IMG/VR virus record: IMGVR_UViG_3300036820_000005
Span: 1 to 64,000 of that record
Source of the DNA: a virus
DNA length: 64,000 nucleotides
Reading direction: 5' to 3' (one strand)
The notes under the pieces: generated by a model
The model's database searches: none
What the model was told of the DNA's origin: nothing
The model's input: only the letters and a program-made list of their open reading frames with translations
Translations under genes and position numbers: made by a program
Part shown: positions 1-64,000 of the stretch, one piece after another
How the letters are laid out: the number at the start of each line of letters is the position of its first letter
Position numbering within the stretch: the first letter of the stretch is position 1

Positions 1-104
1 CCCAGCCCGAGACCGCCCTCCCGCCCCGGTCGCGAGTCCTCGGAACGTCTAGCCCATCCCGCCCCTCCCGGGCACCAAGTTCGGCTGAGACAAACTTTTG
101 TGTC

Positions 105-201
105 TTGCTGGTTACGACTTGTACATGGAGTCACAGGAAACCAGTCCTGACCAGCGCTGATGGGGCGTTCCTGCCGGGCTCGGGGCACATCCGGGGCACA
201 T
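105..201. mobile_element. Candidate attachment site (element boundary) with arm-type direct repeat
   Basis: Lies just downstream of the integrase stop. Tandem CGGGGCACAT at 181-190 and 192-201. Lower-GC stretch TTACGACTTGTACATGGAGTC (about 112-132) reads ...DSMYKS-stop on the minus strand, like a displaced gene 3' end. The second att copy is not in the window. Confidence 0.5.
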
Positions 202-246
202 GCAGTCGCCGCCGCCCCGCTCCCGCCGCATCGGGTGACGGGCCGG

Positions 247-1509
247 TTACCCGTCGGCGTCGGCCTGGGCGGCTTCCGCCGGGCTCTCGGGGACGGCGAA
301 AAAGGCGTTCATGATGTCGCGGGCCCGGTCGTCGTCATCCGGCATGAAATGCGAGTAGGTCGACAAGACGACCTGCTGGGTGTCGCCCAGGAGCGCGGCG
401 ACTTTCGCGAGGCTCAGCCCGTTCGACAGGAGCCGCGACGCGAACGTGTGGCGGGTCACGTGGTTGCCGTTCTTGCGGCCGCGGTCGGGGATCCCCGCCG
501 CCTTCCACGCCCGCCGCCAGAAGTAGTTGAAGTCGCCCGTCTTCAACGGCAGCCCGGTCCCCGGTGAGAAGATCAGCATCCGCGTTAGCGGCGGGCCATC
601 CGGCCGGGCGGACGGCAACATCACCGCGACTGGCGGGAACAGCCGGACGTGCTCGGAGAGCTGGAGCACCACCAGATCGGCCAGCGGGACGACATGCGGC
701 TTCTTGTTCTTCGGCGGCGAGTAATAGAGCACGCCGCCCGCGAACTTCACCTGCCACCCGATCGCGGCTGTCTTGCGGAACCAGTCGATGTCCTCGACCG
801 CGACCGCGAACAGCTCAGATTGGCGGGCGCCGCACGTTACGGCAAAGTCCGGGTACGCGGCATACCGGGCAGGCAGCTTCTCCGCTACAGCGTCGATCTG
901 GTCGGCGGTCCACGGCACCGCCTCGACCTTCACCGCGGCGGGACGCTGGATCGACCTGGCCGACAGCGGGTTACGCGGGATGAGCCCGTCGTCGACTGCC
1001 GCGCTGAACACCTGGGAGACGTAGCCGATCACTAGGCGGGCGGTGTTCGGGCCGAGCGCGAGACCCTTGATCCACGCCTGCAGGAGCGTCGGCCTTTTCG
1101 CCAGCGACCGGAGCGGGTAGTCGCCGACGCTCGGCCCGCCGCCTTTCGTCCTTCCTGGTGTCCGGTCGGCCGGGTAGGCGTGGAGCCGGAGGTTCGACTC
1201 GATCAGCTCGGCTGTGGCGATGTCGTGCATCCGGGTCCTGCGCCACTCCTCCGCGTAGGCCCTGAACGTGACGTCCCCAGCGGTCGGGTCCACGTACGTC
1301 CCGGCGACGAGCTGCGCCTGGATGGTCTTGTCGGTCCGCTCGGCGTCGGCCTTCCTGGCGAACGCGAGCTTGCGCTGGCGGCCTGTCTCGTCGCGCCACC
1401 GGACCTGCCACCGCTTCGTGCAGCCATAGTCGGCGGTCCGGGCCTGCTTGCCGGTGCGCCCGCCGTCGTCGCCGCGTTCGTCCTTGTACCAGCGGTCGTG
1501 GATAGCCAT
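247..1509 (-). CDS. int: Tyrosine recombinase / phage integrase (about 420 aa)
   Basis: N-terminal arm-binding region (RWQVRWRD..GRQRKLAF.RKADAE). Catalytic motifs GARQSE, PKNKK, HVTRHTFAS, LGD (usually LGH), TYSH. Start moved to ATG 1509, which overlaps the upstream stop as TGATG. Confidence 0.93.
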   Translation of the reverse strand: MAIHDRWYKDERGDDGGRTGKQARTADYGCTKRWQVRWRDETGRQRKLAFARKADAERTDKTIQAQLVAGTYVDPTAGDVTFRAYAEEWRRTRMHDIATAELIESNLRLHAYPADRTPGRTKGGGPSVGDYPLRSLAKRPTLLQAWIKGLALGPNTARLVIGYVSQVFSAAVDDGLIPRNPLSARSIQRPAAVKVEAVPWTADQIDAVAEKLPARYAAYPDFAVTCGARQSELFAVAVEDIDWFRKTAAIGWQVKFAGGVLYYSPPKNKKPHVVPLADLVVLQLSEHVRLFPPVAVMLPSARPDGPPLTRMLIFSPGTGLPLKTGDFNYFWRRAWKAAGIPDRGRKNGNHVTRHTFASRLLSNGLSLAKVAALLGDTQQVVLSTYSHFMPDDDDRARDIMNAFFAVPESPAEAAQADADG

Positions 1510-1799
1510 CAGCAGCCGCCCCGTATATCGGCAGCGGCCCTGGCCAGTACCGCCTCCAGGTCGGCCCACATCGCGCGGACGCGCGCTGCCTCGTCCCTCA
1601 TCAGCCGCGAGCATTCGGCCGCATCCCTGCGGCTCCCGGTGGCCAGCGACCGCCGCTTGCCATAGGCGTCGGTCCATGCCGCCTGCCAGCGGTGGCCGAC
1701 GCCATGGCGGGCCGATGGTGGCTTGCCGTGCTCCGCGCAGGGTTCCTCGCCTGCTGCGAGGGCCGTCTTGTGCCAGCGGTCGTGGTCGTGGATAGCCAT
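1509..1799 (-). CDS. Stand-alone paralog of the integrase N-terminal arm-binding domain (96 aa)
   Basis: MAIHDHDRWHK...RWQAAWTDAYGKRRS aligns with integrase MAIHDRWYK...RWQVRWRDETGRQRK. Translationally coupled to int. Confidence 0.75.
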   Translation of the reverse strand: MAIHDHDRWHKTALAAGEEPCAEHGKPPSARHGVGHRWQAAWTDAYGKRRSLATGSRRDAAECSRLMRDEAARVRAMWADLEAVLARAAADIRGGC

Positions 1800-1838
1800 G
1801 GCGCCCGATTCTACACAGAACGAAGATGATTTCTACAG

Positions 1839-1876
1839 TTCCCGCCAGCCGCGCTAACGGGTGCGGCTGGCGGGAA
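1839..1876. terminator. Inverted repeat, probable terminator separating the transfer operon from the int unit
   Basis: TTCCCGCCAGCCGC-N10-GCGGCTGGCGGGAA, a perfect 14-bp stem. Confidence 0.65.
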
Positions 1877-1948
1877 TGGCGGCGTATCAGGAAGCGGCTA
1901 CGAGGTGCGCGAGCCTGACCTGCTGCTGCAAGCCCCGGTTTCGCTGAT

Positions 1949-2128
1949 CTAGCTGTGCGGATGCGGGCTCTGGCACATGGCCTCAGCCTGCGCCTGGCGG
2001 GTGGCCGCGTAGTCAGGATGCCGGTCGGCGTGTGCCGCGGCCTCCTCCTGGAGCCGGCGGATGCTGTTCTGCCTGCCCTTGGCCTTCGACTCGTCTTTCT
2101 CGGCTTTGCTGCGGAATGCCATGGTCAT
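1949..2128 (-). CDS. Small hypothetical protein (59 aa)
   Basis: ATGA overlap with the upstream ORF stop; purine-rich RBS. Confidence 0.55.
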   Translation of the reverse strand: MTMAFRSKAEKDESKAKGRQNSIRRLQEEAAAHADRHPDYAATRQAQAEAMCQSPHPHS

Positions 2129-2556
2129 TTGTTCCCTTCGGTTGCGATGGCGTCCCTGGCCGTTCCGGGGATCGCTCGGATGACACGGGCGGCCATGTCG
2201 CCGCTGTCTGTGCCGTAGAAGTTGAGGATGTAGGTCGGGGCGATGGCCGGTCGGCTGGCTGCGGGCTCGACCACGACGGCCCGCGCGGCCTCGGGCAGGA
2301 TCACGTCGGCCCGCGACAGGATGCCGTGAGCGGCGGCGAACCTTGCCCCGCGCCGGTCGGCCCACGCCTCGAGCGACATGCTCACCGCGACGGACAGGGC
2401 GAGGCAGACGGCCATCGTGCCGCCGATCCACCACACACGCTCGGCCACCCACTGGACCGTCTCGGCGGCGAGCACCAGGCCGACGACCCCGCCTCCGGTG
2501 ATGGCGAGCGACTGGCCTTCCGTGCACCCGGGGCAGTGCAGGCCGGGGCAGGTCAT
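2125..2556 (-). CDS. Membrane protein with N-terminal CPGLHCPGC motif (spread-like accessory)
   Basis: Two hydrophobic segments; ATGA overlaps at both ends. Confidence 0.6.
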   Translation of the reverse strand: MTCPGLHCPGCTEGQSLAITGGGVVGLVLAAETVQWVAERVWWIGGTMAVCLALSVAVSMSLEAWADRRGARFAAAHGILSRADVILPEAARAVVVEPAASRPAIAPTYILNFYGTDSGDMAARVIRAIPGTARDAIATEGNK

Positions 2557-2813
2557 GACGTCCGCCCCGCAGCAGATGGTATCGATGCGAGCACCCGCAG
2601 GTAGCATCTGCGCGAGGAGCCCCCTGCCTTCAGGCAGTCGCCGCAGAGCAGCACGCCCTCGCGCGCCTCGTCGGCGCGCATGGGGCAAAGGGCGTGCTCG
2701 CCGATGTGCTCGTGGATGCATCCGGCCGTGACGATCTCGGCAGCCGCATTCGGGCACCGCCGGTCCACCCGGGCCGAGCCGCTGTAGGCGATGTAGCCGG
2801 TGCATGCGCTCAC
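2553..2813 (-). CDS. Small Cys/His-rich hypothetical protein
   Basis: Coupled overlaps within the operon; CIHEH and LCGDC motifs. Confidence 0.6.
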   Translation of the reverse strand: MSACTGYIAYSGSARVDRRCPNAAAEIVTAGCIHEHIGEHALCPMRADEAREGVLLCGDCLKAGGSSRRCYLRVLASIPSAAGRTS

Positions 2814-3085
2814 GGACCGTCTCCGATCCGCCTAGCCAGCCTGCGCGCCCACGCCTCCTGGCGTGCCAAGCGCAGCGCGTCGCGGACCCGCGCGACGGGC
2901 GGGGCGCCGAGCCGGAAATGCTCGCCGCGGCGGCGGAAGCCCTGCCGCCAGCTCCCGCACCGCCAGCACCGCTTACGGGTCCGGTCGCACCACCGGCACC
3001 TGCGCATCGCCGACGCGAACAGCAGGAACAGGAAACGGGCCACCGCGAGCAGGGAAAGGAGCGCGGCTAGCCTGAGCCAGATCAC
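2810..3085 (-). CDS. Small membrane-anchored Zn-finger protein of the type seen in actinomycete transfer regions
   Basis: N-terminal hydrophobic helix followed by CRWC...CWRC. Confidence 0.6.
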   Translation of the reverse strand: MIWLRLAALLSLLAVARFLFLLFASAMRRCRWCDRTRKRCWRCGSWRQGFRRRGEHFRLGAPPVARVRDALRLARQEAWARRLARRIGDGP

Positions 3086-3088
3086 CGT

Positions 3089-3724
3089 TCAGCCTCCGTG
3101 GGGTAGCGGGCAGTCGTCGACGCCCTGCCGGTACGCGACGCACGCGCGGCGCGGGCACTCGTCGTCGGTACACATGTCGTAGGGGTGGGCGTTCGGGCTG
3201 GGCGCCCTGCTGGTCCTTGCGGGGGACGGCTTCCGGCCCCGCTGGCTGCGCGGCGTGGCCTTCCTGGTCTCAGCCGCGGCCTTCCACCGTGCCCGCTCAC
3301 GGTCACGTTCGCCCTTGCGGCGGGCACTGCGGGCCGCATTCTCACGGTCCCGGCGGCGTTTGCGCGCGGCGTCTTCCCGGAGTCGGCTGGCCCTGCGGGC
3401 CGCGGCCTCACGCTCCCGGCGGCGTTTGCGCGCGGCCTGAGCGCGGGCCCGCTGCCGGGCTCGTCGCCGTGAGGCCTCCAGCCGGCGCCGCCGCTGGGCG
3501 AAGTCCGTCCGCACCATGCACGTGTGGAACCCGACCGGCGACCGGCGCTGGCCGCACGTCCGGCACCGGACACGCAGCTGCGGCTGGACCCGCGTCCGGC
3601 GACGGGTGACCGTCCGCCGGACGCAGGTGTGGCGGATGCCCCGGGGCTTCCCGCACCCCCCGCAGCGGACGATCTGAACCGTCCAGCGGCGCCCGTTTTG
3701 CCCTGGCTGCACGGTAGCGTCCAA
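3089..3724 (-). CDS. Arg-rich Zn-binding hypothetical protein (start uncertain)
   Basis: CGGCGK..HTC and CRTCGQ..HTC repeats, basic helical region, C-terminal HPYDMC..C..C motif. Confidence 0.55.
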   Translation of the reverse strand: MDATVQPGQNGRRWTVQIVRCGGCGKPRGIRHTCVRRTVTRRRTRVQPQLRVRCRTCGQRRSPVGFHTCMVRTDFAQRRRRLEASRRRARQRARAQAARKRRREREAAARRASRLREDAARKRRRDRENAARSARRKGERDRERARWKAAAETRKATPRSQRGRKPSPARTSRAPSPNAHPYDMCTDDECPRRACVAYRQGVDDCPLPHGG

Positions 3725-3860
3725 TCCTCCGAAGGTAGCGCCGGTGCTACCTCCCCTGACCTGCGGAAACCCGAAACGGCGCTACCAGGCCGGAATGGCG
3801 CTACCGTGCTGACCTGCGCGGTAGCGGGTAGCGCCGACCGCCCCGGATAGCGCCCTGGCT
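3710..3860. repeat. clt-like cluster of short GGTAGCG/CGCTACC repeats downstream of traB
   Basis: GGTAGCG at 3713, 3734, 3819 and 3827; CGCTACC at 3780 and 3799; near-copies at about 3745 and 3846; two CTGACCTGC interspersed. Confidence 0.65.
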
Positions 3861-3884
3861 GGACCCCATGGGGTCGGATCGCGG

Positions 3885-6053
3885 TCACGCGGCAACACCG
3901 GCCTGGCGCTGCGCGGCGGCGGCCACGTCCAGGCGGCGGCAGCCCCACCGGTTGGTGTTGCCGCGCTTCACCTGCACGCGGGGGATGCGGTAGCGGGGGC
4001 CGCGCAGCTCGGCTGAGATTACGTCGCCGGTCACGCCGTCCCACCGCTCCGGGTACCGGCCGGCCAGACGCTCGGCCAGCTCCTCCCACCGCAGCCGGTC
4101 CTCGTCGCCCCAGACCGACAGGACGTCGGCCAGGACGTCGCGGGGTGCCACGCCGAAATCTTCGAAGGCGGCGTCGCCGGTCAGCAGGCCCAGCCGCTCC
4201 CGGAACGCCCACCCGGCGTCGACGATGACCGTGGCGTCCTCGCCGTCAGCCAGGTAGGTGCGGACGGTGGGCGACTCGTCGAACAGGGCGTAGAGGATTC
4301 CGACGCCCTTGTACCGCTTCCCGAGCGGCAGCTTGGAGGCGTCATAGCCTTCGCTGTACGCCTCATTGCCGAGCACCGCGTTGGACACGTCGCGGCTGCC
4401 GCAGCGCAGTGCGAACCGGCCGTCGTGGTTGTCGCGGAACCGGGTGGCCAGGCGGTTCACGTCGCCGGCGCCGACGCCGCTGGGCTTCTGCGTGGACGAC
4501 ACCATGATGACCCCGGCCGATGGGCCGCGGGCCTTGATGTCGGCCAGCTTGGCGGCGATCAGCTTATTGGTGTCCTGGTCGTCCAGTTCGAAGTAGACCT
4601 GCCATTCCTCCATCACGAGGAGCCACACGCGGCAGACCTCGTACTTGCGGGACAGCTCCTCGGTGATCTTGCCGAGCGGGCACTCGGTGATATCGAGGGT
4701 GGCCAGGAACTCGTTCACGTCGTCGATGTGGCGGATGATCTCGTCCAGCATCGCGAGCAGCCGCTCGATCGGGTCGCCCTCCCTGCTGGGGCGGGTGCCC
4801 TGAATGAAGCGGTGGGCGATCCGCTTGAACATCGTCCAGTCGGTCGATGACTTGCCGTCTGCGATCAGGATCTTCACGTACGGGTCGAGCGCGGCCCACA
4901 GCGCGAACAGGCGGGCGCTGAACGTCTTCCCCTTGCGGGGCTGCGCGCCGACCAGGAACGACGTCCACATGAGGCAGAACGCGACCACGCGGCCGAACTG
5001 GTCGAGGCCGAACGGCATGTCGTCCCAGATAGACCGCTGCTTGCAGTCCAGCAGCGGCGTCCGGCCGGCGGGCTCGGCGAGCGGGTCACGGTCGGCGACG
5101 TACAGCTCATGGCACCGTTCGGAATCCTCGTCCTCGCGGAGGTAGACCTGGGACAGCTTGACGTCCAGGCCCGACGCGATCTTGGCGCGGACCTTCACGA
5201 CCTGCTCAAACGTGGTCCCGTACGGCGGGCTGATCGGGATGACGCTACCCTTGTCGAGTTCGTCGCGGTGCATCGGCCGGGGGAACGACAGTTCCTGGCC
5301 TGGCTTGTCCGGGTCGCAGAGCCCGGCGGCCTTGTAGGCGCGGATGATGACGTCGCCGCTGATCGTGCGGATCCGCGGGGCGAGCATCGCCGGGGTGAAC
5401 ATGGCCCGGTCCCTGGGGCGTCCGAACCTGGCGAGCGCTGCCCACGCAGCTAGGCCCAGGAGCGCTTCCATCCAGCCTGGCGCGAAGTTGCCGGCGAGCA
5501 CGGCAGCGATGATCAGCCCGGCGGCCTCGGCGCCGACTGCTGTCCCGCGCCACGACCTGATCTGGCGGACGTGATTGTGGTGCTTGCGGTACTCGGGGCC
5601 GTTCCGGTCGATCGCGGCGGCGTCCAGGATGGGAATCGCGTCAGACACCCACCACCAGCGGCGCTGCCGGTTCACGAACTGGTAGAGGCCGCACAGAGCC
5701 CACCAGCTCCACTCCCACGGGTACTGGAAGATGAGCCGGACGCCCTGGAACGCGACGTGGTAGGCCACGTCCGAGGCGATCTCGCGCACCCTCTTAGCCA
5801 GCTTCTCGGCCGAGTTCAGGTGGACGGGGATGATCGGCCTGCGCTTCTTGGCGGGGCGGGGGAGGGTGATCGGCTTGCCGTCCGGCTCGGCGGGGCCTTT
5901 CGGCAGGTCCTCCAGGTCGACGTCCGGGTCGAGGACGACCTCGTAGGAGGTGTCACGCGCCGTGCTCTGACCTGGCGGGTGGACGATGCCGTCCAGGACC
6001 GGCGAGTCGTCGGTGTCGCTGCTCATGCCCGGCGCCTCGTTCCGCAGGGTCAT
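3885..6053 (-). CDS. traB: FtsK/SpoIIIE-family conjugal DNA translocase (TraB/TraSA-like, about 722 aa)
   Basis: N-terminal transmembrane segments, Walker A GAQPRKGKT, Walker B LLVMEEWQ, STQKP motif, C-terminal wHTH-like region. Confidence 0.88.
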   Translation of the reverse strand: MTLRNEAPGMSSDTDDSPVLDGIVHPPGQSTARDTSYEVVLDPDVDLEDLPKGPAEPDGKPITLPRPAKKRRPIIPVHLNSAEKLAKRVREIASDVAYHVAFQGVRLIFQYPWEWSWWALCGLYQFVNRQRRWWWVSDAIPILDAAAIDRNGPEYRKHHNHVRQIRSWRGTAVGAEAAGLIIAAVLAGNFAPGWMEALLGLAAWAALARFGRPRDRAMFTPAMLAPRIRTISGDVIIRAYKAAGLCDPDKPGQELSFPRPMHRDELDKGSVIPISPPYGTTFEQVVKVRAKIASGLDVKLSQVYLREDEDSERCHELYVADRDPLAEPAGRTPLLDCKQRSIWDDMPFGLDQFGRVVAFCLMWTSFLVGAQPRKGKTFSARLFALWAALDPYVKILIADGKSSTDWTMFKRIAHRFIQGTRPSREGDPIERLLAMLDEIIRHIDDVNEFLATLDITECPLGKITEELSRKYEVCRVWLLVMEEWQVYFELDDQDTNKLIAAKLADIKARGPSAGVIMVSSTQKPSGVGAGDVNRLATRFRDNHDGRFALRCGSRDVSNAVLGNEAYSEGYDASKLPLGKRYKGVGILYALFDESPTVRTYLADGEDATVIVDAGWAFRERLGLLTGDAAFEDFGVAPRDVLADVLSVWGDEDRLRWEELAERLAGRYPERWDGVTGDVISAELRGPRYRIPRVQVKRGNTNRWGCRRLDVAAAAQRQAGVAA

Positions 6054-6268
6054 GCCGTGCTCCTGGAGACCCGGGTGAAGTCGCTGAGTTCCCAGGCCAC
6101 CCAGGCGACGCCGGCGACTATGCCGGTCACGAGGACGGCCACGATCGCCCACGGCACCGAGATGGTGACTGTGACCCCGGCGGTCTGGACGGCCAGGTGA
6201 AGGTGGAGCACGACGGAGAGGAGGGCGGCGAGCACGCCGGCGAGCTGGGCCTTGGTTCGCGTTTTCAC
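6050..6268 (-). CDS. Small two-TM membrane protein (spread-like)
   Basis: Strongly hydrophobic 72 aa; overlaps the traB start. Confidence 0.6.
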   Translation of the reverse strand: MKTRTKAQLAGVLAALLSVVLHLHLAVQTAGVTVTISVPWAIVAVLVTGIVAGVAWVAWELSDFTRVSRSTA

Positions 6269-6332
6269 GGGAGGCTGCCTTTCCGGCCGCGCCCGACCAG
6301 GCGCAGCCATGATGGTCTGAGGGCGGGCGGGA

Positions 6333-7052
6333 TTACGGCTGCGCGCTGCCGGCCTGGTGGCCGTTCAGCGTGGCGCCCGGGCTGCCGTTCGAGGGCGCGG
6401 CAACGGCGGGGGACATGATGGTCCGCACCTGGTGGCGGCTCACGCCGAACCGGTCGGCGAGGGCCTGTTCGCCCGAGGGCTCGCCGAGGCGCTTGAGCTC
6501 TGCGCGGGCCAGCTGGAGCGCGGCGGCAAGCGTGGTGGGCGGCGGCGAGCACGAGCAGGCGACCACCGGTTGCAACGGCTCGCCGCTGACCAGCTTGCGC
6601 TGCATCGCGGTCATCCAGCTGGCGACCCAGCCGACCAGCACGGCGGCCACGCCGACCGACCCCGCAACCGCAGGTCCCAGCCACCAGGCCCGCTCGTCGG
6701 ACGCGAAATTCGCGCCGACCGTCCCCACCATCCCGACCGCGGCAGTAGCGAGCGGTGGAAGCGGGCGGACGAGCCCGTGCTGGCCCGCCCAGTAGAGCGC
6801 GATGCTGGCCACGACGAGCATGCCGTCAACCGCGAACGGGATCAGGTCAGCCACCCACGGCACCTGGCCGTTGCGGGCGGCCAGCTCCACCTCGTGCGCG
6901 TAGCTGATCGCCATGATGATGCCTTCGACTCCGGCGGTGATCCCGACCACCAGCAAGGTGGCCAGGTGCGCGGCCAGCCAGTCCCGGGCGCGGAGGGCGC
7001 TCACCGGGCGGCCTTCTGCCGCACGCCGTGTAGAAACGATAGGGTCGGCCAT
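6333..7052 (-). CDS. DUF2637-like membrane protein with C-terminal HTH (SpdA-like)
   Basis: ISYAHEVELA..G....A.LIPFAVDGM pattern, four TM helices, LADRFGVSR; AGGAGG RBS. Confidence 0.75.
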   Translation of the reverse strand: MADPIVSTRRAAEGRPVSALRARDWLAAHLATLLVVGITAGVEGIIMAISYAHEVELAARNGQVPWVADLIPFAVDGMLVVASIALYWAGQHGLVRPLPPLATAAVGMVGTVGANFASDERAWWLGPAVAGSVGVAAVLVGWVASWMTAMQRKLVSGEPLQPVVACSCSPPPTTLAAALQLARAELKRLGEPSGEQALADRFGVSRHQVRTIMSPAVAAPSNGSPGATLNGHQAGSAQP

Positions 7053-7843
7053 AAGGCCCGCCTCCTGGTAGTGCAGGGGTTGGTCTAGGGGTCCGCCCAG
7101 CGGTTGAGTCGCTTGGGCGGACCCTGCCTTCTACGGTTGAGCATACGCCGGAACTGCCACCAGGCAACAGGGATCTTCTACAAATCCGGGGGGATGTAGA
7201 AAATGACGCGGGCGGGTTCTCCGGCGTGTCGCGGGCTGCCGGAGAACCCGCCCGGCCGCCGCCGGGGCCGGTCGTGGCCGGTTGGCGCAGCATCCGCGGG
7301 CTGAAGGAAAGGCCGCGGGAATGGGGCAGGGCATGCGCCTCGAATGGCGGCCTGGTATAGGCCGGGAAAGCCCTGAGGCGGTACCCCGGTAAAGGAACCC
7401 GGGATACCGCCTCAGGGCTGTAGAGAAACGGCTGACCAGCCTGGTCGTGCAGTAAGTGTTCCTCACCCATCACCGGGAAACCCCCGGTGCTTCTGGACTC
7501 GAGAACCAGCTCGGGCATCTGCGACTGTATTTCGATGGCGGGCGGGGCCAACTGCAGGTTGTTAACGGGATCGCCGCACAGGCAGATAACTTCGCCCGGG
7601 CTGCTGATCGGCTGTGCCTGCCCGGCCCTGGTGAGCATCCATCGTGCGGCGAACAGCCGCTCGTCGTAGCTCAGCCCGGGACTGAACACCATGACGAACC
7701 GGCGCGCATCCAGGCCTGCCTGCGCGGCTCCCAGGTCTCCCACGAGTACCGTGAGGCACACGACCCCCCCTTTACTCCAGAGTGTAGAAAGGCAACGGTG
7801 ACCAACTGTAGAACAAGAGAGGATAAAACGCACCAGAAACGAC

Positions 7844-8293
7844 CTAGCTTCGCGTAACGTCCTGACGACGTGTGCGTTCGGCCAGGTTACGGAGCATTTG
7901 CTCGGCGAATTCGCGGTCTGCCGGGGCCAGCTCCTGGTAGAGGTGGAGCACCTGCAGTTCGTCATCGCCGAGTTCACCGGCCGTCGTCGCCGAATATGCG
8001 CGTCCCGCGGCGCGGAACACCATTCCTTCGGGCAAGTCAAGGTCGGCCGCGAATTGCCGCAGGATCTGGGCGGCGGGCGGTCGCTGCACGTTGCGGGTCC
8101 GCTGCTTCCACGCCCAGAGCGTCGAGTAGGGGATATCGGTTTGCTTCGCAACCTGTGCGAGGCTGCGGTAGCCGCGCTGGTCGATGAGCCAGTCCATCAG
8201 CTCACCCAGGGTGGCGGGTGCGGCGGCCGACTCGGCCTCGGGATTCGCTCCGTCGGGCTGGCGGCGGGGGCCGCCGGGGTCAGTGCGGTTCAT
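7844..8293 (-). CDS. XRE-family HTH repressor (CI-like)
   Basis: SLAQVAKQTDIPYSTLWAW helix-turn-helix; divergent from a small HTH gene. Confidence 0.8.
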   Translation of the reverse strand: MNRTDPGGPRRQPDGANPEAESAAAPATLGELMDWLIDQRGYRSLAQVAKQTDIPYSTLWAWKQRTRNVQRPPAAQILRQFAADLDLPEGMVFRAAGRAYSATTAGELGDDELQVLHLYQELAPADREFAEQMLRNLAERTRRQDVTRS

Positions 8294-8329
8294 GTGGAGA
8301 GGGCCTCCCATGTCAGCGGCGCTGCGGGC

Positions 8330-8461
8330 GGGTTTCTACAACGCCTGGATTTCTACAGAGTAGCGTAGAAATCTCTCGCCTACACCTGTGTCCAACTTGT
8401 CTCAGTTCTACAAATCGACTAGAATGTAGAACAGATAATCAGTTGGAAAAGGAGGCCAGAC
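8330..8461. promoter_or_regulatory. Divergent promoter/operator region of the genetic switch
   Basis: AT-rich. TTCTACA at 8334, 8351 and 8406; (C/T)GTAGAA at 8364 and 8425; TAGAAT -10-like hexamer. Confidence 0.75.
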
Positions 8462-8755
8462 GTGCGGGTAACCGCAAGCCGCCTAGACGGCGGCCAGCCG
8501 CTGCGCGACGCCATGAAAGACGGCGGGTGGAACCGGATCACCCTCGCCGCGCGGACCCGGGAGCAGGAGATCGACCCGGACGAGCGGGGGGTCAGCCAGC
8601 AGCTCATCGCGTTCCTGTCAACAGACCGCGAGTGGGCCAGGGACACCTGCCACCCGCACTCCGCGGCCCTGATCGCCAAGGCCCTCGGCGTGCGGGAGGA
8701 CAAGCTGTTCGCCATGCCCGTTTCAGCCATGCCCGCAGTTTCTACACATAGTTGA
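8462..8755 (+). CDS. Cro-like HTH regulator
   Basis: GVSQQLIAFL...A.LIAKALGV..DKLF; AAGGAGG RBS. Confidence 0.75.
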   Translation: MRVTASRLDGGQPLRDAMKDGGWNRITLAARTREQEIDPDERGVSQQLIAFLSTDREWARDTCHPHSAALIAKALGVREDKLFAMPVSAMPAVSTHS

Positions 8756-8788
8756 ATTTATCTCTCCGTTACGTAGAAAAGTCAAGAG

Positions 8789-9940
8789 GTGAATATGACC
8801 GCCGGAACCACGGCACCCCCGCAGGTGCCGGAAACTGTCCCGTCCGTCCCGTCCGTCCCCGCCGAGCTGGCCGCGCCCGCCAAGGGCGGCAAGAAGCGAA
8901 AGCACCGCAAGAACCGCAGGTGGAAGCGCGGGGAGCCGACACCGCGGCTGAACAAGGCCGTCTCCCGGCTCCAGGCCGATCTGCCATCGGTCGCCAAGGG
9001 CCAGGACGGCAAGATCAACTACGAGGACAAGCAGGGCAACGCCGCCTCGTACGGCTACAAGTACGCGGACCTCGCCTCCGTCACCGACGCGATAAAGGCG
9101 CTGCTCGGCAAGCACGGTCTCGCCTACATCTGCCAGGTACACCGCGACCCGGCCGACAAGCGGCACCTGATCATGACCTGCACGCTCGCGCACGAGTCCG
9201 GTGAGGAGCGGACAGGCGACTGGTACGTCGGCCCGGCCGACTGGGCGGCGCAGAAGCTCGGCGGCCGGATCACCTACGGCCGCCGCTACCAGCTCGGATG
9301 CCTGTCCGGCGTCGTCGCCGAGCACGACGACGACGGCGCCGACGACCGGCGCTCCTACGACCGCGGCGGTCCCGGTGCTGCATTCGACCAGGCCGGCCGC
9401 CAGCGTCCCAGCCGGAACGGCAGCGGCCAGCAGGGCGCCGGCGAGATCGACAAGGTGGCGCAGAGCATCACCCAGGCCGCGCTCAGGATCGCCGCCGACC
9501 CGAACAAGACCGTCGCCGACCTGGAAGTCTTCGAGAAGCAGATAGCCGGTAAAGGCAAGCTCGACGCGCCCGTCCCGAACCCGTTCGGCGACGGCCTGGT
9601 GAAGGCCAGGGACGTCCTCCGCGAGGCCAGGAAGCGGATGGAAGCCGACCCGTCCGGGCACGGCGCCAGCCCCGCGGCCGACCAGGACGCTGACAACGCC
9701 GCCGCCGCCGGAGAACAGGACGCCGAGCACGCGTGGGTCGCCCGGTTCCTCGGCTCCCTCGACGGCCTGACCAGCGAGCAGATCACCGGCAAGCGGCCCG
9801 AGATCGCCCAGGCTGTCCGCGACAAGGTCATCACCCCGCAGGTAGCGACGGAAGTGTCCGCCGACCTGAACCGGATCCGCCGCGAACGCGAGGAGTCCGA
9901 GCAGGCCGTGCAGGACCAGGAAGCGGCGGCAGAGTCATGA
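8789..9940 (+). CDS. ERF-family ssDNA-annealing protein
   Basis: YKYADLASV.DAIK.LL.KHGL and QKLGGRITYGRRYQL..LSGV..E.DDDG. Confidence 0.88.
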   Translation: MNMTAGTTAPPQVPETVPSVPSVPAELAAPAKGGKKRKHRKNRRWKRGEPTPRLNKAVSRLQADLPSVAKGQDGKINYEDKQGNAASYGYKYADLASVTDAIKALLGKHGLAYICQVHRDPADKRHLIMTCTLAHESGEERTGDWYVGPADWAAQKLGGRITYGRRYQLGCLSGVVAEHDDDGADDRRSYDRGGPGAAFDQAGRQRPSRNGSGQQGAGEIDKVAQSITQAALRIAADPNKTVADLEVFEKQIAGKGKLDAPVPNPFGDGLVKARDVLREARKRMEADPSGHGASPAADQDADNAAAAGEQDAEHAWVARFLGSLDGLTSEQITGKRPEIAQAVRDKVITPQVATEVSADLNRIRREREESEQAVQDQEAAAES

Positions 9941-10608
9941 CCGCAGACCAGGACGCCCAGCCGGAACCCACGGCCGGTGACGTAGCGGCCGTGGAGCAGC
10001 CCGCGGACCTGCCGGAAATCGAGAGGAGGGCGCAGGCGTTCGGTGTCCGCCTGCTGGTCCTGGACCAGCAGGTGCTCCGCGCCAAGCAGGCCTACGACGC
10101 CGCGTGCAGGGAGGCGTACGGGGACTTCGCCCGGCTCCGCAACGCGGGCATCCCGCAGGTAGCCCCGGATCTCGGCCAGGGCCGGGCAGGCCTGTTCTCG
10201 CTGCTCTCGGGCGGCAAGACGACCGTCCCCGACGAGGACGAGCTGCTGCTGCTGTACGCGGTCAACAGCCCCGGCGACCTGGAGGACCGCGTCCTGCCTG
10301 CAGCGTTCGGCGACGACCGGGTGATCAAGTTGCTTAGGGAACACTTTCCCGAGTTCGTCGAGGTCCGCATCAAGCCGGCAGTCCGCGCCGACATCGACAA
10401 GGAGATCGACAGGCGGAACGGCTGGGTGCCGACGCCCGGTACCGGCGAGCTGGTGAAGGTAGCCGAGGTCACCCCCCGCGACGCCAACGGGAAATTCCAG
10501 CTCCGGCCCGACGCCCGCGTCCAGCAGATGATCACGGCCGCTATCGAGTCGGGCCGCATCACCGAAGACGGCCAGCTCATCGAGCCGTCAGAAAGCGAGG
10601 AGAAGTGA
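9937..10608 (+). CDS. Hypothetical phage protein
   Basis: ATGA/GTGA coupling on both sides. Confidence 0.7.
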   Translation: MTADQDAQPEPTAGDVAAVEQPADLPEIERRAQAFGVRLLVLDQQVLRAKQAYDAACREAYGDFARLRNAGIPQVAPDLGQGRAGLFSLLSGGKTTVPDEDELLLLYAVNSPGDLEDRVLPAAFGDDRVIKLLREHFPEFVEVRIKPAVRADIDKEIDRRNGWVPTPGTGELVKVAEVTPRDANGKFQLRPDARVQQMITAAIESGRITEDGQLIEPSESEEK

Positions 10609-12065
10609 CCGCCGCCCTCAGCCCCACCGGGGAGCAGCAGGAGATCCTTGACACGTTCCCCTGCGACGGCAACCTGGTCATCGCAGCCAGGGCCGGGACC
10701 GGTAAGACCGCCACGCTGCAGATGCTCGCCGAGTCGACCCGGCACCGGGGGAAGTACATCGCATACAACAAGGCCCCTGTCGTTGAGGCTAGGGCCAGGT
10801 TCCCCAAGAACGTCGATTGCACGACGGCTCACGCGCTGGCGTACCGGCCGGTCGGCGTGAAGTACAAGGACCGGCTCGACGCGGAGCGGGTGCCGCTCGC
10901 GAAGGCCGCCCGGATCCTGCAGATCAACTACGCGGTGACGTTTGACGACAAGGTGCTCCAGCCCGCGCAGGTTGCCCGGCTGGCGATGGAGACGGTGGAG
11001 CGGTTCTGCCACTCGGCCGACCCGGAGCTAGGGAAGTGGCACGTGCCCGTAGTGGCCGGGCTAGACGGCGACGCCCATAAGGCAGCGGTCCGCCAGGCAG
11101 TGTTCCCGCTGGCCGTGCGGGTGTGGGACGACCTGCAGAAGACCAGGGGCGAGTTCCGGTTCACCCCCGACCACTTCCTGAAGATCTGGGCACTCGGCAA
11201 CCCGGTGATCTCCGGCGACTTCGCCCTGTACGACGAGGCCCAGGATGCCGACCGGGTGATGCTCGGCGTGATGCTCCTGCAGGGCTTGAAGGTGGTCGCG
11301 GTCGGCGACCCGTGCCAGGCGATCTACGGCTGGCGCGGCGCGGTCGACGCGCTCGACCAGTTCGACGCGAAGCACCGGCTGTACCTCGCCAAGTCGTTCC
11401 GGTTCGACCAGCTGATCGCGGACGAGGGAAACGTATGGCTGCAGCTGCTGGGCGCTGAGCCGCTGGTCACGGGAGTGAGCAAGACCCCGTCGACTGTCGG
11501 TCCGCTGGACTTGCCGCGGGCCATCCTGTGCCGCACGAATGGCGGGGCGATGAGCGCGGTGCTCGGGCAGATGGCGCAGCACCGCCGGGTATACCTGGTC
11601 GGCGGCGGCGAGGATATCCGCCGGTTTGCTGAGGCGGCGATCGACCTGAAGGCCGGACGGACTACGACTCACCCGGAGCTGTGCGCGTTCCTGAACTGGG
11701 GTCAGGTCCAGGAGTATGTCGCCGAGGCACATGACGGCAAAGAGCTGAAGGTGTCCGTCGACCTGATCGACCGTTACGGCCCGGACATGATCATCGCGAC
11801 GGTGGGCCGGCTCGCATGGAAGCCCGACCGCGCTGACGTGACGGTCGCTACGGCCCACAGGACGAAGGGGCTGGAGTTCGAGTCGGTCCAGATCGGCAGT
11901 GACTTCCACGAGCCGGAGGAGACCGAGGACGGCGGGCTGGGGGAGTGGTCCCGTGAGGAGCTGATGCTGAACTACGTCGCCATGACCAGGGCGAAGCGGG
12001 CGCTCGACCTGGGCGGCCTGGCGGGGGGCCGCAAGTACCTCAAGACCCCTTCGCTATGCCCGTGA
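10605..12065 (+). CDS. UvrD/Rep-like superfamily 1 helicase
   Basis: ARAGTGKT, YDEAQD, VGDPCQAIYGWRGA, SFRF, TAHRTKGLEF, YVAMTRAK. Confidence 0.93.
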   Translation: MTAALSPTGEQQEILDTFPCDGNLVIAARAGTGKTATLQMLAESTRHRGKYIAYNKAPVVEARARFPKNVDCTTAHALAYRPVGVKYKDRLDAERVPLAKAARILQINYAVTFDDKVLQPAQVARLAMETVERFCHSADPELGKWHVPVVAGLDGDAHKAAVRQAVFPLAVRVWDDLQKTRGEFRFTPDHFLKIWALGNPVISGDFALYDEAQDADRVMLGVMLLQGLKVVAVGDPCQAIYGWRGAVDALDQFDAKHRLYLAKSFRFDQLIADEGNVWLQLLGAEPLVTGVSKTPSTVGPLDLPRAILCRTNGGAMSAVLGQMAQHRRVYLVGGGEDIRRFAEAAIDLKAGRTTTHPELCAFLNWGQVQEYVAEAHDGKELKVSVDLIDRYGPDMIIATVGRLAWKPDRADVTVATAHRTKGLEFESVQIGSDFHEPEETEDGGLGEWSREELMLNYVAMTRAKRALDLGGLAGGRKYLKTPSLCP

Positions 12066-12107
12066 CTTCTACATAGTGTAGAAGTATGTTCTACGAAAGG
12101 AGGGAGC

Positions 12108-12518
12108 ATGGGGCGCGGCCCGAAAGGGAAGGGCACCCGGGCCAGGCTGGACGACCTGGCCTGGGCCGACTGCACGCTCGAGGAAATGTCGGCGGCCTCC
12201 GGGCTGGCCGTCGACAGGATCGACCGGCTGTACGACGACCCTGTCTCAGCCAGTGCGGCCGAAGTCCAGGCGCTGCTCCGGGCACACCGGCTGCTGTGCC
12301 CGGACGTCGACGAGATGCTGGTCGAACGGTTCATCGCCGGGGACCCGCCGCCGGATTGCCGGCCGAACATCCCGGAGCGCCGCGAGATCGTCCGGCAGCT
12401 GTTCCTGAACCGGTGGTCGCACCGGGAGATCGCCCAGCGGGTCTGCACTAACCACCGGACGGTCGACCGGATCCTCAACGAGCTCGGCCTCACCGAGGAC
12501 CGGCGGGTGACCGGATGA
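12108..12518 (+). CDS. HTH DNA-binding protein
   Basis: C-terminal WSHREIAQRVCTNHRTVDRIL; preceded by three TTCTAC/GTAGAA motifs. Confidence 0.7.
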   Translation: MGRGPKGKGTRARLDDLAWADCTLEEMSAASGLAVDRIDRLYDDPVSASAAEVQALLRAHRLLCPDVDEMLVERFIAGDPPPDCRPNIPERREIVRQLFLNRWSHREIAQRVCTNHRTVDRILNELGLTEDRRVTG

Positions 12519-12601
12519 GCCAGCGGCCGGGCGGGACCGGCGATCCGCGCAACCTCCAGACGCTCTGCCAGCCCTGCAACTCGCGGAAGCGGGACCGGTA
12601 G
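12515..12601 (+). pseudogene. Remnant C-terminal half of an HNH endonuclease (28 aa)
   Basis: MSQRPGGTGDPRNLQTLCQPCNSRKRDR; lacks the upstream DH motif. Confidence 0.65.
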
Positions 12602-12603
12602 CG

Positions 12604-13227
12604 ATGGAAGACGGGCTGAGGAGACGGACATCCCGGTCGTTTAGCCAGGTCCCCGAAGACCTGATCTGCGACCAGCGGGTTACCGACCGGGGTGTCCGTC
12701 TGTGGGCTCTCCTCGACCGGTGCTGCAAGGGCATCACGGTGTCCATGCCCACGCGGCAGATGCTAGCGATCCTTCTAGGCTGCTCGCTTCGCAGCCTGGA
12801 CTACGCGATGGCGTCTCTGCTGGACAACGGGTGGATCACGCGGCAAAGCGGACGCCGGGAAGGCCGCCCGAGCATCTATGAGCTGATCGAGGACACGCCT
12901 GAGGGGTGCGCAAAATCTTGCGCACCCCTGGCTCGCAACGGGTTGCAGTCCCCCTTGCAAAATGTTGCAGCCCTCAAGCCGGTTAACCAGCGGAAACACG
13001 GGGCTGAGAGTAAGAGAGAAAACCCCCCTACCCCCCCGACTGGCGTCGGGGGGAACCGCGATCACCACGGCCAGCACAAACGGTGCCGCCTCTGCGGGAC
13101 AGCCGGACGGCCGAAGTGTGACCCGGAGAGTCCTCTGCGGCTGAGCGAGCGGTGCCGGGCTGGCGACGGGCCGAACTGCGCCTGGCGCGACTGCGAGTGT
13201 CCGCACCACCCAGGGAGGCCGTCATGA
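12604..13227 (+). CDS. Phage replication initiator-like HTH protein
   Basis: FSQVP..LI.D..V.D..VRLWALL followed by a winged HTH; internal DNA repeats. Confidence 0.75.
   Translation: MEDGLRRRTSRSFSQVPEDLICDQRVTDRGVRLWALLDRCCKGITVSMPTRQMLAILLGCSLRSLDYAMASLLDNGWITRQSGRREGRPSIYELIEDTPEGCAKSCAPLARNGLQSPLQNVAALKPVNQRKHGAESKRENPPTPPTGVGGNRDHHGQHKRCRLCGTAGRPKCDPESPLRLSERCRAGDGPNCAWRDCECPHHPGRPS
12905..13040. repeat. Candidate replication origin iterons inside the initiator gene
   Basis: Three GCAA-N4-TTGC dyads (GCGCAAAATCTTGCGC, CGCAACGGGTTGCA, TGCAAAATGTTGCA), then an A-rich purine tract. Confidence 0.6.
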
Positions 13228-13706
13228 CCCATCCTCCGGTCTGTTCTGCCGGGTCTGAGCTGGTCGACCTGGTGGTGACGATGCGCGGCTGGGACTACGA
13301 CGAGATCTGGCGCGTGATCGGGATCTGCCAGGGGAACGGGTGGCGATTCTCCCAGATCGCCCTGGAAATGACCCGTCTCGCCATCATCAGCGGCACCCAG
13401 CCCAAGCAGCTGACCGGCACGCTGTTGCCGCGGCAGCGGAAACGCGCCCCCGTGGCCGACGTCCACCCGGCAACCGGGAAACTCGTCGTCCTGGCTCTCC
13501 AGATGCGGCACGACTGGGAGGAAGCGCAGCTCCGCCGCGCGCTTGCAGTGTGCCACCGGTCAGGCTGGCCGTTCGCTCAGGCCGCGCTTGAGCTGGTGCA
13601 GCTCGCGACGATCCCGGACAGCGAGCCGCGCGACCTGGAAGCAGCCGCCGCCAGCCCGTTCTCGCGGTGGACCACCGCCAGCCGGCGGTCGGCGCGACGT
13701 GGGTAG
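13224..13706 (+). CDS. Hypothetical protein with an internal two-fold repeat
   Basis: LVDLVVTMRGWD...C.GNGWRFSQIALE vs LVVLALQMRHDW...CHRSGWPFAQAALE. Confidence 0.7.
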   Translation: MTHPPVCSAGSELVDLVVTMRGWDYDEIWRVIGICQGNGWRFSQIALEMTRLAIISGTQPKQLTGTLLPRQRKRAPVADVHPATGKLVVLALQMRHDWEEAQLRRALAVCHRSGWPFAQAALELVQLATIPDSEPRDLEAAAASPFSRWTTASRRSARRG

Positions 13707-14241
13707 GGTGCCGACCCGGCAGGAGTACCGGGAGATGGTCGACGAGGCCGCCGCCGAGGTGGAGGAGCTGGTGAACCTCCCGCCGGACACGCCGCGGGCC
13801 GTGAACCGGCTGGCGGGCGGGCAGCTCGGCCGGAAAGAGCCGAAGCTCGCACGCAAGTCTCGCCTCGCCCGGGCGCATTCGCCGAAGCGGCGCACCCGGC
13901 CGGGCGCCCTGGTCAAGGAATCCGAGTTCCAGGAAATGCGTCAGATGGTGTTCGAGCGGGCCGGGCAGCGGTGCGAGAAATGCGGGAAACACCGCGGCGA
14001 GGTGGGGGTTCTACACGCCCACCACCGGCAGCTCCTGTCCCGGTCCGGGGAGGACCGGCCCGCGAACCTGGCCTCGCTCTGCCCGGAGTGCCACGAATGG
14101 TGCCACCGCAACGTCCTGGCTGCCACCGGGCTTGGCTTTATCGTCCCATCGAGAGCCGACCCGGCGCGGCGCGGGATGCACCTGCACGACGGCCGGCTGG
14201 TCCTCCTCGACGACCAGGGCGGCTACGCCCTAGCCGCCTGA
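13699..14241 (+). CDS. HNH endonuclease
   Basis: CEKCG...HAHHRQ..SRSG.D..ANLASLCPECHEWCH. Confidence 0.85.
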   Translation: MGRVPTRQEYREMVDEAAAEVEELVNLPPDTPRAVNRLAGGQLGRKEPKLARKSRLARAHSPKRRTRPGALVKESEFQEMRQMVFERAGQRCEKCGKHRGEVGVLHAHHRQLLSRSGEDRPANLASLCPECHEWCHRNVLAATGLGFIVPSRADPARRGMHLHDGRLVLLDDQGGYALAA

Positions 14242-14263
14242 CCAGAGCGAAAAGCGGGGAACT

Positions 14264-14977
14264 GTGACTGAGATCGCCGAGCGTGTCGCTGCATCCATCG
14301 ACCTGACATCCGCGCCGCTGCGCGACGTCGAGAACTACATCGCGCCCCGGCTCCGCGGGTTCGTCGAGGCCGGGTTCGCGCTGCTGGCGGTCAGGGAGAG
14401 ACGCCTGTACCTCCAGGGCGGGTTCGACACGTTCGACGCCTACTGCCGGGTGCGGTGGGGGATCGAGGAACGCCACGCCCGCCACATGTGCGACGCCGCC
14501 CAGGTCGCCCACATCACCGCCGGTTCTACTGGCGGAACAGCTGTTCAGACGGTAGAGAACGAGGCGCAGGCGCGGGAACTGGCACCGCTGCTCGGCAAGC
14601 CCGACCAGCTGATCGACGTCTGGCAGAGGACCGTCGAGCGGGCCGAGCAGACCGGCGTGCTGGTCACCGGGCCGCTGATCCGCCAGGTCCGCCGCGAGCA
14701 TGAGCGCCTGCAGGCCTCCCCGCAGCCCCGGCCCGCCCCGGCGCCGCGGGTGACCCCGCCGCCGGCGCGGCCGGTCCCCGTGGTGATCCCGCCCGACGCG
14801 AACCGCATGTTCGGCCTGCTCACCCAGGCGGCTGAGGAGGCCAGGTCGCTCGGCGGCGCCGACCTGGTCCGCGTGAACGGCATCCCGGCCAGCGTGCTGT
14901 CGGCCTGGGCTGCCGGGTACGACGACGTCGCAGCCCTGTGCACCGCGCTCGCGGGAGCGTGCCGGGACCAGGCGTGA
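14264..14977 (+). CDS. Phage hypothetical protein (DUF3102-like N-terminus)
   Basis: FVEAG.ALL.VRERRLY...FDTFDAYC..RWG pattern. Confidence 0.65.
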   Translation: MTEIAERVAASIDLTSAPLRDVENYIAPRLRGFVEAGFALLAVRERRLYLQGGFDTFDAYCRVRWGIEERHARHMCDAAQVAHITAGSTGGTAVQTVENEAQARELAPLLGKPDQLIDVWQRTVERAEQTGVLVTGPLIRQVRREHERLQASPQPRPAPAPRVTPPPARPVPVVIPPDANRMFGLLTQAAEEARSLGGADLVRVNGIPASVLSAWAAGYDDVAALCTALAGACRDQA

Positions 14978-15384
14978 CCCTGCCCGCCTGGATGAAAGCG
15001 GCGGCCTGCATCCCCTACATTGCGGCAGGCCGGGACCTGTGGCACCCCGACGAGGACCTGCCGTCCCGTGCCCGGGCCGCCATGTACGAGGAGGCCCGCA
15101 CCGTCTGCGCGGGCTGCCCCGTCCAGGTTCAGTGCGGCCGCCGCGGCCTGGTGCTGCTGGCCACTGAGGGGCTGGACAGCAGCATGTACGGCGGGATGAC
15201 CCCGGACGAGCTGCGGGGCCTGGCACGCGCGCTCGGCCTGCCGTCCCGCAAGGTCGCCCAGCACGGCACCCGCGCCTGCTACGTGAACAACAACTGCGGC
15301 AGGCCGGAATGCACCGAGGCGAACACCCGGTACGAGTCCGACCGGCGCGCGCAGAAGGCATTCCGCAACCGCGCAAATCCGTAG
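14974..15384 (+). CDS. whiB: WhiB-family transcription factor with C-terminal HGT..C..C domain
   Basis: W...AAC...CAGCPVQVQC...MYGGMTPDELR. Confidence 0.85.
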   Translation: MTLPAWMKAAACIPYIAAGRDLWHPDEDLPSRARAAMYEEARTVCAGCPVQVQCGRRGLVLLATEGLDSSMYGGMTPDELRGLARALGLPSRKVAQHGTRACYVNNNCGRPECTEANTRYESDRRAQKAFRNRANP

Positions 15385-15597
15385 AAATTCAGCGGCCATT
15401 CTCTTGTCTACCTGGCGTTTTCTACATAGGATTAATGAAAGTTCTACATAAGCCAGGTGGCCGCCGCGTCCAACCGCTAGCTGAGATGCCCGGTGGCTGT
15501 TCCCGCAGGCCACCGGGCATTTTCTACGGATTCCACTTGTCGTAGAGTTCTACGTTTCATAGGATTTAATTACACACTATGTAGAAAGGAGTTGCCC
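15380..15597 (+). promoter_or_regulatory. AT-rich promoter/operator region of the DNA-protection operon
   Basis: Six TTCTAC/GTAGAA motifs; AAAGGAG RBS before GTG 15598. Confidence 0.65.
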
Positions 15598-16053
15598 GTG
15601 AACGACCCTGCCGGAACCCCGCCGGAACAGCCTGTGAACGTCCTGGCAGAGAGCCTGCCAAGGCTCGTGACCTGCTCCTACACCGGCTACCGGCGAGACA
15701 TGGGAACCGCCGTGCGGACCTCCCTCGGCGCCCCCCGGTTCATCACCCTCCCGAACCCGCAATGGTCCACGTACAGCAGGTGGCCGTACATCGCAGAGCT
15801 GGCCCCCCGCCAGGACTACATGAAGGCCCCCTACGACACGTTCCGCGCCCGCTACCTCGACCAGCTGGACACGTGGTCAGCGGACATCCTCCGCAAGCTC
15901 ACCTGGATCCCCGCCGAGCACGGCGCGCTGTGCCTCCTCTGCTTCGAGAAGGCGCCGCTCACCACCGCCAACTGGTGCCACCGCAGGCTCACCGCCGAAT
16001 GGTTCCAGACCCGGTACGGCATCACCGTCCCCGAGATGGACGTCCGCAGGTGA
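15598..16053 (+). CDS. DUF488-family protein
   Basis: ELAP...F.ARYL.QL...LLCFEK.....WCHRRL.AEW. Confidence 0.75.
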   Translation: MNDPAGTPPEQPVNVLAESLPRLVTCSYTGYRRDMGTAVRTSLGAPRFITLPNPQWSTYSRWPYIAELAPRQDYMKAPYDTFRARYLDQLDTWSADILRKLTWIPAEHGALCLLCFEKAPLTTANWCHRRLTAEWFQTRYGITVPEMDVRR

Positions 16054-16099
16054 ACCCGCCCGCCTGCCTCATCAGCCACCAACCGGAAGGAGACACCGC

Positions 16100-17686
16100 A
16101 TGACCGGGACAGTGACAACAATCAGCCCCCCCAGGGCGGCCATCACGATCCGGCACACCCACCAGGACGGGACGCTTGTCTACGGCACCGAGAAGGGGGA
16201 CGGCGTCTACGAACTGATCGGCCCCCGGACCACCGCCCGGTTCCGGTTCTTCCCGTCGATCAAGAGGATCGGGCTCGCCCAGTCCCGCGACCACCTGGCC
16301 AACCGCTACCAGATCGACGCGGCGCGCAAGGCGCTGGAGACGGCCGGGTTCGAGGTCAACGTCGAGATCGACGACACGCCCCGCGACGCCGGCGACGTCA
16401 AAGCCGACCGGGCGGAACGCCTGGACACCCGCTATGAGCGGCTGACCGCGAAGGCGGAACGGAACCTGGCCGAGGCTGAGGCCCGCAGGGCGCGTGCCGA
16501 TGAACTCGAATCAGGACGCTCGCCGATCCGGGCAGGCCACCACTCCGAACGCCACGCCAGGGCGGTCCGGAAACGCGTCGACCAGAACGACAGGGCAGCG
16601 GACGCCGCGCTCAGCGAGGCTGAGCGCGCCTCCAGGGCCGCGGCCGTGGTCGGCGACGCGGACGCCTACCGGGAACGCCCCTCGGTGATCCGCCGCCGCA
16701 TCGACAAGACCCAGGCTGAGATCCGCATCCTGCCGAAACGCTGGACGGATCACGTGCTATGGCAGGTAGTACGCAAGCAGGAGCCTGACCCGGCGTACAA
16801 GGAGGAACTGGAGGCGCGGCGGGTATTCCTCGAGCACCAGCTGGAGGCTGACCGTGCGGCCCTGGCCGCGCATGTGGCTAACGGGTACGTCCTGCTGACC
16901 TGCGACAGCCTGCATAAGGGCGACACGGTGACCTGGTCGACACGGTTCGGTGAGAACGCGGTAGTGACCCGGGTAAACCCCAAGACCGTCACGCTGAACC
17001 GGGACCGCTGGCCCCGCATCCTGCCGTACGAGCAGATCAAGACGGTCGACTGCCCGCATCAGGGCGCCACGGTCACCGTCCGGGCACCGAGGCGGGAGCG
17101 GCGGCCGAGGCCCGCGCCGGTCACGATTGACCGGCTGCCCGTGCGCGAGGCGCCGCTGGTCGTGGACGGGTCAGCCGAGTACTACCCGACCCCGGCCGAC
17201 GTGGCCGAGCTGATGATCGACATGGCCGGGCTTGAGGCTGGCATGACGGTGCTGGAACCGTCAGCCGGCCTGGGCGCGATCGCTGCGAAGGCAGCGCCGC
17301 TGGTCGCCTCGGTTCACTGCATCGAACGGGACTGGCAACTCGCCGAGCGGCTGCGCGCCACGGGGATCGGCGACGTGCGGTGCGCCGACTTCCTCGAAGT
17401 CCCGCCCGAACCGTATGACCGGGTGCTGATGAACCCGCCGTTCGGTGACGGCGCGGATCTGCGGCACGTCCTCCATGCCGAGCTGTTCCTGAAGCCCGGC
17501 GGCCGGCTGCTGTCGGTAATGGCGGCCGGGGTCGAGTTCCGGCAGGACCGCAAGTGGGCAGCCTTCCGTTCCCTGGTCGAGGGGCGCGGCGGCTGGATCA
17601 CCCGGCTACCCGACGACTCGTTCAAGCAGGCCGGGACCGGTGTCGGCACCGTCATCGTCGTGATCCCCGCGAGGGACACGCAATGA
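16100..17686 (+). CDS. DUF3560 domain fused to an N6-adenine-type DNA methyltransferase
   Basis: PIRAGHHSERHAR (DUF3560); YYPTP, VLEPSAGLG and MNPPF methyltransferase motifs. Confidence 0.85.
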   Translation: MTGTVTTISPPRAAITIRHTHQDGTLVYGTEKGDGVYELIGPRTTARFRFFPSIKRIGLAQSRDHLANRYQIDAARKALETAGFEVNVEIDDTPRDAGDVKADRAERLDTRYERLTAKAERNLAEAEARRARADELESGRSPIRAGHHSERHARAVRKRVDQNDRAADAALSEAERASRAAAVVGDADAYRERPSVIRRRIDKTQAEIRILPKRWTDHVLWQVVRKQEPDPAYKEELEARRVFLEHQLEADRAALAAHVANGYVLLTCDSLHKGDTVTWSTRFGENAVVTRVNPKTVTLNRDRWPRILPYEQIKTVDCPHQGATVTVRAPRRERRPRPAPVTIDRLPVREAPLVVDGSAEYYPTPADVAELMIDMAGLEAGMTVLEPSAGLGAIAAKAAPLVASVHCIERDWQLAERLRATGIGDVRCADFLEVPPEPYDRVLMNPPFGDGADLRHVLHAELFLKPGGRLLSVMAAGVEFRQDRKWAAFRSLVEGRGGWITRLPDDSFKQAGTGVGTVIVVIPARDTQ

Positions 17687-18141
17687 GCGACGACGACGTT
17701 AAGACGACCGAACGTTGGGTCTACGCGGGCGTCAGGATCGGTTCCGGCGGTAAGCGGGTCTGCACGTGGATCGACCCGTCCGGCCACACGCTGCGGTACG
17801 TCGAGCGGAATGCCGACGCCGTGATCGGCGCCCGCTATGAGGCCACCGTCACGCGCGACGGCGGCAAGTGCAACCTCTGGGGTCAGCCCAGGTTTGTCGA
17901 GAAGCCGGATCACGACGACCCGAAGGTGGCCGAATACGCGACCGCCGACCGGATCGCCAAGATCCGGCTGGCCAGGGCCCAGATAGAACGCAGCGCCGCC
18001 AAGATAGACGCCTTGGAGGCCGCCCTCGCGCCGATTGAGGAACTGGCCGCAAGCTACCGCAACCAAGCCAACCTGGACGCCCTGGTGGCGTACGTGTCGC
18101 GGCGGATCCACAACGCCTACTTCAACCGGGGCAGACGGTGA
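17683..18141 (+). CDS. Hypothetical protein
   Basis: Coupled ATGA/GTGA overlaps. Confidence 0.65.
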   Translation: MSDDDVKTTERWVYAGVRIGSGGKRVCTWIDPSGHTLRYVERNADAVIGARYEATVTRDGGKCNLWGQPRFVEKPDHDDPKVAEYATADRIAKIRLARAQIERSAAKIDALEAALAPIEELAASYRNQANLDALVAYVSRRIHNAYFNRGRR

Positions 18142-18401
18142 GGGCCTGGTTGAGGCGCCGCCTGGACGTGCTGTGCGGGCCGGTGCCGATCGTGCCGGGC
18201 ATGTGGTGGTTCGGCCGGGCGGGCAGGGAGACGATGCTGGCCGCGCTCGAAGACGCCTCGTATTACCGCAGCGACGGGCACATGGCCTGCGACACCTGCA
18301 CCGACACCGAGCCGTGCGGAGAACACGTCCCGGACCTGGCCATAGCCGACACGTACGACGACCTGAACGCCCGCCTGTCGCGGGCTGGACAAAGGAGGTA
18401 A
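18138..18401 (+). CDS. Small Cys/His hypothetical protein
   Basis: CDTC...C.EH motif; coupled start. Confidence 0.55.
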   Translation: MRAWLRRRLDVLCGPVPIVPGMWWFGRAGRETMLAALEDASYYRSDGHMACDTCTDTEPCGEHVPDLAIADTYDDLNARLSRAGQRR

Positions 18402-18648
18402 CCGATGAGGGCTCTCGCCGGGGCGCTCGCCCTGCATATCGCCGCCGCCGCCGACCGCGCAGTCGGCCGGCGGAATCTGCGGCGTCTCCGGCGGGAAGCC
18501 CGGTACTGCCCGTGAACGGCCTCATAGCCCACTGGTGGTGGGTGCCGTGCGTCCTCATGGCGGCCGCCTGGGCCGGTGTGTCCCTGCACCGGGCCGGGCG
18601 ACTCGCCGACCGCCTATCCCACGTTGACCGACTTGGAGAAGAACGCTG

Positions 18649-19536
18649 ATGGCTCTCACCCCCGCAGCCCTGGCCAGGCTCGAACCCGCAGAGCGCCTGG
18701 CCTTCCTCGCTGCCGCCTCCGCAATCGGCCGCGACGAGAACCCTGGCATCAACACCACCGTGGTGCTGCTGCTGACGGTGGAACGGCTGGTCAGCGAGAC
18801 CCCGCCCGGCCTGGTCGCCCAGCTCCGGCACCTGCACCGGCCCTACCGCATCTACAGCCCCTGCACCCACCCCGAACGCGACGACGACGGCCACCTCGAC
18901 CTGGAACTGGACGACGGCGACCTGACCTGCGAAGCGTCCTACCTGTATTCAATCTGCAAGGCCTGCTGCATGGTCGAAGACGAGCGGGGCGAATGGTGCT
19001 CGGACAGCCACGACCACCAGCGCGGCGAGCCGGTCTGCGACACCAGGGCACTCCTCGACGCGCTCCCGCCCCTTGCCTCACCCGCCGTCGATGTCGCGGA
19101 AGGCGGCTGCGAGGCCCTGCCGCTACCCGGCCAGCCGCACGACGGCCCGGTCCGCCGGTACGTCCGGATCTGCCCGGTCGGCCATTTCCGCCGCGGCCGG
19201 TCCTGCCAGGCCTGCGCTGGTATCGGCGCGATCGTCTGCGCCGAATGCCCCGGCCGCCAGCCCGCTCTTCTCATCCCTGCTGAGGTCTGGGAGCGGATCT
19301 CAGATGACCAGGACGGTCAGCTCACCGCCGAGGGCGCGGGCCTGCTGCTCGACCCTGACTGCCGGGACGGAAAGTGCGACTCCTGCGTCGGCCCGCCCTG
19401 CGAGCACAGGTGCCACCGGGCTGCCACCAGCCCGGCCAGCGTGGACCGGGCAGGCGGGTTAAGTGTCCGTGGAGACATGCCCAACCTCCGGTTGGGCGGG
19501 CCAGGTTCGAGTCCTGGAACCCGCTCCAAGAGGTGA
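18649..19536 (+). CDS. Cys-rich hypothetical protein whose 3' end overlaps the tRNA
   Basis: Many CxxC motifs; about the last 27 codons run through the tRNA sequence. Confidence 0.6.
   Translation: MALTPAALARLEPAERLAFLAAASAIGRDENPGINTTVVLLLTVERLVSETPPGLVAQLRHLHRPYRIYSPCTHPERDDDGHLDLELDDGDLTCEASYLYSICKACCMVEDERGEWCSDSHDHQRGEPVCDTRALLDALPPLASPAVDVAEGGCEALPLPGQPHDGPVRRYVRICPVGHFRRGRSCQACAGIGAIVCAECPGRQPALLIPAEVWERISDDQDGQLTAEGAGLLLDPDCRDGKCDSCVGPPCEHRCHRAATSPASVDRAGGLSVRGDMPNLRLGGPGSSPGTRSKR
19454..19528 (+). tRNA. tRNA-Gly(UCC), non-canonical, CCA encoded
   Basis: Acceptor GCGGGTT/AACCCGC followed by T and CCA; D arm GTGT-CCGTGGAG-ACAT; anticodon arm CCCAA-CCTCCGG-TTGGG (TCC at 19487-19489); T arm CCAGG-TTCGAGT-CCTGG. 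Deviations: A8, C14, C15/G48, G21, C33. Confidence 0.85.
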
Positions 19537-19542
19537 CCGCTT

Positions 19543-20889
19543 ATGTTCCTGGGAAGCGTGCCGCCGCAGATGCGGTCGATCGTCCGCGAGACCGTGGCCA
19601 GCTGGCCGGGCGACGACTTGTACGTCGCGTGCTGCGGGAACTTCACCCTGGAACGGGCAGTGTTCGGCCTCGGCCGCCGCGTCCACAGCGAGGACGTGTC
19701 GATTTACACGACCGCTGTCGGCCGCTGGCTGACCGGGCAGGACACGGGAATCGCCCTCGCCGGGGAGTCCGCCGGCGAGCTGGGATGGCTCGCCGGATCG
19801 CTCGGCTGCCCGATCGACGTCGTGGCCACCCTGATGCTCGGGTCGAACTTTCTCGCCTCAGTCGCGAAGGACGGCCCGTACTTCCGGCGTCTGGTCCGCG
19901 GCTACCGCGAGCAGTGGCCGGAACTGCACGCCGCCACGGTCGCGAAGCTCGAACGGGTCGCCGAGGCGCTGAAGATCGAGTCCTACACGTGCATGGACGT
20001 CCGGCAGTGGCTCGACCAGATCCCTCCCGGCGTTCCCCTGGTCACCTTCCCCCCGTTCGACGAAGCCGGGTACTCGGTGATGTGGGCGGCGCTGGACAGG
20101 CATTTCACCTGGGATCCCCCCGCCTTCGACGAGCTGAGCGACGCCGACGTCGACGCGCTGTTCGACACGATCCGCGACCGGCCGCTGTGGCTGTTCGGCG
20201 CGAAGCATGAGATACCGGAGCTGGCCGGCTACAAGCGCGGCGCGGTCCAGCCGACGAACCGGTCCAGGACGATCCACGTCTACGCTTCGCAGGGCCCGAC
20301 CCGGATCGCCCTGCCGAGGCAGGACATCGAGCCGGTAAAGGTGGCCAGGCTGGCACCCGGCGAGGAGATCGGCCGCCGCCTCGCCCTCGCGCCGCTCACC
20401 TCAGGCCAGTTCAATGCGCTCAGGTCGCAGTACCTGAACCCGAAGATCGCCCCTGCCGGGGCGACGTGGGCGTACGCGGTCCTGGTCGACGGGAAGATCA
20501 TCGGCGCGTTCGCGTTCCAGCGGTCGACGTACTTCCCCGACGAGGCGTACCTGCTGTCCGACTTCGCGGTCGCCCCGTCGGACTACCCGCGCCTGTCCAA
20601 GCTGGTGCTGCTCGCGGCGACCAGTTCCGAGGCGCGGCTGATCATGCAGCGGGCGATGTCCCGCCGCCTCGACGGCGTGTCGACGACGGCGTTCTCAAGA
20701 AACCAGATGTCGATGAAATACCGGGGTCTGTTCCAGCTGGTCAAAAAGGCCGCGACGCCCGACGACCCGGACTGGGCGTGGATGCTCACCTACCGGTCCC
20801 CGCTCGGCGGCCACACCCTCAAGCAGGGGCTGGCCACATGGCGGCAGAAGTGGGGCCAGCGGACGCCGAGAGAGGGAGATGCCGGGTGA
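19543..20889 (+). CDS. Phage DAM-like methyltransferase-fold domain fused to a GNAT/Mom-like domain (putative DNA-modifying antirestriction protein)
   Basis: N-terminal CCGNFTLER and VTFPPF (degenerate methyltransferase motifs I and IV). C-terminal AVLVDGKIIGAFAF..YLLSDFAV..RLSKLVL..TTAFS...SMKYRGLF resembles a GNAT fold. Confidence 0.7.
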   Translation: MFLGSVPPQMRSIVRETVASWPGDDLYVACCGNFTLERAVFGLGRRVHSEDVSIYTTAVGRWLTGQDTGIALAGESAGELGWLAGSLGCPIDVVATLMLGSNFLASVAKDGPYFRRLVRGYREQWPELHAATVAKLERVAEALKIESYTCMDVRQWLDQIPPGVPLVTFPPFDEAGYSVMWAALDRHFTWDPPAFDELSDADVDALFDTIRDRPLWLFGAKHEIPELAGYKRGAVQPTNRSRTIHVYASQGPTRIALPRQDIEPVKVARLAPGEEIGRRLALAPLTSGQFNALRSQYLNPKIAPAGATWAYAVLVDGKIIGAFAFQRSTYFPDEAYLLSDFAVAPSDYPRLSKLVLLAATSSEARLIMQRAMSRRLDGVSTTAFSRNQMSMKYRGLFQLVKKAATPDDPDWAWMLTYRSPLGGHTLKQGLATWRQKWGQRTPREGDAG

Positions 20890-21788
20890 AGCTCGAACTG
20901 GCCTACGTCACCGGAGACCCGCGGAAGCTCGCCTTCCTCGAAGTCAACGCCCGGTACTTCAAACATGAGGACTTCAAGCGGCTCGTCGCGAACATCCGCC
21001 GGGACGGCGTGCTGTCCTCAGTGCCGCTGGTCTGGAGAGACCCCGGCCAGGACGACTACCGCGAGGTGCTGTCCGGTAACCACCGCGTCAAGGCCGCGAT
21101 CGAGGCGGGGCTTGAGGAGATCGGCTGGCTGGAAACCTGCCAGCCCCTCAACCGCCAGCAGCGGGTCGCGCTCCAACTGGCCCACAACGCGATCGAAGGC
21201 GACGACGACCCGGCCACCCTCAAGCGGCTGTACGAGGAGCTGTACGACGTGGACTGGCGGGAGTACTCCGGCCTGGATGACCAGGTGCTCGGCCTGCTCG
21301 GCGACCAGGGCGCCGGAGGCCTGTCGGAGGCGAACCTGTCCTATGCGACGGTGCTGCTCACGTTCCTGCCGACTGAGCTGGAGGAGGCCAAGGCCGCGTT
21401 CGCAGAGGCCCGGAAGCAGGGCAGCGCGGACGAGTACCTGCTCGCCGCGATGGACCAGTACCAGGCCACCCTCGACGCGCTCGCATCCGTCCACGGGGCA
21501 CACAAGGTCGGGAACGTGGCTACTGCCCTCGCCCTCATCCTGGCCATCTTCGAGGCCCACATCGGCGACCTCCGCGACGGCTGGTACAACCCCGAAACCC
21601 GGGAGCCGAAACATGACGGCCGGATACCGGTCGAGACGCTGCTCGGCGCCCGGAACATCCCAGCAGGCCAGGCTGCGGTGATCGCCGCCGCGATCGACCG
21701 GGTGATCGGCAACGGAGACGCCGACAACCCCGGCCGCGCGCTAGAGCTCCTCTGCGCTGACGCCCTCGGAGGTCCTGATGCGTCTTGA
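20886..21788 (+). CDS. ParB/Srx-like N-terminal domain protein coupled to the modification gene
   Basis: NAR.F...F.RLV.NIRRDG...VLSGNHRVKAA...HNAIEGDDD; GTGA overlap. Confidence 0.8.
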   Translation: MKLELAYVTGDPRKLAFLEVNARYFKHEDFKRLVANIRRDGVLSSVPLVWRDPGQDDYREVLSGNHRVKAAIEAGLEEIGWLETCQPLNRQQRVALQLAHNAIEGDDDPATLKRLYEELYDVDWREYSGLDDQVLGLLGDQGAGGLSEANLSYATVLLTFLPTELEEAKAAFAEARKQGSADEYLLAAMDQYQATLDALASVHGAHKVGNVATALALILAIFEAHIGDLRDGWYNPETREPKHDGRIPVETLLGARNIPAGQAAVIAAAIDRVIGNGDADNPGRALELLCADALGGPDAS

Positions 21789-22035
21789 GGTGCTGGTACC
21801 CCGCGGGGAGCTGACCGCCGTCCTGGTACGCGATGTCCTGTTGCTCGTGCAGGTCACCGTGCCTCTGGGGACGGTCGAGTCGTGGACGCGGTTTGAGCGG
21901 CTGCTCGCCTACGACTGGGCGATGCGCGAGCACCTGGCGGCGTCGGATCACCCGGCTTCCCTGCGCCGGGACCGGCCGTCGTTCATCCCCGCGCCGGGAA
22001 CCACCGGCGCGCCTCTCACAGAAAGGACGCCTTAG
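21778..22035 (+). CDS. Small hypothetical protein
   Basis: GGAGG RBS; overlaps both neighbours. Confidence 0.55.
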   Translation: MRLEVLVPRGELTAVLVRDVLLLVQVTVPLGTVESWTRFERLLAYDWAMREHLAASDHPASLRRDRPSFIPAPGTTGAPLTERTP

Positions 22036-22802
22036 TGGCCCGGATCGACATGACCACGCGGGAACTGCACGACCTGTTCAGGCCGGTGCTCCCGCACGTC
22101 GGCACTGACAAGGAAACCCCCGAGCTGGCGGTGGTCAGGCTGGAGTTCGGCGACAACGCCGTCTACGCGGCCGCGACGGACAGGTACACCCTGGCCGCCG
22201 AGCGGTGGCCGCTCCCGCCGGCCGACAGGGGCAGGCTCGGCGGCCTGGTCGTCCACCTGAACGCCGCGGATGCGAAAGCGGCGCTGGCGCTGTTCACCTA
22301 CTCGAAGGAGTCCGACCCGCCGCTGCGGATCACCGTCGACACCGCGCCCGTCCACATCTCGGTCGCCGGGCAGCCCGGCGTCGTGACCCGGCTGGCCGTC
22401 ACAGTCCAGCACGCCGACGACGGCACGCGCCTGGTCCTGCACGACGAGCGCAACCCGGCGAAGGACCCGCTGGCCGCGTGGCGCAGGAAAATCCACGCCG
22501 CCATGACACGGCCCCGCGCCAGCACGATCGAGGCGGCCGACCTGTTCCCCGGGACGCTCGGCCGTTGGGCTGCCGCGGCCCGGAAAGGCGAGCGGTTCAG
22601 CGTCTACCCTGCCCCCGACCAGGCCGACCCGATCCTCGTGGTGGTGGAGGAGCATTTCGCTGGCCTGTGGTCGGTCCCGGGCTACCTGGGAGAGCCCAGG
22701 GAGGTCCTCGACGCCCTGCCGTGGCGGTGGGAACTCGACCCCCTCGACGCTGATGTCGCAGCCGGGCTGGTCGACGTGCAGACAGGGGAGCGTGCCGTCT
22801 GA
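22035..22802 (+). CDS. DNA polymerase III beta-clamp-like (DnaN-like) protein
   Basis: P.LA.VRLE.....V.A.ATDRYTLA clamp motif; C-terminal PILV..E.HF.GL. Confidence 0.65.
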   Translation: MARIDMTTRELHDLFRPVLPHVGTDKETPELAVVRLEFGDNAVYAAATDRYTLAAERWPLPPADRGRLGGLVVHLNAADAKAALALFTYSKESDPPLRITVDTAPVHISVAGQPGVVTRLAVTVQHADDGTRLVLHDERNPAKDPLAAWRRKIHAAMTRPRASTIEAADLFPGTLGRWAAAARKGERFSVYPAPDQADPILVVVEEHFAGLWSVPGYLGEPREVLDALPWRWELDPLDADVAAGLVDVQTGERAV

Positions 22803-22905
22803 GGGTGCCCGACGGCGCCGGGCGGGGGATGTCCAGCGGGCAGGCGGACCGCTGTCCCGAATAGCCGAGCCGGCCCGGCTGCGGGGGGAATTATCGGTGG
22901 TCAGA

Positions 22906-23088
22906 GAGTTGCGCCGGGAGCGGGCCCTCCACCCCCGGCGCAACTCCAGCCTCACAATAGGTCTCACAGCGACCCATGTCCAAATACCGGTATTTGTGTG
23001 GCTGGCGTTACCCGACCTGCAGATTGGGATGGTAGACCTTTCCTTCAGAGCCGCGCCGGGGGGATGGGCCCTCCACCCCCCGGCGCGG
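22906..23088. repeat. Two related hairpins with a shared loop, flanking a 16-bp palindrome
   Basis: Stems at about 22906-22946 and 23051-23088, both with GGGCCCTCCA in the loop; CAAATACCGGTATTTG at 22981-22996. Confidence 0.7.
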
Positions 23089-23350
23089 TATTCCGCCGCA
23101 CCAGGCAGTCCGGGGGCCCGCGTTCCCGTGGATAGGTCGCTGGCCGCCACCGGCTGCCTGGTGCGGGCGCCGCAGCCCGTCCTGCGCTCACCAGCGCGGG
23201 ACGGGCGCATGACGATACGGGACCAGTGCGGGCGGGGGCGCCTCGACCACATCGCCAGCCAGCCCGGCCCCGGCCGCCTGATCAGCCGGCACGGCATCTG
23301 GGCGCAAGCAGCCTCCATCCGCCCCCACCCGCAGCCGGCGCAGCGGGGCG

Positions 23351-23701
23351 TCACGACGGGCCTCCGGGAACGCCCTGCAGGGATCCGGCCGCGTCTGCCA
23401 GCGGCGAGGACGCCCGGCACCGCAGGCACTCGTAGCCCGCCGGAGGACGGCCTACGCAGTGCGGGCACGGGGCCAGCACCTCGGCCACGGTCACGCTGAA
23501 CGCCGCGGCGACGTACTCCGCGGCGGGTGGATGGCGCACCCCGGACTCGCACTTGTGCACGTTGCCCCGGTTCATGAACAGCAGTTTCCCGGCCTCGCTG
23601 AGCGACATGCCGCGCTCGATCCGGAGTCTGCGCATCCCGGCCGCCACCGTGGGCACGCCGACGGCCGGCGCCGCGTGCTGGCCCGCCCACTGCGCAGTCA
23701 C
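23351..23701 (-). CDS. XRE HTH protein with C-terminal Zn ribbon
   Basis: RRLRIERGMSLSEAG...CPHC..PPAGYECLRC. Confidence 0.7.
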   Translation of the reverse strand: MTAQWAGQHAAPAVGVPTVAAGMRRLRIERGMSLSEAGKLLFMNRGNVHKCESGVRHPPAAEYVAAAFSVTVAEVLAPCPHCVGRPPAGYECLRCRASSPLADAAGSLQGVPGGPS

Positions 23702-24529
23702 GACGTCTCCGCTGGGTAGATCGCATCGAGCCGGTCCATCAGCCCGCACAGGTCCTCGGCGCCGATGGTCGTGGCGGTCGGGTCGGCGGATATCCGGCCG
23801 GGAGGGACGATGACCCGCCACCGGCCGTTCAGCACGGCGGGCGGGACGAACTGGGCCTCGCCGGGGTGGGCGCGCTCGAAGTCGATCCGCCGTTCCACGC
23901 AGTCATCCGCGCCGGCCCTGGTCATCTGCCCCCGGCTCAGCATGGCTGCCGCCGCGCGAGGTCCGCCCGCAGTGCGGCGTCAAGCTCGTCCGGGCTCCGG
24001 GCGGTCACGACGTCATCCTCATCGGCGGCGTGCTTGTGGCGCGCACCCCACTCGCCGTCAAAGATCCAGAACTCGTCGTACTCGTCGCCGAATGTCTCGC
24101 CGAGCGCGGTGAGCGCCTGGTCGTCGCCGGCGATGACCGGTGCGGGTTCCGGGCCGGTCACGGCGTGCTCCCGCCGCGAGGGGACGGCGGCGCAGAGACT
24201 ACTGCACCGCCGTCCCCGGCGCGGCGGGCCGGAAGGCCGTTAACTCCGCCAGCCGCATTTACCGGTGGATTACCTCCCGGCCCGGTGCGCGCCGCCGGGT
24301 CCTCCGCGCGCGTACCTGCGGAGGAACCGGCGTCCTGGCGGTCCCGTGCCTCGCGGTCGGCCAGCAGGTGCCAGGTACCGCGCAGCAGGGGACCGTAGTC
24401 CTGGTGGAAGTCCCCGCCGGTCGCCTCGATCATCTGATCGAGCGTGCCGCCCGGGTTGGCCGCGCGCCATTCGGCGACCGCCGTGCGGGCACGGTCTTGC
24501 TCCTTCGGGGTGTCCTTGGTGGTGCTCAC
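23698..24529 (-). other. Three coupled small hypothetical ORFs (23698-23943, 23937-24161, 24158-24529)
   Basis: Overlapping starts and stops; divergent from the GntR gene. Confidence 0.6.
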
Positions 24530-24614
24530 CCGTCTTTCCCTCCGCTCACGTTCGCGAACGTATGCGCTCGTAGGCCCATGATCGCCTACGGAGAGCGTCC
24601 TGTACGTTACCCCG

Positions 24615-24860
24615 GTGGACGGGCCGCCGGAGATCGATTACAGGGGCACGCTGCCCCCTTACCTGCAGCTGGCGGCGTGGCTCCGTGACCGGATCCAGTC
24701 CGGCGAACTGCGGCCCGGCCAGGTCCTGCCGAGCGAGCAGGAACTGATGGGAGCCACCGGGCTCGCCAGGATCACCGTCCGCAAGGCGATGCGGGTTCTC
24801 CGCGAAGAGGGCCACGTGGTCACCGTCCCGCAGCGCGGCACGTACGTTGCCAGGCGTTAA
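24615..24860 (+). CDS. Stand-alone GntR-family wHTH regulator
   Basis: PPYLQLA.WLRDRI.SGEL.PG..LPSE.EL....GLAR.TVRKA...LR.EG.V...PQRGTYV. Confidence 0.9.
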   Translation: MDGPPEIDYRGTLPPYLQLAAWLRDRIQSGELRPGQVLPSEQELMGATGLARITVRKAMRVLREEGHVVTVPQRGTYVARR

Positions 24861-24944
24861 GGCTGCACTCACGCCGCCGACCATACGCCGTAGCCGGGCG
24901 GAAAAGTTCAGCGGATTGAACAAGCGCGAGATTCAGCCCGCAAT

Positions 24945-26150
24945 TCACGAGGCGCGCATCCCCATGCGCCACGCCAGCCCTTGCAGCTCGGCGCCGCCGG
25001 CTTCGCGCGTGGCCTTGGCCAGCATGTGCGCCACCTGATTCCGGATCATCGGGTGGTTGCGGACCTGTACCGGGGACAGCTTCTCCGCGCGCCGCAGTTC
25101 CGCCACCGCCGTGGCGTCGTTGCCGAGCATCCACTGCGCCCGGGATCGCTCCATCCGCAGCGCGCCGCGCCTGTTCGCTGACGCCAGCGCCCGCGGTTCC
25201 ACCGCGTCAGCATGCGCCAGGGCCTCCTCCGCGTTGCCGGCCTCAACGGCGAGCGACGCCCGCCAGATCCCGGCATTCGCTGGCCCGAACACCTCGAACG
25301 CCTCGGGCCGGTCTCCGAGCTCGCCGGCTACCCGGGCTGCCTCGCCGCCCTGGTCCCGCGCCCCGGCATGGTCGCCGCTTACGGCGCACGCCAGCGCCGC
25401 GGACAGGCGGATCATGCCGTACACCTCACGCGCGTACCGGTTGTCCCCGCACAGCGGCTCCAGCTTGTCGGCGCGGGCCGGCATCGACATCAGCACCCGC
25501 GGCCGGTTCGCGCTGTTGGTGCAGTGCGCGCACCCGAACGCCGCCGCCGCCTCCTGGACCGGGTCGCCGGTCAGCGCAGCGGCCTGCCGCCCCCGGTCCG
25601 CCGCGATCCAGGCCAGGTCGGTGTGACCGTGATGCTTCAGCGTGATCGCCGCCGTTGCCGTCGCCGCGACCAGCAGCCGCGCGGCCCGGTCCCGCCCCGC
25701 GCCGCCCCCGGCCGCCGCGTGGACCTGCAGCTCGCCGAGCAGCCCGGGGAGCCCCAGCTGCAGCGCGGCATAGTCGGCGCGGCGCAGCGCCGCGTCCATG
25801 TCCGCCGCGACCGCGGCGAGCACGGTCAGCGGGCGGGCCGGGCCGTCCGGCGGCCCGTCGAGGGTCGCGTCGAGCAGGACCGCCCGGAACGCCACTGTGC
25901 TCCACGGCGCCTGGCGGGGCCGGATTTCCGGCACGGGCTGGCCGAGCAGCGCGTCGGCGGATACCCCGATCACTTCGGCGAGCGCGGCGATGTCCTGCCT
26001 CTTGTCCAGCGGGAGCAGGCCCCGCTCCACCATGGACAGCCAGCTCTTGGAATGGCCGATCCGCCCGGCGACCAGCTCGATGGTGAGCCGGGCAGCGCGC
26101 CTGGCCTGCCGGACGTTCGTACCGACAGCAGGGTCCGTGTTAGCATCCAT
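24945..26150 (-). CDS. XRE HTH regulator with a long helical (TPR-like) C-terminal domain (401 aa)
   Basis: VRQARRAARLT..LVAGRIGHSKSWLSMVERG; FGPANAGIWR; AEKLSP. Confidence 0.85.
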   Translation of the reverse strand: MDANTDPAVGTNVRQARRAARLTIELVAGRIGHSKSWLSMVERGLLPLDKRQDIAALAEVIGVSADALLGQPVPEIRPRQAPWSTVAFRAVLLDATLDGPPDGPARPLTVLAAVAADMDAALRRADYAALQLGLPGLLGELQVHAAAGGGAGRDRAARLLVAATATAAITLKHHGHTDLAWIAADRGRQAAALTGDPVQEAAAAFGCAHCTNSANRPRVLMSMPARADKLEPLCGDNRYAREVYGMIRLSAALACAVSGDHAGARDQGGEAARVAGELGDRPEAFEVFGPANAGIWRASLAVEAGNAEEALAHADAVEPRALASANRRGALRMERSRAQWMLGNDATAVAELRRAEKLSPVQVRNHPMIRNQVAHMLAKATREAGGAELQGLAWRMGMRAS

Positions 26151-26252
26151 GGCAAGACCTCGTGCTCGTATCCCTGAAGATCTAGGCAATCTCAGGATAC
26201 GCGCGAGGTCTAAGTCTTGTAGAAGATCGACGGCCCGAGGGTGGGATGCCGC

Positions 26253-26456
26253 ATGGTCCGCCAGGCCGACGCCGTGATGCTCGTAGCCGACCTGGCTGAA
26301 GCGCTGGCCAGGCGCGGACACGACGTGCAGCTCGACCAGCTGAACGGCGTCCGCCTGGTCCGCCTGGTCCGGCTGGGCTCGCTGATGCTCGCCGACTTCG
26401 GAATCGGAGACGCGCCTGCCGAGCCGCAGGAACCGCACGACGCGGCCCGCGTCTGA
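26253..26456 (+). CDS. Small hypothetical protein divergent from the XRE regulator
   Basis: Position and codon pattern only. Confidence 0.4.
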   Translation: MVRQADAVMLVADLAEALARRGHDVQLDQLNGVRLVRLVRLGSLMLADFGIGDAPAEPQEPHDAARV

Positions 26457-26645
26457 GTCCTGCTGCCACGCCGGGCCGTCCCCTGGCTGTATGACGCAGC
26501 CCGCCGCGTACCTATGCGCGGATAGGGCTGCCCGGCTGCCGGGCGCGTTGCGGGCGCCCGGCCCGGCACAGCGGCGCCCGGGCCCGAAGGCCTGCGTCGG
26601 CAGCGCAGCGGCCACCCCCCGACATGGCCGGCTCACTGACCGGCT

Positions 26646-27338
26646 GTGACACACCGGCCGTCCGGCCGCGATCGCGCCGGACGGCCCAGCCGGACGCCGC
26701 CCTTGGGGGCGGCTCTCACCGCTGCCCTTCTCGCGGCCCTGTCCGTCCTGCTGCCCCTGCTGCTCGCCGCAAGTACCCATCCGGCCCGGCCGGCCCGCCC
26801 GGTAGCCGTCACCGTCAGCCTGACCGCGCCGCGGATCCCTCACTGGACAGCACCGTACGCGGTCGCCTCCGCGTCGCCGATCCCCGCCCCCAGCCCTGCC
26901 GCCACGGACACTCCGGCCCCGAGGCTGGTATCGGCTAGCCCGGCCGCAATCCCCGCCCCCACCCCGACCCCGACAGCCTCCCCGGACGAGGAGTCGTCAC
27001 CCGCCCCCTCGGCGAGCCCGCCGGCACCTGAGCCCGCCGGATCGCCGCAGCAGATCGCCGAGGCCATGCTCCCCGCCTACGGCTGGGACACCGCCCAGAT
27101 GGGCTGCCTGCTCCTCCTGTGGGAGCGGGAGTCCGGCTGGAACGCGGCCGCGTATAACCCCGGCACCGGCGCGTACGGCATCCCCCAGGCGCTCCCCGGC
27201 GACAAGATGGCCGCCGCCGGGCCGGACTGGCGCACCGACCCCGCCACCCAGATCAGGTGGGGCCTCGGGTACATCCAGGCGACGTACGGGTCGCCATGCG
27301 GAGCATGGGCTCACGAGGAAGCAGACGGCTGGTACTAG
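26646..27338 (+). CDS. Secreted/membrane lytic transglycosylase (SLT-like)
   Basis: TM helix, Pro-rich linker, LWERESGWN..A.NP..GAYGIPQALP..KM...W.TDPATQIRWGL.YI...YGSPC. Confidence 0.88.
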   Translation: MTHRPSGRDRAGRPSRTPPLGAALTAALLAALSVLLPLLLAASTHPARPARPVAVTVSLTAPRIPHWTAPYAVASASPIPAPSPAATDTPAPRLVSASPAAIPAPTPTPTASPDEESSPAPSASPPAPEPAGSPQQIAEAMLPAYGWDTAQMGCLLLLWERESGWNAAAYNPGTGAYGIPQALPGDKMAAAGPDWRTDPATQIRWGLGYIQATYGSPCGAWAHEEADGWY

Positions 27339-27342
27339 GCCA

Positions 27343-27439
27343 CTGACCTGCGAAAATACGGCGTCTTTGCGCCGCCTCTTCTTGTCGCGTTCTACACTCC
27401 TCGTATAGTATTTCTACATAAGCAAAAAACATCCAGACC
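27343..27439 (+). promoter_or_regulatory. Repeated promoter/operator cassette, copy A
   Basis: CTGACCTGCGAAAAT...TTGTCG-18nt-TAGTAT, with TTCTAC in the spacer and again after the -10. Confidence 0.75.
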
Positions 27440-27453
27440 GGCAGGAGAGAGCC

Positions 27454-27780
27454 ATGAACGAGCGAATCAGTTTCAGCCAGATAGGCGCCCTCGTGGACGC
27501 CCGCGAGGACCGCAACGTCCAGCACGCGCTTGAGAACGCGCTCCGCGGCATCAACCACACCGAGCAGTCCATCCGGCAGCGTGCCCGCTCCATCCGCTCG
27601 ACCCTCGACCTGATCGAGCAGAAGCTCGACGCCCACCTGATGCTCAACCCCTCGGGCGAGCTTCAGAGCCAGGGCCCGGAGCTGGACCTGCTGATCGCCA
27701 AGAACCACCTCCACTGGGAGACCGCCGGCGCGCTCCTCACCCCCGACGAGCTGCGGTCCATCGGCATCGACGTCAAGTAG
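27454..27780 (+). CDS. Hypothetical protein, first gene after cassette A
   Basis: AGGAG RBS; 108 aa. Confidence 0.7.
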   Translation: MNERISFSQIGALVDAREDRNVQHALENALRGINHTEQSIRQRARSIRSTLDLIEQKLDAHLMLNPSGELQSQGPELDLLIAKNHLHWETAGALLTPDELRSIGIDVK

Positions 27781-27787
27781 CCCCCCA

Positions 27788-27830
27788 GCCCGGCAGGCAG
27801 CCAGACCCGTTCGAGGCGGGTCCGGGCACG
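27788..27830 (+). ncRNA. tRNA-elbow-like structured element, copy 1
   Basis: GCCCG-GCAGGCAGCCA-GACCCG-TTCGAGG-CGGGTC-CGGGC-ACG. Confidence 0.7.
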
Positions 27831-27870
27831 AAGCGGCCACCAGGACCGCCCATCCCAGAGAGGAAACGCC

Positions 27871-30800
27871 ATGCGCATCGACACGAGGTCCGCCCAGGCC
27901 AAGCCGAACGGATTCGGCACCTGGACCCTCAGCGGCCCCCGAGGCCAGCAGGTCGTCTACAGCGGCTGGTGGGCCGACGCCCCCGACTACCTTGCCCAGA
28001 CCTACGGCACCGGCCACTGGTTTGTGAGCGCCTGACCGCCATGGACCCCTACATCGACATGACCCAGCGCTGGTGGCCCACCGACACCGCCGTCAAGCAG
28101 GCCAAGGCCGCTCTGGACGCTCAGCCGGACGCCGACCTCGCTGCCATCCCGATGGTCCAGCCCGGCAAGACCCGCGGCTACTGGAAGGTCGGCCAGGCCG
28201 TGGAGACCGTCGAAGGCCAGGTGTTCCTCGGCGTCAACGCCGACAACGGCCGCGGGGCCGTGCCTAGCTGGTCCGAAGCGCGGAACTCGGCAGCTGAAGC
28301 GGCCAGCGAGGCGCGCGGTGACCGGCCCGGCACCGTCGCCTATGCCGTCGTCGCCCGGGACGACGACCAGGTGGCCGTGTTCGAGGACGTCCTGTGAACG
28401 TCCCTAGCCCCGCCGACGCCGCCCTGTTCGACCAGGCCCGCCGATTGAAGGTTCCTGGCCCGCACGGCGGCTACCGAGCCCCGGTGATCGGCCACTGGGA
28501 CCATCTCGGCTACACCCACTGCCTCGCCTGCCCGCCCGAGCCCGTCGAACCGCCCGCCCGGATCGACCCGATTGACGCCGACAACTGCGCAGCCGAAGGC
28601 GAGCGGTGCGACTTCTGCCAAATGGTCTTGCTGACCGCTGCGCTGGCGAAGTTTACGTCGTCGAGGGACGGGGAGCCCCAGTGACCGGCCCGGCCCGCCA
28701 GGTGGCCGTCGTGGAGACGATCGACGGCGGCCGACTGCCGGTCGGCATCCACGGCGGCCTGGTGACGGTCGGCGGCGCGCTGCGGTTCACGAAGACGCAG
28801 CGGACCCAGCTGCTCGCGGCGCTGCTGGAAGCAGACCGGGCAGCCGACGACCCCGACTGGTGGGTGTGGGACTGACCGGCTGACCTGCATTTTTGCCCAA
28901 AACTTCTACACTCATCATTGATTCGTTCTACGTTCTACATTAAGATGAGAAATGTAGAAAAAATAGCCCACCACCACGGAGGCAGCAGATGGCGGCCAGC
29001 ACGGCACACGACATCCACACGGACGCAGACCCGGGCAGGCCGCTCCCGGACCCCCTGCACCAGATCCCAGCCGAAGCGTACGACCAGGCCCGCAGGGTCA
29101 ACGCCCGGCTAGACGAGCTGCTGCCCTGGCGGCAGACCCCGCCCTCCAGCTGGGCGCGCGCCTGACCGCCCGAGGAGGCTGCCCGGCCCGACTCCCCCCG
29201 GGCCGGGCAGCCGATCGGACCAGGTCAGTCCCAACCGAGAGGAGACCGATGACAACCGCAACCCGCGTCGGCAAGCCAGCGGCGTACAGGTGGAACGACC
29301 ACTACCGGGACGACGGCATCTGGTGCCGCTGGTCCCTTTGCAGCGCCCCGACCCGCCTGGCCGGAACCGACGACGAACGGTGCCCGGCCGACTGCCCCGC
29401 CTCGAAGATCGAGCCGGCCCCGGCCGGCTGAAGGAGACCCAGTGGAAACCGTGATAGCGCAGACCGGCGCCGACAAGGCCGCCGCAGCCCTTGCCCAGAA
29501 GCTACACGCCGCCGGGTGGGACGTCCGCACCGCACAGACCGACACCGAGCCGACAACCTTCCATGACGGGACGCCGATGCACCCCGCGTTCCGGCAGGCA
29601 TCCGTCCACGTCGACGGACCCGCCTGCCTCCGGACACCGTCCCTCGCCGTGTTCTGGTACTCCGACCTGCCCACCGACGGCTTTAAGCCGCGACCCGACC
29701 GGTTCGACGGCGAGATCCGCGTTGGCGGCGTCGACCTGGAGTTCAGCTCGCAAGCCGAGATGGCCGCCTGGGTTGACTGCCTGCTCGCCATCGCAGCGGC
29801 GGTGCAGGCGTGATGGCCAGCTCAGACGAGCTGCTAGCCGACGCCCGCCGGGCCGCCGACAGGTACGTGGCCGCGGGGCCGGACAGTTCCGAAGCGTCAG
29901 TGGCGGCCGTCGGCTGCCTGGCCGCGTTCTGCAAGCTCGACGAGCATATGAAGGCGACCGGCCAGCCGCCCGCCGAATGGGCTCCGCTGGTCAACGGCTG
30001 GGAGGCCGTGATCCCCTGCCCTGACCAGACGACCGCTGACCAGGTATGCGTCCAGATAGCCGACCGGTACGGGTGGTCCTGCGCGGTCCGCCAGCGGGAC
30101 GACGAATGGCTCGTCGCCACCCGGTGGGCGATCCGGCAGAACGCCGAGATCGCGCTCCGCAGGGTGCGGGAAGACCTCGGCTACCGCGGCCGGATGATGA
30201 CGACCTGCTGGCGGCCGGCCAGCCCGGAGGAAACCCGGAGATGACCGCCGCCGAGCTGAACGACGACCGCCGCACCCTGATCCAGGACGCCGCCGAAGAC
30301 GCCGGAATGACCGTCGAGATCGGCGAAGACGGCCGCGACTGGCACCTCGCAGGCCCACCGGCCAGCATCCACCGGTTCCTAATCCGCGTAGCCGCCCGTA
30401 ACTCGCTATTCGCCGGGCTGCTGGTCGACTGCCTCGAGAGCGGCGCGCGGTCAGGCAGGGACTGGACCTGGCGGTTCCCCGCCTGGGAGTGGAGCGAACG
30501 CCCCGAAGAGGACGAAGACGACTGGCCCGACATCGACGACGAAGACGACGATCCCGCACCCGCGGGCGCCACCCAGAGCACAGAGGAGACAACGCAGTCA
30601 TGACCGAATACGCTGACCAGCTTCAATGGCAGATAGCCCCCGGCTTCACCGTCGTCCTTGACGCCGACAACGGCGTAGTCGCCGAGGTCGCCGGGCAGCG
30701 CGCCCCGGTGATCCGCCCAGACATGGCGATAGAAGCGTTCAGGCAGGCGCGAGTGGCACAGGGCGGCGCAGGCCGGTTCGCCGAGTTCCGCCTGTTCGAG

Positions 30801-32971
30801 GAACTGACCGTGCTCCGCGCGTTCGTCCAGGACATCGCCGCGATGCGGAAAGACGGCGAGCCCGACGACGGCGGCGAGCCGTACGACGGCAGCGACGGCC
30901 GGGCGATGGACCTGCTCGACGGCATCGTCGGCCAGGCCCGCGTGCTACTCGGCATCGACCCGAAGCCGGAACCCGAGCCCCTGCTGCCCCTCCCGCCCAT
31001 GACCAGCGACGCCGAGACCACCCGCCCCGACATCCAGCTGCCCGAGGCCGGCCAGTGAACCACCAGGACCAGCTCGAAGCCGCCCTCGCCGAACTGGCCA
31101 GCGGCTGCGAAACCGCCGACGACGTTGCACGGAAACTCGCCGGCGCGGGCTGCCAGGGCTACCGGAGCAACTGCTACGAATGCCCGATCGTCAAGTGGCT
31201 GCTGGCTAGGCTCCCAGGCCCCCGGCTGAACGTGATCGTCTCCCAGTTCACCGCCGAGGCCACCTGGGAGTCAGCCGAAACCTGTGCCGACCCCGGCGTG
31301 CTCCCCGAGTACGACGAGGAGGCGACAGCCGACCTGCCCGACGTGCTCCGCGCGTTCCTCATGGCGTTCGACGCCGAGACCGCCGACACCGTCTATCCCG
31401 AGCTGGATCCGGCAGGCTCCCGGTGAACGGCCTGGACGACGCGCTGTGCGACCTGCTCGCCGCCGCGCTTGGCGAGCTCGCCGCAGGCTGCCTGACCCCC
31501 GGCGAAGTCGCGGGGAAGCTGCACCAGGCCGGCTGCCGCGGGGAGCGGGACAACACGTGCGGCTGCCCGGTAGCGGTGTGGGTCACGCGGCGGGTCAGGA
31601 TCCCGCTCGGCCAGGCCCTCATCGTCGGCTCCGACAACGTCGAGATCGTGGCGGCCGCCGAAGGCGTGATGACGCAGGCGGGGATGGGCGACGTCCTGGC
31701 CACCGCGACCGTCCCCCGGGTGGTCGCCCAGTTCATCGGCGAGTTTGACCACACAGGCCGCTGGCCGTACCTCGAGGGAGAGCCGGTACCGGCCGACGGG
31801 GAGCACTTCGAGGTGTACCCGTGCGGCGCCGGGATCGGGGCGTATGACACGCGGCCGTTCGGCCGCCTGCAGCTCGACCAGGCCATGGCCGCCGCCTGTG
31901 AGGCCAGCGTGCCCGGCCGCCTCCACGCCGTCGAGCGGGTCACCGTCCGCGACGGCCTCACCAGGAGGAACTGCATCGCGGAGTACCGCGACGGCAAGCC
32001 CGTGCCCCTTACCCAACCCCAGTAGTTCTACGTAGCGTAGAAAGACGATCGGAGGAACGCGGAAATGACCGACTTCATGATGGGCGCCCCCCGGCCCGCA
32101 TTCACCCCGCCCGAGGACGCGGAACAGCCGGACACCATCACGCTGGAATGGGACACGTCCGGGGTGTGCACGGCGACCATCCCGCTCGACCAGGCCCGCG
32201 AGGTGTTCGGCCTCGGCGGGACGCCCGACGTCGAGCTGGCGTGGAAGGTCGCCACCCTGGCCAAGGCCTCCCCGTCGATGCTGTCGAAGCTCAGCCCGTA
32301 CATCGACGCGGCTCAGAACTACCCGGTCAGCCTCCGCAAGGTGGACGGCACCCCGCCGGGTGAGCTGTGATGGACGGCACGCCGCCACTGCCGCAGGTCA
32401 CCGTCGCGGCCGGCGTCCGGCGGACGTTCGCCGCGGTCGTCCAGGAGACGAAGGACCGGCGCGGCTGGTCGGCCCGCGACCTGGCGCGGGCCGCGCACCT
32501 GTCGTCCCACTGGACGGTCCACAACTGCCTGACCGGCAAGGACATCAGCCTCTCCAGCGCCCTGAAGATCGCCGTCGCGCTCGGCCTCGACACCGGTGAC
32601 CTCGGCCAGGCCGGAGACCTCCGGTGAACCCGGGCAGCCCGCCGCGGTCGTCGGCGTTCGAGGCTGGCCGCCGGTTCGGCGTTGCGCTCGGCGTCCTGAT
32701 CTGCGCGGTACTCAACGGCCTGCTCGTCGCCGCCGCGGTGTTCGCCGACATCACCGCGTGGCGGTCGCTGGGGTGAGTGGTGAAACCGAAGCGGAGGAGG
32801 ACGCGGGCGCAGGCCTGCGGCTCCAAGAAGAAGCACCCGGACAAGGCAGCAGCCCAGGAGCACCTGGCCCGCCTTGTCCGGGGCGGCGCGTCCCCGGCCG
32901 CGCTCAACACCTACAAGTGCCCGCACTGCCCGGCCTGGCACGTCGGCCACGTAGCCCCGGCGAGCCGCTGA
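27871..32971 (+). other. Run of about 17 coupled small hypothetical genes, including tandem paralogs 31055-31426 and 31423-32025, XRE HTH 32370-32627 and Zn-binding 32777-32971
   Basis: Consistent + strand ORFs with 1-4 nt overlaps and RBSs. Confidence 0.65.
28880..28965 (+). promoter_or_regulatory. Diverged promoter/operator cassette
   Basis: CTGACCTGC followed by three TTCTAC and one TGTAGAA; TTGATT and TAAGAT hexamers. Confidence 0.6.
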
Positions 32972-33063
32972 CCTGCGAAAATTCCCGGTCTTTGTGCCCA
33001 TTCCTATTGTTCGTTCTACGCTCCTCGGATATTATTTTTACATAAGCAAAAAACATCCAGACC
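32968..33063 (+). promoter_or_regulatory. Repeated promoter/operator cassette, copy B
   Basis: TTGTTC-17nt-TATTAT; shares TACATAAGCAAAAAACATCCAGACC with copy A. Confidence 0.75.
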
Positions 33064-33080
33064 AGCCAGAGGAGCCCGAA

Positions 33081-33209
33081 ATGACCCCCAACTACATCCC
33101 CGGCCTCTCCGACGACGATGCCTGCCTGTATGTAGCCGGGATCGTCGACGTCCAGACCGGCTGCCCCTGCGAGATCTGCGTCAACGAGCTGGCCGAGAAG
33201 GACATCTAG
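33081..33209 (+). CDS. 42-aa Cys-containing peptide, first gene after cassette B
   Basis: GAGGAG RBS; GCPCEIC motif. Confidence 0.55.
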   Translation: MTPNYIPGLSDDDACLYVAGIVDVQTGCPCEICVNELAEKDI

Positions 33210-33216
33210 ACCAGCA

Positions 33217-33259
33217 GCCCGGCCGGCAGGCGTCACGGTTCGAGCCCGTGACGGGCACG
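33217..33259 (+). ncRNA. tRNA-elbow-like structured element, copy 2
   Basis: GCCCG-GCCGGCAGGCG-TCACGG-TTCGAGC-CCGTGA-CGGGC-ACG. Confidence 0.7.
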
Positions 33260-33294
33260 CAGAACCCAACCCCCAACCCAGAGGGAGGCCCACA

Positions 33295-34299
33295 GTGGCC
33301 GGCAAGACGAACTACAAGACGATGCCCCTGGCCGAACTGGAAGGGCTGGCAGCGAACATGGCCGCCCAGTCCCGGCGCCCGTCGACCGCGCTGAAGGCGG
33401 CCCTGAACGCAGCCCGCGCCGACGCGATGCACGAGGCCGCGGCCGAGCAGACCGAGGCCGACCGGCTGGCGGCGAAGTACGACGCGCTGGACGCCGGAGC
33501 GAAGGCCGAGGCGCAGCGGCTGAGCGACAAGTACAGCGAGTCGGGCGCCCGGCTGGACGCCGCGATCGCCGAGCAGCCCGAGGACCTCGCCCCTGCCCCG
33601 GAGCCAGAGATGACCGACCAGCAGATCGACGACGCGCTGGAGATCGTCACCCTGGCCGAGGAGATCGCCGCCCAGGACGCGGCAGGCGAGCCCGAACCGG
33701 CCGGCGACGACGCTGGCGTGATTGAGGTCGCCCCGAACGTGGTTGTCGTCAGCCCGGACGCCGTGGACGAGTTCATCGACCGGGTGGTCGAGGAGGCGCT
33801 GCAGGCTGGCCAGGCCACGCCGGACGACGCGGCCCGCTCGAAGGCCCGCCGGACCGAGTTCACGACGGCGTTCGCCCGGCTGCTCGACGGCGGGTTCACC
33901 GAGGCCCAGGCGGGCGAGGCGCTGGCCGGCGAGTTCCCCGCCGAGGTCGCCGAGTACGAGGCGATGCACGCGATGGACGCCCGGATGGTCTCCACCACGC
34001 CGCCGGAGCGCGACCCGCTGGACATCGACATGAGCACCGGCGAGGTGAGGGTGGACCGGCCAGCGACCCAGCCGGTACCGCCCGCAGGGTCCTTCGCGCG
34101 GGTCGAGGCGACGCCCTACCCGGTCACGTTCTACCGGCCGGTCCTGAAGATCATCGTCCCCGACCTGGACGACCCGGCCAAGGAGACGGTCGAGGAGCTG
34201 ACCTGCGAGCACGTAGAGAAGTACGGGCACGGGTCCGAGGACGCCGCGATCAAGTGCGCCCGGTCCATGGCCTACAAGCGGGGCCTGCGGATCGCCTGA
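33295..34299 (+). CDS. Acidic hypothetical protein with a C-terminal C-x-H..GH..C domain
   Basis: GGGAGG RBS; C-terminal domain shared with 35047-35520. Confidence 0.75.
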   Translation: MAGKTNYKTMPLAELEGLAANMAAQSRRPSTALKAALNAARADAMHEAAAEQTEADRLAAKYDALDAGAKAEAQRLSDKYSESGARLDAAIAEQPEDLAPAPEPEMTDQQIDDALEIVTLAEEIAAQDAAGEPEPAGDDAGVIEVAPNVVVVSPDAVDEFIDRVVEEALQAGQATPDDAARSKARRTEFTTAFARLLDGGFTEAQAGEALAGEFPAEVAEYEAMHAMDARMVSTTPPERDPLDIDMSTGEVRVDRPATQPVPPAGSFARVEATPYPVTFYRPVLKIIVPDLDDPAKETVEELTCEHVEKYGHGSEDAAIKCARSMAYKRGLRIA

Positions 34300-35046
34300 G
34301 CCGCCAGGCCGTCCGGCCGGGCTGTCCTTCCCCGCTAGCCCGGCCGGACCCCCGGCGCCTCAGCCGAACCCAGAAAGGAGAGGAAATGGACCACGCTAAC
34401 GCGGCCGTATTCCTGATAGGGAAAGGGCACCCTGCGGCCACCGCAATTCAGGCCCTCGCCAAGGCCCGCTTCACCGGCCGCGCGATGGTCGGCACGTGGG
34501 AGGTGGCCAGCGCAGATGGCCAGTTCACCATCACGCCGGTCGACGACCGGCCGGTTCCGTCCGCGGACCGGGATGGGACGGGCACTGGCCAGCTGGTCAC
34601 CGACCTGACCACGACCCGGACCGCGATCGCCACGTTCGCGTTCCAGGTCGGCAACGGCGAGACGCTGATCTCGCCTGGTGAGGCCAGGGACCTGACCGCG
34701 GCGGCAGTTCGGCTCGAAACCGGGCTGGCCGGGCTCCGCGCCATGCTGCGGGGCCTGTCATGAGCACGTGGACTGTGGTCGGCCTGCGAGACGGAGATTC
34801 CGGTGAGCTGCTAGTCGCCGGGGTCCTCGAAGGCGAGCACCCGGCCAGGGACAGCGGCCCGCTCAGCGGCCGGTTCGGGCGGTACTGCACGTTCGTCCAG
34901 GCCGACACCGCGGACCAGGCTGAACGGCTGGCCTGCGCTGCGGTTGACGGTGACGCCCTCGGTGACGTGGACGAGGCGGCCGTCAGCCCTGAACCGCTCT
35001 GGCCTGCCCTTGTCTGCGCGGGCCCCGACATGTTCCAGGCCGACCG

Positions 35047-35520
35047 GTGACCTCCCAGCTCCGAGCCGAATACGACCTGTACCGGCACGCCGCCTGGGTA
35101 CAGGCCGAACGGGACTGCAACGGCTACCTGCTGTCTGAGGAGGGGAGAGCCGCCGGGATCGAGCCGGAAAGGCTGTGGGAGATCCCCTGGGAGAAAGCCG
35201 TACGGTTCGCGTCCGAGGAACTACTGGACTGGTGGGGTGTCAACGGCGCCGGCCGGGCGGGCGGCCCGCGGAACGGCCGCTGGACCTGGACCGAATACCG
35301 GGAGCAGGCCGAACGCGGGGCCCCGGCCGCGCTGGTCGGCGCCGAACCATACCCGAAGACGTTTTACGCCCCGCGGATCGTGGTCCGGCACCCCGACGGC
35401 ACTGAGCACGCCGAAACGCTCCAATGCCCCCACATGGAGAAATGGGGCCACACGGTCGGGGACGCTGCGTGCCAGTGCGCCCGGCAGATCGCCGCCCAAC
35501 GCGGCCTAAAGGTCGCGTGA
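35047..35520 (+). CDS. Hypothetical protein with a C-terminal C-x-H..GH..C domain
   Basis: AE..CNGYLL...GR..GI.P..LW......RFASEEL.DWW N-terminal domain. Confidence 0.7.
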   Translation: MTSQLRAEYDLYRHAAWVQAERDCNGYLLSEEGRAAGIEPERLWEIPWEKAVRFASEELLDWWGVNGAGRAGGPRNGRWTWTEYREQAERGAPAALVGAEPYPKTFYAPRIVVRHPDGTEHAETLQCPHMEKWGHTVGDAACQCARQIAAQRGLKVA

Positions 35521-36146
35521 TGGCCGAGGACGCGACGGGCGGGCTGTCCGAGGACAGCGACCCGAAGAAGGCGTGCTCCAAGTGCGGTGTCCCGAAGCCG
35601 TTGACGGACTACTACCGCATGGCCAGTTCGAGCGATGGTCGCCGTCCGGACTGCAAGAGCTGTATTTCGGCGGCCAGGTCAACTCCCGAGGGCCGGGGAA
35701 AGCGTGCTCGCTCTGTGCGAGAGGCGCGGCACCGCAAATGGGCAGAGACCGGCTACCAGCCCAGGAAACCATCGGGGCTGACGTCAGCTGAGCAGCAGCG
35801 GCTACGCCGCGCCAGGCCGGGAGCGGAGGTTGCCAACCGTCAGAATGAGGCGCGGAAGCGCGACAAGATGCGAAAGCGCGTATTCGATCATTACGGCTGG
35901 TCATGTGCATGCTGCGGGTCTACTAAGCGGCTGACAATCGACCACATCGACGGCACCGGCGGTGAGCACCGCAAGGAGCTGTTCGGTCGGCAGCTCGCTG
36001 GTTGGCACTTCTACCGCTGGCTGATCCGCCACGGCTTCCCTGACGGCTACCAGACCCTCTGCTTCCCCTGCAACCTGAGCAAGCGCGACGGCGACCGATG
36101 CCGGCTGAACCACCGGCCCAACCGAAAGGAGCCGGCATGTCCGTGA
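35520..36146 (+). CDS. HNH endonuclease with N-terminal Zn finger
   Basis: CSKC...DCKSC; CACCG...LTIDHIDG...QTLCFPCNLSK. Confidence 0.85.
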   Translation: MAEDATGGLSEDSDPKKACSKCGVPKPLTDYYRMASSSDGRRPDCKSCISAARSTPEGRGKRARSVREARHRKWAETGYQPRKPSGLTSAEQQRLRRARPGAEVANRQNEARKRDKMRKRVFDHYGWSCACCGSTKRLTIDHIDGTGGEHRKELFGRQLAGWHFYRWLIRHGFPDGYQTLCFPCNLSKRDGDRCRLNHRPNRKEPACP

Positions 36147-36952
36147 TCACCGGCCAGATGGTCAGCGTCTACGCGAACTACCTGCTCGGCCGCATCGAGC
36201 AGGACGACGAAGCCATGATCAGCCCCGCCCTGCCCGGCGTGGTAACGGCCGATACCCTGCCCGGCCTGGTGACGATGGACGGGCTGACCGGCTCATTTCA
36301 CGTCACCGACAGCGACGGCTCCGCCCTCGAAGTCACGATCCGGCCCGTGCACCGCGACCGCGACAACGACCGGGTCCTGTCGTTCACCCGCGCCCAAGTC
36401 CAGTCCTGGGCCGGACGCGAGCTGTCCGACGACGAGCTGTCCGACCTGGAGGACGCCGTGCCGAACAGCACGTTCCCCGAGACAGTAGGCCTGATCGCCG
36501 ACGCCCTGGACCGGGGCGAGCGGCCGCGCACAGAGACCGACTGCGCGTGCCCCGTCGGCGATTCGTGCCCATGCCAGGCGGACGGCGAAGACGGCCTGTG
36601 CGCCTGCTGCCGGGCCGGGGATCACAACGGCCGTGATGCGGAGCCCGGCAGATGAACAACCCCGACTGGCTCGACATGAACCGCGCCGACTTCGACGCGG
36701 CCGAGCCGCTGACCCTGTTCCCGCTCCCTGACCAGTCCCACCTGCCGCGCCCGCCAGGCGACTGCGGCACCCCCGACCTTTTCGCCGACCAGGAAGGAGA
36801 CCAGTGATGGCCCGCAGTTTCGAGTCCCAGGTGTACCGCGCTCTGCGCATCACGAACGACGTCAACGCAGTCCGCAGAGGCCGTGTCGGCCGCCGGATCG
36901 CCCGCCGCGCGGCTGGCCGGATCACCGGCAGAGTGCTCGCCCGGATCTTCCG

Positions 36953-37399
36953 ATGACCGAAGACACGGTCAAGCGGCGCCCCGGACGCCCGGCCCGCGAC
37001 CTCACCGACGAAGAGTTCGGCCAGCTCAAAGTCCTGTACCGCGTCCCCGGCCTGAGGCCGCCCACGTGGGTGTGCCAGTGCAAATGTGACCCGGACCGGA
37101 CAGTCCAGGTGACGTCGACCCAGCTGCTCCGCGGGCACGTCAAGTCGTGCGGCTGCCTGCAAGGCACCTGGCTGCGGGTCCGCACCGACACGCTCCAGCG
37201 GGTCGCCGCGAACCTGGCCTCGCTTAACGAAATCATCGCCGAGCTGGTAACGGCAGGCTGCGATGATCCTGGGTTTGCCCAGATGACACGGGACCTCCTA
37301 CGCGACCACTCCTGGTCGCTGGGATTCCAGTTCCAGGGCCAGCAGGCGCCCGCCGACTGGACCCCGTGGTGGGAGAAGACCGGGGAGGACCAGGCGTAG
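36953..37399 (+). CDS. Protein with a phage HNH/AP2-associated N-terminal Cys domain
   Basis: DLT..EFG.LKV...WVCQCKC...G.VKSCGC. Confidence 0.7.
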   Translation: MTEDTVKRRPGRPARDLTDEEFGQLKVLYRVPGLRPPTWVCQCKCDPDRTVQVTSTQLLRGHVKSCGCLQGTWLRVRTDTLQRVAANLASLNEIIAELVTAGCDDPGFAQMTRDLLRDHSWSLGFQFQGQQAPADWTPWWEKTGEDQA

Positions 37400-37833
37400 T
37401 GGCCGCGTACATCGACCTGTCCGGCCGGACGTTCGACCGGCTGCGGGTGGTCCGCCGCGCGGAGGCGGCCCCCTCGAAGACGACTGGTGTCCGATGGGTG
37501 GCCCAGTGCGCGGTCGACCTCGGCGGCTGCGGGTCGCCGGCGTTCACGGTGAACGGCAAGGACCTGCGCCGCGCCCGGACCCGGTCCTGCGGCTGCATCC
37601 GCATCGAGGTCGCCAAGGCAACGCTCGAGCGGATCAAAGCCCGCCCCTGCACCGAGAAGCCTGCCGAACCGGACTCGTACGCCTGCCAGTGGTGCAAGAC
37701 CGACCAGCCCGCCGACCAGATGGGGCCGGTCCTGTTCGCAGTCGAGGAAGGCGGGTCGGGGATGCAGTGCCGCGACGACCGGGCCTGCACCCGCCGCCAG
37801 AAGACCAGCCAGCGACAGAGGAGGGCGCGATGA
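37399..37833 (+). CDS. Tandem paralog with the same Cys domain
   Basis: DLSGRTF.RLRV...WVAQC...CG...TRSCGC. Confidence 0.7.
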   Translation: MAAYIDLSGRTFDRLRVVRRAEAAPSKTTGVRWVAQCAVDLGGCGSPAFTVNGKDLRRARTRSCGCIRIEVAKATLERIKARPCTEKPAEPDSYACQWCKTDQPADQMGPVLFAVEEGGSGMQCRDDRACTRRQKTSQRQRRAR

Positions 37834-38703
37834 CCGACCCGACCCCAGCTCAGTCCTGCACCCGGGTAGCTGTCGTCGGCGGGCACGTGTACCCGTGCCG
37901 CAGCCACGCCGGCGACGTGCACCATTTCGCGATGCTCTGGCCGGCCTGCGAGGCGCCGTTCTGCCTGCTGCCGCCAGGCCACAGGGAGCTGCACGACATC
38001 CCGTCCGGCCGGGCCGAGTACATGGACGCTAGCGCGGCTCCCGCCCAGTGCCAGGCGGCCCGGCTCGGACAGCCGCCATGCAAGCACCCGCCGAGGCACC
38101 GGGCGGCCGGCCACGGCCAGGCCGAGTTCGACTTGTGCGGCCGCCACGCCCACTGGCTCCGCGGCCGGCCCGCCTGGCAGATCCGCCCGCTGCAGGAGGC
38201 GGACGCCGATGCCTGACCGGTACCCGTGGCGGGCCGTGACCCGCGCCTACGGCCCCCGCTCCGGCCGGGGGAGCACGCTCGGCCGAGACACGTCCAGGCG
38301 TACCCGCTGGTGGGTCCTCCAGCTCGCCTGCGGCCACGTCGTAGAGCGGACGGTCCGGTACTGGCCGGTGGAAGGCCGGACGTCACAGCGCCGATCCTCG
38401 GACGATGTCATGCCTGCCCCGCGGCGGGTGCGGTGCGAGAAGTGCCAGAAGCTGGCGGCTCCAGAGCTCATCGGCGGGAACGGCGGGACGCTCACCGAGG
38501 AAGAGGCCCGCACGATCGGGGCCCTGCACCGGCTGGCGAAGCGGTGGCCGCCGACGCTGACCCTCGCGAGCATGAGCGGCGGCCTGTGCGTGTTCCACAC
38601 CGGCGACCCCAGGTGGGGGCTGGAGTCCGGCCCTGACCGCCAGGAGGCCGTTCTCGACGAGATCGACGGCATCCCGAACGACGGCGGCGCCTGGTGACGG
38701 TCG

Positions 38704-38802
38704 CTGACCTGCGAAAATACCGCGTCTTTGTGCCGCTTCTACTTGTCGCGTTCTACGCTCCTCATATAGTATTTCTACGTACATTAAAATATTCACTCAG
38801 AC
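38704..38802 (+). promoter_or_regulatory. Repeated promoter/operator cassette, copy C
   Basis: TTGTCG-18nt-TAGTAT with flanking TTCTAC. Confidence 0.75.
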
Positions 38803-38814
38803 AGGAAGCCACTC

Positions 38815-38976
38815 ATGGACGTCCGCAAGACCGAACTCGACACCGGCCAGATCCACAATGCGGACGGAACGGTGAGCGTGTACCTGTACAGCGACCGCGG
38901 CCCGCAGCGCTGGACCTTCGACCAGGCCATCGAGCATGACCCCGGCTGCGGCTGCTGGGAGTGCATCACCTTCTAG
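38815..38976 (+). CDS. 53-aa peptide, first gene after cassette C
   Basis: AGGAAG RBS; ends HDPGCGCWECITF. Confidence 0.55.
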   Translation: MDVRKTELDTGQIHNADGTVSVYLYSDRGPQRWTFDQAIEHDPGCGCWECITF

Positions 38977-38985
38977 ACCACCCGA

Positions 38986-39028
38986 GCCCGATCGGCAAGC
39001 GTCACGGTTCGAGCCCGTGACGGGCACG
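38986..39028 (+). ncRNA. tRNA-elbow-like structured element, copy 3
   Basis: GCCCG-ATCGGCAAGCG-TCACGG-TTCGAGC-CCGTGA-CGGGC-ACG. Confidence 0.7.
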
Positions 39029-39886
39029 AGAAACCAACCCCGACCACCGAGGAGAACCCGATGACCGCCCACACCGCAGACACCTGCTGGGCCGACCCGC
39101 TCAGCCGCAGGGAACGCGCCGAGCTGGCCCGGAAGCTGGCCAGCTGGTGCCAGCGCTTCTACAACACCCCGGCTGGCACCCCGGACGCCGTGTACTCGCA
39201 GATCCTCGCCTCCGCTGAGATGTCCGACCTGCACCTGGACGTGACCGAGCGCGCGGCGGTTCCGCCCAAGATCTGCCAGATGACCGACGAGCAGCTGGAC
39301 TACGAGCTGGCGTCAGCGGAGGAAGCCGAGGACGGTGCCCGCGCCGGCCGGATCGAACGCGAGCAGGCCGCACGCGAGATAGACGAGCCCCACGACGACA
39401 CCCCGTCGCTGGAAGACCGCGGCCTGCACCTCGGCAGCTACAGCAGCTGACCGATGACCACTCCACGGCGGGTTGACCCGCCCCGATGCGGCTGCAACGA
39501 CTGCGTCACCGGCGGGACGGTGCCGCTCGACCAGGCCGACTGGCAGACCGTCAAGGCGATGCTCGCCGGTGAGATCCAGGACGCTACCGGCACCGAGCTG
39601 CACGCCCACGTGGTTGTCACGCTGCTTGCCGAGCGCGACTGGAACGACGGCCAGCGGTGGAAGTGGGAGTATGACCGCCGCGCCCCGGCTGCCCTGGCTG
39701 AGCTGCGCGAACTGGGCGCATGGCTCGCCGCGTCCGCCTACGACAGCTGCAACCCCGGCCAGTGCGCGTGCGGCGGTGGGATGCCCATCGCTCCCCACCT
39801 CGGCGGATGTGACGGCCGGACCCGCGCCCAGAAACTCGCCCGCATCGCCGAACTGATCGCCGGCCTGACCCCCATGGAGGAACGCG

Positions 39887-40315
39887 ATGACCCTGACCCG
39901 ATTCGTTAAGTACCCCGGCCCGCCCTCCGAGGTGCTGGCCATCCAGTACCGGTTCGGATGGCCACTCGACGAACTGCGGCAGGCCGCCCAGCACGAGCAC
40001 GGCACCGCAGACGTCTGCGAGGTGCACAAGTGCCTGCTCGTCTACCGGGGGCAGGACCCGCTGGCGCGTAGGGAGTACCTGGTCGTGCCCGACCGCGGCT
40101 AGCTCCTATTCGCGCTGGCCACCCGAGAGCTGTTCGTCCGCGACGAAGACGAGTTCACCGGCGAATACACCCTGAAGCTGGGCCTGATCCAGGCGGTCGC
40201 GTCGACTATCGGCCACGGCATGGTCTGTCGGGAATCCGCGACGCAGATCGCTGAGGCCGTGCTCCGTACCGTCGCCGCACATCAGCAGTTCGAGCCCGCC
40301 GCACCGCCGTTCTGA
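39887..40315 (+). pseudogene. Paralog of 50784-51101 interrupted by an in-frame TAG at 40100-40102
   Basis: Similarity continues after the stop (DEDEFTGEY vs DDDEFAEEY); the TAG aligns with Trp. Confidence 0.65.
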
Positions 40316-40864
40316 AAGGACCGCCATGATCCTGAACCGCCCGCTCCGCGCGAACGACGTCGAGGTTGAGACGGTCCGCCGGGCACGCTGCAAGATCCCT
40401 GACTGCGGCTGGAAAGGCGGCGAGCACCAGCTGTACCCGGGTGCGAACGCCGACCGGCAAGGGCACCTCGACTGGCACCGCAACGGCGAACCGGCCCAGC
40501 CTGAGCCTGCCTGGCCGGTCCCGCACCCGTGCGTCAACTTCACCAACGCGATCAGCGGCCACGGCTTCAACCAGTGCTACCGCGACCCTGACCAGGCGTT
40601 CCGCGACGCATTCGTCGCCCCGCTGAGGCCGTTCAACAACACGCGGATCAGCGTCTGCTACTGCGACGTCGCCCACGAGCCGGACCCGGAGCCCGACCCA
40701 GCGGGCCTGATCATCGGCTACGACTACCGCACCCGCAACGACCTGATGGCCGTGCTGCGCGCCCGGACGGTTGTGGAACCGGTGTGGCGTTGCGACCACT
40801 CCCACCCGGACGAAGACACAGCGGTCGAATGCGCGACCGCCGAGCGTGACCGCCGGGCCGTCCT

Positions 40865-41344
40865 GTGACCGCCGGCCAGCTGGACCTGTTCGCCGACCTG
40901 CTCGACGAGGAGACGGGCGACGTGGTGAGGACACCAGCCGCCGCGCACCAGCTGTTCATCGGCTGGTCGGACAACCCGGCCCCGGCCCCCGCGTTCCACC
41001 TGCTCTACCACGCCTCATGCAAGACGTGCCGGGGCTGGTCGAGCGGCGGCCACGACCGGGAGAACGGCGCCGTCGAAGCCGCCATGGACCACGCCTGGCC
41101 CGGCTGGCGGACCTTGCCCGTCGTCGCCCGCAAACCCCACGAGAACGGGCAGCAGTGGCTCGCCAAGGTGGCCGCCGTCTACCCGCCCGGCTGGGTGGCT
41201 GCTGGCGGGCCGGTCCGGACGACCCGCCCGGAGTGGGGCACCCGCCACTACTGGGACGGCTCCATCTGGGACATCGGCGTCCCGGTAACCGGCCCTCACC
41301 CTGCACCTAACCGCACCGACACACAAGGAGAAACTGATGCCTGA
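40865..41344 (+). CDS. DUF6349-like protein
   Basis: EN.AVEAAMDHAWPGWR.LPVV...YP.GW...GGPVRT.R...GTRH. Confidence 0.6.
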   Translation: MTAGQLDLFADLLDEETGDVVRTPAAAHQLFIGWSDNPAPAPAFHLLYHASCKTCRGWSSGGHDRENGAVEAAMDHAWPGWRTLPVVARKPHENGQQWLAKVAAVYPPGWVAAGGPVRTTRPEWGTRHYWDGSIWDIGVPVTGPHPAPNRTDTQGETDA

Positions 41345-42839
41345 CACCCTGACCGTCGAATACGTAGACCCGGCCACCGTCCTGCTCGGCGGGAACATCC
41401 GCCGAGACCCGCGGCTCGACGCCGACTTCGTCGCGTCGGTCCGCCGTAGCGGGGTCCGGACGCCATGCCCGGCGGTGCGGACCGCCGATGGGCAGGTCAT
41501 GCTCGAGTTCGGCTCCCGCCGCCTCGCCGCCGCTGCCCTGATCGTCGACGGCATCCCCGCCGGTGACGACCGCCGCCTTGTGCTGCCGGTGTTCGTCACC
41601 GGCGACGAGAACACCACCCGCGACGGGCAGGTCACGCGGCTGTGCGACCAGTTCGACGAGAACGAGCACCGCGCCGGCCTGACCGCCCAGGACAAGGCCG
41701 CGTTCGTGCAGGCCCTCCTGGACTTCAAGGTCCCGCAGGCCGAGATCCGGAAGCGGACCGGGCTGGACAAGGCGGCTCTTGCCAGCGCCGTGATGGTGGC
41801 CGCGTCGCCCCGGCTGATGGCCGGCCCGCCGCTGCCCGACATGGTGATGGCCGCGCGGATCGCCGAGTTCGAGACCACAGGCGATGAGGAGGCCGTGACC
41901 GCGCTGCATGCCGAGGTGGCTTCCGGGCCGGGCGCGTTCCAGCACGCCGCCCAGCTGTTCACCGACACCCAGGCCGAACGGTTCGGGAAACGAGACCTGA
42001 TAGCGAAGCTGGCCGCCGCCGGGGTCTTCCTGCTCGCCGAGAACGACGACGGTGTGGTGGTGACACCGGCTGGGACGCAAATCACCTGGCGGCAGCACAT
42101 CAACCAGCTCACCGACGCCGCCGGGAAGAACCTGACCGAGAAGAACCACGCCAAGTGCCCCGGCCACGCCGCCTACCTGCGCCGCGGCTGGCAGGGCGGC
42201 GGCCGCGTCTGGGATGCGGTCTACGTCTGCGCCGACCCGGAAGTCCACGGCCACCTCGAACGCAACGCCAGCAGCAGCAGCAAGAAGGACCCGAGCCCGG
42301 ACGCGCAGGAGCAGGCCGCTAAGCAGCGCCGGATCGTGATCGACTGCAACAAGAAGTGGCGGTCCGCCCGTACCGTCCGCCAGAACTGGCTGAGGAACGA
42401 GCTGCTGCCCCGCAAGGCCGCCCCCGACGACGCGCTGCCAGTGATCTTCGGCGCGATCAGCGGCTCCTGGTTTGACTCCTGGGACCGGTCCCTGTCCGAG
42501 GCGATCAGCGGCGGCCACGGCCTGGCCTGCGAACTGCTCGGCGTCAAGGTGGAGGCTAGCGCGGGGGAGGCTGTCGCGGCCGCGCTTCGGGCCGCGTCCC
42601 CGGCCCGCCAGCAGGTCATCGCGCTCGGCCTCGTCCTGGCCGCCTGGGAGGCCCGCCTCACCGACGACACCTGGCGGTCGTACGTCGACGAGCTCGACGG
42701 GCACGGGTACTACCGGGACAAGACCTCGATTGCGGGGCACTACCTGCTGCTCTTGGAGGCGTGGGGATACGCCCTGTCTGACATTGAGAAGCTGCCCGCC
42801 GACGCGACCCGCGCCGCCCTGGCCGCCGCGAAGGGCTGA
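41337..42839 (+). CDS. ParB/RepB/Spo0J-like protein with a long C-terminal region
   Basis: NIRRD..LDADFVASVR..GV..P, GSRRLAAA, ENEHR.GLT. Confidence 0.8.
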   Translation: MPDTLTVEYVDPATVLLGGNIRRDPRLDADFVASVRRSGVRTPCPAVRTADGQVMLEFGSRRLAAAALIVDGIPAGDDRRLVLPVFVTGDENTTRDGQVTRLCDQFDENEHRAGLTAQDKAAFVQALLDFKVPQAEIRKRTGLDKAALASAVMVAASPRLMAGPPLPDMVMAARIAEFETTGDEEAVTALHAEVASGPGAFQHAAQLFTDTQAERFGKRDLIAKLAAAGVFLLAENDDGVVVTPAGTQITWRQHINQLTDAAGKNLTEKNHAKCPGHAAYLRRGWQGGGRVWDAVYVCADPEVHGHLERNASSSSKKDPSPDAQEQAAKQRRIVIDCNKKWRSARTVRQNWLRNELLPRKAAPDDALPVIFGAISGSWFDSWDRSLSEAISGGHGLACELLGVKVEASAGEAVAAALRAASPARQQVIALGLVLAAWEARLTDDTWRSYVDELDGHGYYRDKTSIAGHYLLLLEAWGYALSDIEKLPADATRAALAAAKG

Positions 42840-43347
42840 CCGGTGACCGAACAGCAGACCGACCCCGCGGCCGCCACTGTCGCCAAGGTCAAGCAGGACC
42901 ACCAGCAGCACGTCTGCACGAACCACCCTCAGCCCGGTATCTGCGTCTCACGCTGCCCCGCCGACCGATGGCCCTGCGCGCCGTACCGGGCCGCGCTGGC
43001 CGTCGAGGCCGCCCTCGCCCAGCACCGCCGGTCGCTGACCCCGGCCTACGGTATGGGTTCGGGCGACGGCCACGGCAAGCACTACTGCGCTGGCCTGTGC
43101 CACGTCAGCATCAACCACGACACCGTCTGGGAGCCGTGGCCGTGCTTCCCGTACCTGGAGATCCTCGCCGCCCTGACCGGAACGACCGTAGTCGACCTGA
43201 CGGTCCGCCAGCTGGCCAACCATGACGTCGGCTGCGGGATCTGCCAGGACCTCAAGTCTCGGCCTGCCGGCCTGACCCGGTGCGGGTACAAGGCCGACCT
43301 GGCCGCCCGGTGGCGCCGCGCCCTGCGCGAGGCAGGAAGGACCCCCG

Positions 43348-43743
43348 ATGCCTGACCCCCGGGCCAACCCCAACGGCCACCCGTGCCCGCCCTGGTGCGT
43401 CGTCGACCATGAGACCGACGCCGGCGGCGGTCACCGGTACATCTTCCACGGCAACCAGACCGCCCGGATCGAGGTGCCCGGGAAGCCGGGGCGCATGGAT
43501 GACAGTATCCACGTCCGCGCCATCCACGGCGGCTACGCGGACGACCAGCCGCAGGTCGACATGGGCGCCGACCGGTCCGGCGTGGACGGCCGGAGCCCGC
43601 ACGCCTGGATCGCCCCGCGCGACGCAGGGGACCTGGCCGTCATCATCGACATGCTGGCGAAGGCCTCGCCCGCGCAGCACCGCGAGCTCGCCGCCGCGAT
43701 CCGCAAGGCCGCCGCCGACATCACGGAGGCCCAGAATGCCTGA
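43348..43743 (+). CDS. DUF6907-like protein
   Basis: N-terminal HPCPPWCVVDH. Confidence 0.55.
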   Translation: MPDPRANPNGHPCPPWCVVDHETDAGGGHRYIFHGNQTARIEVPGKPGRMDDSIHVRAIHGGYADDQPQVDMGADRSGVDGRSPHAWIAPRDAGDLAVIIDMLAKASPAQHRELAAAIRKAAADITEAQNA

Positions 43744-44586
43744 CCCCCGGCGCACCACGAAGCAGGAACTGGAGCAGGCCCAGGCCGACGCGATCCGGGC
43801 CGCCCTCACCGCACGACCCGGCCTGACCGCCTACCAGCTCGGCTGGTACGTGCCCACCGACCTGCCAGCACCAGACGAGCAGGTCCCCGCCGGCCCGGCC
43901 GACCGGCCCGCGCCGATGGTGCTCACCCTGCGCCTCCTCGGCCAGCTCGAGCAGGCCGGCAAGGCCCGCTCCGAACCCGACCCGGCAGGCGCCCGCTGGT
44001 ACTGGTCCTCACCAGCCCGCCGAGGGGACTCCTAACGGTGGCGACCGTAGCTGACCTGACCCCCGGCGGGCTGGTAACCGGCTCCGACATCAACGGACCT
44101 ATCCGTGCCGTGTTCGTTGCCCGCATCACCCACCCTGAGTACCCGGGGCTGATGCTGGTCATCTGGCGCCTCGACGACGTGCCCGGCGGAACCTGGTCGT
44201 TCGACGCCCTGCGCCCTGGCCAAGACATCGGCGAGCTAGCGCGATCCACCAGCCGGGACCGCGCAGACCGGCTCAGCGCCGTACTCCTGGACACGCCATG
44301 GTGACCACACCGGCCGATGACACCCACGAATGCCCGAAGAACGGCTGCGTCCGCCGCGTCCCTGCCCACCAGCTGATGTGCCCTGCCGACTGGCGGTCCG
44401 TCCCTGCAGACCTCCAGTCGGCCGTGTGGAGGACCTGGCGCGGCGGCCGCGGCAAGGGCACCCGCGCGCACCTGGCCGCGATGGAAGCCGCGATCGACGC
44501 GGTCAACGGCCAGGAAACCCTGTTCTGATCCCCCGCCTCAGACCCGAGAAGAGAGCTGACCCCATGACCAGATTGGACCCCGCCCG

Positions 44587-45408
44587 ATGAGCCCGATCCG
44601 CCCGGAGAACCGGGACCGCTACCCGCAGGACTGGCCGCAGATCAGCCTCGCGGTGAAGGAACGCGCCGGGTGGCGGTGCGAGTGCCGGGGCGAATGCGGC
44701 CGCGGCACGCACGCCGGCCGCTGCCCGAACCGTCACGGTGGCCTGGCCTACGGCACCGCTACGACCGTCGTCGTCCTGACGACGGCACACCTCGACCACA
44801 CACCGGAGAACTGCGACCAAGACAACCTGCGGGCGATGTGCCAGGGCTGTCACCTCCACTACGACCGCGACCACCACGCCCGCACGGCTGCCCGGACCCG
44901 CGCCCAGGCGGCCACAGCCGGCATGGACCCGCTACCCGACCTGACCCCCTGCAAGGAGCCCCTGACCGTGGCGACCTCGACTGACCTGCCCGACCCCGAA
45001 CCGCCGCTGTACGACGAGGAGCACGGCCTGGCCGAGATGGCCGCCGTCCGCTCCAACCCCGAAGACGAGACGACCCGGCACCTCCTCGCCCTAGCGGGCC
45101 AGCTGGCCCGCCATATGGCCCGCCACTTCGAGCCCGGACAGCTGGAGGCCGCAGGCCGCGCCCTCCTGATCGGCGCAGCGTCCTGCGCTGACCTGGCGAA
45201 CGACGGCGTATCACCCGTCCTGCTGGTCAACCTGCTCGGCTACACCGCCGAACGGATGGTGACCAGCGCCCGCACCTGGCAAGACGACCAACCCGACGTG
45301 CCCGACACACCCGAGTTTGACCCCGGCCCAGAGTGCGACGACCAAGGCGGCGCGACAGAACGCCCCTACCTCAACGCCGCCGACGAACCCGACTGGACCA
45401 CCCCCTAA
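44587..45408 (+). CDS. HNH-like protein with a C-terminal extension
   Basis: PIRPENR.RYP.DW..IS..VKERAGWRCEC...VLTTAHLDH.PENC...NLRAMCQ.CHL.YD. Confidence 0.75.
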   Translation: MSPIRPENRDRYPQDWPQISLAVKERAGWRCECRGECGRGTHAGRCPNRHGGLAYGTATTVVVLTTAHLDHTPENCDQDNLRAMCQGCHLHYDRDHHARTAARTRAQAATAGMDPLPDLTPCKEPLTVATSTDLPDPEPPLYDEEHGLAEMAAVRSNPEDETTRHLLALAGQLARHMARHFEPGQLEAAGRALLIGAASCADLANDGVSPVLLVNLLGYTAERMVTSARTWQDDQPDVPDTPEFDPGPECDDQGGATERPYLNAADEPDWTTP

Positions 45409-45509
45409 CCCGCCCCCGCTTGCCCCCAAGTTCTACGTAGCCCAGAATGGGTCTCTACACACCACGAACGGAGACCCACCATGACACCCGCCACCAGGAC
45501 CACCCGGCC

Positions 45510-46154
45510 ATGACAGGCGAGACGAGCGGGGCGGCGCCGGACCCGAAGCACTGCGGCGGCAAGAAGAAGCAGAGCGAGGGCACCTGTACCCGGCCAGCGG
45601 GGTGGGGGACGCAGCATCAGGGTGTCGGGCGGTGCAAGCTGCATGGCGGGAACACCCCGTCGCACGTGGCGGCGGCCGAGCAGGTGATGGCCGAGCAGGC
45701 GGCGGCCCGGTTCGGGCTGGACATGACGGAGATCTCGGGCGGGCAGGCGCTGCTGAGGGAGGTGCGGCGGTCGGCGTCGATGGTGGACTGGCTGGCGTTG
45801 CAGGTGGCTGGGCTGGCCCCGGACGACATGATCTGGGGGCTGGCGGGGCGGCGGGTTACCCCGCCTGCGGCGGCTGGCGGGACTCCTCAGGTGGTGGTGG
45901 AGCAGCGGTCCCGGATCCACCCGTGGGTGCAGATGCTCGAGCGGGAACGGCTGGTGCTGGCCAAGGTGGCTGCTGAGGCGCACCGGTGCGGGATCGAGGA
46001 GCGGCTAATGCGGCAGGTGGAGCTCGACGGGGCGCTGATCGCGAAGGTGATCGCCGCGGTGCTGAACGACCCGGAGCTGGAGATGAGGCCGGAGCAGCGG
46101 GCCAGGTTCGGGACGGTCGTGCCGCGGCACCTGCGGGCGGTCGACGCGGCCTGA
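45510..46154 (+). CDS. HGGxSTG-type domain protein, terminase small subunit-like
   Basis: CGGKK....TC..PAGWGT.H.G.GRCKLHGGNTP followed by a helical region. Confidence 0.7.
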   Translation: MTGETSGAAPDPKHCGGKKKQSEGTCTRPAGWGTQHQGVGRCKLHGGNTPSHVAAAEQVMAEQAAARFGLDMTEISGGQALLREVRRSASMVDWLALQVAGLAPDDMIWGLAGRRVTPPAAAGGTPQVVVEQRSRIHPWVQMLERERLVLAKVAAEAHRCGIEERLMRQVELDGALIAKVIAAVLNDPELEMRPEQRARFGTVVPRHLRAVDAA

Positions 46155-46240
46155 CCTGCGGAAATCAAGGCGTCTTTGTGTGCCATTCTCCTTGTTCGTT
46201 CTACACACGTCGGATAGTATTTCTACATAGTCAAAAAAGT
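46151..46240 (+). promoter_or_regulatory. Repeated promoter/operator cassette, copy D
   Basis: TTGTTC-17nt-TAGTAT with flanking TTCTACA. Confidence 0.75.
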
Positions 46241-46242
46241 GA

Positions 46243-46677
46243 GTGAGCGAAAAGGAGAGGCACATGGACGCGTCCTTCGGCCAGGTGGAGGGGCCGCAGA
46301 TCAACTGGGCCGCGCGCGGCTACGCAGAAAGCGACCCCGACCAGCAGAAGTGCCCGGCGATGGATGACGAACTGCACCCGGACGACAGGCACCCCGCGGA
46401 CTGCGCGGCTAGCAGCCCCGGCGACGACTACGCCACGAAAATCACGGTCGAGTGGACCGAGACGTTCAAGGTGACCGCCATGGTCAACCTCGACCAGGCC
46501 CGCGAGGTGTTCGGCCTCGGCGGCACCCCCGACCGCGAGGTCGAGGAGAAGGTCAGGGCGCTGCTGGCCTGGAACGCCTACGCGGCGATCCGCTGCCTTG
46601 CCCGGTTCGGCAACAGCGCCGCGGCGAACGGCCACCAGCTCCTCGCGATGAACGGTGTCCCGCGCGGCGACTGGTAA
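46243..46677 (+). CDS. Hypothetical protein, first gene after cassette D (start uncertain); partial paralog of 32065-32370
   Basis: Shared LDQAREVFGLGGTPD. Confidence 0.6.
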   Translation: MSEKERHMDASFGQVEGPQINWAARGYAESDPDQQKCPAMDDELHPDDRHPADCAASSPGDDYATKITVEWTETFKVTAMVNLDQAREVFGLGGTPDREVEEKVRALLAWNAYAAIRCLARFGNSAAANGHQLLAMNGVPRGDW

Positions 46678-46684
46678 CCCCACT

Positions 46685-46727
46685 GCCCGGCTGGCAGCCA
46701 CCCCTGTTCGAGGCGGGGGCGGGCACG
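46685..46727 (+). ncRNA. tRNA-elbow-like structured element, copy 4
   Basis: GCCCG-GCTGGCAGCCA-CCCCTG-TTCGAGG-CGGGGG-CGGGC-ACG. Confidence 0.7.
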
Positions 46728-49700
46728 AAGGAGGTAGCTCATGGAGAGCACGAATACCGGTACCCGGCCAGGCCCGACGCCGACTGGGGACCTGTCCCCG
46801 GCGGCGACGGATGTACGGGACGCCCTCGAGAAGTTCGCCCGAATGTACCCACAGCTGAGCGGCCCGCGCCTGGTGCTGATGCTGGCCCAGTGCTACTGCC
46901 CGGCCCGGCTGAAGCGGCGCCACAGGAACGCCCGGTGACCCGGCTGCCGGGCCTGTCGGCCTACGACCAGTCAGACGACGCGACCCCGCAGGCGCGGCGG
47001 GCCCGGGCGGCGGTGGCGGCCGACAACCGCGAACCGTCGACCAGGCGTGGGGCGATCGGCGGCGGCGGCTGCTGGTGCGGTGAGCCCAACGACCACGACT
47101 GGCCCGGAAAGGCCGACGGTGCCGCGCACCCGCAGCCGGACAGGAGAGCAGGTTGACACCCGTCGATGTGCTGCCCGCCCCGTCCGTGACCGAATGCTGC
47201 GGGGCCCCGCTGTGCGGGATCCGCTGCACCGGATGCGGGCACCGGATGCCCGTGGGCGGCGCCCCGGTCCCGCCGACGCGGGCACTGCCGCCGTGGCGGT
47301 GGCCGGGGGAACTGCTCGGCCGGTGGGTCGCCCGGAGGCTGGGCCGGTGAACTGGGCTGGAGGGTTCCTGGCCGGGTGGCTCGCGTCTTACCTGCCGACC
47401 TTGGCCGCCGTCGTGGCCCTGGCCCTGGCAGGGGTGCTGAAGGTTGAGCTGAAACGGCCTACCCAGTCCGGATCGCGTAACCGGGCCACGCGGCCGCCGG
47501 CGTCCGGCCCGCCGATGACGTCGCTGCCCCCAGCTGGCGGCCTGCCTGCCGGCTCTGGCAAGCCCGCCGTGACGGTAACTGCCGCGTCGAAGCCGTCACA
47601 GGCCGGGGATGCGGGTGCGCCGTGAACGCTGCCCCCACTGCGGCGCGGCCCTGCCGCCGCCCAAGACCTGCCCAGAGTGCGGGCGGACCTTCTACCGCTC
47701 CGAAGGCGGCCGGAAAGACGCCCTGTACTGCACGCGGCGCTGCGGGACCAGAGCCCGGATGCGCCGCTGGCGGAAACGCCGCACCCGCAAGTAACGGCAA
47801 CCGGCGGCCCGAAGCCGTCACGGAAGGAAGGACCAGCGAGTGAGCGAAAGCGAGATGGAGCCCGACGACACCGGGCGAGCACCCGCCGTGGTGGTGTACC
47901 GGGCCACGATCCTGGACGGCCCGGTCCTGTCGTGGTTCGTGAACCTCGGCGCCGCCCAGAACGGCCGCGAGGTGATCTCCGCGTCCCGGAACGGCGTCAT
48001 GATCCACGGCGACGTGTACCTGCACACGATCCGCCGCGACTGGCTCACCACAGCGGAGGAAGCCCACGCGGCCCTCTGCCTCGGCCAGGACGTCGGCCAC
48101 CTGGCCACCCACGTGCACCGCAAGGTCATCATCGGCGGCCGCCCGTACCTGACCGTCGAACCGGTCGACGACGGCCGGACGGTGGCCCTGTGAGCCGCTG
48201 GCTGGACTGGAAGCACTGGCTGCTCTGCGCCTCCTCCAGGACCTACCGGGAGTTCGCCACCTGGGACAAAGCCGAGGTGACGCTCCAGCAGACCGCCCAG
48301 CTGCACGACATCACCCGGGCGCAGGCGTTCGCGCTGATCTGGGCGAACGCCTGGCCGCCGATGCGGATCTGGCTCGCGAAGTACCGGGACCCGAGGAAGG
48401 CAGCCGTATGAGCGAGCAGCCCGCGGCCATGGTGGTGCACCGTAAAGGCCGCTGCCCCTGCGGCGACTGCGCGGAGGCCCGCACGGTCACGATCAGCCCG
48501 CTCGGCACCGTCAGCCTCGGCCAGGCCGTCACCGGCCACGACCGGCTGATCAAGAAGCTGCAGCGCCGCAACTCCCGCGGCAAGGCCAGGCGCAGGGGAG
48601 GCCGGCGTGGCTGACGTGACCTACAGGACCGACTGCTGCGGCGCCCCAGTCGGAGCCTTGCACCGTCTCAGGTGCAAGTGGAGGTCGGGGGAGTGGCGGG
48701 ACACCAAGCCGGGCGCGGCCGCCTGCGAGCACTGCGGCGCACGGTTCCGGTTCACGTCCCTGGGCCTGCTCCGGCACCCGCTGCCGTGGTGCCCCGCAGC
48801 ACAGGCAGACGCCCAGAAGCCCGCCGCCAAGGCCAGGCCCCGGCCTGGCTGGACCCGTCCCGGGAACCTGATCGCCGCAGCCGCCCTGCTGGTCAGCGCC
48901 GCCGGAATGCTCGCAACTGGATGGCAGCTGGCCACCGGGTCGACCACCGAACCGGCCTGGCTGGCCCGGACCGTCAGCGGCGCAGCGGTCCTCGCGGGCC
49001 TGATCCTCGCCGCAGCGATCGTCACGTTGCACCAGGAGCGCCGCAATGACTGCTGAGCATGTCCCCGACCCCGTGATCGCCGACGCGGCCCGACTAGTCC
49101 AGCAGACCGCGGTCGGCCTTTCCCTGATCACGGCCGAACGGCTGCGACAGATCGCCGTCGAGGGCTACACGCCCGAGCACGACGCGGAGCACGGCGGCGG
49201 CGAACTGGCGCTTGCCGCCGCCGCGTACGCACTGGCAGCCTCGTGCAGGCAGAATCAGGGCGCGGTGTGGTGGCCGTGGGACAGCGGCTACAAGCCGGGC
49301 CCGCAACCGCTCGACAGCCTCGTCAAGGCTGGCGCCCTCATCGCTGCCGAGATAGACCGGATCGTCGCGGAGGAGGCCCGCCGTGGCTGACCCAGCCCCC
49401 GAGGCCTGCCTGACCCGCGACAAGCTGCTGGCCCGGTACGGCGAACTCGAACGGGCCGACGCGGCCACCGTCCTGCGCCTGGTCGGCCAGCCCGCCGAAG
49501 CGGCACCGCACGCCATGGCCTGGCGGTACCCGTCCGTCGAAGCGTTCGAGGCCTACGCGACCGCCAACCGGATCCACTACCGCATCCAGGACCACGGCAT
49601 CACGCAGCACGGCCCCGCCGTCACCGAAGACGGCGTGTTCGGCGTGCTCCTCATCCTGCCGCCCGCGGGGGCCAGCCGTGCCTGAGAATGCAAGCACCCG

Positions 49701-51529
49701 GGACGCGCCCGACTGGAACGTCCAGGGCTACTGCCCGATGGGCTGCGGCAAGACGCTGGTCCTGGCTGGCGGCGGCTGCGTCACCTGCATGTCGCTGCGC
49801 TGCCCCCGCCCGGACGCGGTAACCAGCCTGCTAGACGACCCGGAGACCGCCCATATCGTCGTCCTCGGCGACCGGGACTTCACGATCCGCCACCCGCTCC
49901 GCGAACGCCTCGACGACGCCCTCATGGACTGCGCGCTGCACGAGTACATCGCGGGGCTCGACGGTCCGCCGGCCGCGCCTGGCCGGTACCGGGTCACCGG
50001 CCAGCCTGGAAACCTGACATGGACGGAGGCCAGCGATGGCTGACATGACGATAGACCCGCGCGAAGGCGTCACCCGGGAACAAGCCGGCCATCTCGCCGA
50101 GCAGACGCTCGCGACTTTCGCGCCTGGCGAACTCAGCCTCGGACAGGTGGCCTGGGAGGCGTGGCAGGACTGGCGCGACGCCTACTACAGCGACAACCCC
50201 CGAGGCCGCGAGGCTTGGCAGGACGTCCCGGAGAAGTTCCGCGCGGCATACGACCAGATCGGCGCCGCCGTAGAGGCAGCCGCCCGCGAGCGGGCACTTG
50301 CTGCGCTAGACGCATGCCTGCCCGAAGGCGCCGACCGGCCCCTGACGCCCGAGCTGGTCACCGCCCTGCTGGCCCTTCACGACGTAGCCCGCGAGCTGGG
50401 GACCGCCGAAAGCGGCGTCCTGGGCTACCAGCTGATAGCCCACGAGGACGTGGGCGGGCTCGACGAGGCATCCGGCACCGTCGAGGACCTGCTGCACCCG
50501 CCGACCACCGACGAGGAAGAGGCCCGCCGTGGCTGAGCGGACGATCACCGAGACCGAGCTCGCCGAGGCGCTTGACAGGCTCGGCGGTGAGCCTCCCGTC
50601 GTGCTCTTCGCCGCACCCGAGAAAGTAGCCGCGCTGATCGTCGCCGACGTGGAAGCCCACCGCACCGAGCCCGGCAGTCAGCCGACCGTCTACGACCAGG
50701 CCCGCGCGGAGGTCCGCCAGATGTGGAACACCGCGTTCGGCCACGACCCATACTGAACCCCGACCCCGTTGAAGGAGACCCTGATGACCGCCCAGTTCGT
50801 GAAGATCGAGACCGTGCCCGCCGTCGTGGAGGCGGCCCGCTACCGGTACGGCCAGCCGCTCGACGAGATACGCGCGATCGCCCTGCGCGGCAGCCACGCC
50901 GCCCAGATCGTCGAAGTGCCCGAATGGCGGCTGCTGCTCGTCCGCACCGGCCCCCCCGAGGACCACCCGTTCTACGAGGTGGTCGCTGACGGGACGTGGC
51001 TGGTGTACGACCCGGCCGACGGGAAGCTGGCCGCGTGGGACGACGACGAGTTCGCCGAGGAGTACCGGGCGCTCCGGCAGGCAGGCGCTGATGTGGGCTA
51101 GGCCGAAGCGCCGCGCATGGTTCAGCGACCTGCGAGCTGACCTGTCCAGGCTGCACGCATGCCGCGGCACCGGACCGGACCCTCTGCTGGCGGCGGCGCG
51201 GTGAAGGAGACCATCTACCTGGCCGTATCGCGGACCAAGATCGAGCGGATGACGAAGCGGCTGCCGGACCTCCAGCGCGGCGAGATCCCCGTCAAGCTCC
51301 TGATCGAGGTCGACCCGGCCGCGTTCGGCGAACCCGTCCTCGAGCAGCATGTGCGGGTGACGGACTGGCGGGAAGGGATCGACATCCGGCCGGTCGATGT
51401 CCAGGACGGGATCATCACCGAGAGGGAAGCGGCGATGATCCGGGAAACCCGCCTAGCGGAGCTGACCGCGATCCTGGAGGCACGCGGCTACATGATCACC
51501 CCGCCGGTTGCCGCGGCAGCCGGGCAAGA

Positions 51530-54500
51530 GGAAGGCTTGACGGCATGACACCCGAACACGTCGAGGGCATGTGGCGCCGGATCAACGAACTCGCCGGGAC
51601 CAACCCGGCTGAGGCCGCCCGCACCAAGCAAGACCACTACCTGTCGGTCCTGGTCGCGATCGCTAACGGGAACGCGCAACCCGACCCGGCGAGTCTCGCG
51701 CGGGCGGTGCTGCGGCAGGTAGCCGAGAGCGGGCCGACGGCTGACCAGGCCGAACCTGCCGCCAAGGCGTCGAGTGGCCCCGGCTGGCCACGGGACACGC
51801 AGCCGGCAGGGCAGTCTTCCACCGACGGTGCTGGCCGCCAGTGGGTGACGGACTTGACCGGCCGGGCGTGGATCGAAGCTGACGGCCTGTGGTATCCGTC
51901 GCATCCCGAGACGATGAGCGCTGAAGAGGCCGAGCTGGCCGAGACCCGCCGGCAAGCCTCGCAGCGGCTCCAAAGGTACCGACAGGAAGGCTAGACGCCA
52001 TGGCTGACGAGCTGGAGCCGGTGGTGCTGCCGGACACGCTGAAGCACATTCAGGTGGCGGCCAGCCTGGCTGCCGAGGCGACACGCCCGCTGGTGCATGC
52101 CCTCCGCGACCTGGGCCGCGCCATCGTGACCCAGAAGGAGGCTAGACGGCATGGCTGAGGACCGGCCGACCTTCAACGAGGCGGCGGCCGAGTTCCAGTC
52201 CGCTCTCGTCGAGCTCATCATCCTTAGGACGTTCCCGTGGATGACCAGGCTGCTGCGGTGGGCGACCAGGCTGCTCGTGAAGTGCCGAGACGGCATGGAG
52301 CTTCGCCTAGAACGCGACCCGGCCCTGACGACCGGGCACTGCCTGATGCTGCGTATGGGCCGCCGCGAATGGTTCGCCTGGTGGGATCGGCGGCCCCGCT
52401 TCGCAACGTGGAAGGAAGGCTAGACGCCATGGCTGAAGACGTGGACGACCAGTTGCGGGCGACGCTCGCGAAGGCCGCAGCGGCGAAGGTGCTGCTGATC
52501 GACGGGCCGATGCGCGGCCAGATGTTCGACGGCCCAGGCAGCGCCGCGATCTACTACCAGCAGCCGCCGCAGAGCCTCGGCGAGGAACCCAGCGAGGGCG
52601 CGTACCGGATCGGGTCCTACCGGCTGTGTGGCCGGAAGGTGCTGCTCGGCACGATCGACCCGGACTCGCTGACCGAGCAGACGCTCAACGACGTGTTCTG
52701 GACGTGGCTGGCCAGCGAGGATGCCCTGCTCGTGTCCGAACTGCCCGTCCCGCAGCCCGCCGGGCAGAAGGAAGGCTAGACGGCATGGGTAAGTGGCTGT
52801 CCCGCTACCAGTACAGGCGGACGCAGGGGTTCGGCCCGGTGGCCGCGTTCCGTTTCGCCAGCCGTGGCCTGCGCGCGCTGGACGCGGCCACCCGGCTTAG
52901 GCATGGGCCGCCTGAGACGGGGGCGTGGAAGACAGGAGACACCTTCAAGGATGGCGTCCGCTCAGGGACCTACACGGAACTCCCGCCACCGGGGAGCTGG
53001 CTGCCCGCCGAGGGACCGGGGGAGGGCAGACGGCATGGCTGACGAGCAGGGCGTCACGCCCGACGAGGCACTAGCTCAGATCGCTTTCGAGGCGTGGCGC
53101 GACTACAGCGACGGCAACAGGTTGTGGAGCGACGTCACCGGGAGCGAACGCGAGGCGTGGGAAGCAGCAGCAGGAGAAGTCGCAGACGCAGTGCGGCAGC
53201 GGCACGGCCTGCCTGAGGACGTCCGCGAGCTGCTGACCCTGATCAGCGAAGGCCACGTCCGGAAACGGGAGCACGCCATGCACCGGGCCACTGGCCTGCT
53301 GGAGAAGTACCGAGGGGAGACGCCATGACTGAGGTCCGATACGAGCGAGGTCGCGCCGACCCCGTCGGCATATTCAACGTCCACACGCGCGGCCGGATCT
53401 ACCACGGCGACGACGACACCCAGTGCGAGCATGGCGTCGACCTGACCCGCGAACTGCCCCGGTACAACCCGCCCGGCCGGCTCGGCGACGTGATCCTGCC
53501 GCTCCCGCTGCTCTGCACCGCGGGCCGGGCCTTGACCCGCCTGGAGTTCGACGACCAGGCCGGATTCATCGCGGCACCGGCGGCCACGCTGTCGGCTGCC
53601 CTGGTGCTCTCCGACAAAGCGGCCCTGGCCGGAGCCGGCACGATCACCGCCATGCCGCCCGATCCCAGGTACGGGGCCGGTTACAGGGACGGCGGGAACA
53701 GCGTCATCGCCGACATCCGCATCCAGTTCGACGACGCCGCCGACACGATGGACGACCTGCTCGGGTTCTTCCGCCGCCTGACCGGCGACCCTGACCTTGC
53801 ATGGCCCGGACACGAGGAAGGCTAGACGATGGCTGACGAGACCGAGGTCACCTGGCCTGAGCCGAGGCCGGTCCTCCCGGTCACAGGCGAGGTTGACGAG
53901 TTCACGCTGACCGGCGACGGCCGCCTGGTGCCTAAGCCAGGACCAGGCGAGACAGCCGAGCTGGTCGCTGGCCAACTGAAGCGCGCGATCGACCAGGACC
54001 CCCGGGCCAAGCTGATCGGCGAGCTTGAGCACCAGCTCGCCGAGCACAGGTCGATCGTCTACCTGCTCGTGGAACGGCTCGGCGGGCACGTCCTGATGCC
54101 CGACATCGACCTGATCCAGCTCCCGCAGGAGGCCGGGCTGACGTGGTGGGAGTCCCGGGCCGACGGCGGCTGGCACCTGTCCACCAGAAGGGGGCCAGGC
54201 GCTGCTAAGCCCGCGCAGGACGACCGGACTCCATGGCAGGCCGATCGTGCCCGTGTAGAGGCTTCCGGCAAGTGGCCTCCGTCATGGGGTCCGTTCCACC
54301 GGCACTTTGCTAACGACGCGGTCCACCGAGACGGCGGCCAGGAATGCGATCAGCCCGGTACTCCCCGGCGGGTCTACGTGTTCGACGACGACTATCTGCA
54401 CGCGCACGAGCTGGCGGTAGCCCGGTGGGCCATCCAGCACCCGGACTTGTTTGAGGAGGCTTAGATGGCTGAACGTGAACCGATCCAGCCGATCGTTCCC

Positions 54501-55720
54501 GAACCGATCCGGATCGACGACGACAACTACGCCGAGGGTCACTGGGATTACCCCCGCCGCTGCGTCGACATAGAGATGGCCCTCGACGTCGCGCGTGAGC
54601 GTGTCGAGGAGTGGGATCAGAGGACCGACCCGAGCGGCTGGTGGCACGAACGCCCGTACTGGATAGCGCTGCACAACGAAGTGGTGCGGCTGCGCCGGGA
54701 ACTACCCGCCGACGTGCGCGAGTTCCTGGTCGGCATGGCGACCACGTGGACGCTCCAGGCCGCTCAAGACCTGCTGGTAGCTGTCAGCCGTGGGGGAGAG
54801 GGCGCTGCCGCGATCGACGCAGCTGAGGCCCGGGTCGGCGCGATCCTGCTGCTTGAGAAGTACGGATGGGAAGGGTAGACGGCATGCATATCCGCACCCC
54901 TGCCTGCAAGGGCGCCTGGTACGACACCGACGAGTCGGCGGCCGCGCATGGCCCGCACGAGTTCTTCCCCGACCCGCTGCTCGGCGCGAGCCGTTGCCCC
55001 GGCTGGAGCGATGGCGATGCCCGCGCCACCGACCTGGAGGCCCGACTCCGCAGCCACGTGGAGGGCCGGGCGATGGTAGCCGGCGTCCGACTCGAAGTGT
55101 CTCCGGCGGTCCTGGCCGAGTTGACCTGGCTGACAGAGCCGTCTCTCTCCGAGTGTCCTGTCATGCCAGCTGCCCCTGTGGACAGGCTGTATGGCGTGCC
55201 GATCGTCGCGACCCGCATGGAAGCCGGGACGTGGCGGCTGCTGGCCGCTGACGGCACGCTGATCGACACGTCGGCCGTACCGAGAGGCATCACACCGGAC
55301 CCCAGCGGCTTGCGTCACCCGCTGTCCGTCGAGTACCGCAAGACCGGCCTGCCCGCCTACGGGGACGCCACCGGTCGGCTCCTCACCGACGACGAGATCG
55401 CCGCACGCCTCGCCGCTGCGGCTGATGGCGCCCCGCCGAGCCTGGCGTCCACCCGGGACTGGCTCGACACGACCACCGCTAAGCTGGCCCGCCTCGCCGT
55501 CCTCCAGCAGGAACACGACCTGCAACAGCAGGTGATCTGGCTGCTGGTCCACCGGCTCGGCGGGACGGTACGGATCACCGACGACGAACTGGCCGGGCTC
55601 CCCGCCCACCTGCCGCTGGCCTTCCAACGCGACGACGACGGCATCGGCATCACCGCAGAGCCGTGGATCGCGCCGCCCGGTATCGGACCGCTACCGACAG
55701 ATGAGGGCTAGACGGCATGG
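51530..55720 (+). repeat. Gene-junction repeat GGA(A/G)GGCTAGACG(G/C)CATGG (about 11 copies)
   Basis: Precedes starts at 51545, 52000, 52151, 52429, 52785, 53035, 53325, 53829, 54465, 54884 and 55717; some copies are degenerate. Confidence 0.8.
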
Positions 55721-57834
55721 CCACTGACCCGCCAGCTAGCGGACCGCCGATGAACGCGATGCCGCCAGCTGACTTCACCGCCGAACTCCGGGCCGCAGCC
55801 CAGGACGAACAGCTCAACAAGGCCCTGGCCGCCCTGCACTGTGCCGCTGGGGCAGCCGGGATACCAGACGCGCAGCCGGGCAGCATCGCCGAGGTCGGCG
55901 CCCTTATCGCCGCCAGCTACGCCAATCTCCGCAGGGAGCTGGATGAGCGCACCCGCCAGGGCAACCGTGCCGATCGGGCGATTGTGGCGCTCCGCGAGAA
56001 GGCGATCGCCGCCTTGTCGACCAGCCAGCACAGCATGACGATAAGCGGCGGGCTGCCGTTCTGCACCTGCGGCCTGTCCCTGGCTGGCGGCCGCGCGTCA
56101 GAGACGTTCGTCGACCACGTCCTGCCGTTGCACGCCTGGGTGGCGGGCGCGGCCGACCGGATCCGCGCGCTGTGCCGCGACGAAACCATCGTCTGGGGCG
56201 GCCCGAATGGCAACGAATCCGCGTACGTGGCGGACGTCCTAGCAGCCCTGGACGGCCAGCATGGCTGAGCAGCAACGGGCTGGCTACCTGGCCGGGGATG
56301 CTGAACCGCTCCCGGACCTGCCGCACGACCCCGGCGGCGTCTACTGCGGGGTCGGCACTGGCCCTCCGAAGCCCGGCCACCCCGAGTACCGCCGCTGCCA
56401 TTGCGGGCAGTGGTACGGCTGGTCCGGCAGCTGGCAGTCCATACAGCATCCGCCGCGACGCTGGCTCAAGCGGCACGGCCTGGACGCCGGGGAACTGCTG
56501 GATTACGGCGGCAAGGTAGACGGCGGCTTCCTCCGCTCGCGGCCGCCGCTGCGCCTTCGCATCCGCTGGCTGCTGGAGAGGATCAGGAATGGCTAGGCTT
56601 CCGCTGCCCGGCTGGCTGGCCCGGCAGCTGCTCGGCTCGATCCCGACCGGGCCCTGCCAGGTCAAGCTGATCACCAGCTCGCCGGTCACGCCCCTGGAAC
56701 AGGAACTCCCGTCGCCCTGGCCTGGCGACGGGCTCGATTCGGTGAGATACGCGGCGCACGCCGCCACCGAATGGAACTGGCTGGGCAGACCGGAGGTCAC
56801 CGATGGGTAAGCGGCAGGCCACCGTCTGGGCAGACGGCGACTCCTGGTACTTCGCCCTGGCCCGCCCTGGCCGTGTCGCTCGAGCATGGGACTGGCTGAT
56901 GCGCCGCCCGCTGATAGCCCGCTGGCAGCTGCGGAACTGGCAGCAGATCGGCTTCACAGAGGACTCGGACGAATCGGAGCCGGAGGGCACCAATGGGTAA
57001 GCCGCTGCCGCCACCACTAGCCCCGTGGCCTGTCCGTGCCTGGTCGCGGGTCTGGTGCTACCTGTCGTGGCCGTGGCAGGTCCGCCAGATGAAGGCCCTC
57101 GGGTTCCGCCGGGTCGGGTGGATGACCTGGGAAACCGGGCCGGAGCTGCGCGCGGAGATAACCGAGCAGATCCTCACGCTGCCTGGCGTCACCGGCGTCC
57201 CGGCCGACCTTGACCAGCCGTCCTCGTTCCAGTACCCGCACGGGGTCACCGCCGCGCAGGCTGCTGAGCAGTTCGACTGGCTCACTGCCCACGCGAGGGA
57301 AGGCGGCTGGACGGCTATCGGCAGCGGCTATGCTGTCGCGCCGCCAGGCACGCCGGAGCCGACGCTGTCGGAGTTCCTGAAGGCGACCCACCGCCCCTCC
57401 CGATGGGACGACCCGGACGAGGTAGAGCGCTTCTGCGATGCGATCCTGACGCCATCCGGCCAGGCCGGGCCGGTCGTTAACACGCCGTGGGCTGACCTGG
57501 GGTATGACGTCCTAGCCGACATCCACGAGGTTGGGCAGGAGCGACCGTTCGCCAACCTGGCCGGCTCGTCGGCAACCATTCAGTTCTCGTGGGGGCTGGA
57601 ACGCATGGCCGCTCTAGGCCGCGATCTGGTGATAGCCGCAGCCGAACGCCACGCACAGATCCACTGCGCGCCGGATGTGGTCGGCACGCTCCGCTGCTCG
57701 GCTGGCCAGGACGGTCGGGAAGCGCCGATGACGCTGGCGATCCTGCTCGGCGTCGACATCATCGCTGAGGGCGACATGGAGGCCGGCCGGTGGGAGCTGC
57801 GGAAAGGCGACACTGTGATCGACTCAGGCCGACT

Positions 57835-60800
57835 GGAGGAGCTGTAGCCGTGCAGTGGATGGAGGTGCCCACCCCGGCTGGCTTGCTGAGGGTCACGTTC
57901 CCGCAGATGGAAGTCGTGGACGGTCTGGACCTGGTGTCCAGTGTCACCGTTGCTGAGCCCTGGGCGACGCTGAACGGCAAGCCGGTCAGCATGGACGGGG
58001 CACGTGAAATCCTGGCCGCTATGCGATCCGCCGCCGGTCACCCGATGAACGCCCCGTCGAACTACCAGGGCAAGGCGACGATCACGGTCACGCTGGACAC
58101 CGGCTACGAGTACACGCTCGCACCGGTCCCGTACCACGGCGACACGCCAGAGGAAGCCGCCAAGCGGGCCATCGCGTTCGCTGGGCGGATCATGCTGAAA
58201 GACGAGGTGACGCATTGAGCCGGTGGAAGCGGATCTCGGTGGAGCTGTCCCATTCGTGGCCTGGCGAGCCGTACCTGCGGTTCGAACCGGCAGACGGGGG
58301 GCCGCCGGTGATGGTGGCCGTCGATGATGACGACCTCGCCCGGATCGGCCAGCTGCAGGGCGCGCTCGGCGTTCCTCCCGTCGGCTGGCTGGGCAGGTTG
58401 CGACCCCAGCCAGCCACGCTGACCGCAGAGCTGACCCTCGCGGACGGGAACGTCGTTCACGTGCCGCAGGACGTCCGCGCGCTGGCCGCCGCGCACAAGA
58501 GCAGGATCACGGTCAGGGTGCCGTGCGCCGCGGTGCCGTTCGGGGCGCGGATCGGCCGGGTGACGGTCCGCAACGAGCAGGATGTCGAAGCGGCGTACGT
58601 GTTCAATCCGCCTGTGCAGATCCCGACGACCGGTCATCTGGACGTGACGTTCAGCCCGCAGGATCTGCGGATCCCGGCGGGCTGGCTGCCCGAGGAGGTG
58701 TAGCTGTGGCAATCCAGCGTTACCGACGCAGGCCCCAGACGGTCAAGCCCCGTGACACCGGACTGACCACAGCCCGGTACGACCCCGGCGAGCCGCTCGA
58801 CGACTTGCAGGCCGTCGCCCGGATGGCCAACCAGCTCGCTGAGCTGGCCGAAGCTGAGCTGCCGTCCGGCCGGGTCCTGGTCGTCAAGTACATCCACCTG
58901 TTCGGTAACGGTGACGGCGAGCCCGAGTTCGTCGTGGTGCTCCCGCGCGGGCTGCTGGGGTTCAGCCACGCGGCCGGTGACCTGACCGCTTACGACGGAC
59001 CCGGCGACCTGCGGCGCTGGTATGAGCCGGTGGAGGTGCTGTAGCCGTGGACCCTGTAGCGTTCGCGGTGGCCCGGCTCGCCGAGGAAGAGGCGGGAGCC
59101 CAAGCTGCATCGCCTTGTGACTGGTATCCCACCGGGGAGGACGTCCTTGCCAGGTCGGCCGATCCGCATTGGGACGGTGTGGTGGTCGCCAACGCGGAAG
59201 GCGCTTACGCCGAGCACATCGCCCGCCACGACCCGGCCCGCACGCTCCGCGAGGCTGACGCCGACCGGAGGCTCTTGGCCCGGTACGAGCAGCTTCGGAA
59301 GCCGCGGACCCTCCGGGAGCGGGTGATCTTCCCGATGCTCGCCGAAGTGGTCCTTGCCTGCATCCGCGACCGTGTTGCTGTCTGGAGCGACCACCCGGAT
59401 TACGCGACGCTGGAGGACGTGTGATGGGGGACCCGGTAGTGTTCGGCCAGGCCCGCCTCGACGAAGACGAGCAGCAGACGCGCCATCTGCTGTGCCGCGC
59501 TCAGAACGTCTCCCTGGAGTTGAAGGAGCCGAAGCTGCTTGGCCGGCATATTCCCGGCTGGGACTCGTGGGGTGACGTCGAGAAGCTGTGCGAACGCGCG
59601 CTCCGTGAGGTCGAGTCGGGGCGGCGCATCCTGGCCCGCCACACCGAGTGCGCCCGGCGTGGCACCGGTCCTTGCTGGGAATTCCCGTACGGCGACCATG
59701 ACGTCTGCCGCGAGTTGGCCGACCTGCTGTACCGGTGGGCCGACCACGCCGAGTACGAGCCTGCTTGGCTGCCGGAGGAGGAGTAGCTGTGGACCCGATA
59801 ACGTTTGCCCACGCCCGGCTCAACGAGGAAGCCGCCCGCATCGAAGCCTCGATCGAAGGCGAGATCGAACGCTTGGCCGCTGACGGCGTCGAGGTTAACC
59901 GTAACGAGCTGCTGACGGATGATCCTCCGCACTACGAGTCGCCGTTCCTCCGCCCGCTCCGCGAGGTCGACGTACACCGGAAGCTCGCCCACCTGCACAG
60001 GCCCGTAGGGGACGGCGACGTATGCGCATCCCTGTGTCATGCGCGGGCTCCCGGAGTCATAGCGCAGTACCCGTGTCCATCGGCGCGCGTTCTTGCCACC
60101 CTGTGGCCTGATCATGCCGACTACGACCAGACCTGGAAGCCGGAGGAAGCGTAGCCGTGGGTGATCCTCGCGTGACCGAAGACATGGTGACCCGCGCCTC
60201 GGAAGTGCTCTGGAGCGAGGTAAGTCCAGCCCACCTGGCGAATGTCCACGACTTCACCGACGCCGATATCGCGGCCGGGAAGCTCCACGAGGCCGACAGC
60301 GAAGCAACCGCCGAGAACCGGGCTATCGTCCGCCGTGTACTCGAGGCAGCCGTGCTGGGTCTCGGCAGCAGCGTGGTCGTGACCGAGTACGCCAACGACC
60401 TGAGCGGCGGCTGGCACCTCTGGGACACCGCGCCGTACATGGAGCGGGTCGCGCCGCTCGTACAGCGGATCGAGGCCGCCCGGACCAGCGGTTTCCGGAT
60501 CCGCCGTCGCACTGTGATCGTGGTCGACGACTGGACGGAGGTCACCGAGCCATGACGTCCGCGGACCAGCTGGCATTCGCAGAGGCCCGGCTCGCCGAGG
60601 AAGAGGTCTTCTGGCGAACCCGCCTCGTGGTGATCGGCGCGGATCGCGCTCTCCGGGACATTGAGTTCAAGCAGGCGATCCTGCGCGGCTGCCGGGAGGC
60701 GTTCGCCTACAAGGATGGCAGCCAGGAGGAAGCAGAGATCTGGCGCGAGTACGCGACGGTGATCATGCCGCCGCTGCTTGCCGTCTGGGACGACCATCCG

Positions 60801-60841
60801 GACTACGACCAGACCTGGAAGCCGGAGGAGCCGTAATCGTG
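57835..60841 (+). repeat. Gene-junction repeat GGAGG-N1-4-GTAGC(C/T)GTG (6 copies)
   Basis: Precedes GTG starts at 57850, 58706, 59047, 59789, 60157 and 60839 (last is a TAA variant). Confidence 0.75.
59047..60836 (+). other. Four DUF6221-like paralogs (59047-59424, 59424-59786, 59789-60154, 60552-60836)
   Basis: Each begins F..ARL.E.E and carries (W).DH.(D/E)Y near the C-terminus. Confidence 0.75.
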
Positions 60842-62507
60842 CATAACTACAGGTCCGAGTACCGCCTGTGCGGTGTGAAGGTGCCGAGCCGCTGGTACCG
60901 GCGCCTCGGCCGGTTCATCCCTGAACGGCTCCGCGACGTCCGGTCGGTGGCCACGCCGTGACCGCCGTCATCCACATCGCCGGAGTGCAGGTCCAGGTCG
61001 GCACCCATCTCCGGCAGCGGTGTTCCTGGTGCGGCGCGGTCCTGTGCGACTACGAGCTGACCCTGATCGCCGTCCCTATCGGCCAGGACCCGACGCCGGG
61101 TATGTGGGAGACCGGCCGGCTGGTAGCGGTCGACGGGAACGTCTCCTACGTCGTAGACCACGAGGACGGCGTCGAGTTGCCCGAGGAGGCGTGCGCGCAG
61201 CTCGACCACGAGATCACCGCATGACCCGGCTGAGGATCACGCCCGGCGTGCCGGGCCGTCTCCGATGGGCAATCCGCGCTCCCCGCCGCCCGGTCAACCT
61301 GGCTGCGCGCCTGCGGATGTGGTGGTACGACTTCGCTGTGCACGTCCCGTTCGGCGACCGGGAACGCTGCCAGGACTGCGGCCGCGGCTACGTCCACTGG
61401 CACGCCCCCGACGACCTGTACGCCGAAGTCCACGGGTCACCGTATGGGCTGTTGTGCCCGGCATGCTTTACCCGGCAGGCCCGGGCGAAGGGCATCGTCG
61501 TCTGTTTCGAGGCGGCTGTCTTCCGCCGTGACGACGAGGTCCCCGCGTGACCGGCGGCCAGCCTGAAGAACTCGCCGTCGTCATCTACGACCGGCTAGGA
61601 AAGCGCGGCGGACTGGCCCCGGTCCTCGTCCACGCCGACGGCACCAACTGCTCCCACGCGGGCAGGCCGCAGCCGATCGCCAGCATGAGCGACGTCCCGG
61701 CCTGCCCGGCCGGGCAGCCAGTGACCGGCGTCCGCTTCGACGGGCGGACGCTCACCCTGGAGCAGGTGTACCGGTCGCTGAAGTCGATCGCCGAAGCGTG
61801 GACCAAGCTGCTCACGCCGAGCATGTCAGCGCTCCTCGCCGCAGCTGGGCCGCTGCTGGACGCTGACCCGCAGATCCGCGCGCTGGCCGCCGCAACCGCG
61901 GTGATCGACGAGGCACGCCAGCGGAACAGTAGCGCCGGAGCTGCCGAGGCATGACCGCTGAACCCCGCTGGGCCTGTGCCGAGCACGATAGGGAACTGGT
62001 GTACAACGAGGCCCTGTGCTGGCTGGAATGCCCCACTACGGGTTGCCAGGCCCGGATCACCGACGAGATGCGCGCCGAACTCGGCTGGGCCTCCTGATGG
62101 CCGCTGAGCGCCGCCCGTGGTGCTGTGCCCGGTGCGAGTCCCGGACGGTCGTCGCGCACTGCACCGGGGCTGGCTGCCCGTGGACCCGCTGCCTGAAATG
62201 CACGGCGATCTCGTACCTCTGGCGGGGTCGGCGCTGGTACCGCGGCGGGTACGACCGTCCTGGCCGACGCTCGACTGACTGGCAAGCCGGGTAGCCTGAC
62301 TGCTGGCGGTGACAAGCGGCGGGCGGTAGCCCGTCCTTCCGCTGCGGGATAGCCTTTGCGCACCCGTGGCGGATAGCCGCCCCTGCTTTTATGGTGGTCT
62401 CGCATCGTTGCAGCGCACGCCATTCCAGCGGTGTATGAGGGCGGCAGCCATCCGGACGGTTGGTGGGCCGCCCTTCGGCTGCCACTGGCCGCTTGACGCT
62501 GCGTGGC

Positions 62508-62831
62508 ATGTCATTCTCCTTCAGCGCAGGCGGGACCAAGGAGCAGACGCTCCACTCGCTCGGCGAGCTGCACCACGACCACGACTCCCACTCCAAGACC
62601 ACCGCTGACCTGGTGACCAGCATGGTCACGGCAGGCCCGTCCGAGAGCGACGGCGCCGACGGCCAGGTCTACGACGCCATCTACCAGGTGTCCGCCTACG
62701 GCCACTCGAGCGCGGGCCACGACACCCCCAGCCTCAGCGTCTCCGTCTCGTCCAGCCTCAGGCTCCGCGAGACCCCCGCAGAGGTCGAGGTCGACGTCGT
62801 GGTTGAGGAAGACGACCCGGCCGGTGAGTGA
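62508..62831 (+). CDS. Hypothetical protein
   Basis: MSFSFSAGG..EQ; C-ending codon bias. Confidence 0.6.
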   Translation: MSFSFSAGGTKEQTLHSLGELHHDHDSHSKTTADLVTSMVTAGPSESDGADGQVYDAIYQVSAYGHSSAGHDTPSLSVSVSSSLRLRETPAEVEVDVVVEEDDPAGE

Positions 62832-63123
62832 CCCCCGCGGCGGGATCGAGAGCCCCGCGGACCCGGCCGACGTCGGCCTCCAGGCAGGCAGCCGGAGCAT
62901 GCCCGCCCCCGCCGACATCGGCCCGCCCGCCCCCGCAGTGCTGAAGCACTTCGAGTTCGCCCACCTCCCCGGCGACCTCGCCGAGGTCAGCCGCATGTTC
63001 CACGCCCTCGCCCACGAGCTCGCAGGCCGGTTCCGCGGCGACGAGCTCGACGTCGCGCTGAACAAGCTCGTCGAGGCGAAGGACTGGGCGGTCCGCGCTG
63101 CCCTGGCGGCCCGGCACCGCTGA
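62824..63123 (+). CDS. Small helical-hairpin phage protein, possibly Acb2/Tad1-like
   Basis: F.FAHLP..L.EVS..F..LA....ALNKLVEAKDWAVRA. Confidence 0.55.
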   Translation: MSDPRGGIESPADPADVGLQAGSRSMPAPADIGPPAPAVLKHFEFAHLPGDLAEVSRMFHALAHELAGRFRGDELDVALNKLVEAKDWAVRAALAARHR

Positions 63124-63654
63124 CACCGTGAGTCTCCCCAAGGTCCAGCTCCGGGTCGACGTCGACGGGCGGGAGTACAAGATCGCCGAGGCGACGTTCG
63201 TCCCGGTAGTCCGGCTGGCCCCAGACATGGCCAGAGGCGTAGCAGCGGCCCGCGTGGACGTGGTTACGCCTCTGGCCCAGCTGCTCCGCGACATGGCCGA
63301 CCAGCTGACCCGTGGCTGCTGACGAGCCCGGCCAGCCGCTGGTCCAGCTGGAATGGCATGTCATGTGGTGCGCGCGGCACCTGGAGCCGTACCGGCATCA
63401 ATGGCCCGCCGGTGCTGGCGTGGCAATGGTGGCACTGTTCAAGGCCGCCGCCGCGATGCCCGCTGTAGCCGACGCAGCCCACGGCGACGCCGGCCAGCTG
63501 CCCGCCGCCCTCGCCCGGTTCGCCCCTGTCTGCTGCTTCGTCGGCAAGCAGGTCCTCGACCAGATCTACGCCGCCACGCGGCCGCCCTCGCCCTGACCGC
63601 GAGCCTTCTGCCGGAGCCCGCCGGCGCTGCCACCGCCCGCCCGACGATCAGCTC

Positions 63655-64000
63655 ATGTTCACCCTGACCTGCGACGGCGTCTGCGGTACGACCGCGTACG
63701 CGGACTGCCAGTGCCCCGACGGGTACGACCCGCGGACGGCCGGGCACCTGCCCGGCTGCCAGATGGTAAACCTGGGCGCCCTGGTGGTCTGCCCGGCAGA
63801 CTCCGACTGCTGCCAGGAGGACCACGACCACGACGCGGCCGGCAACGCCTGCACCGCCGACCACCCGGCCGGGTCCTGCCCGGCCCCGGCGGCGTGCAAG
63901 CTCTGGGCGAACGTCCGGTCCCACCACGAGGACCCCGACGCCGCAGGGCTCCCGGTGTCCTGCCCCGGCGGGCACTGCGGCAAGGGCGTACCGGACTGCA
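63655..64000 (+). CDS. Cys/His-rich protein, truncated by the window edge
   Basis: MFTLTCDGVCG..CQCP..DCCQEDHDHD..CPGGHCG; open to the end of the window. Confidence 0.55.
   Translation, partial: MFTLTCDGVCGTTAYADCQCPDGYDPRTAGHLPGCQMVNLGALVVCPADSDCCQEDHDHDAAGNACTADHPAGSCPAPAACKLWANVRSHHEDPDAAGLPVSCPGGHCGKGVPDC

Follow-up and report, generated by a model that had tools for sequence, protein, structure and literature searches.

In the 64,000-nucleotide stretch of DNA analyzed here, from a large actinobacterial phage (positions 1 to 64,000 of IMG/VR record IMGVR_UViG_3300036820_000005; hereafter the window), a non-canonical tRNA-Gly(UCC) gene, a gene for a Dam-like/GNAT-fold fusion enzyme and a ParB-like gene follow one another on the + strand, and the best explanation for these three parts is that they form one phage DNA-modification kit. 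Because the same kit occurs in most related phages, the tRNA probably gives glycine to phage DNA and not to ribosomes. We put the probability that it serves as a private, ribosome-avoiding glycyl donor for a Mom-style adenine modification, as had been proposed from the sequence alone, at slightly below 60%. No published description of this kit was found in the literature open to our search.

ARAGORN called one tRNA in the window, tRNA-Gly(tcc) at 19454–19528 on the + strand, and no further tRNA in the rest of the 111,056-bp record. As read from the sequence, the gene is 75 nt long with an encoded CCA, and its end is separated from the ATG at 19543 by a 14-nt spacer (19529–19542, + strand) containing a Shine-Dalgarno-like AAGAGG. 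ARAGORN and the minimum-energy fold agree on a cloverleaf with stems of 7, 4, 5 and 5 bp (−37.6 kcal/mol, z = −2.9), and a covariance model built from the tRNA family described below scores the gene at 69.2 bits (E 5.6e-12). The bacterial GlyRS identity set is present (G1-C72, C2-G71, G3-C70, U73, C35 and C36). The core reads A8, C14, C15/G48, G21 and C33, and the T-stem pairs are C49-G65, C50-G64 and A51-U63. The tRNA therefore matches the sequence-only reading in its cloverleaf, CCA end, distance from the ATG, identity elements, core and T-stem. It lacks the universal U8, A14 and U33, the open 7-nt anticodon loop and a non-Watson-Crick 32-38 combination; in the minimum-energy fold, C32-G38 and C33-G37 close the loop to a UCC triloop. 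Of the tRNA checks that had been suggested, ARAGORN gave the call above, and the Rfam tRNA model RF00005 did not match the window, even at E ≤ 1, on which ground we regard the tRNA as non-canonical. A scan of 18400–22300 for promoters and terminators revealed nothing resembling either in the interval from the tRNA to the genes. The open reading frame upstream of the tRNA reads through the tRNA gene, and several mini acceptor/T-arm hairpins are found after the genes in the same phage.

Related tRNAs were collected with ARAGORN calls as seeds, so that the family alignment is skewed in favor of tRNA-like copies; in this alignment, 95.2% of the cells of the family cloverleaf were paired among 39 homologues compared with 69.4% in shuffles, the covariation score was 0.664, while shuffles gave 0.18 and slid controls no more than 0.13, and compensatory changes were found at 19 of the 23 pairs. 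G1, C2, G3, C70, G71, C72, U73, C35 and C36 were invariant or nearly so across 51 Gly-type family members, and these are the GlyRS identity determinants listed in PMC7826273. The core is relaxed: U8 was kept in 37, A14 in 35, U33 in 41 and U55 in 40 of 52 copies, G18/G19 were weakly kept, and a standard 32-38 pair was present in 35 of 39 members. The family anticodons include ACC, and odd anticodon-loop sizes also occur. C33, which pairs with G37 in the window and had been expected to mark the linked tRNAs, was found in only 5 of 52 copies and is no conserved mark. The parallel expectation for the T-stem held in part: A51-U63 was present in about half of the copies, while G51-C63 was present in none of the 52, its absence thus being a general property of the family.

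Linkage in homologous loci, named as a check by the sequence-only reading, was found: of 85 other loci with the homologous fusion gene (34–56% protein identity), 55 have an adjoining Gly-type tRNA by the family covariance model, which is far beyond chance. Nearly all of these tRNAs lie on the same strand, 15–430 nt upstream of the gene, the exceptions being two inverted copies, a further copy 1.8 kb upstream and another downstream. No tRNA types other than Gly were called by ARAGORN in the ~2.5-kb flanks of the homologous loci. The tRNA is annotated as tRNA-Gly(tcc) at the Mycobacterium phage Jeon locus; at the Gordonia phage Soos locus it is unannotated, was missed by ARAGORN and was found by the covariance model. 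Loci bearing the tRNA occur in most of the larger clades of the protein tree, in a pattern that needs at least 5–8 gains or losses, and at protein identities as low as 34% the linkage is still present, on contigs of Actinomycetota type, of Planctomycetota and of low GC content. About one third of the loci, including the closest relatives of the window protein in Streptomyces elements, carry no tRNA, so that the tRNA is accessory and the enzyme is not strictly dependent on a private one; one 70-kb provirus with a homologous gene had no kit tRNA anywhere in the provirus. A distant clade of gut phages, the FP_Brigit group (~24% identity), alters the tRNA and keeps the gene layout: at least 48 of 80 loci have an upstream tRNA with CUU and A73, and in its sister group 34 of 43 loci have one with UCC and U73.

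A ParB-like gene lies downstream of the fusion gene in all 85 loci. In the window (20886–21788, + strand), its start overlaps the stop of the fusion gene by GTGA, which agrees with the coupling claimed for the two genes. It encodes a 300-aa protein with a putative ParB/Srx N-terminal fold, which matched ParB_N (3.8e-5), phrog_7405 (3.2e-62) and ParB-like PHROGs (1e-9 to 1e-10). The ParB_N (PF02195) match was 24.1 bits by hmmscan, where the cut-off is 26.3, and 26.3 bits, at the cut-off, in a six-frame search. An SGNHR motif, of the G-x-x-R form sought for this domain, is conserved in 38 homologues. ParB-dependent modification of DNA bases has been documented for the phage thymidine dioxygenases 5mYOX (PMC13229309).

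The fusion gene (19543–20889, + strand) encodes a 448-aa protein that matched PF22555 (DAM-like-phage1; 1e-76, 258.2 bits) and PF22559 (GNAT-phage-like; 6e-51, 172.8 bits), in that order and against a cut-off of 27 bits, as well as phrog_7858 (1.8e-101), and its AF2 model has a pLDDT of 87.3. Residues 2–267 form the Dam-like domain (PF22555), an alpha-class Rossmann fold with a helical target-recognition insert. When residues 1–250 were compared with 48,161 chains, the best four were all of the Dam family (VIA-align Z): Dam 2ore (12.1), Mcbe1 7m6b (11.9), DpnM 2dpm (11.7) and T4 Dam 1q0s (11.7). No match of PF02086 to this domain was found. Its motif IV site reads FPPF (169–172), and the motif is (F/Y)PP(F/T) in all 45 sequences, the first position being F in 31 and Y in 14 with PP invariant. 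Methyl transfer is therefore unlikely, as (F/Y)PPF stands in place of (D/N/S)PP(Y/F). G32 and D51 in the SAM-binding region are invariant among the 45 sequences; given these residues the domain may still bind SAM or another adenosine ligand.

These features bear on the direction of the tie between tRNA and enzyme. It is unlikely that the tRNA-like RNA is the substrate, guide or decoy of the enzyme and not its donor, in which case the enzyme would acylate or methylate the tRNA, or the RNA would absorb a tRNA-Gly-attacking anti-phage toxin of the host such as a TacT-type GNAT or the toxSAS FaRel2. GNATs with tRNA as their target exist (TacT and TmcA, discussed in PMC13219725), defence toxins are known to attack tRNA-Gly (PMC11559606), and strict linkage indicates a functional tie without giving its direction; the Dam-family DNA-adenine fold and the obligate ParB-like DNA-binding partner, however, point to a DNA target, and a decoy would need neither invariant C35 and C36 together with U73 nor a lasting operon with this enzyme across phyla.

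It is likewise improbable that the tRNA-like element acts as a signal for RNA processing or regulation, at which RNase P and RNase Z cuts free or stabilize the mRNA and aminoacylation is irrelevant. The position of the CCA end, 14 nt before the ATG and directly ahead of the Shine-Dalgarno sequence, would suit such a role, as would the read-through by the upstream frame and the mini hairpins after the genes. An acceptor/T-arm minihelix would nevertheless suffice for it, as the phage's own mini-elements show, and the distance to the gene varies widely, with copies that are inverted or on the far side of the gene. Covariation of the full cloverleaf together with invariant C35, C36 and U73 instead fits recognition by GlyRS.

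The C-terminal domain (residues 278–436, PF22559; domain model pLDDT 94.2) has a GNAT fold, with a Foldseek probability of 1.0 to many GNATs. With this fold, the linked tRNA and the invariant GlyRS identity elements, none of the in-silico outcomes named as refuting by the sequence-only reading came about. The report mentioned in that reading, that Mom uses Gly-tRNA-Gly as donor, exists: Mom takes the glycine of Gly-tRNAGly and attaches it to the N6 position of adenine in dsDNA (PMC13219725; bioRxiv 10.1101/2023.03.24.534169). Mom 8bv8_B ranked second among the 48,161 chains compared with the domain by VIA-align (Z 10.9, rmsd 3.1 Å, 140 aligned), and the Z range of Mom 8bv8, 10.4–10.9, is tied with about 15 ordinary acetyltransferases. 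The proposed likeness to Mom accordingly stands for the fold and falls for family membership by sequence: PF25680, the Mom family, gave no match to the window GNAT domain at E ≤ 10 (Mu Mom control 2.4e-75), and hhalign of the domain against Mom gave a probability of 0.1%. The HTH-like insertion of Mom (residues ~175–209), which is essential for its activity (PMC13219725), is not in the domain model, a compact GNAT in which the last two strands (126–133 and 142–149) are joined by ~8 residues. The Q/R-x-x-G-x-G/A CoA motif is absent from the domain in all 45 sequences, suggesting that it has been lost.

The usual donor of GNAT enzymes is acyl-CoA. An enzyme that used this ordinary donor through its GNAT domain, or SAM through its Dam-like domain, with the tRNA as a conserved neighbor only, would be in keeping with best structural matches that are mostly acetyltransferases, with the invariant G32 and D51 and with the third of the loci that carry no tRNA. 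We consider this quite improbable, because all 45 sequences lack the CoA motif and have F or Y where motif IV should carry its catalytic D/N, and because a mere neighbor would neither preserve the GlyRS identity set as its translational features are lost nor change tRNA type from one enzyme clade to another.

The fitness of the tRNA for translation was evaluated by calculating EF-Tu energies with the T-stem model of PMC3239215, which is not a binding assay. The predicted energy was −9.2 kcal/mol for the window tRNA and averaged −9.37 ± 0.45 kcal/mol across the family, no member of which was tighter than −10.2, compared with −10.8 to −11.0 for bacterial tRNA-Gly and −9.5 kcal/mol for staphylococcal cell-wall tRNA-Gly; family T-stems are thus predicted to bind EF-Tu ~1.5 kcal/mol more weakly than normal tRNA-Gly, outside the tight range of canonical elongators. 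In one metagenome-assembled genome (MAG), the three host tRNA-Gly genes were canonical (−11.0 to −11.2) and the kit tRNA was at −9.3. These calculations lend quantitative support to the idea of a ribosome-avoiding tRNA. Only 1 of 20 family copies reached the Rfam tRNA gathering threshold (RF00005). No translational need for the tRNA is visible, as no other tRNA was called in the 111-kb record and the phage uses GGA least often among the glycine codons (5.6%). Although tRNA genes are common in phages and ARAGORN does call a tRNA-Gly here, it is thus very unlikely that this is an ordinary tRNA for GGA/GGG codons kept beside the gene through shared phage ancestry only, considering also the 19 of 20 family members below the Rfam threshold, the closure of the anticodon loop by the 32-38 pair, to which the window tRNA adds C33-G37, the predicted EF-Tu affinity far below that of tRNA-Gly, the ACC anticodons and odd loop sizes, and the survival of linkage down to 34% protein identity across such different contigs.

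For the private glycyl donor, we envisage the following mechanism. The tRNA-like RNA would be transcribed with the operon and excised by host tRNA-processing enzymes, and host GlyRS would charge it with glycine because it keeps exactly the bacterial GlyRS identity set. Together, its relaxed elbow, its closed anticodon loop and a T-stem with low predicted affinity for EF-Tu would keep the Gly-tRNA off EF-Tu and the ribosome, resulting in a private pool of activated glycine. The Dam-like domain, with its adenine pocket (PP and aromatic residues) retained and the catalytic Asp/Asn lost, would find the DNA site and flip out an adenine, and the GNAT domain would transfer the glycyl group from the tRNA 3′ end to adenine N6 in the manner of Mom, after which a rearrangement of the adduct may give N6-carbamoylmethyl-adenine. 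By analogy with the ParB-dependent phage thymidine dioxygenases, the ParB-like protein would load or activate the enzyme on DNA, and the modified DNA would resist host restriction.

Among proteins clustered at 50% identity, 973 clusters matched the GNAT domain, and they range from soil actinophages to phages of the gut. We see about an even chance that, in many phages, a private translation-incompetent tRNA serves solely to bring an amino acid in activated form to an enzyme for DNA modification composed of a GNAT unrelated to Mom by sequence and a dead Dam-like domain aiming it at adenine, with a ParB-like helper, the amino acid being glycine here and maybe another in the CUU/A73 gut-phage clade. 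If so, tRNA-dependent DNA hypermodification would be a widespread strategy instead of a peculiarity of phage Mu, with a second GNAT lineage unrelated to Mom performing it, and the tRNA would be, to our knowledge, the first case of a tRNA encoded by a virus that has evolved to serve a non-translational role. This would also account for some phage tRNAs that look odd or have gone unannotated, among them the finder-missed Soos copy, and tRNA identity would be a programmable determinant of hypermodification chemistry. Since tRNA identity may set the added group, a tRNA-programmed DNA-labelling enzyme could be a useful tool. Phages that can be cultured on Mycobacterium smegmatis and on Gordonia carry the kit, which makes it directly testable.

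Each part of the kit resembles a known system. As with 5mYOX, the gene for a predicted DNA-base-modifying enzyme lies beside an orphan ParB-like gene; the 5mYOX enzymes need their cognate ParB for activity but are Fe/2OG dioxygenases targeting thymine (PMC13229309). The N-terminal domain shares with the Dam family (E. coli Dam 2ore, DpnM 2dpm and T4 Dam 1q0s) a colinear layout in which a glycine-containing motif I close to the N-terminus is followed by a helical insert and, after strand 4, by a PP-aromatic motif IV, and differs from it in the missing catalytic D/N and PF02086 match. The closest parallel to the tRNA is the staphylococcal non-proteogenic tRNA-Gly that feed FemXAB/FmhB for the pentaglycine bridge (PMC7826273): they likewise keep GlyRS identity and have weak A51-U63-type EF-Tu T-stems, the window tRNA being predicted to bind even more weakly (−9.2 against −9.5), and they serve a GNAT-fold aminoacyl-transferase outside translation. 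Those tRNAs are chromosomal, confined to staphylococci and directed to a peptidoglycan precursor, whereas the window tRNA is phage-encoded, of an unrelated lineage, closed in its anticodon loop and linked to a predicted DNA-directed enzyme. Finally, Mom of bacteriophage Mu (PF25680; 8bv8; Silva et al. 2026, PMC13219725) is also a phage GNAT-fold enzyme, whose product, N6-carbamoylmethyl-adenine, evades restriction, and the window enzyme may carry out the counterpart chemistry. Mom, a dimer with one domain per subunit, binds DNA through an HTH-like insertion and uses any host tRNA-Gly, while the GNAT domain of the window enzyme has no such insertion and is fused to a Dam-like domain, always accompanied by a ParB-like protein and usually provided with its own non-canonical tRNA.

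The best-supported reading of the locus, to which we give a probability of about 0.58, is that its tRNA serves as a private glycyl donor to a DNA-modifying fusion enzyme. ARAGORN called this tRNA-Gly(tcc) at positions 19454-19528 (+ strand) as the sole tRNA of the window and also of the full phage record, which is 111,056 bp long with 70% G+C and about 91% complete (CheckV estimate) and whose first 64 kb make up the window. As read from the sequence, the tRNA is 75 nt long with an encoded CCA and carries the GlyRS-type positions G1-C72, C2-G71, G3-C70, U73, C35 and C36 together with the odd positions A8, C14, a C15/G48 pair and C33, and its T-stem starts with C49-G65, C50-G64 and A51-U63; the sequence-only reading had described it correctly in each detail checked. 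The cloverleaf is the minimum-energy fold (-37.6 kcal/mol, z = -2.9), in which the pairs C32-G38 and C33-G37 leave only the three bases UCC unpaired in the anticodon loop. The Rfam tRNA model did not report this tRNA even at E <= 1.

The spacer of 14 nt between the 3' end of the tRNA and the ATG at 19543 contains AAGAGG. The fusion gene (19543-20889, +) encodes 448 aa and was matched by PF22555 'DAM-like-phage1' at residues 2-267 (1.1e-76), PF22559 'GNAT-phage-like' at residues 278-436 (6.5e-51) and phrog_7858, while NCBIfam and PADLOC assigned no family to it. The following gene (+) starts with the GTG at 20886, overlapping the fusion-gene stop codon (GTGA), and encodes a ParB-like protein of 300 aa (ParB_N, 3.8e-5; phrog_7405, 3.2e-62) with a conserved SGNHR motif. 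ARAGORN, the sequence and the domain matches thus bore out the arrangement of tRNA and genes originally noticed. A scan of 18400-22300 found no promoter-like or terminator-like site separating the tRNA from the genes. Upstream, an ORF of 295 aa (18649-19536, +), which is probably coding as its coding-type GC3 indicates, spans the whole tRNA gene and ends at the stop codon 19534-19536; it has a Cys-rich tail and was without a Pfam or PHROG match. If the tRNA were cut from a shared transcript, the mRNA of this ORF would lose its own stop codon. That the tRNA is a processing signal, for which this continuous layout would speak and against which the glycine-type positions listed above do, seems unlikely to us.

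A second DNA-modification candidate lies 2 kb upstream of the kit formed by the tRNA, fusion gene and ParB-like gene; this protein of 528 aa (16100-17686, +) contains DUF3560 and an N6-methyltransferase-like domain (PHROG 'DNA methyltransferase', 2.7e-46). Another ParB_N match, a weak one, was located outside the window in the full phage record (G000:C1:85371-85574). Two mini tRNA-like hairpins consisting of an acceptor stem and T-arm only were found at 27788-27830 and 33217-33258 (+), each just 3' of a gene, with the layout GCCCGG, GG-containing linker, 6-bp stem, TTCGAG loop, return strand, CCGGGC and ACG, and may be RNase P/Z punctuation signals.

A word-seeded search yielded 478 relatives of the fusion protein, and a full profile search of 1.84 billion representatives matched the GNAT domain in 973 clusters at 50% identity, the best 150 of which all had the same architecture; one locus came from a single-protein scan of genome contigs. 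Several homologues (P0060, P0088, P0097, P0100, P0106 and P0120) were 600-720 aa long, and the source of P0060 describes it as 'Hint domain-containing', which points to intein insertions in the gene. Mycobacterium phage Jeon has an annotated tRNA-Gly(tcc) immediately upstream of the fusion gene, and in the corresponding place Gordonia phage Soos carries a tRNA-like element that is not annotated and escaped ARAGORN (acceptor GCGCGAC/GTCGCGC, U73, CCA, anticodon loop CCCCCGG, degenerate T-arm). From the family alignment, 80 viral loci were retrieved for the tRNA search. ARAGORN found a Gly-type tRNA (UCC, CCC or ACC), or a relative of one with an odd loop, adjoining the gene in about 50 of the 80, and called no other tRNA type in their flanks of about 2.5 kb. 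With a covariance model built from the ARAGORN-found copies, the count rose to 55 of 85 loci, the window not included, so that the upstream tRNA-Gly sought in homologous loci was present in the majority. Nearly all copies share the strand of the fusion gene and precede it by 15-430 nt; the exceptions were two inverted, one 1.8 kb upstream and one downstream. One metagenomic phage (L065) had a tandem pair of slightly different copies (1478-1551 and 1553-1626) with anticodon CCC 5' of the fusion gene. The ParB-like gene was downstream in all 85 loci with enough sequence.

On a quick maximum-likelihood protein tree, tRNA-bearing loci were found in most larger clades and tRNA-less loci were confined to two tight clades and a few isolated branches, requiring at least 5-8 changes of presence or absence. 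The sister group of the window protein is a tRNA-less clade of Streptomyces elements about 20 kb long, in which a DUF488-like gene precedes the fusion gene; a 70-kb provirus of this clade contained the kit-type tRNA nowhere in its record, and DUF488 was not found in the phage record of the window. In these closest relatives (L007-L020, L022 and L027), the upstream 300 nt contain a box that is conserved and AT-richer, along with a strong GC hairpin, and a DUF488-like gene is also upstream in the low-GC tRNA-less loci L068, L074, L077, L078 and L081. An integration-site (attP) tRNA fragment was ruled out because the kit tRNA is complete, divergent and away from the provirus record ends, where the host tRNAs are Asn and Met.

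Among 39 distinct copies of the tRNA, 95.2% of cells were paired versus 69.4% in shuffles, the covariation score was 0.664, where shuffles gave 0.18 and slid partners no more than 0.13, and compensatory changes occurred in 19 of 23 pairs. Acceptor pairs 4-7 were free to vary, and G1, C2, G3, C70, G71, C72, U73, C35 and C36 were invariant or nearly so, G1-C72, C2-G71, G3-C70, U73, C35 and C36 being bacterial GlyRS identity determinants (PMC7826273). Among 52 copies, U8 was retained in 37, A14 in 35, U33 in 41 and U55 in 40, with G18/G19 weakly retained; a standard pair joined positions 32 and 38 in 35 of 39, and only 1 of 20 copies reached the Rfam tRNA threshold. Judged from these alignments, the features required for translation are relaxed in the family. 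The tRNA might also be a substrate or a decoy, which we consider improbable.

The whole-protein AF2 model of the fusion enzyme had a pLDDT of 87.3, and the best structural matches of residues 1-250 were E. coli Dam (2ore, Z 12.1) and Mcbe1, DpnM and T4 Dam (Z 11.7-11.9). When PDB sequences were searched with the profile of the family, nothing meaningful came up (best E 0.13, kinases). N6-methyltransferases use Asp, Asn or Ser at motif IV. In all 45 sequences, the motif IV after strand 4 was (F/Y)-P-P-(F/T), with Asp, Asn or Ser never at its first position, and G32 (motif I) and D51 (end of strand 2) were invariant. From established DPPY-enzyme chemistry, the domain would retain an adenine/adenosine pocket and methyl transfer is unlikely. 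Modelled alone, the GNAT domain is a compact GNAT (pLDDT 94.2). CoA-using GNATs bind pyrophosphate through Q/R-x-x-G-x-G/A, which was not found in the strand-4/helix-3 segment of any of the 45 sequences, where V-x-P-[ST]-x-Y-x-R-L-[SA]-K-L is present. Residues R294, Y336, D340, K353, E363 and K392-Y393-R394 of the GNAT domain are invariant. That the enzyme draws on CoA or SAM in the usual way, the tRNA being a neighbour without a functional tie, is quite improbable; the GNAT fold, the invariant G32 and D51 and the tRNA-less loci speak for it, the altered motif IV and the missing CoA motif against it.

The usual tRNA-Gly pair is G51-C63. It occurred in none of the 52 kit tRNAs, whereas the two hallmarks proposed from the window alone were not general: C33 was present in only 5 of 52 copies and A51-U63 in only 27, although the property underlying the latter held throughout. 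With the additive model that Schrader and Uhlenbeck give for T-stems (PMC3239215, Table 2), the calculated EF-Tu binding energies were -9.37 +/- 0.45 kcal/mol for 44 copies (none tighter than -10.2), -9.2 kcal/mol for the window tRNA, -10.8 to -11.0 kcal/mol for bacterial tRNA-Gly classes and -9.5 kcal/mol for the staphylococcal cell-wall tRNA-Gly. As an internal control, the planctomycete MAG with locus L004 has three fully canonical host tRNA-Gly genes with calculated T-stem values of -11.0 to -11.2 and a kit tRNA with A33, a non-TTC T-loop and -9.3. The UCC anticodon reads GGA best, and GGA is the rarest glycine codon (5.6%) in the confident ORFs of the phage. That the kit tRNA is an ordinary translational one is very unlikely.

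Distant relatives serve as a natural test of the donor reading. Faecalibacterium phage FP_Brigit has the same gene order at about 24% identity to the window protein, and its Dam-like domain reads NPPT in place of the (F/Y)PPF of the main family. The upstream tRNA of its clade of gut phages (L003:3732-3808; loci L088-L167) has anticodon CUU, A73 and an unusual C1-G72 acceptor, and lies no more than 600 nt away in 41 of 80 loci, with at least 7 further loci having it farther upstream. In the sister clade (about 60% identity to Brigit; L185-L225), 34 of 43 loci have a UCC/CCC-type tRNA with U73 and the acceptor of the Brigit clade (C1-G72, C2-G71, G3-C70). The tRNA therefore accompanies the enzyme to the limit of detectable homology with its identity switching between clades, which, as far as sequence comparison goes, would be expected of a co-substrate and not of a hitch-hiking translational tRNA.

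No earlier account of a kit of tRNA, Dam-like/GNAT and ParB was found in the literature searched, that outside subscription journals. Mom moves glycine of Gly-tRNAGly to N6-adenine in dsDNA, as the sequence-only reading had stated, and the adduct rearranges to N6-carbamoylmethyl-adenine; any host tRNA-Gly isoacceptor suffices as donor, and the report makes no mention of a phage-encoded tRNA, ParB or methyltransferase fusion (PMC13219725). The proposed Mom-like C-terminal GNAT held as to fold but not as to sequence: Mom (8bv8) was the second-best of 48,161 chains for the GNAT domain (Z 10.9, rmsd 3.1 A, 140 aligned), a tie in that about 15 ordinary GNATs scored less than one Z unit apart from it, and hhalign found no sequence relation to Mu Mom. 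Mom has an HTH-like insertion, whereas the modelled GNAT domain of the window is without one. From sequence and model, the domain would at best work like Mom and is not a member of the Mom family. As for the ParB-like partner, phage thymidine dioxygenases are activated by ParB-like proteins (PMC13229309).
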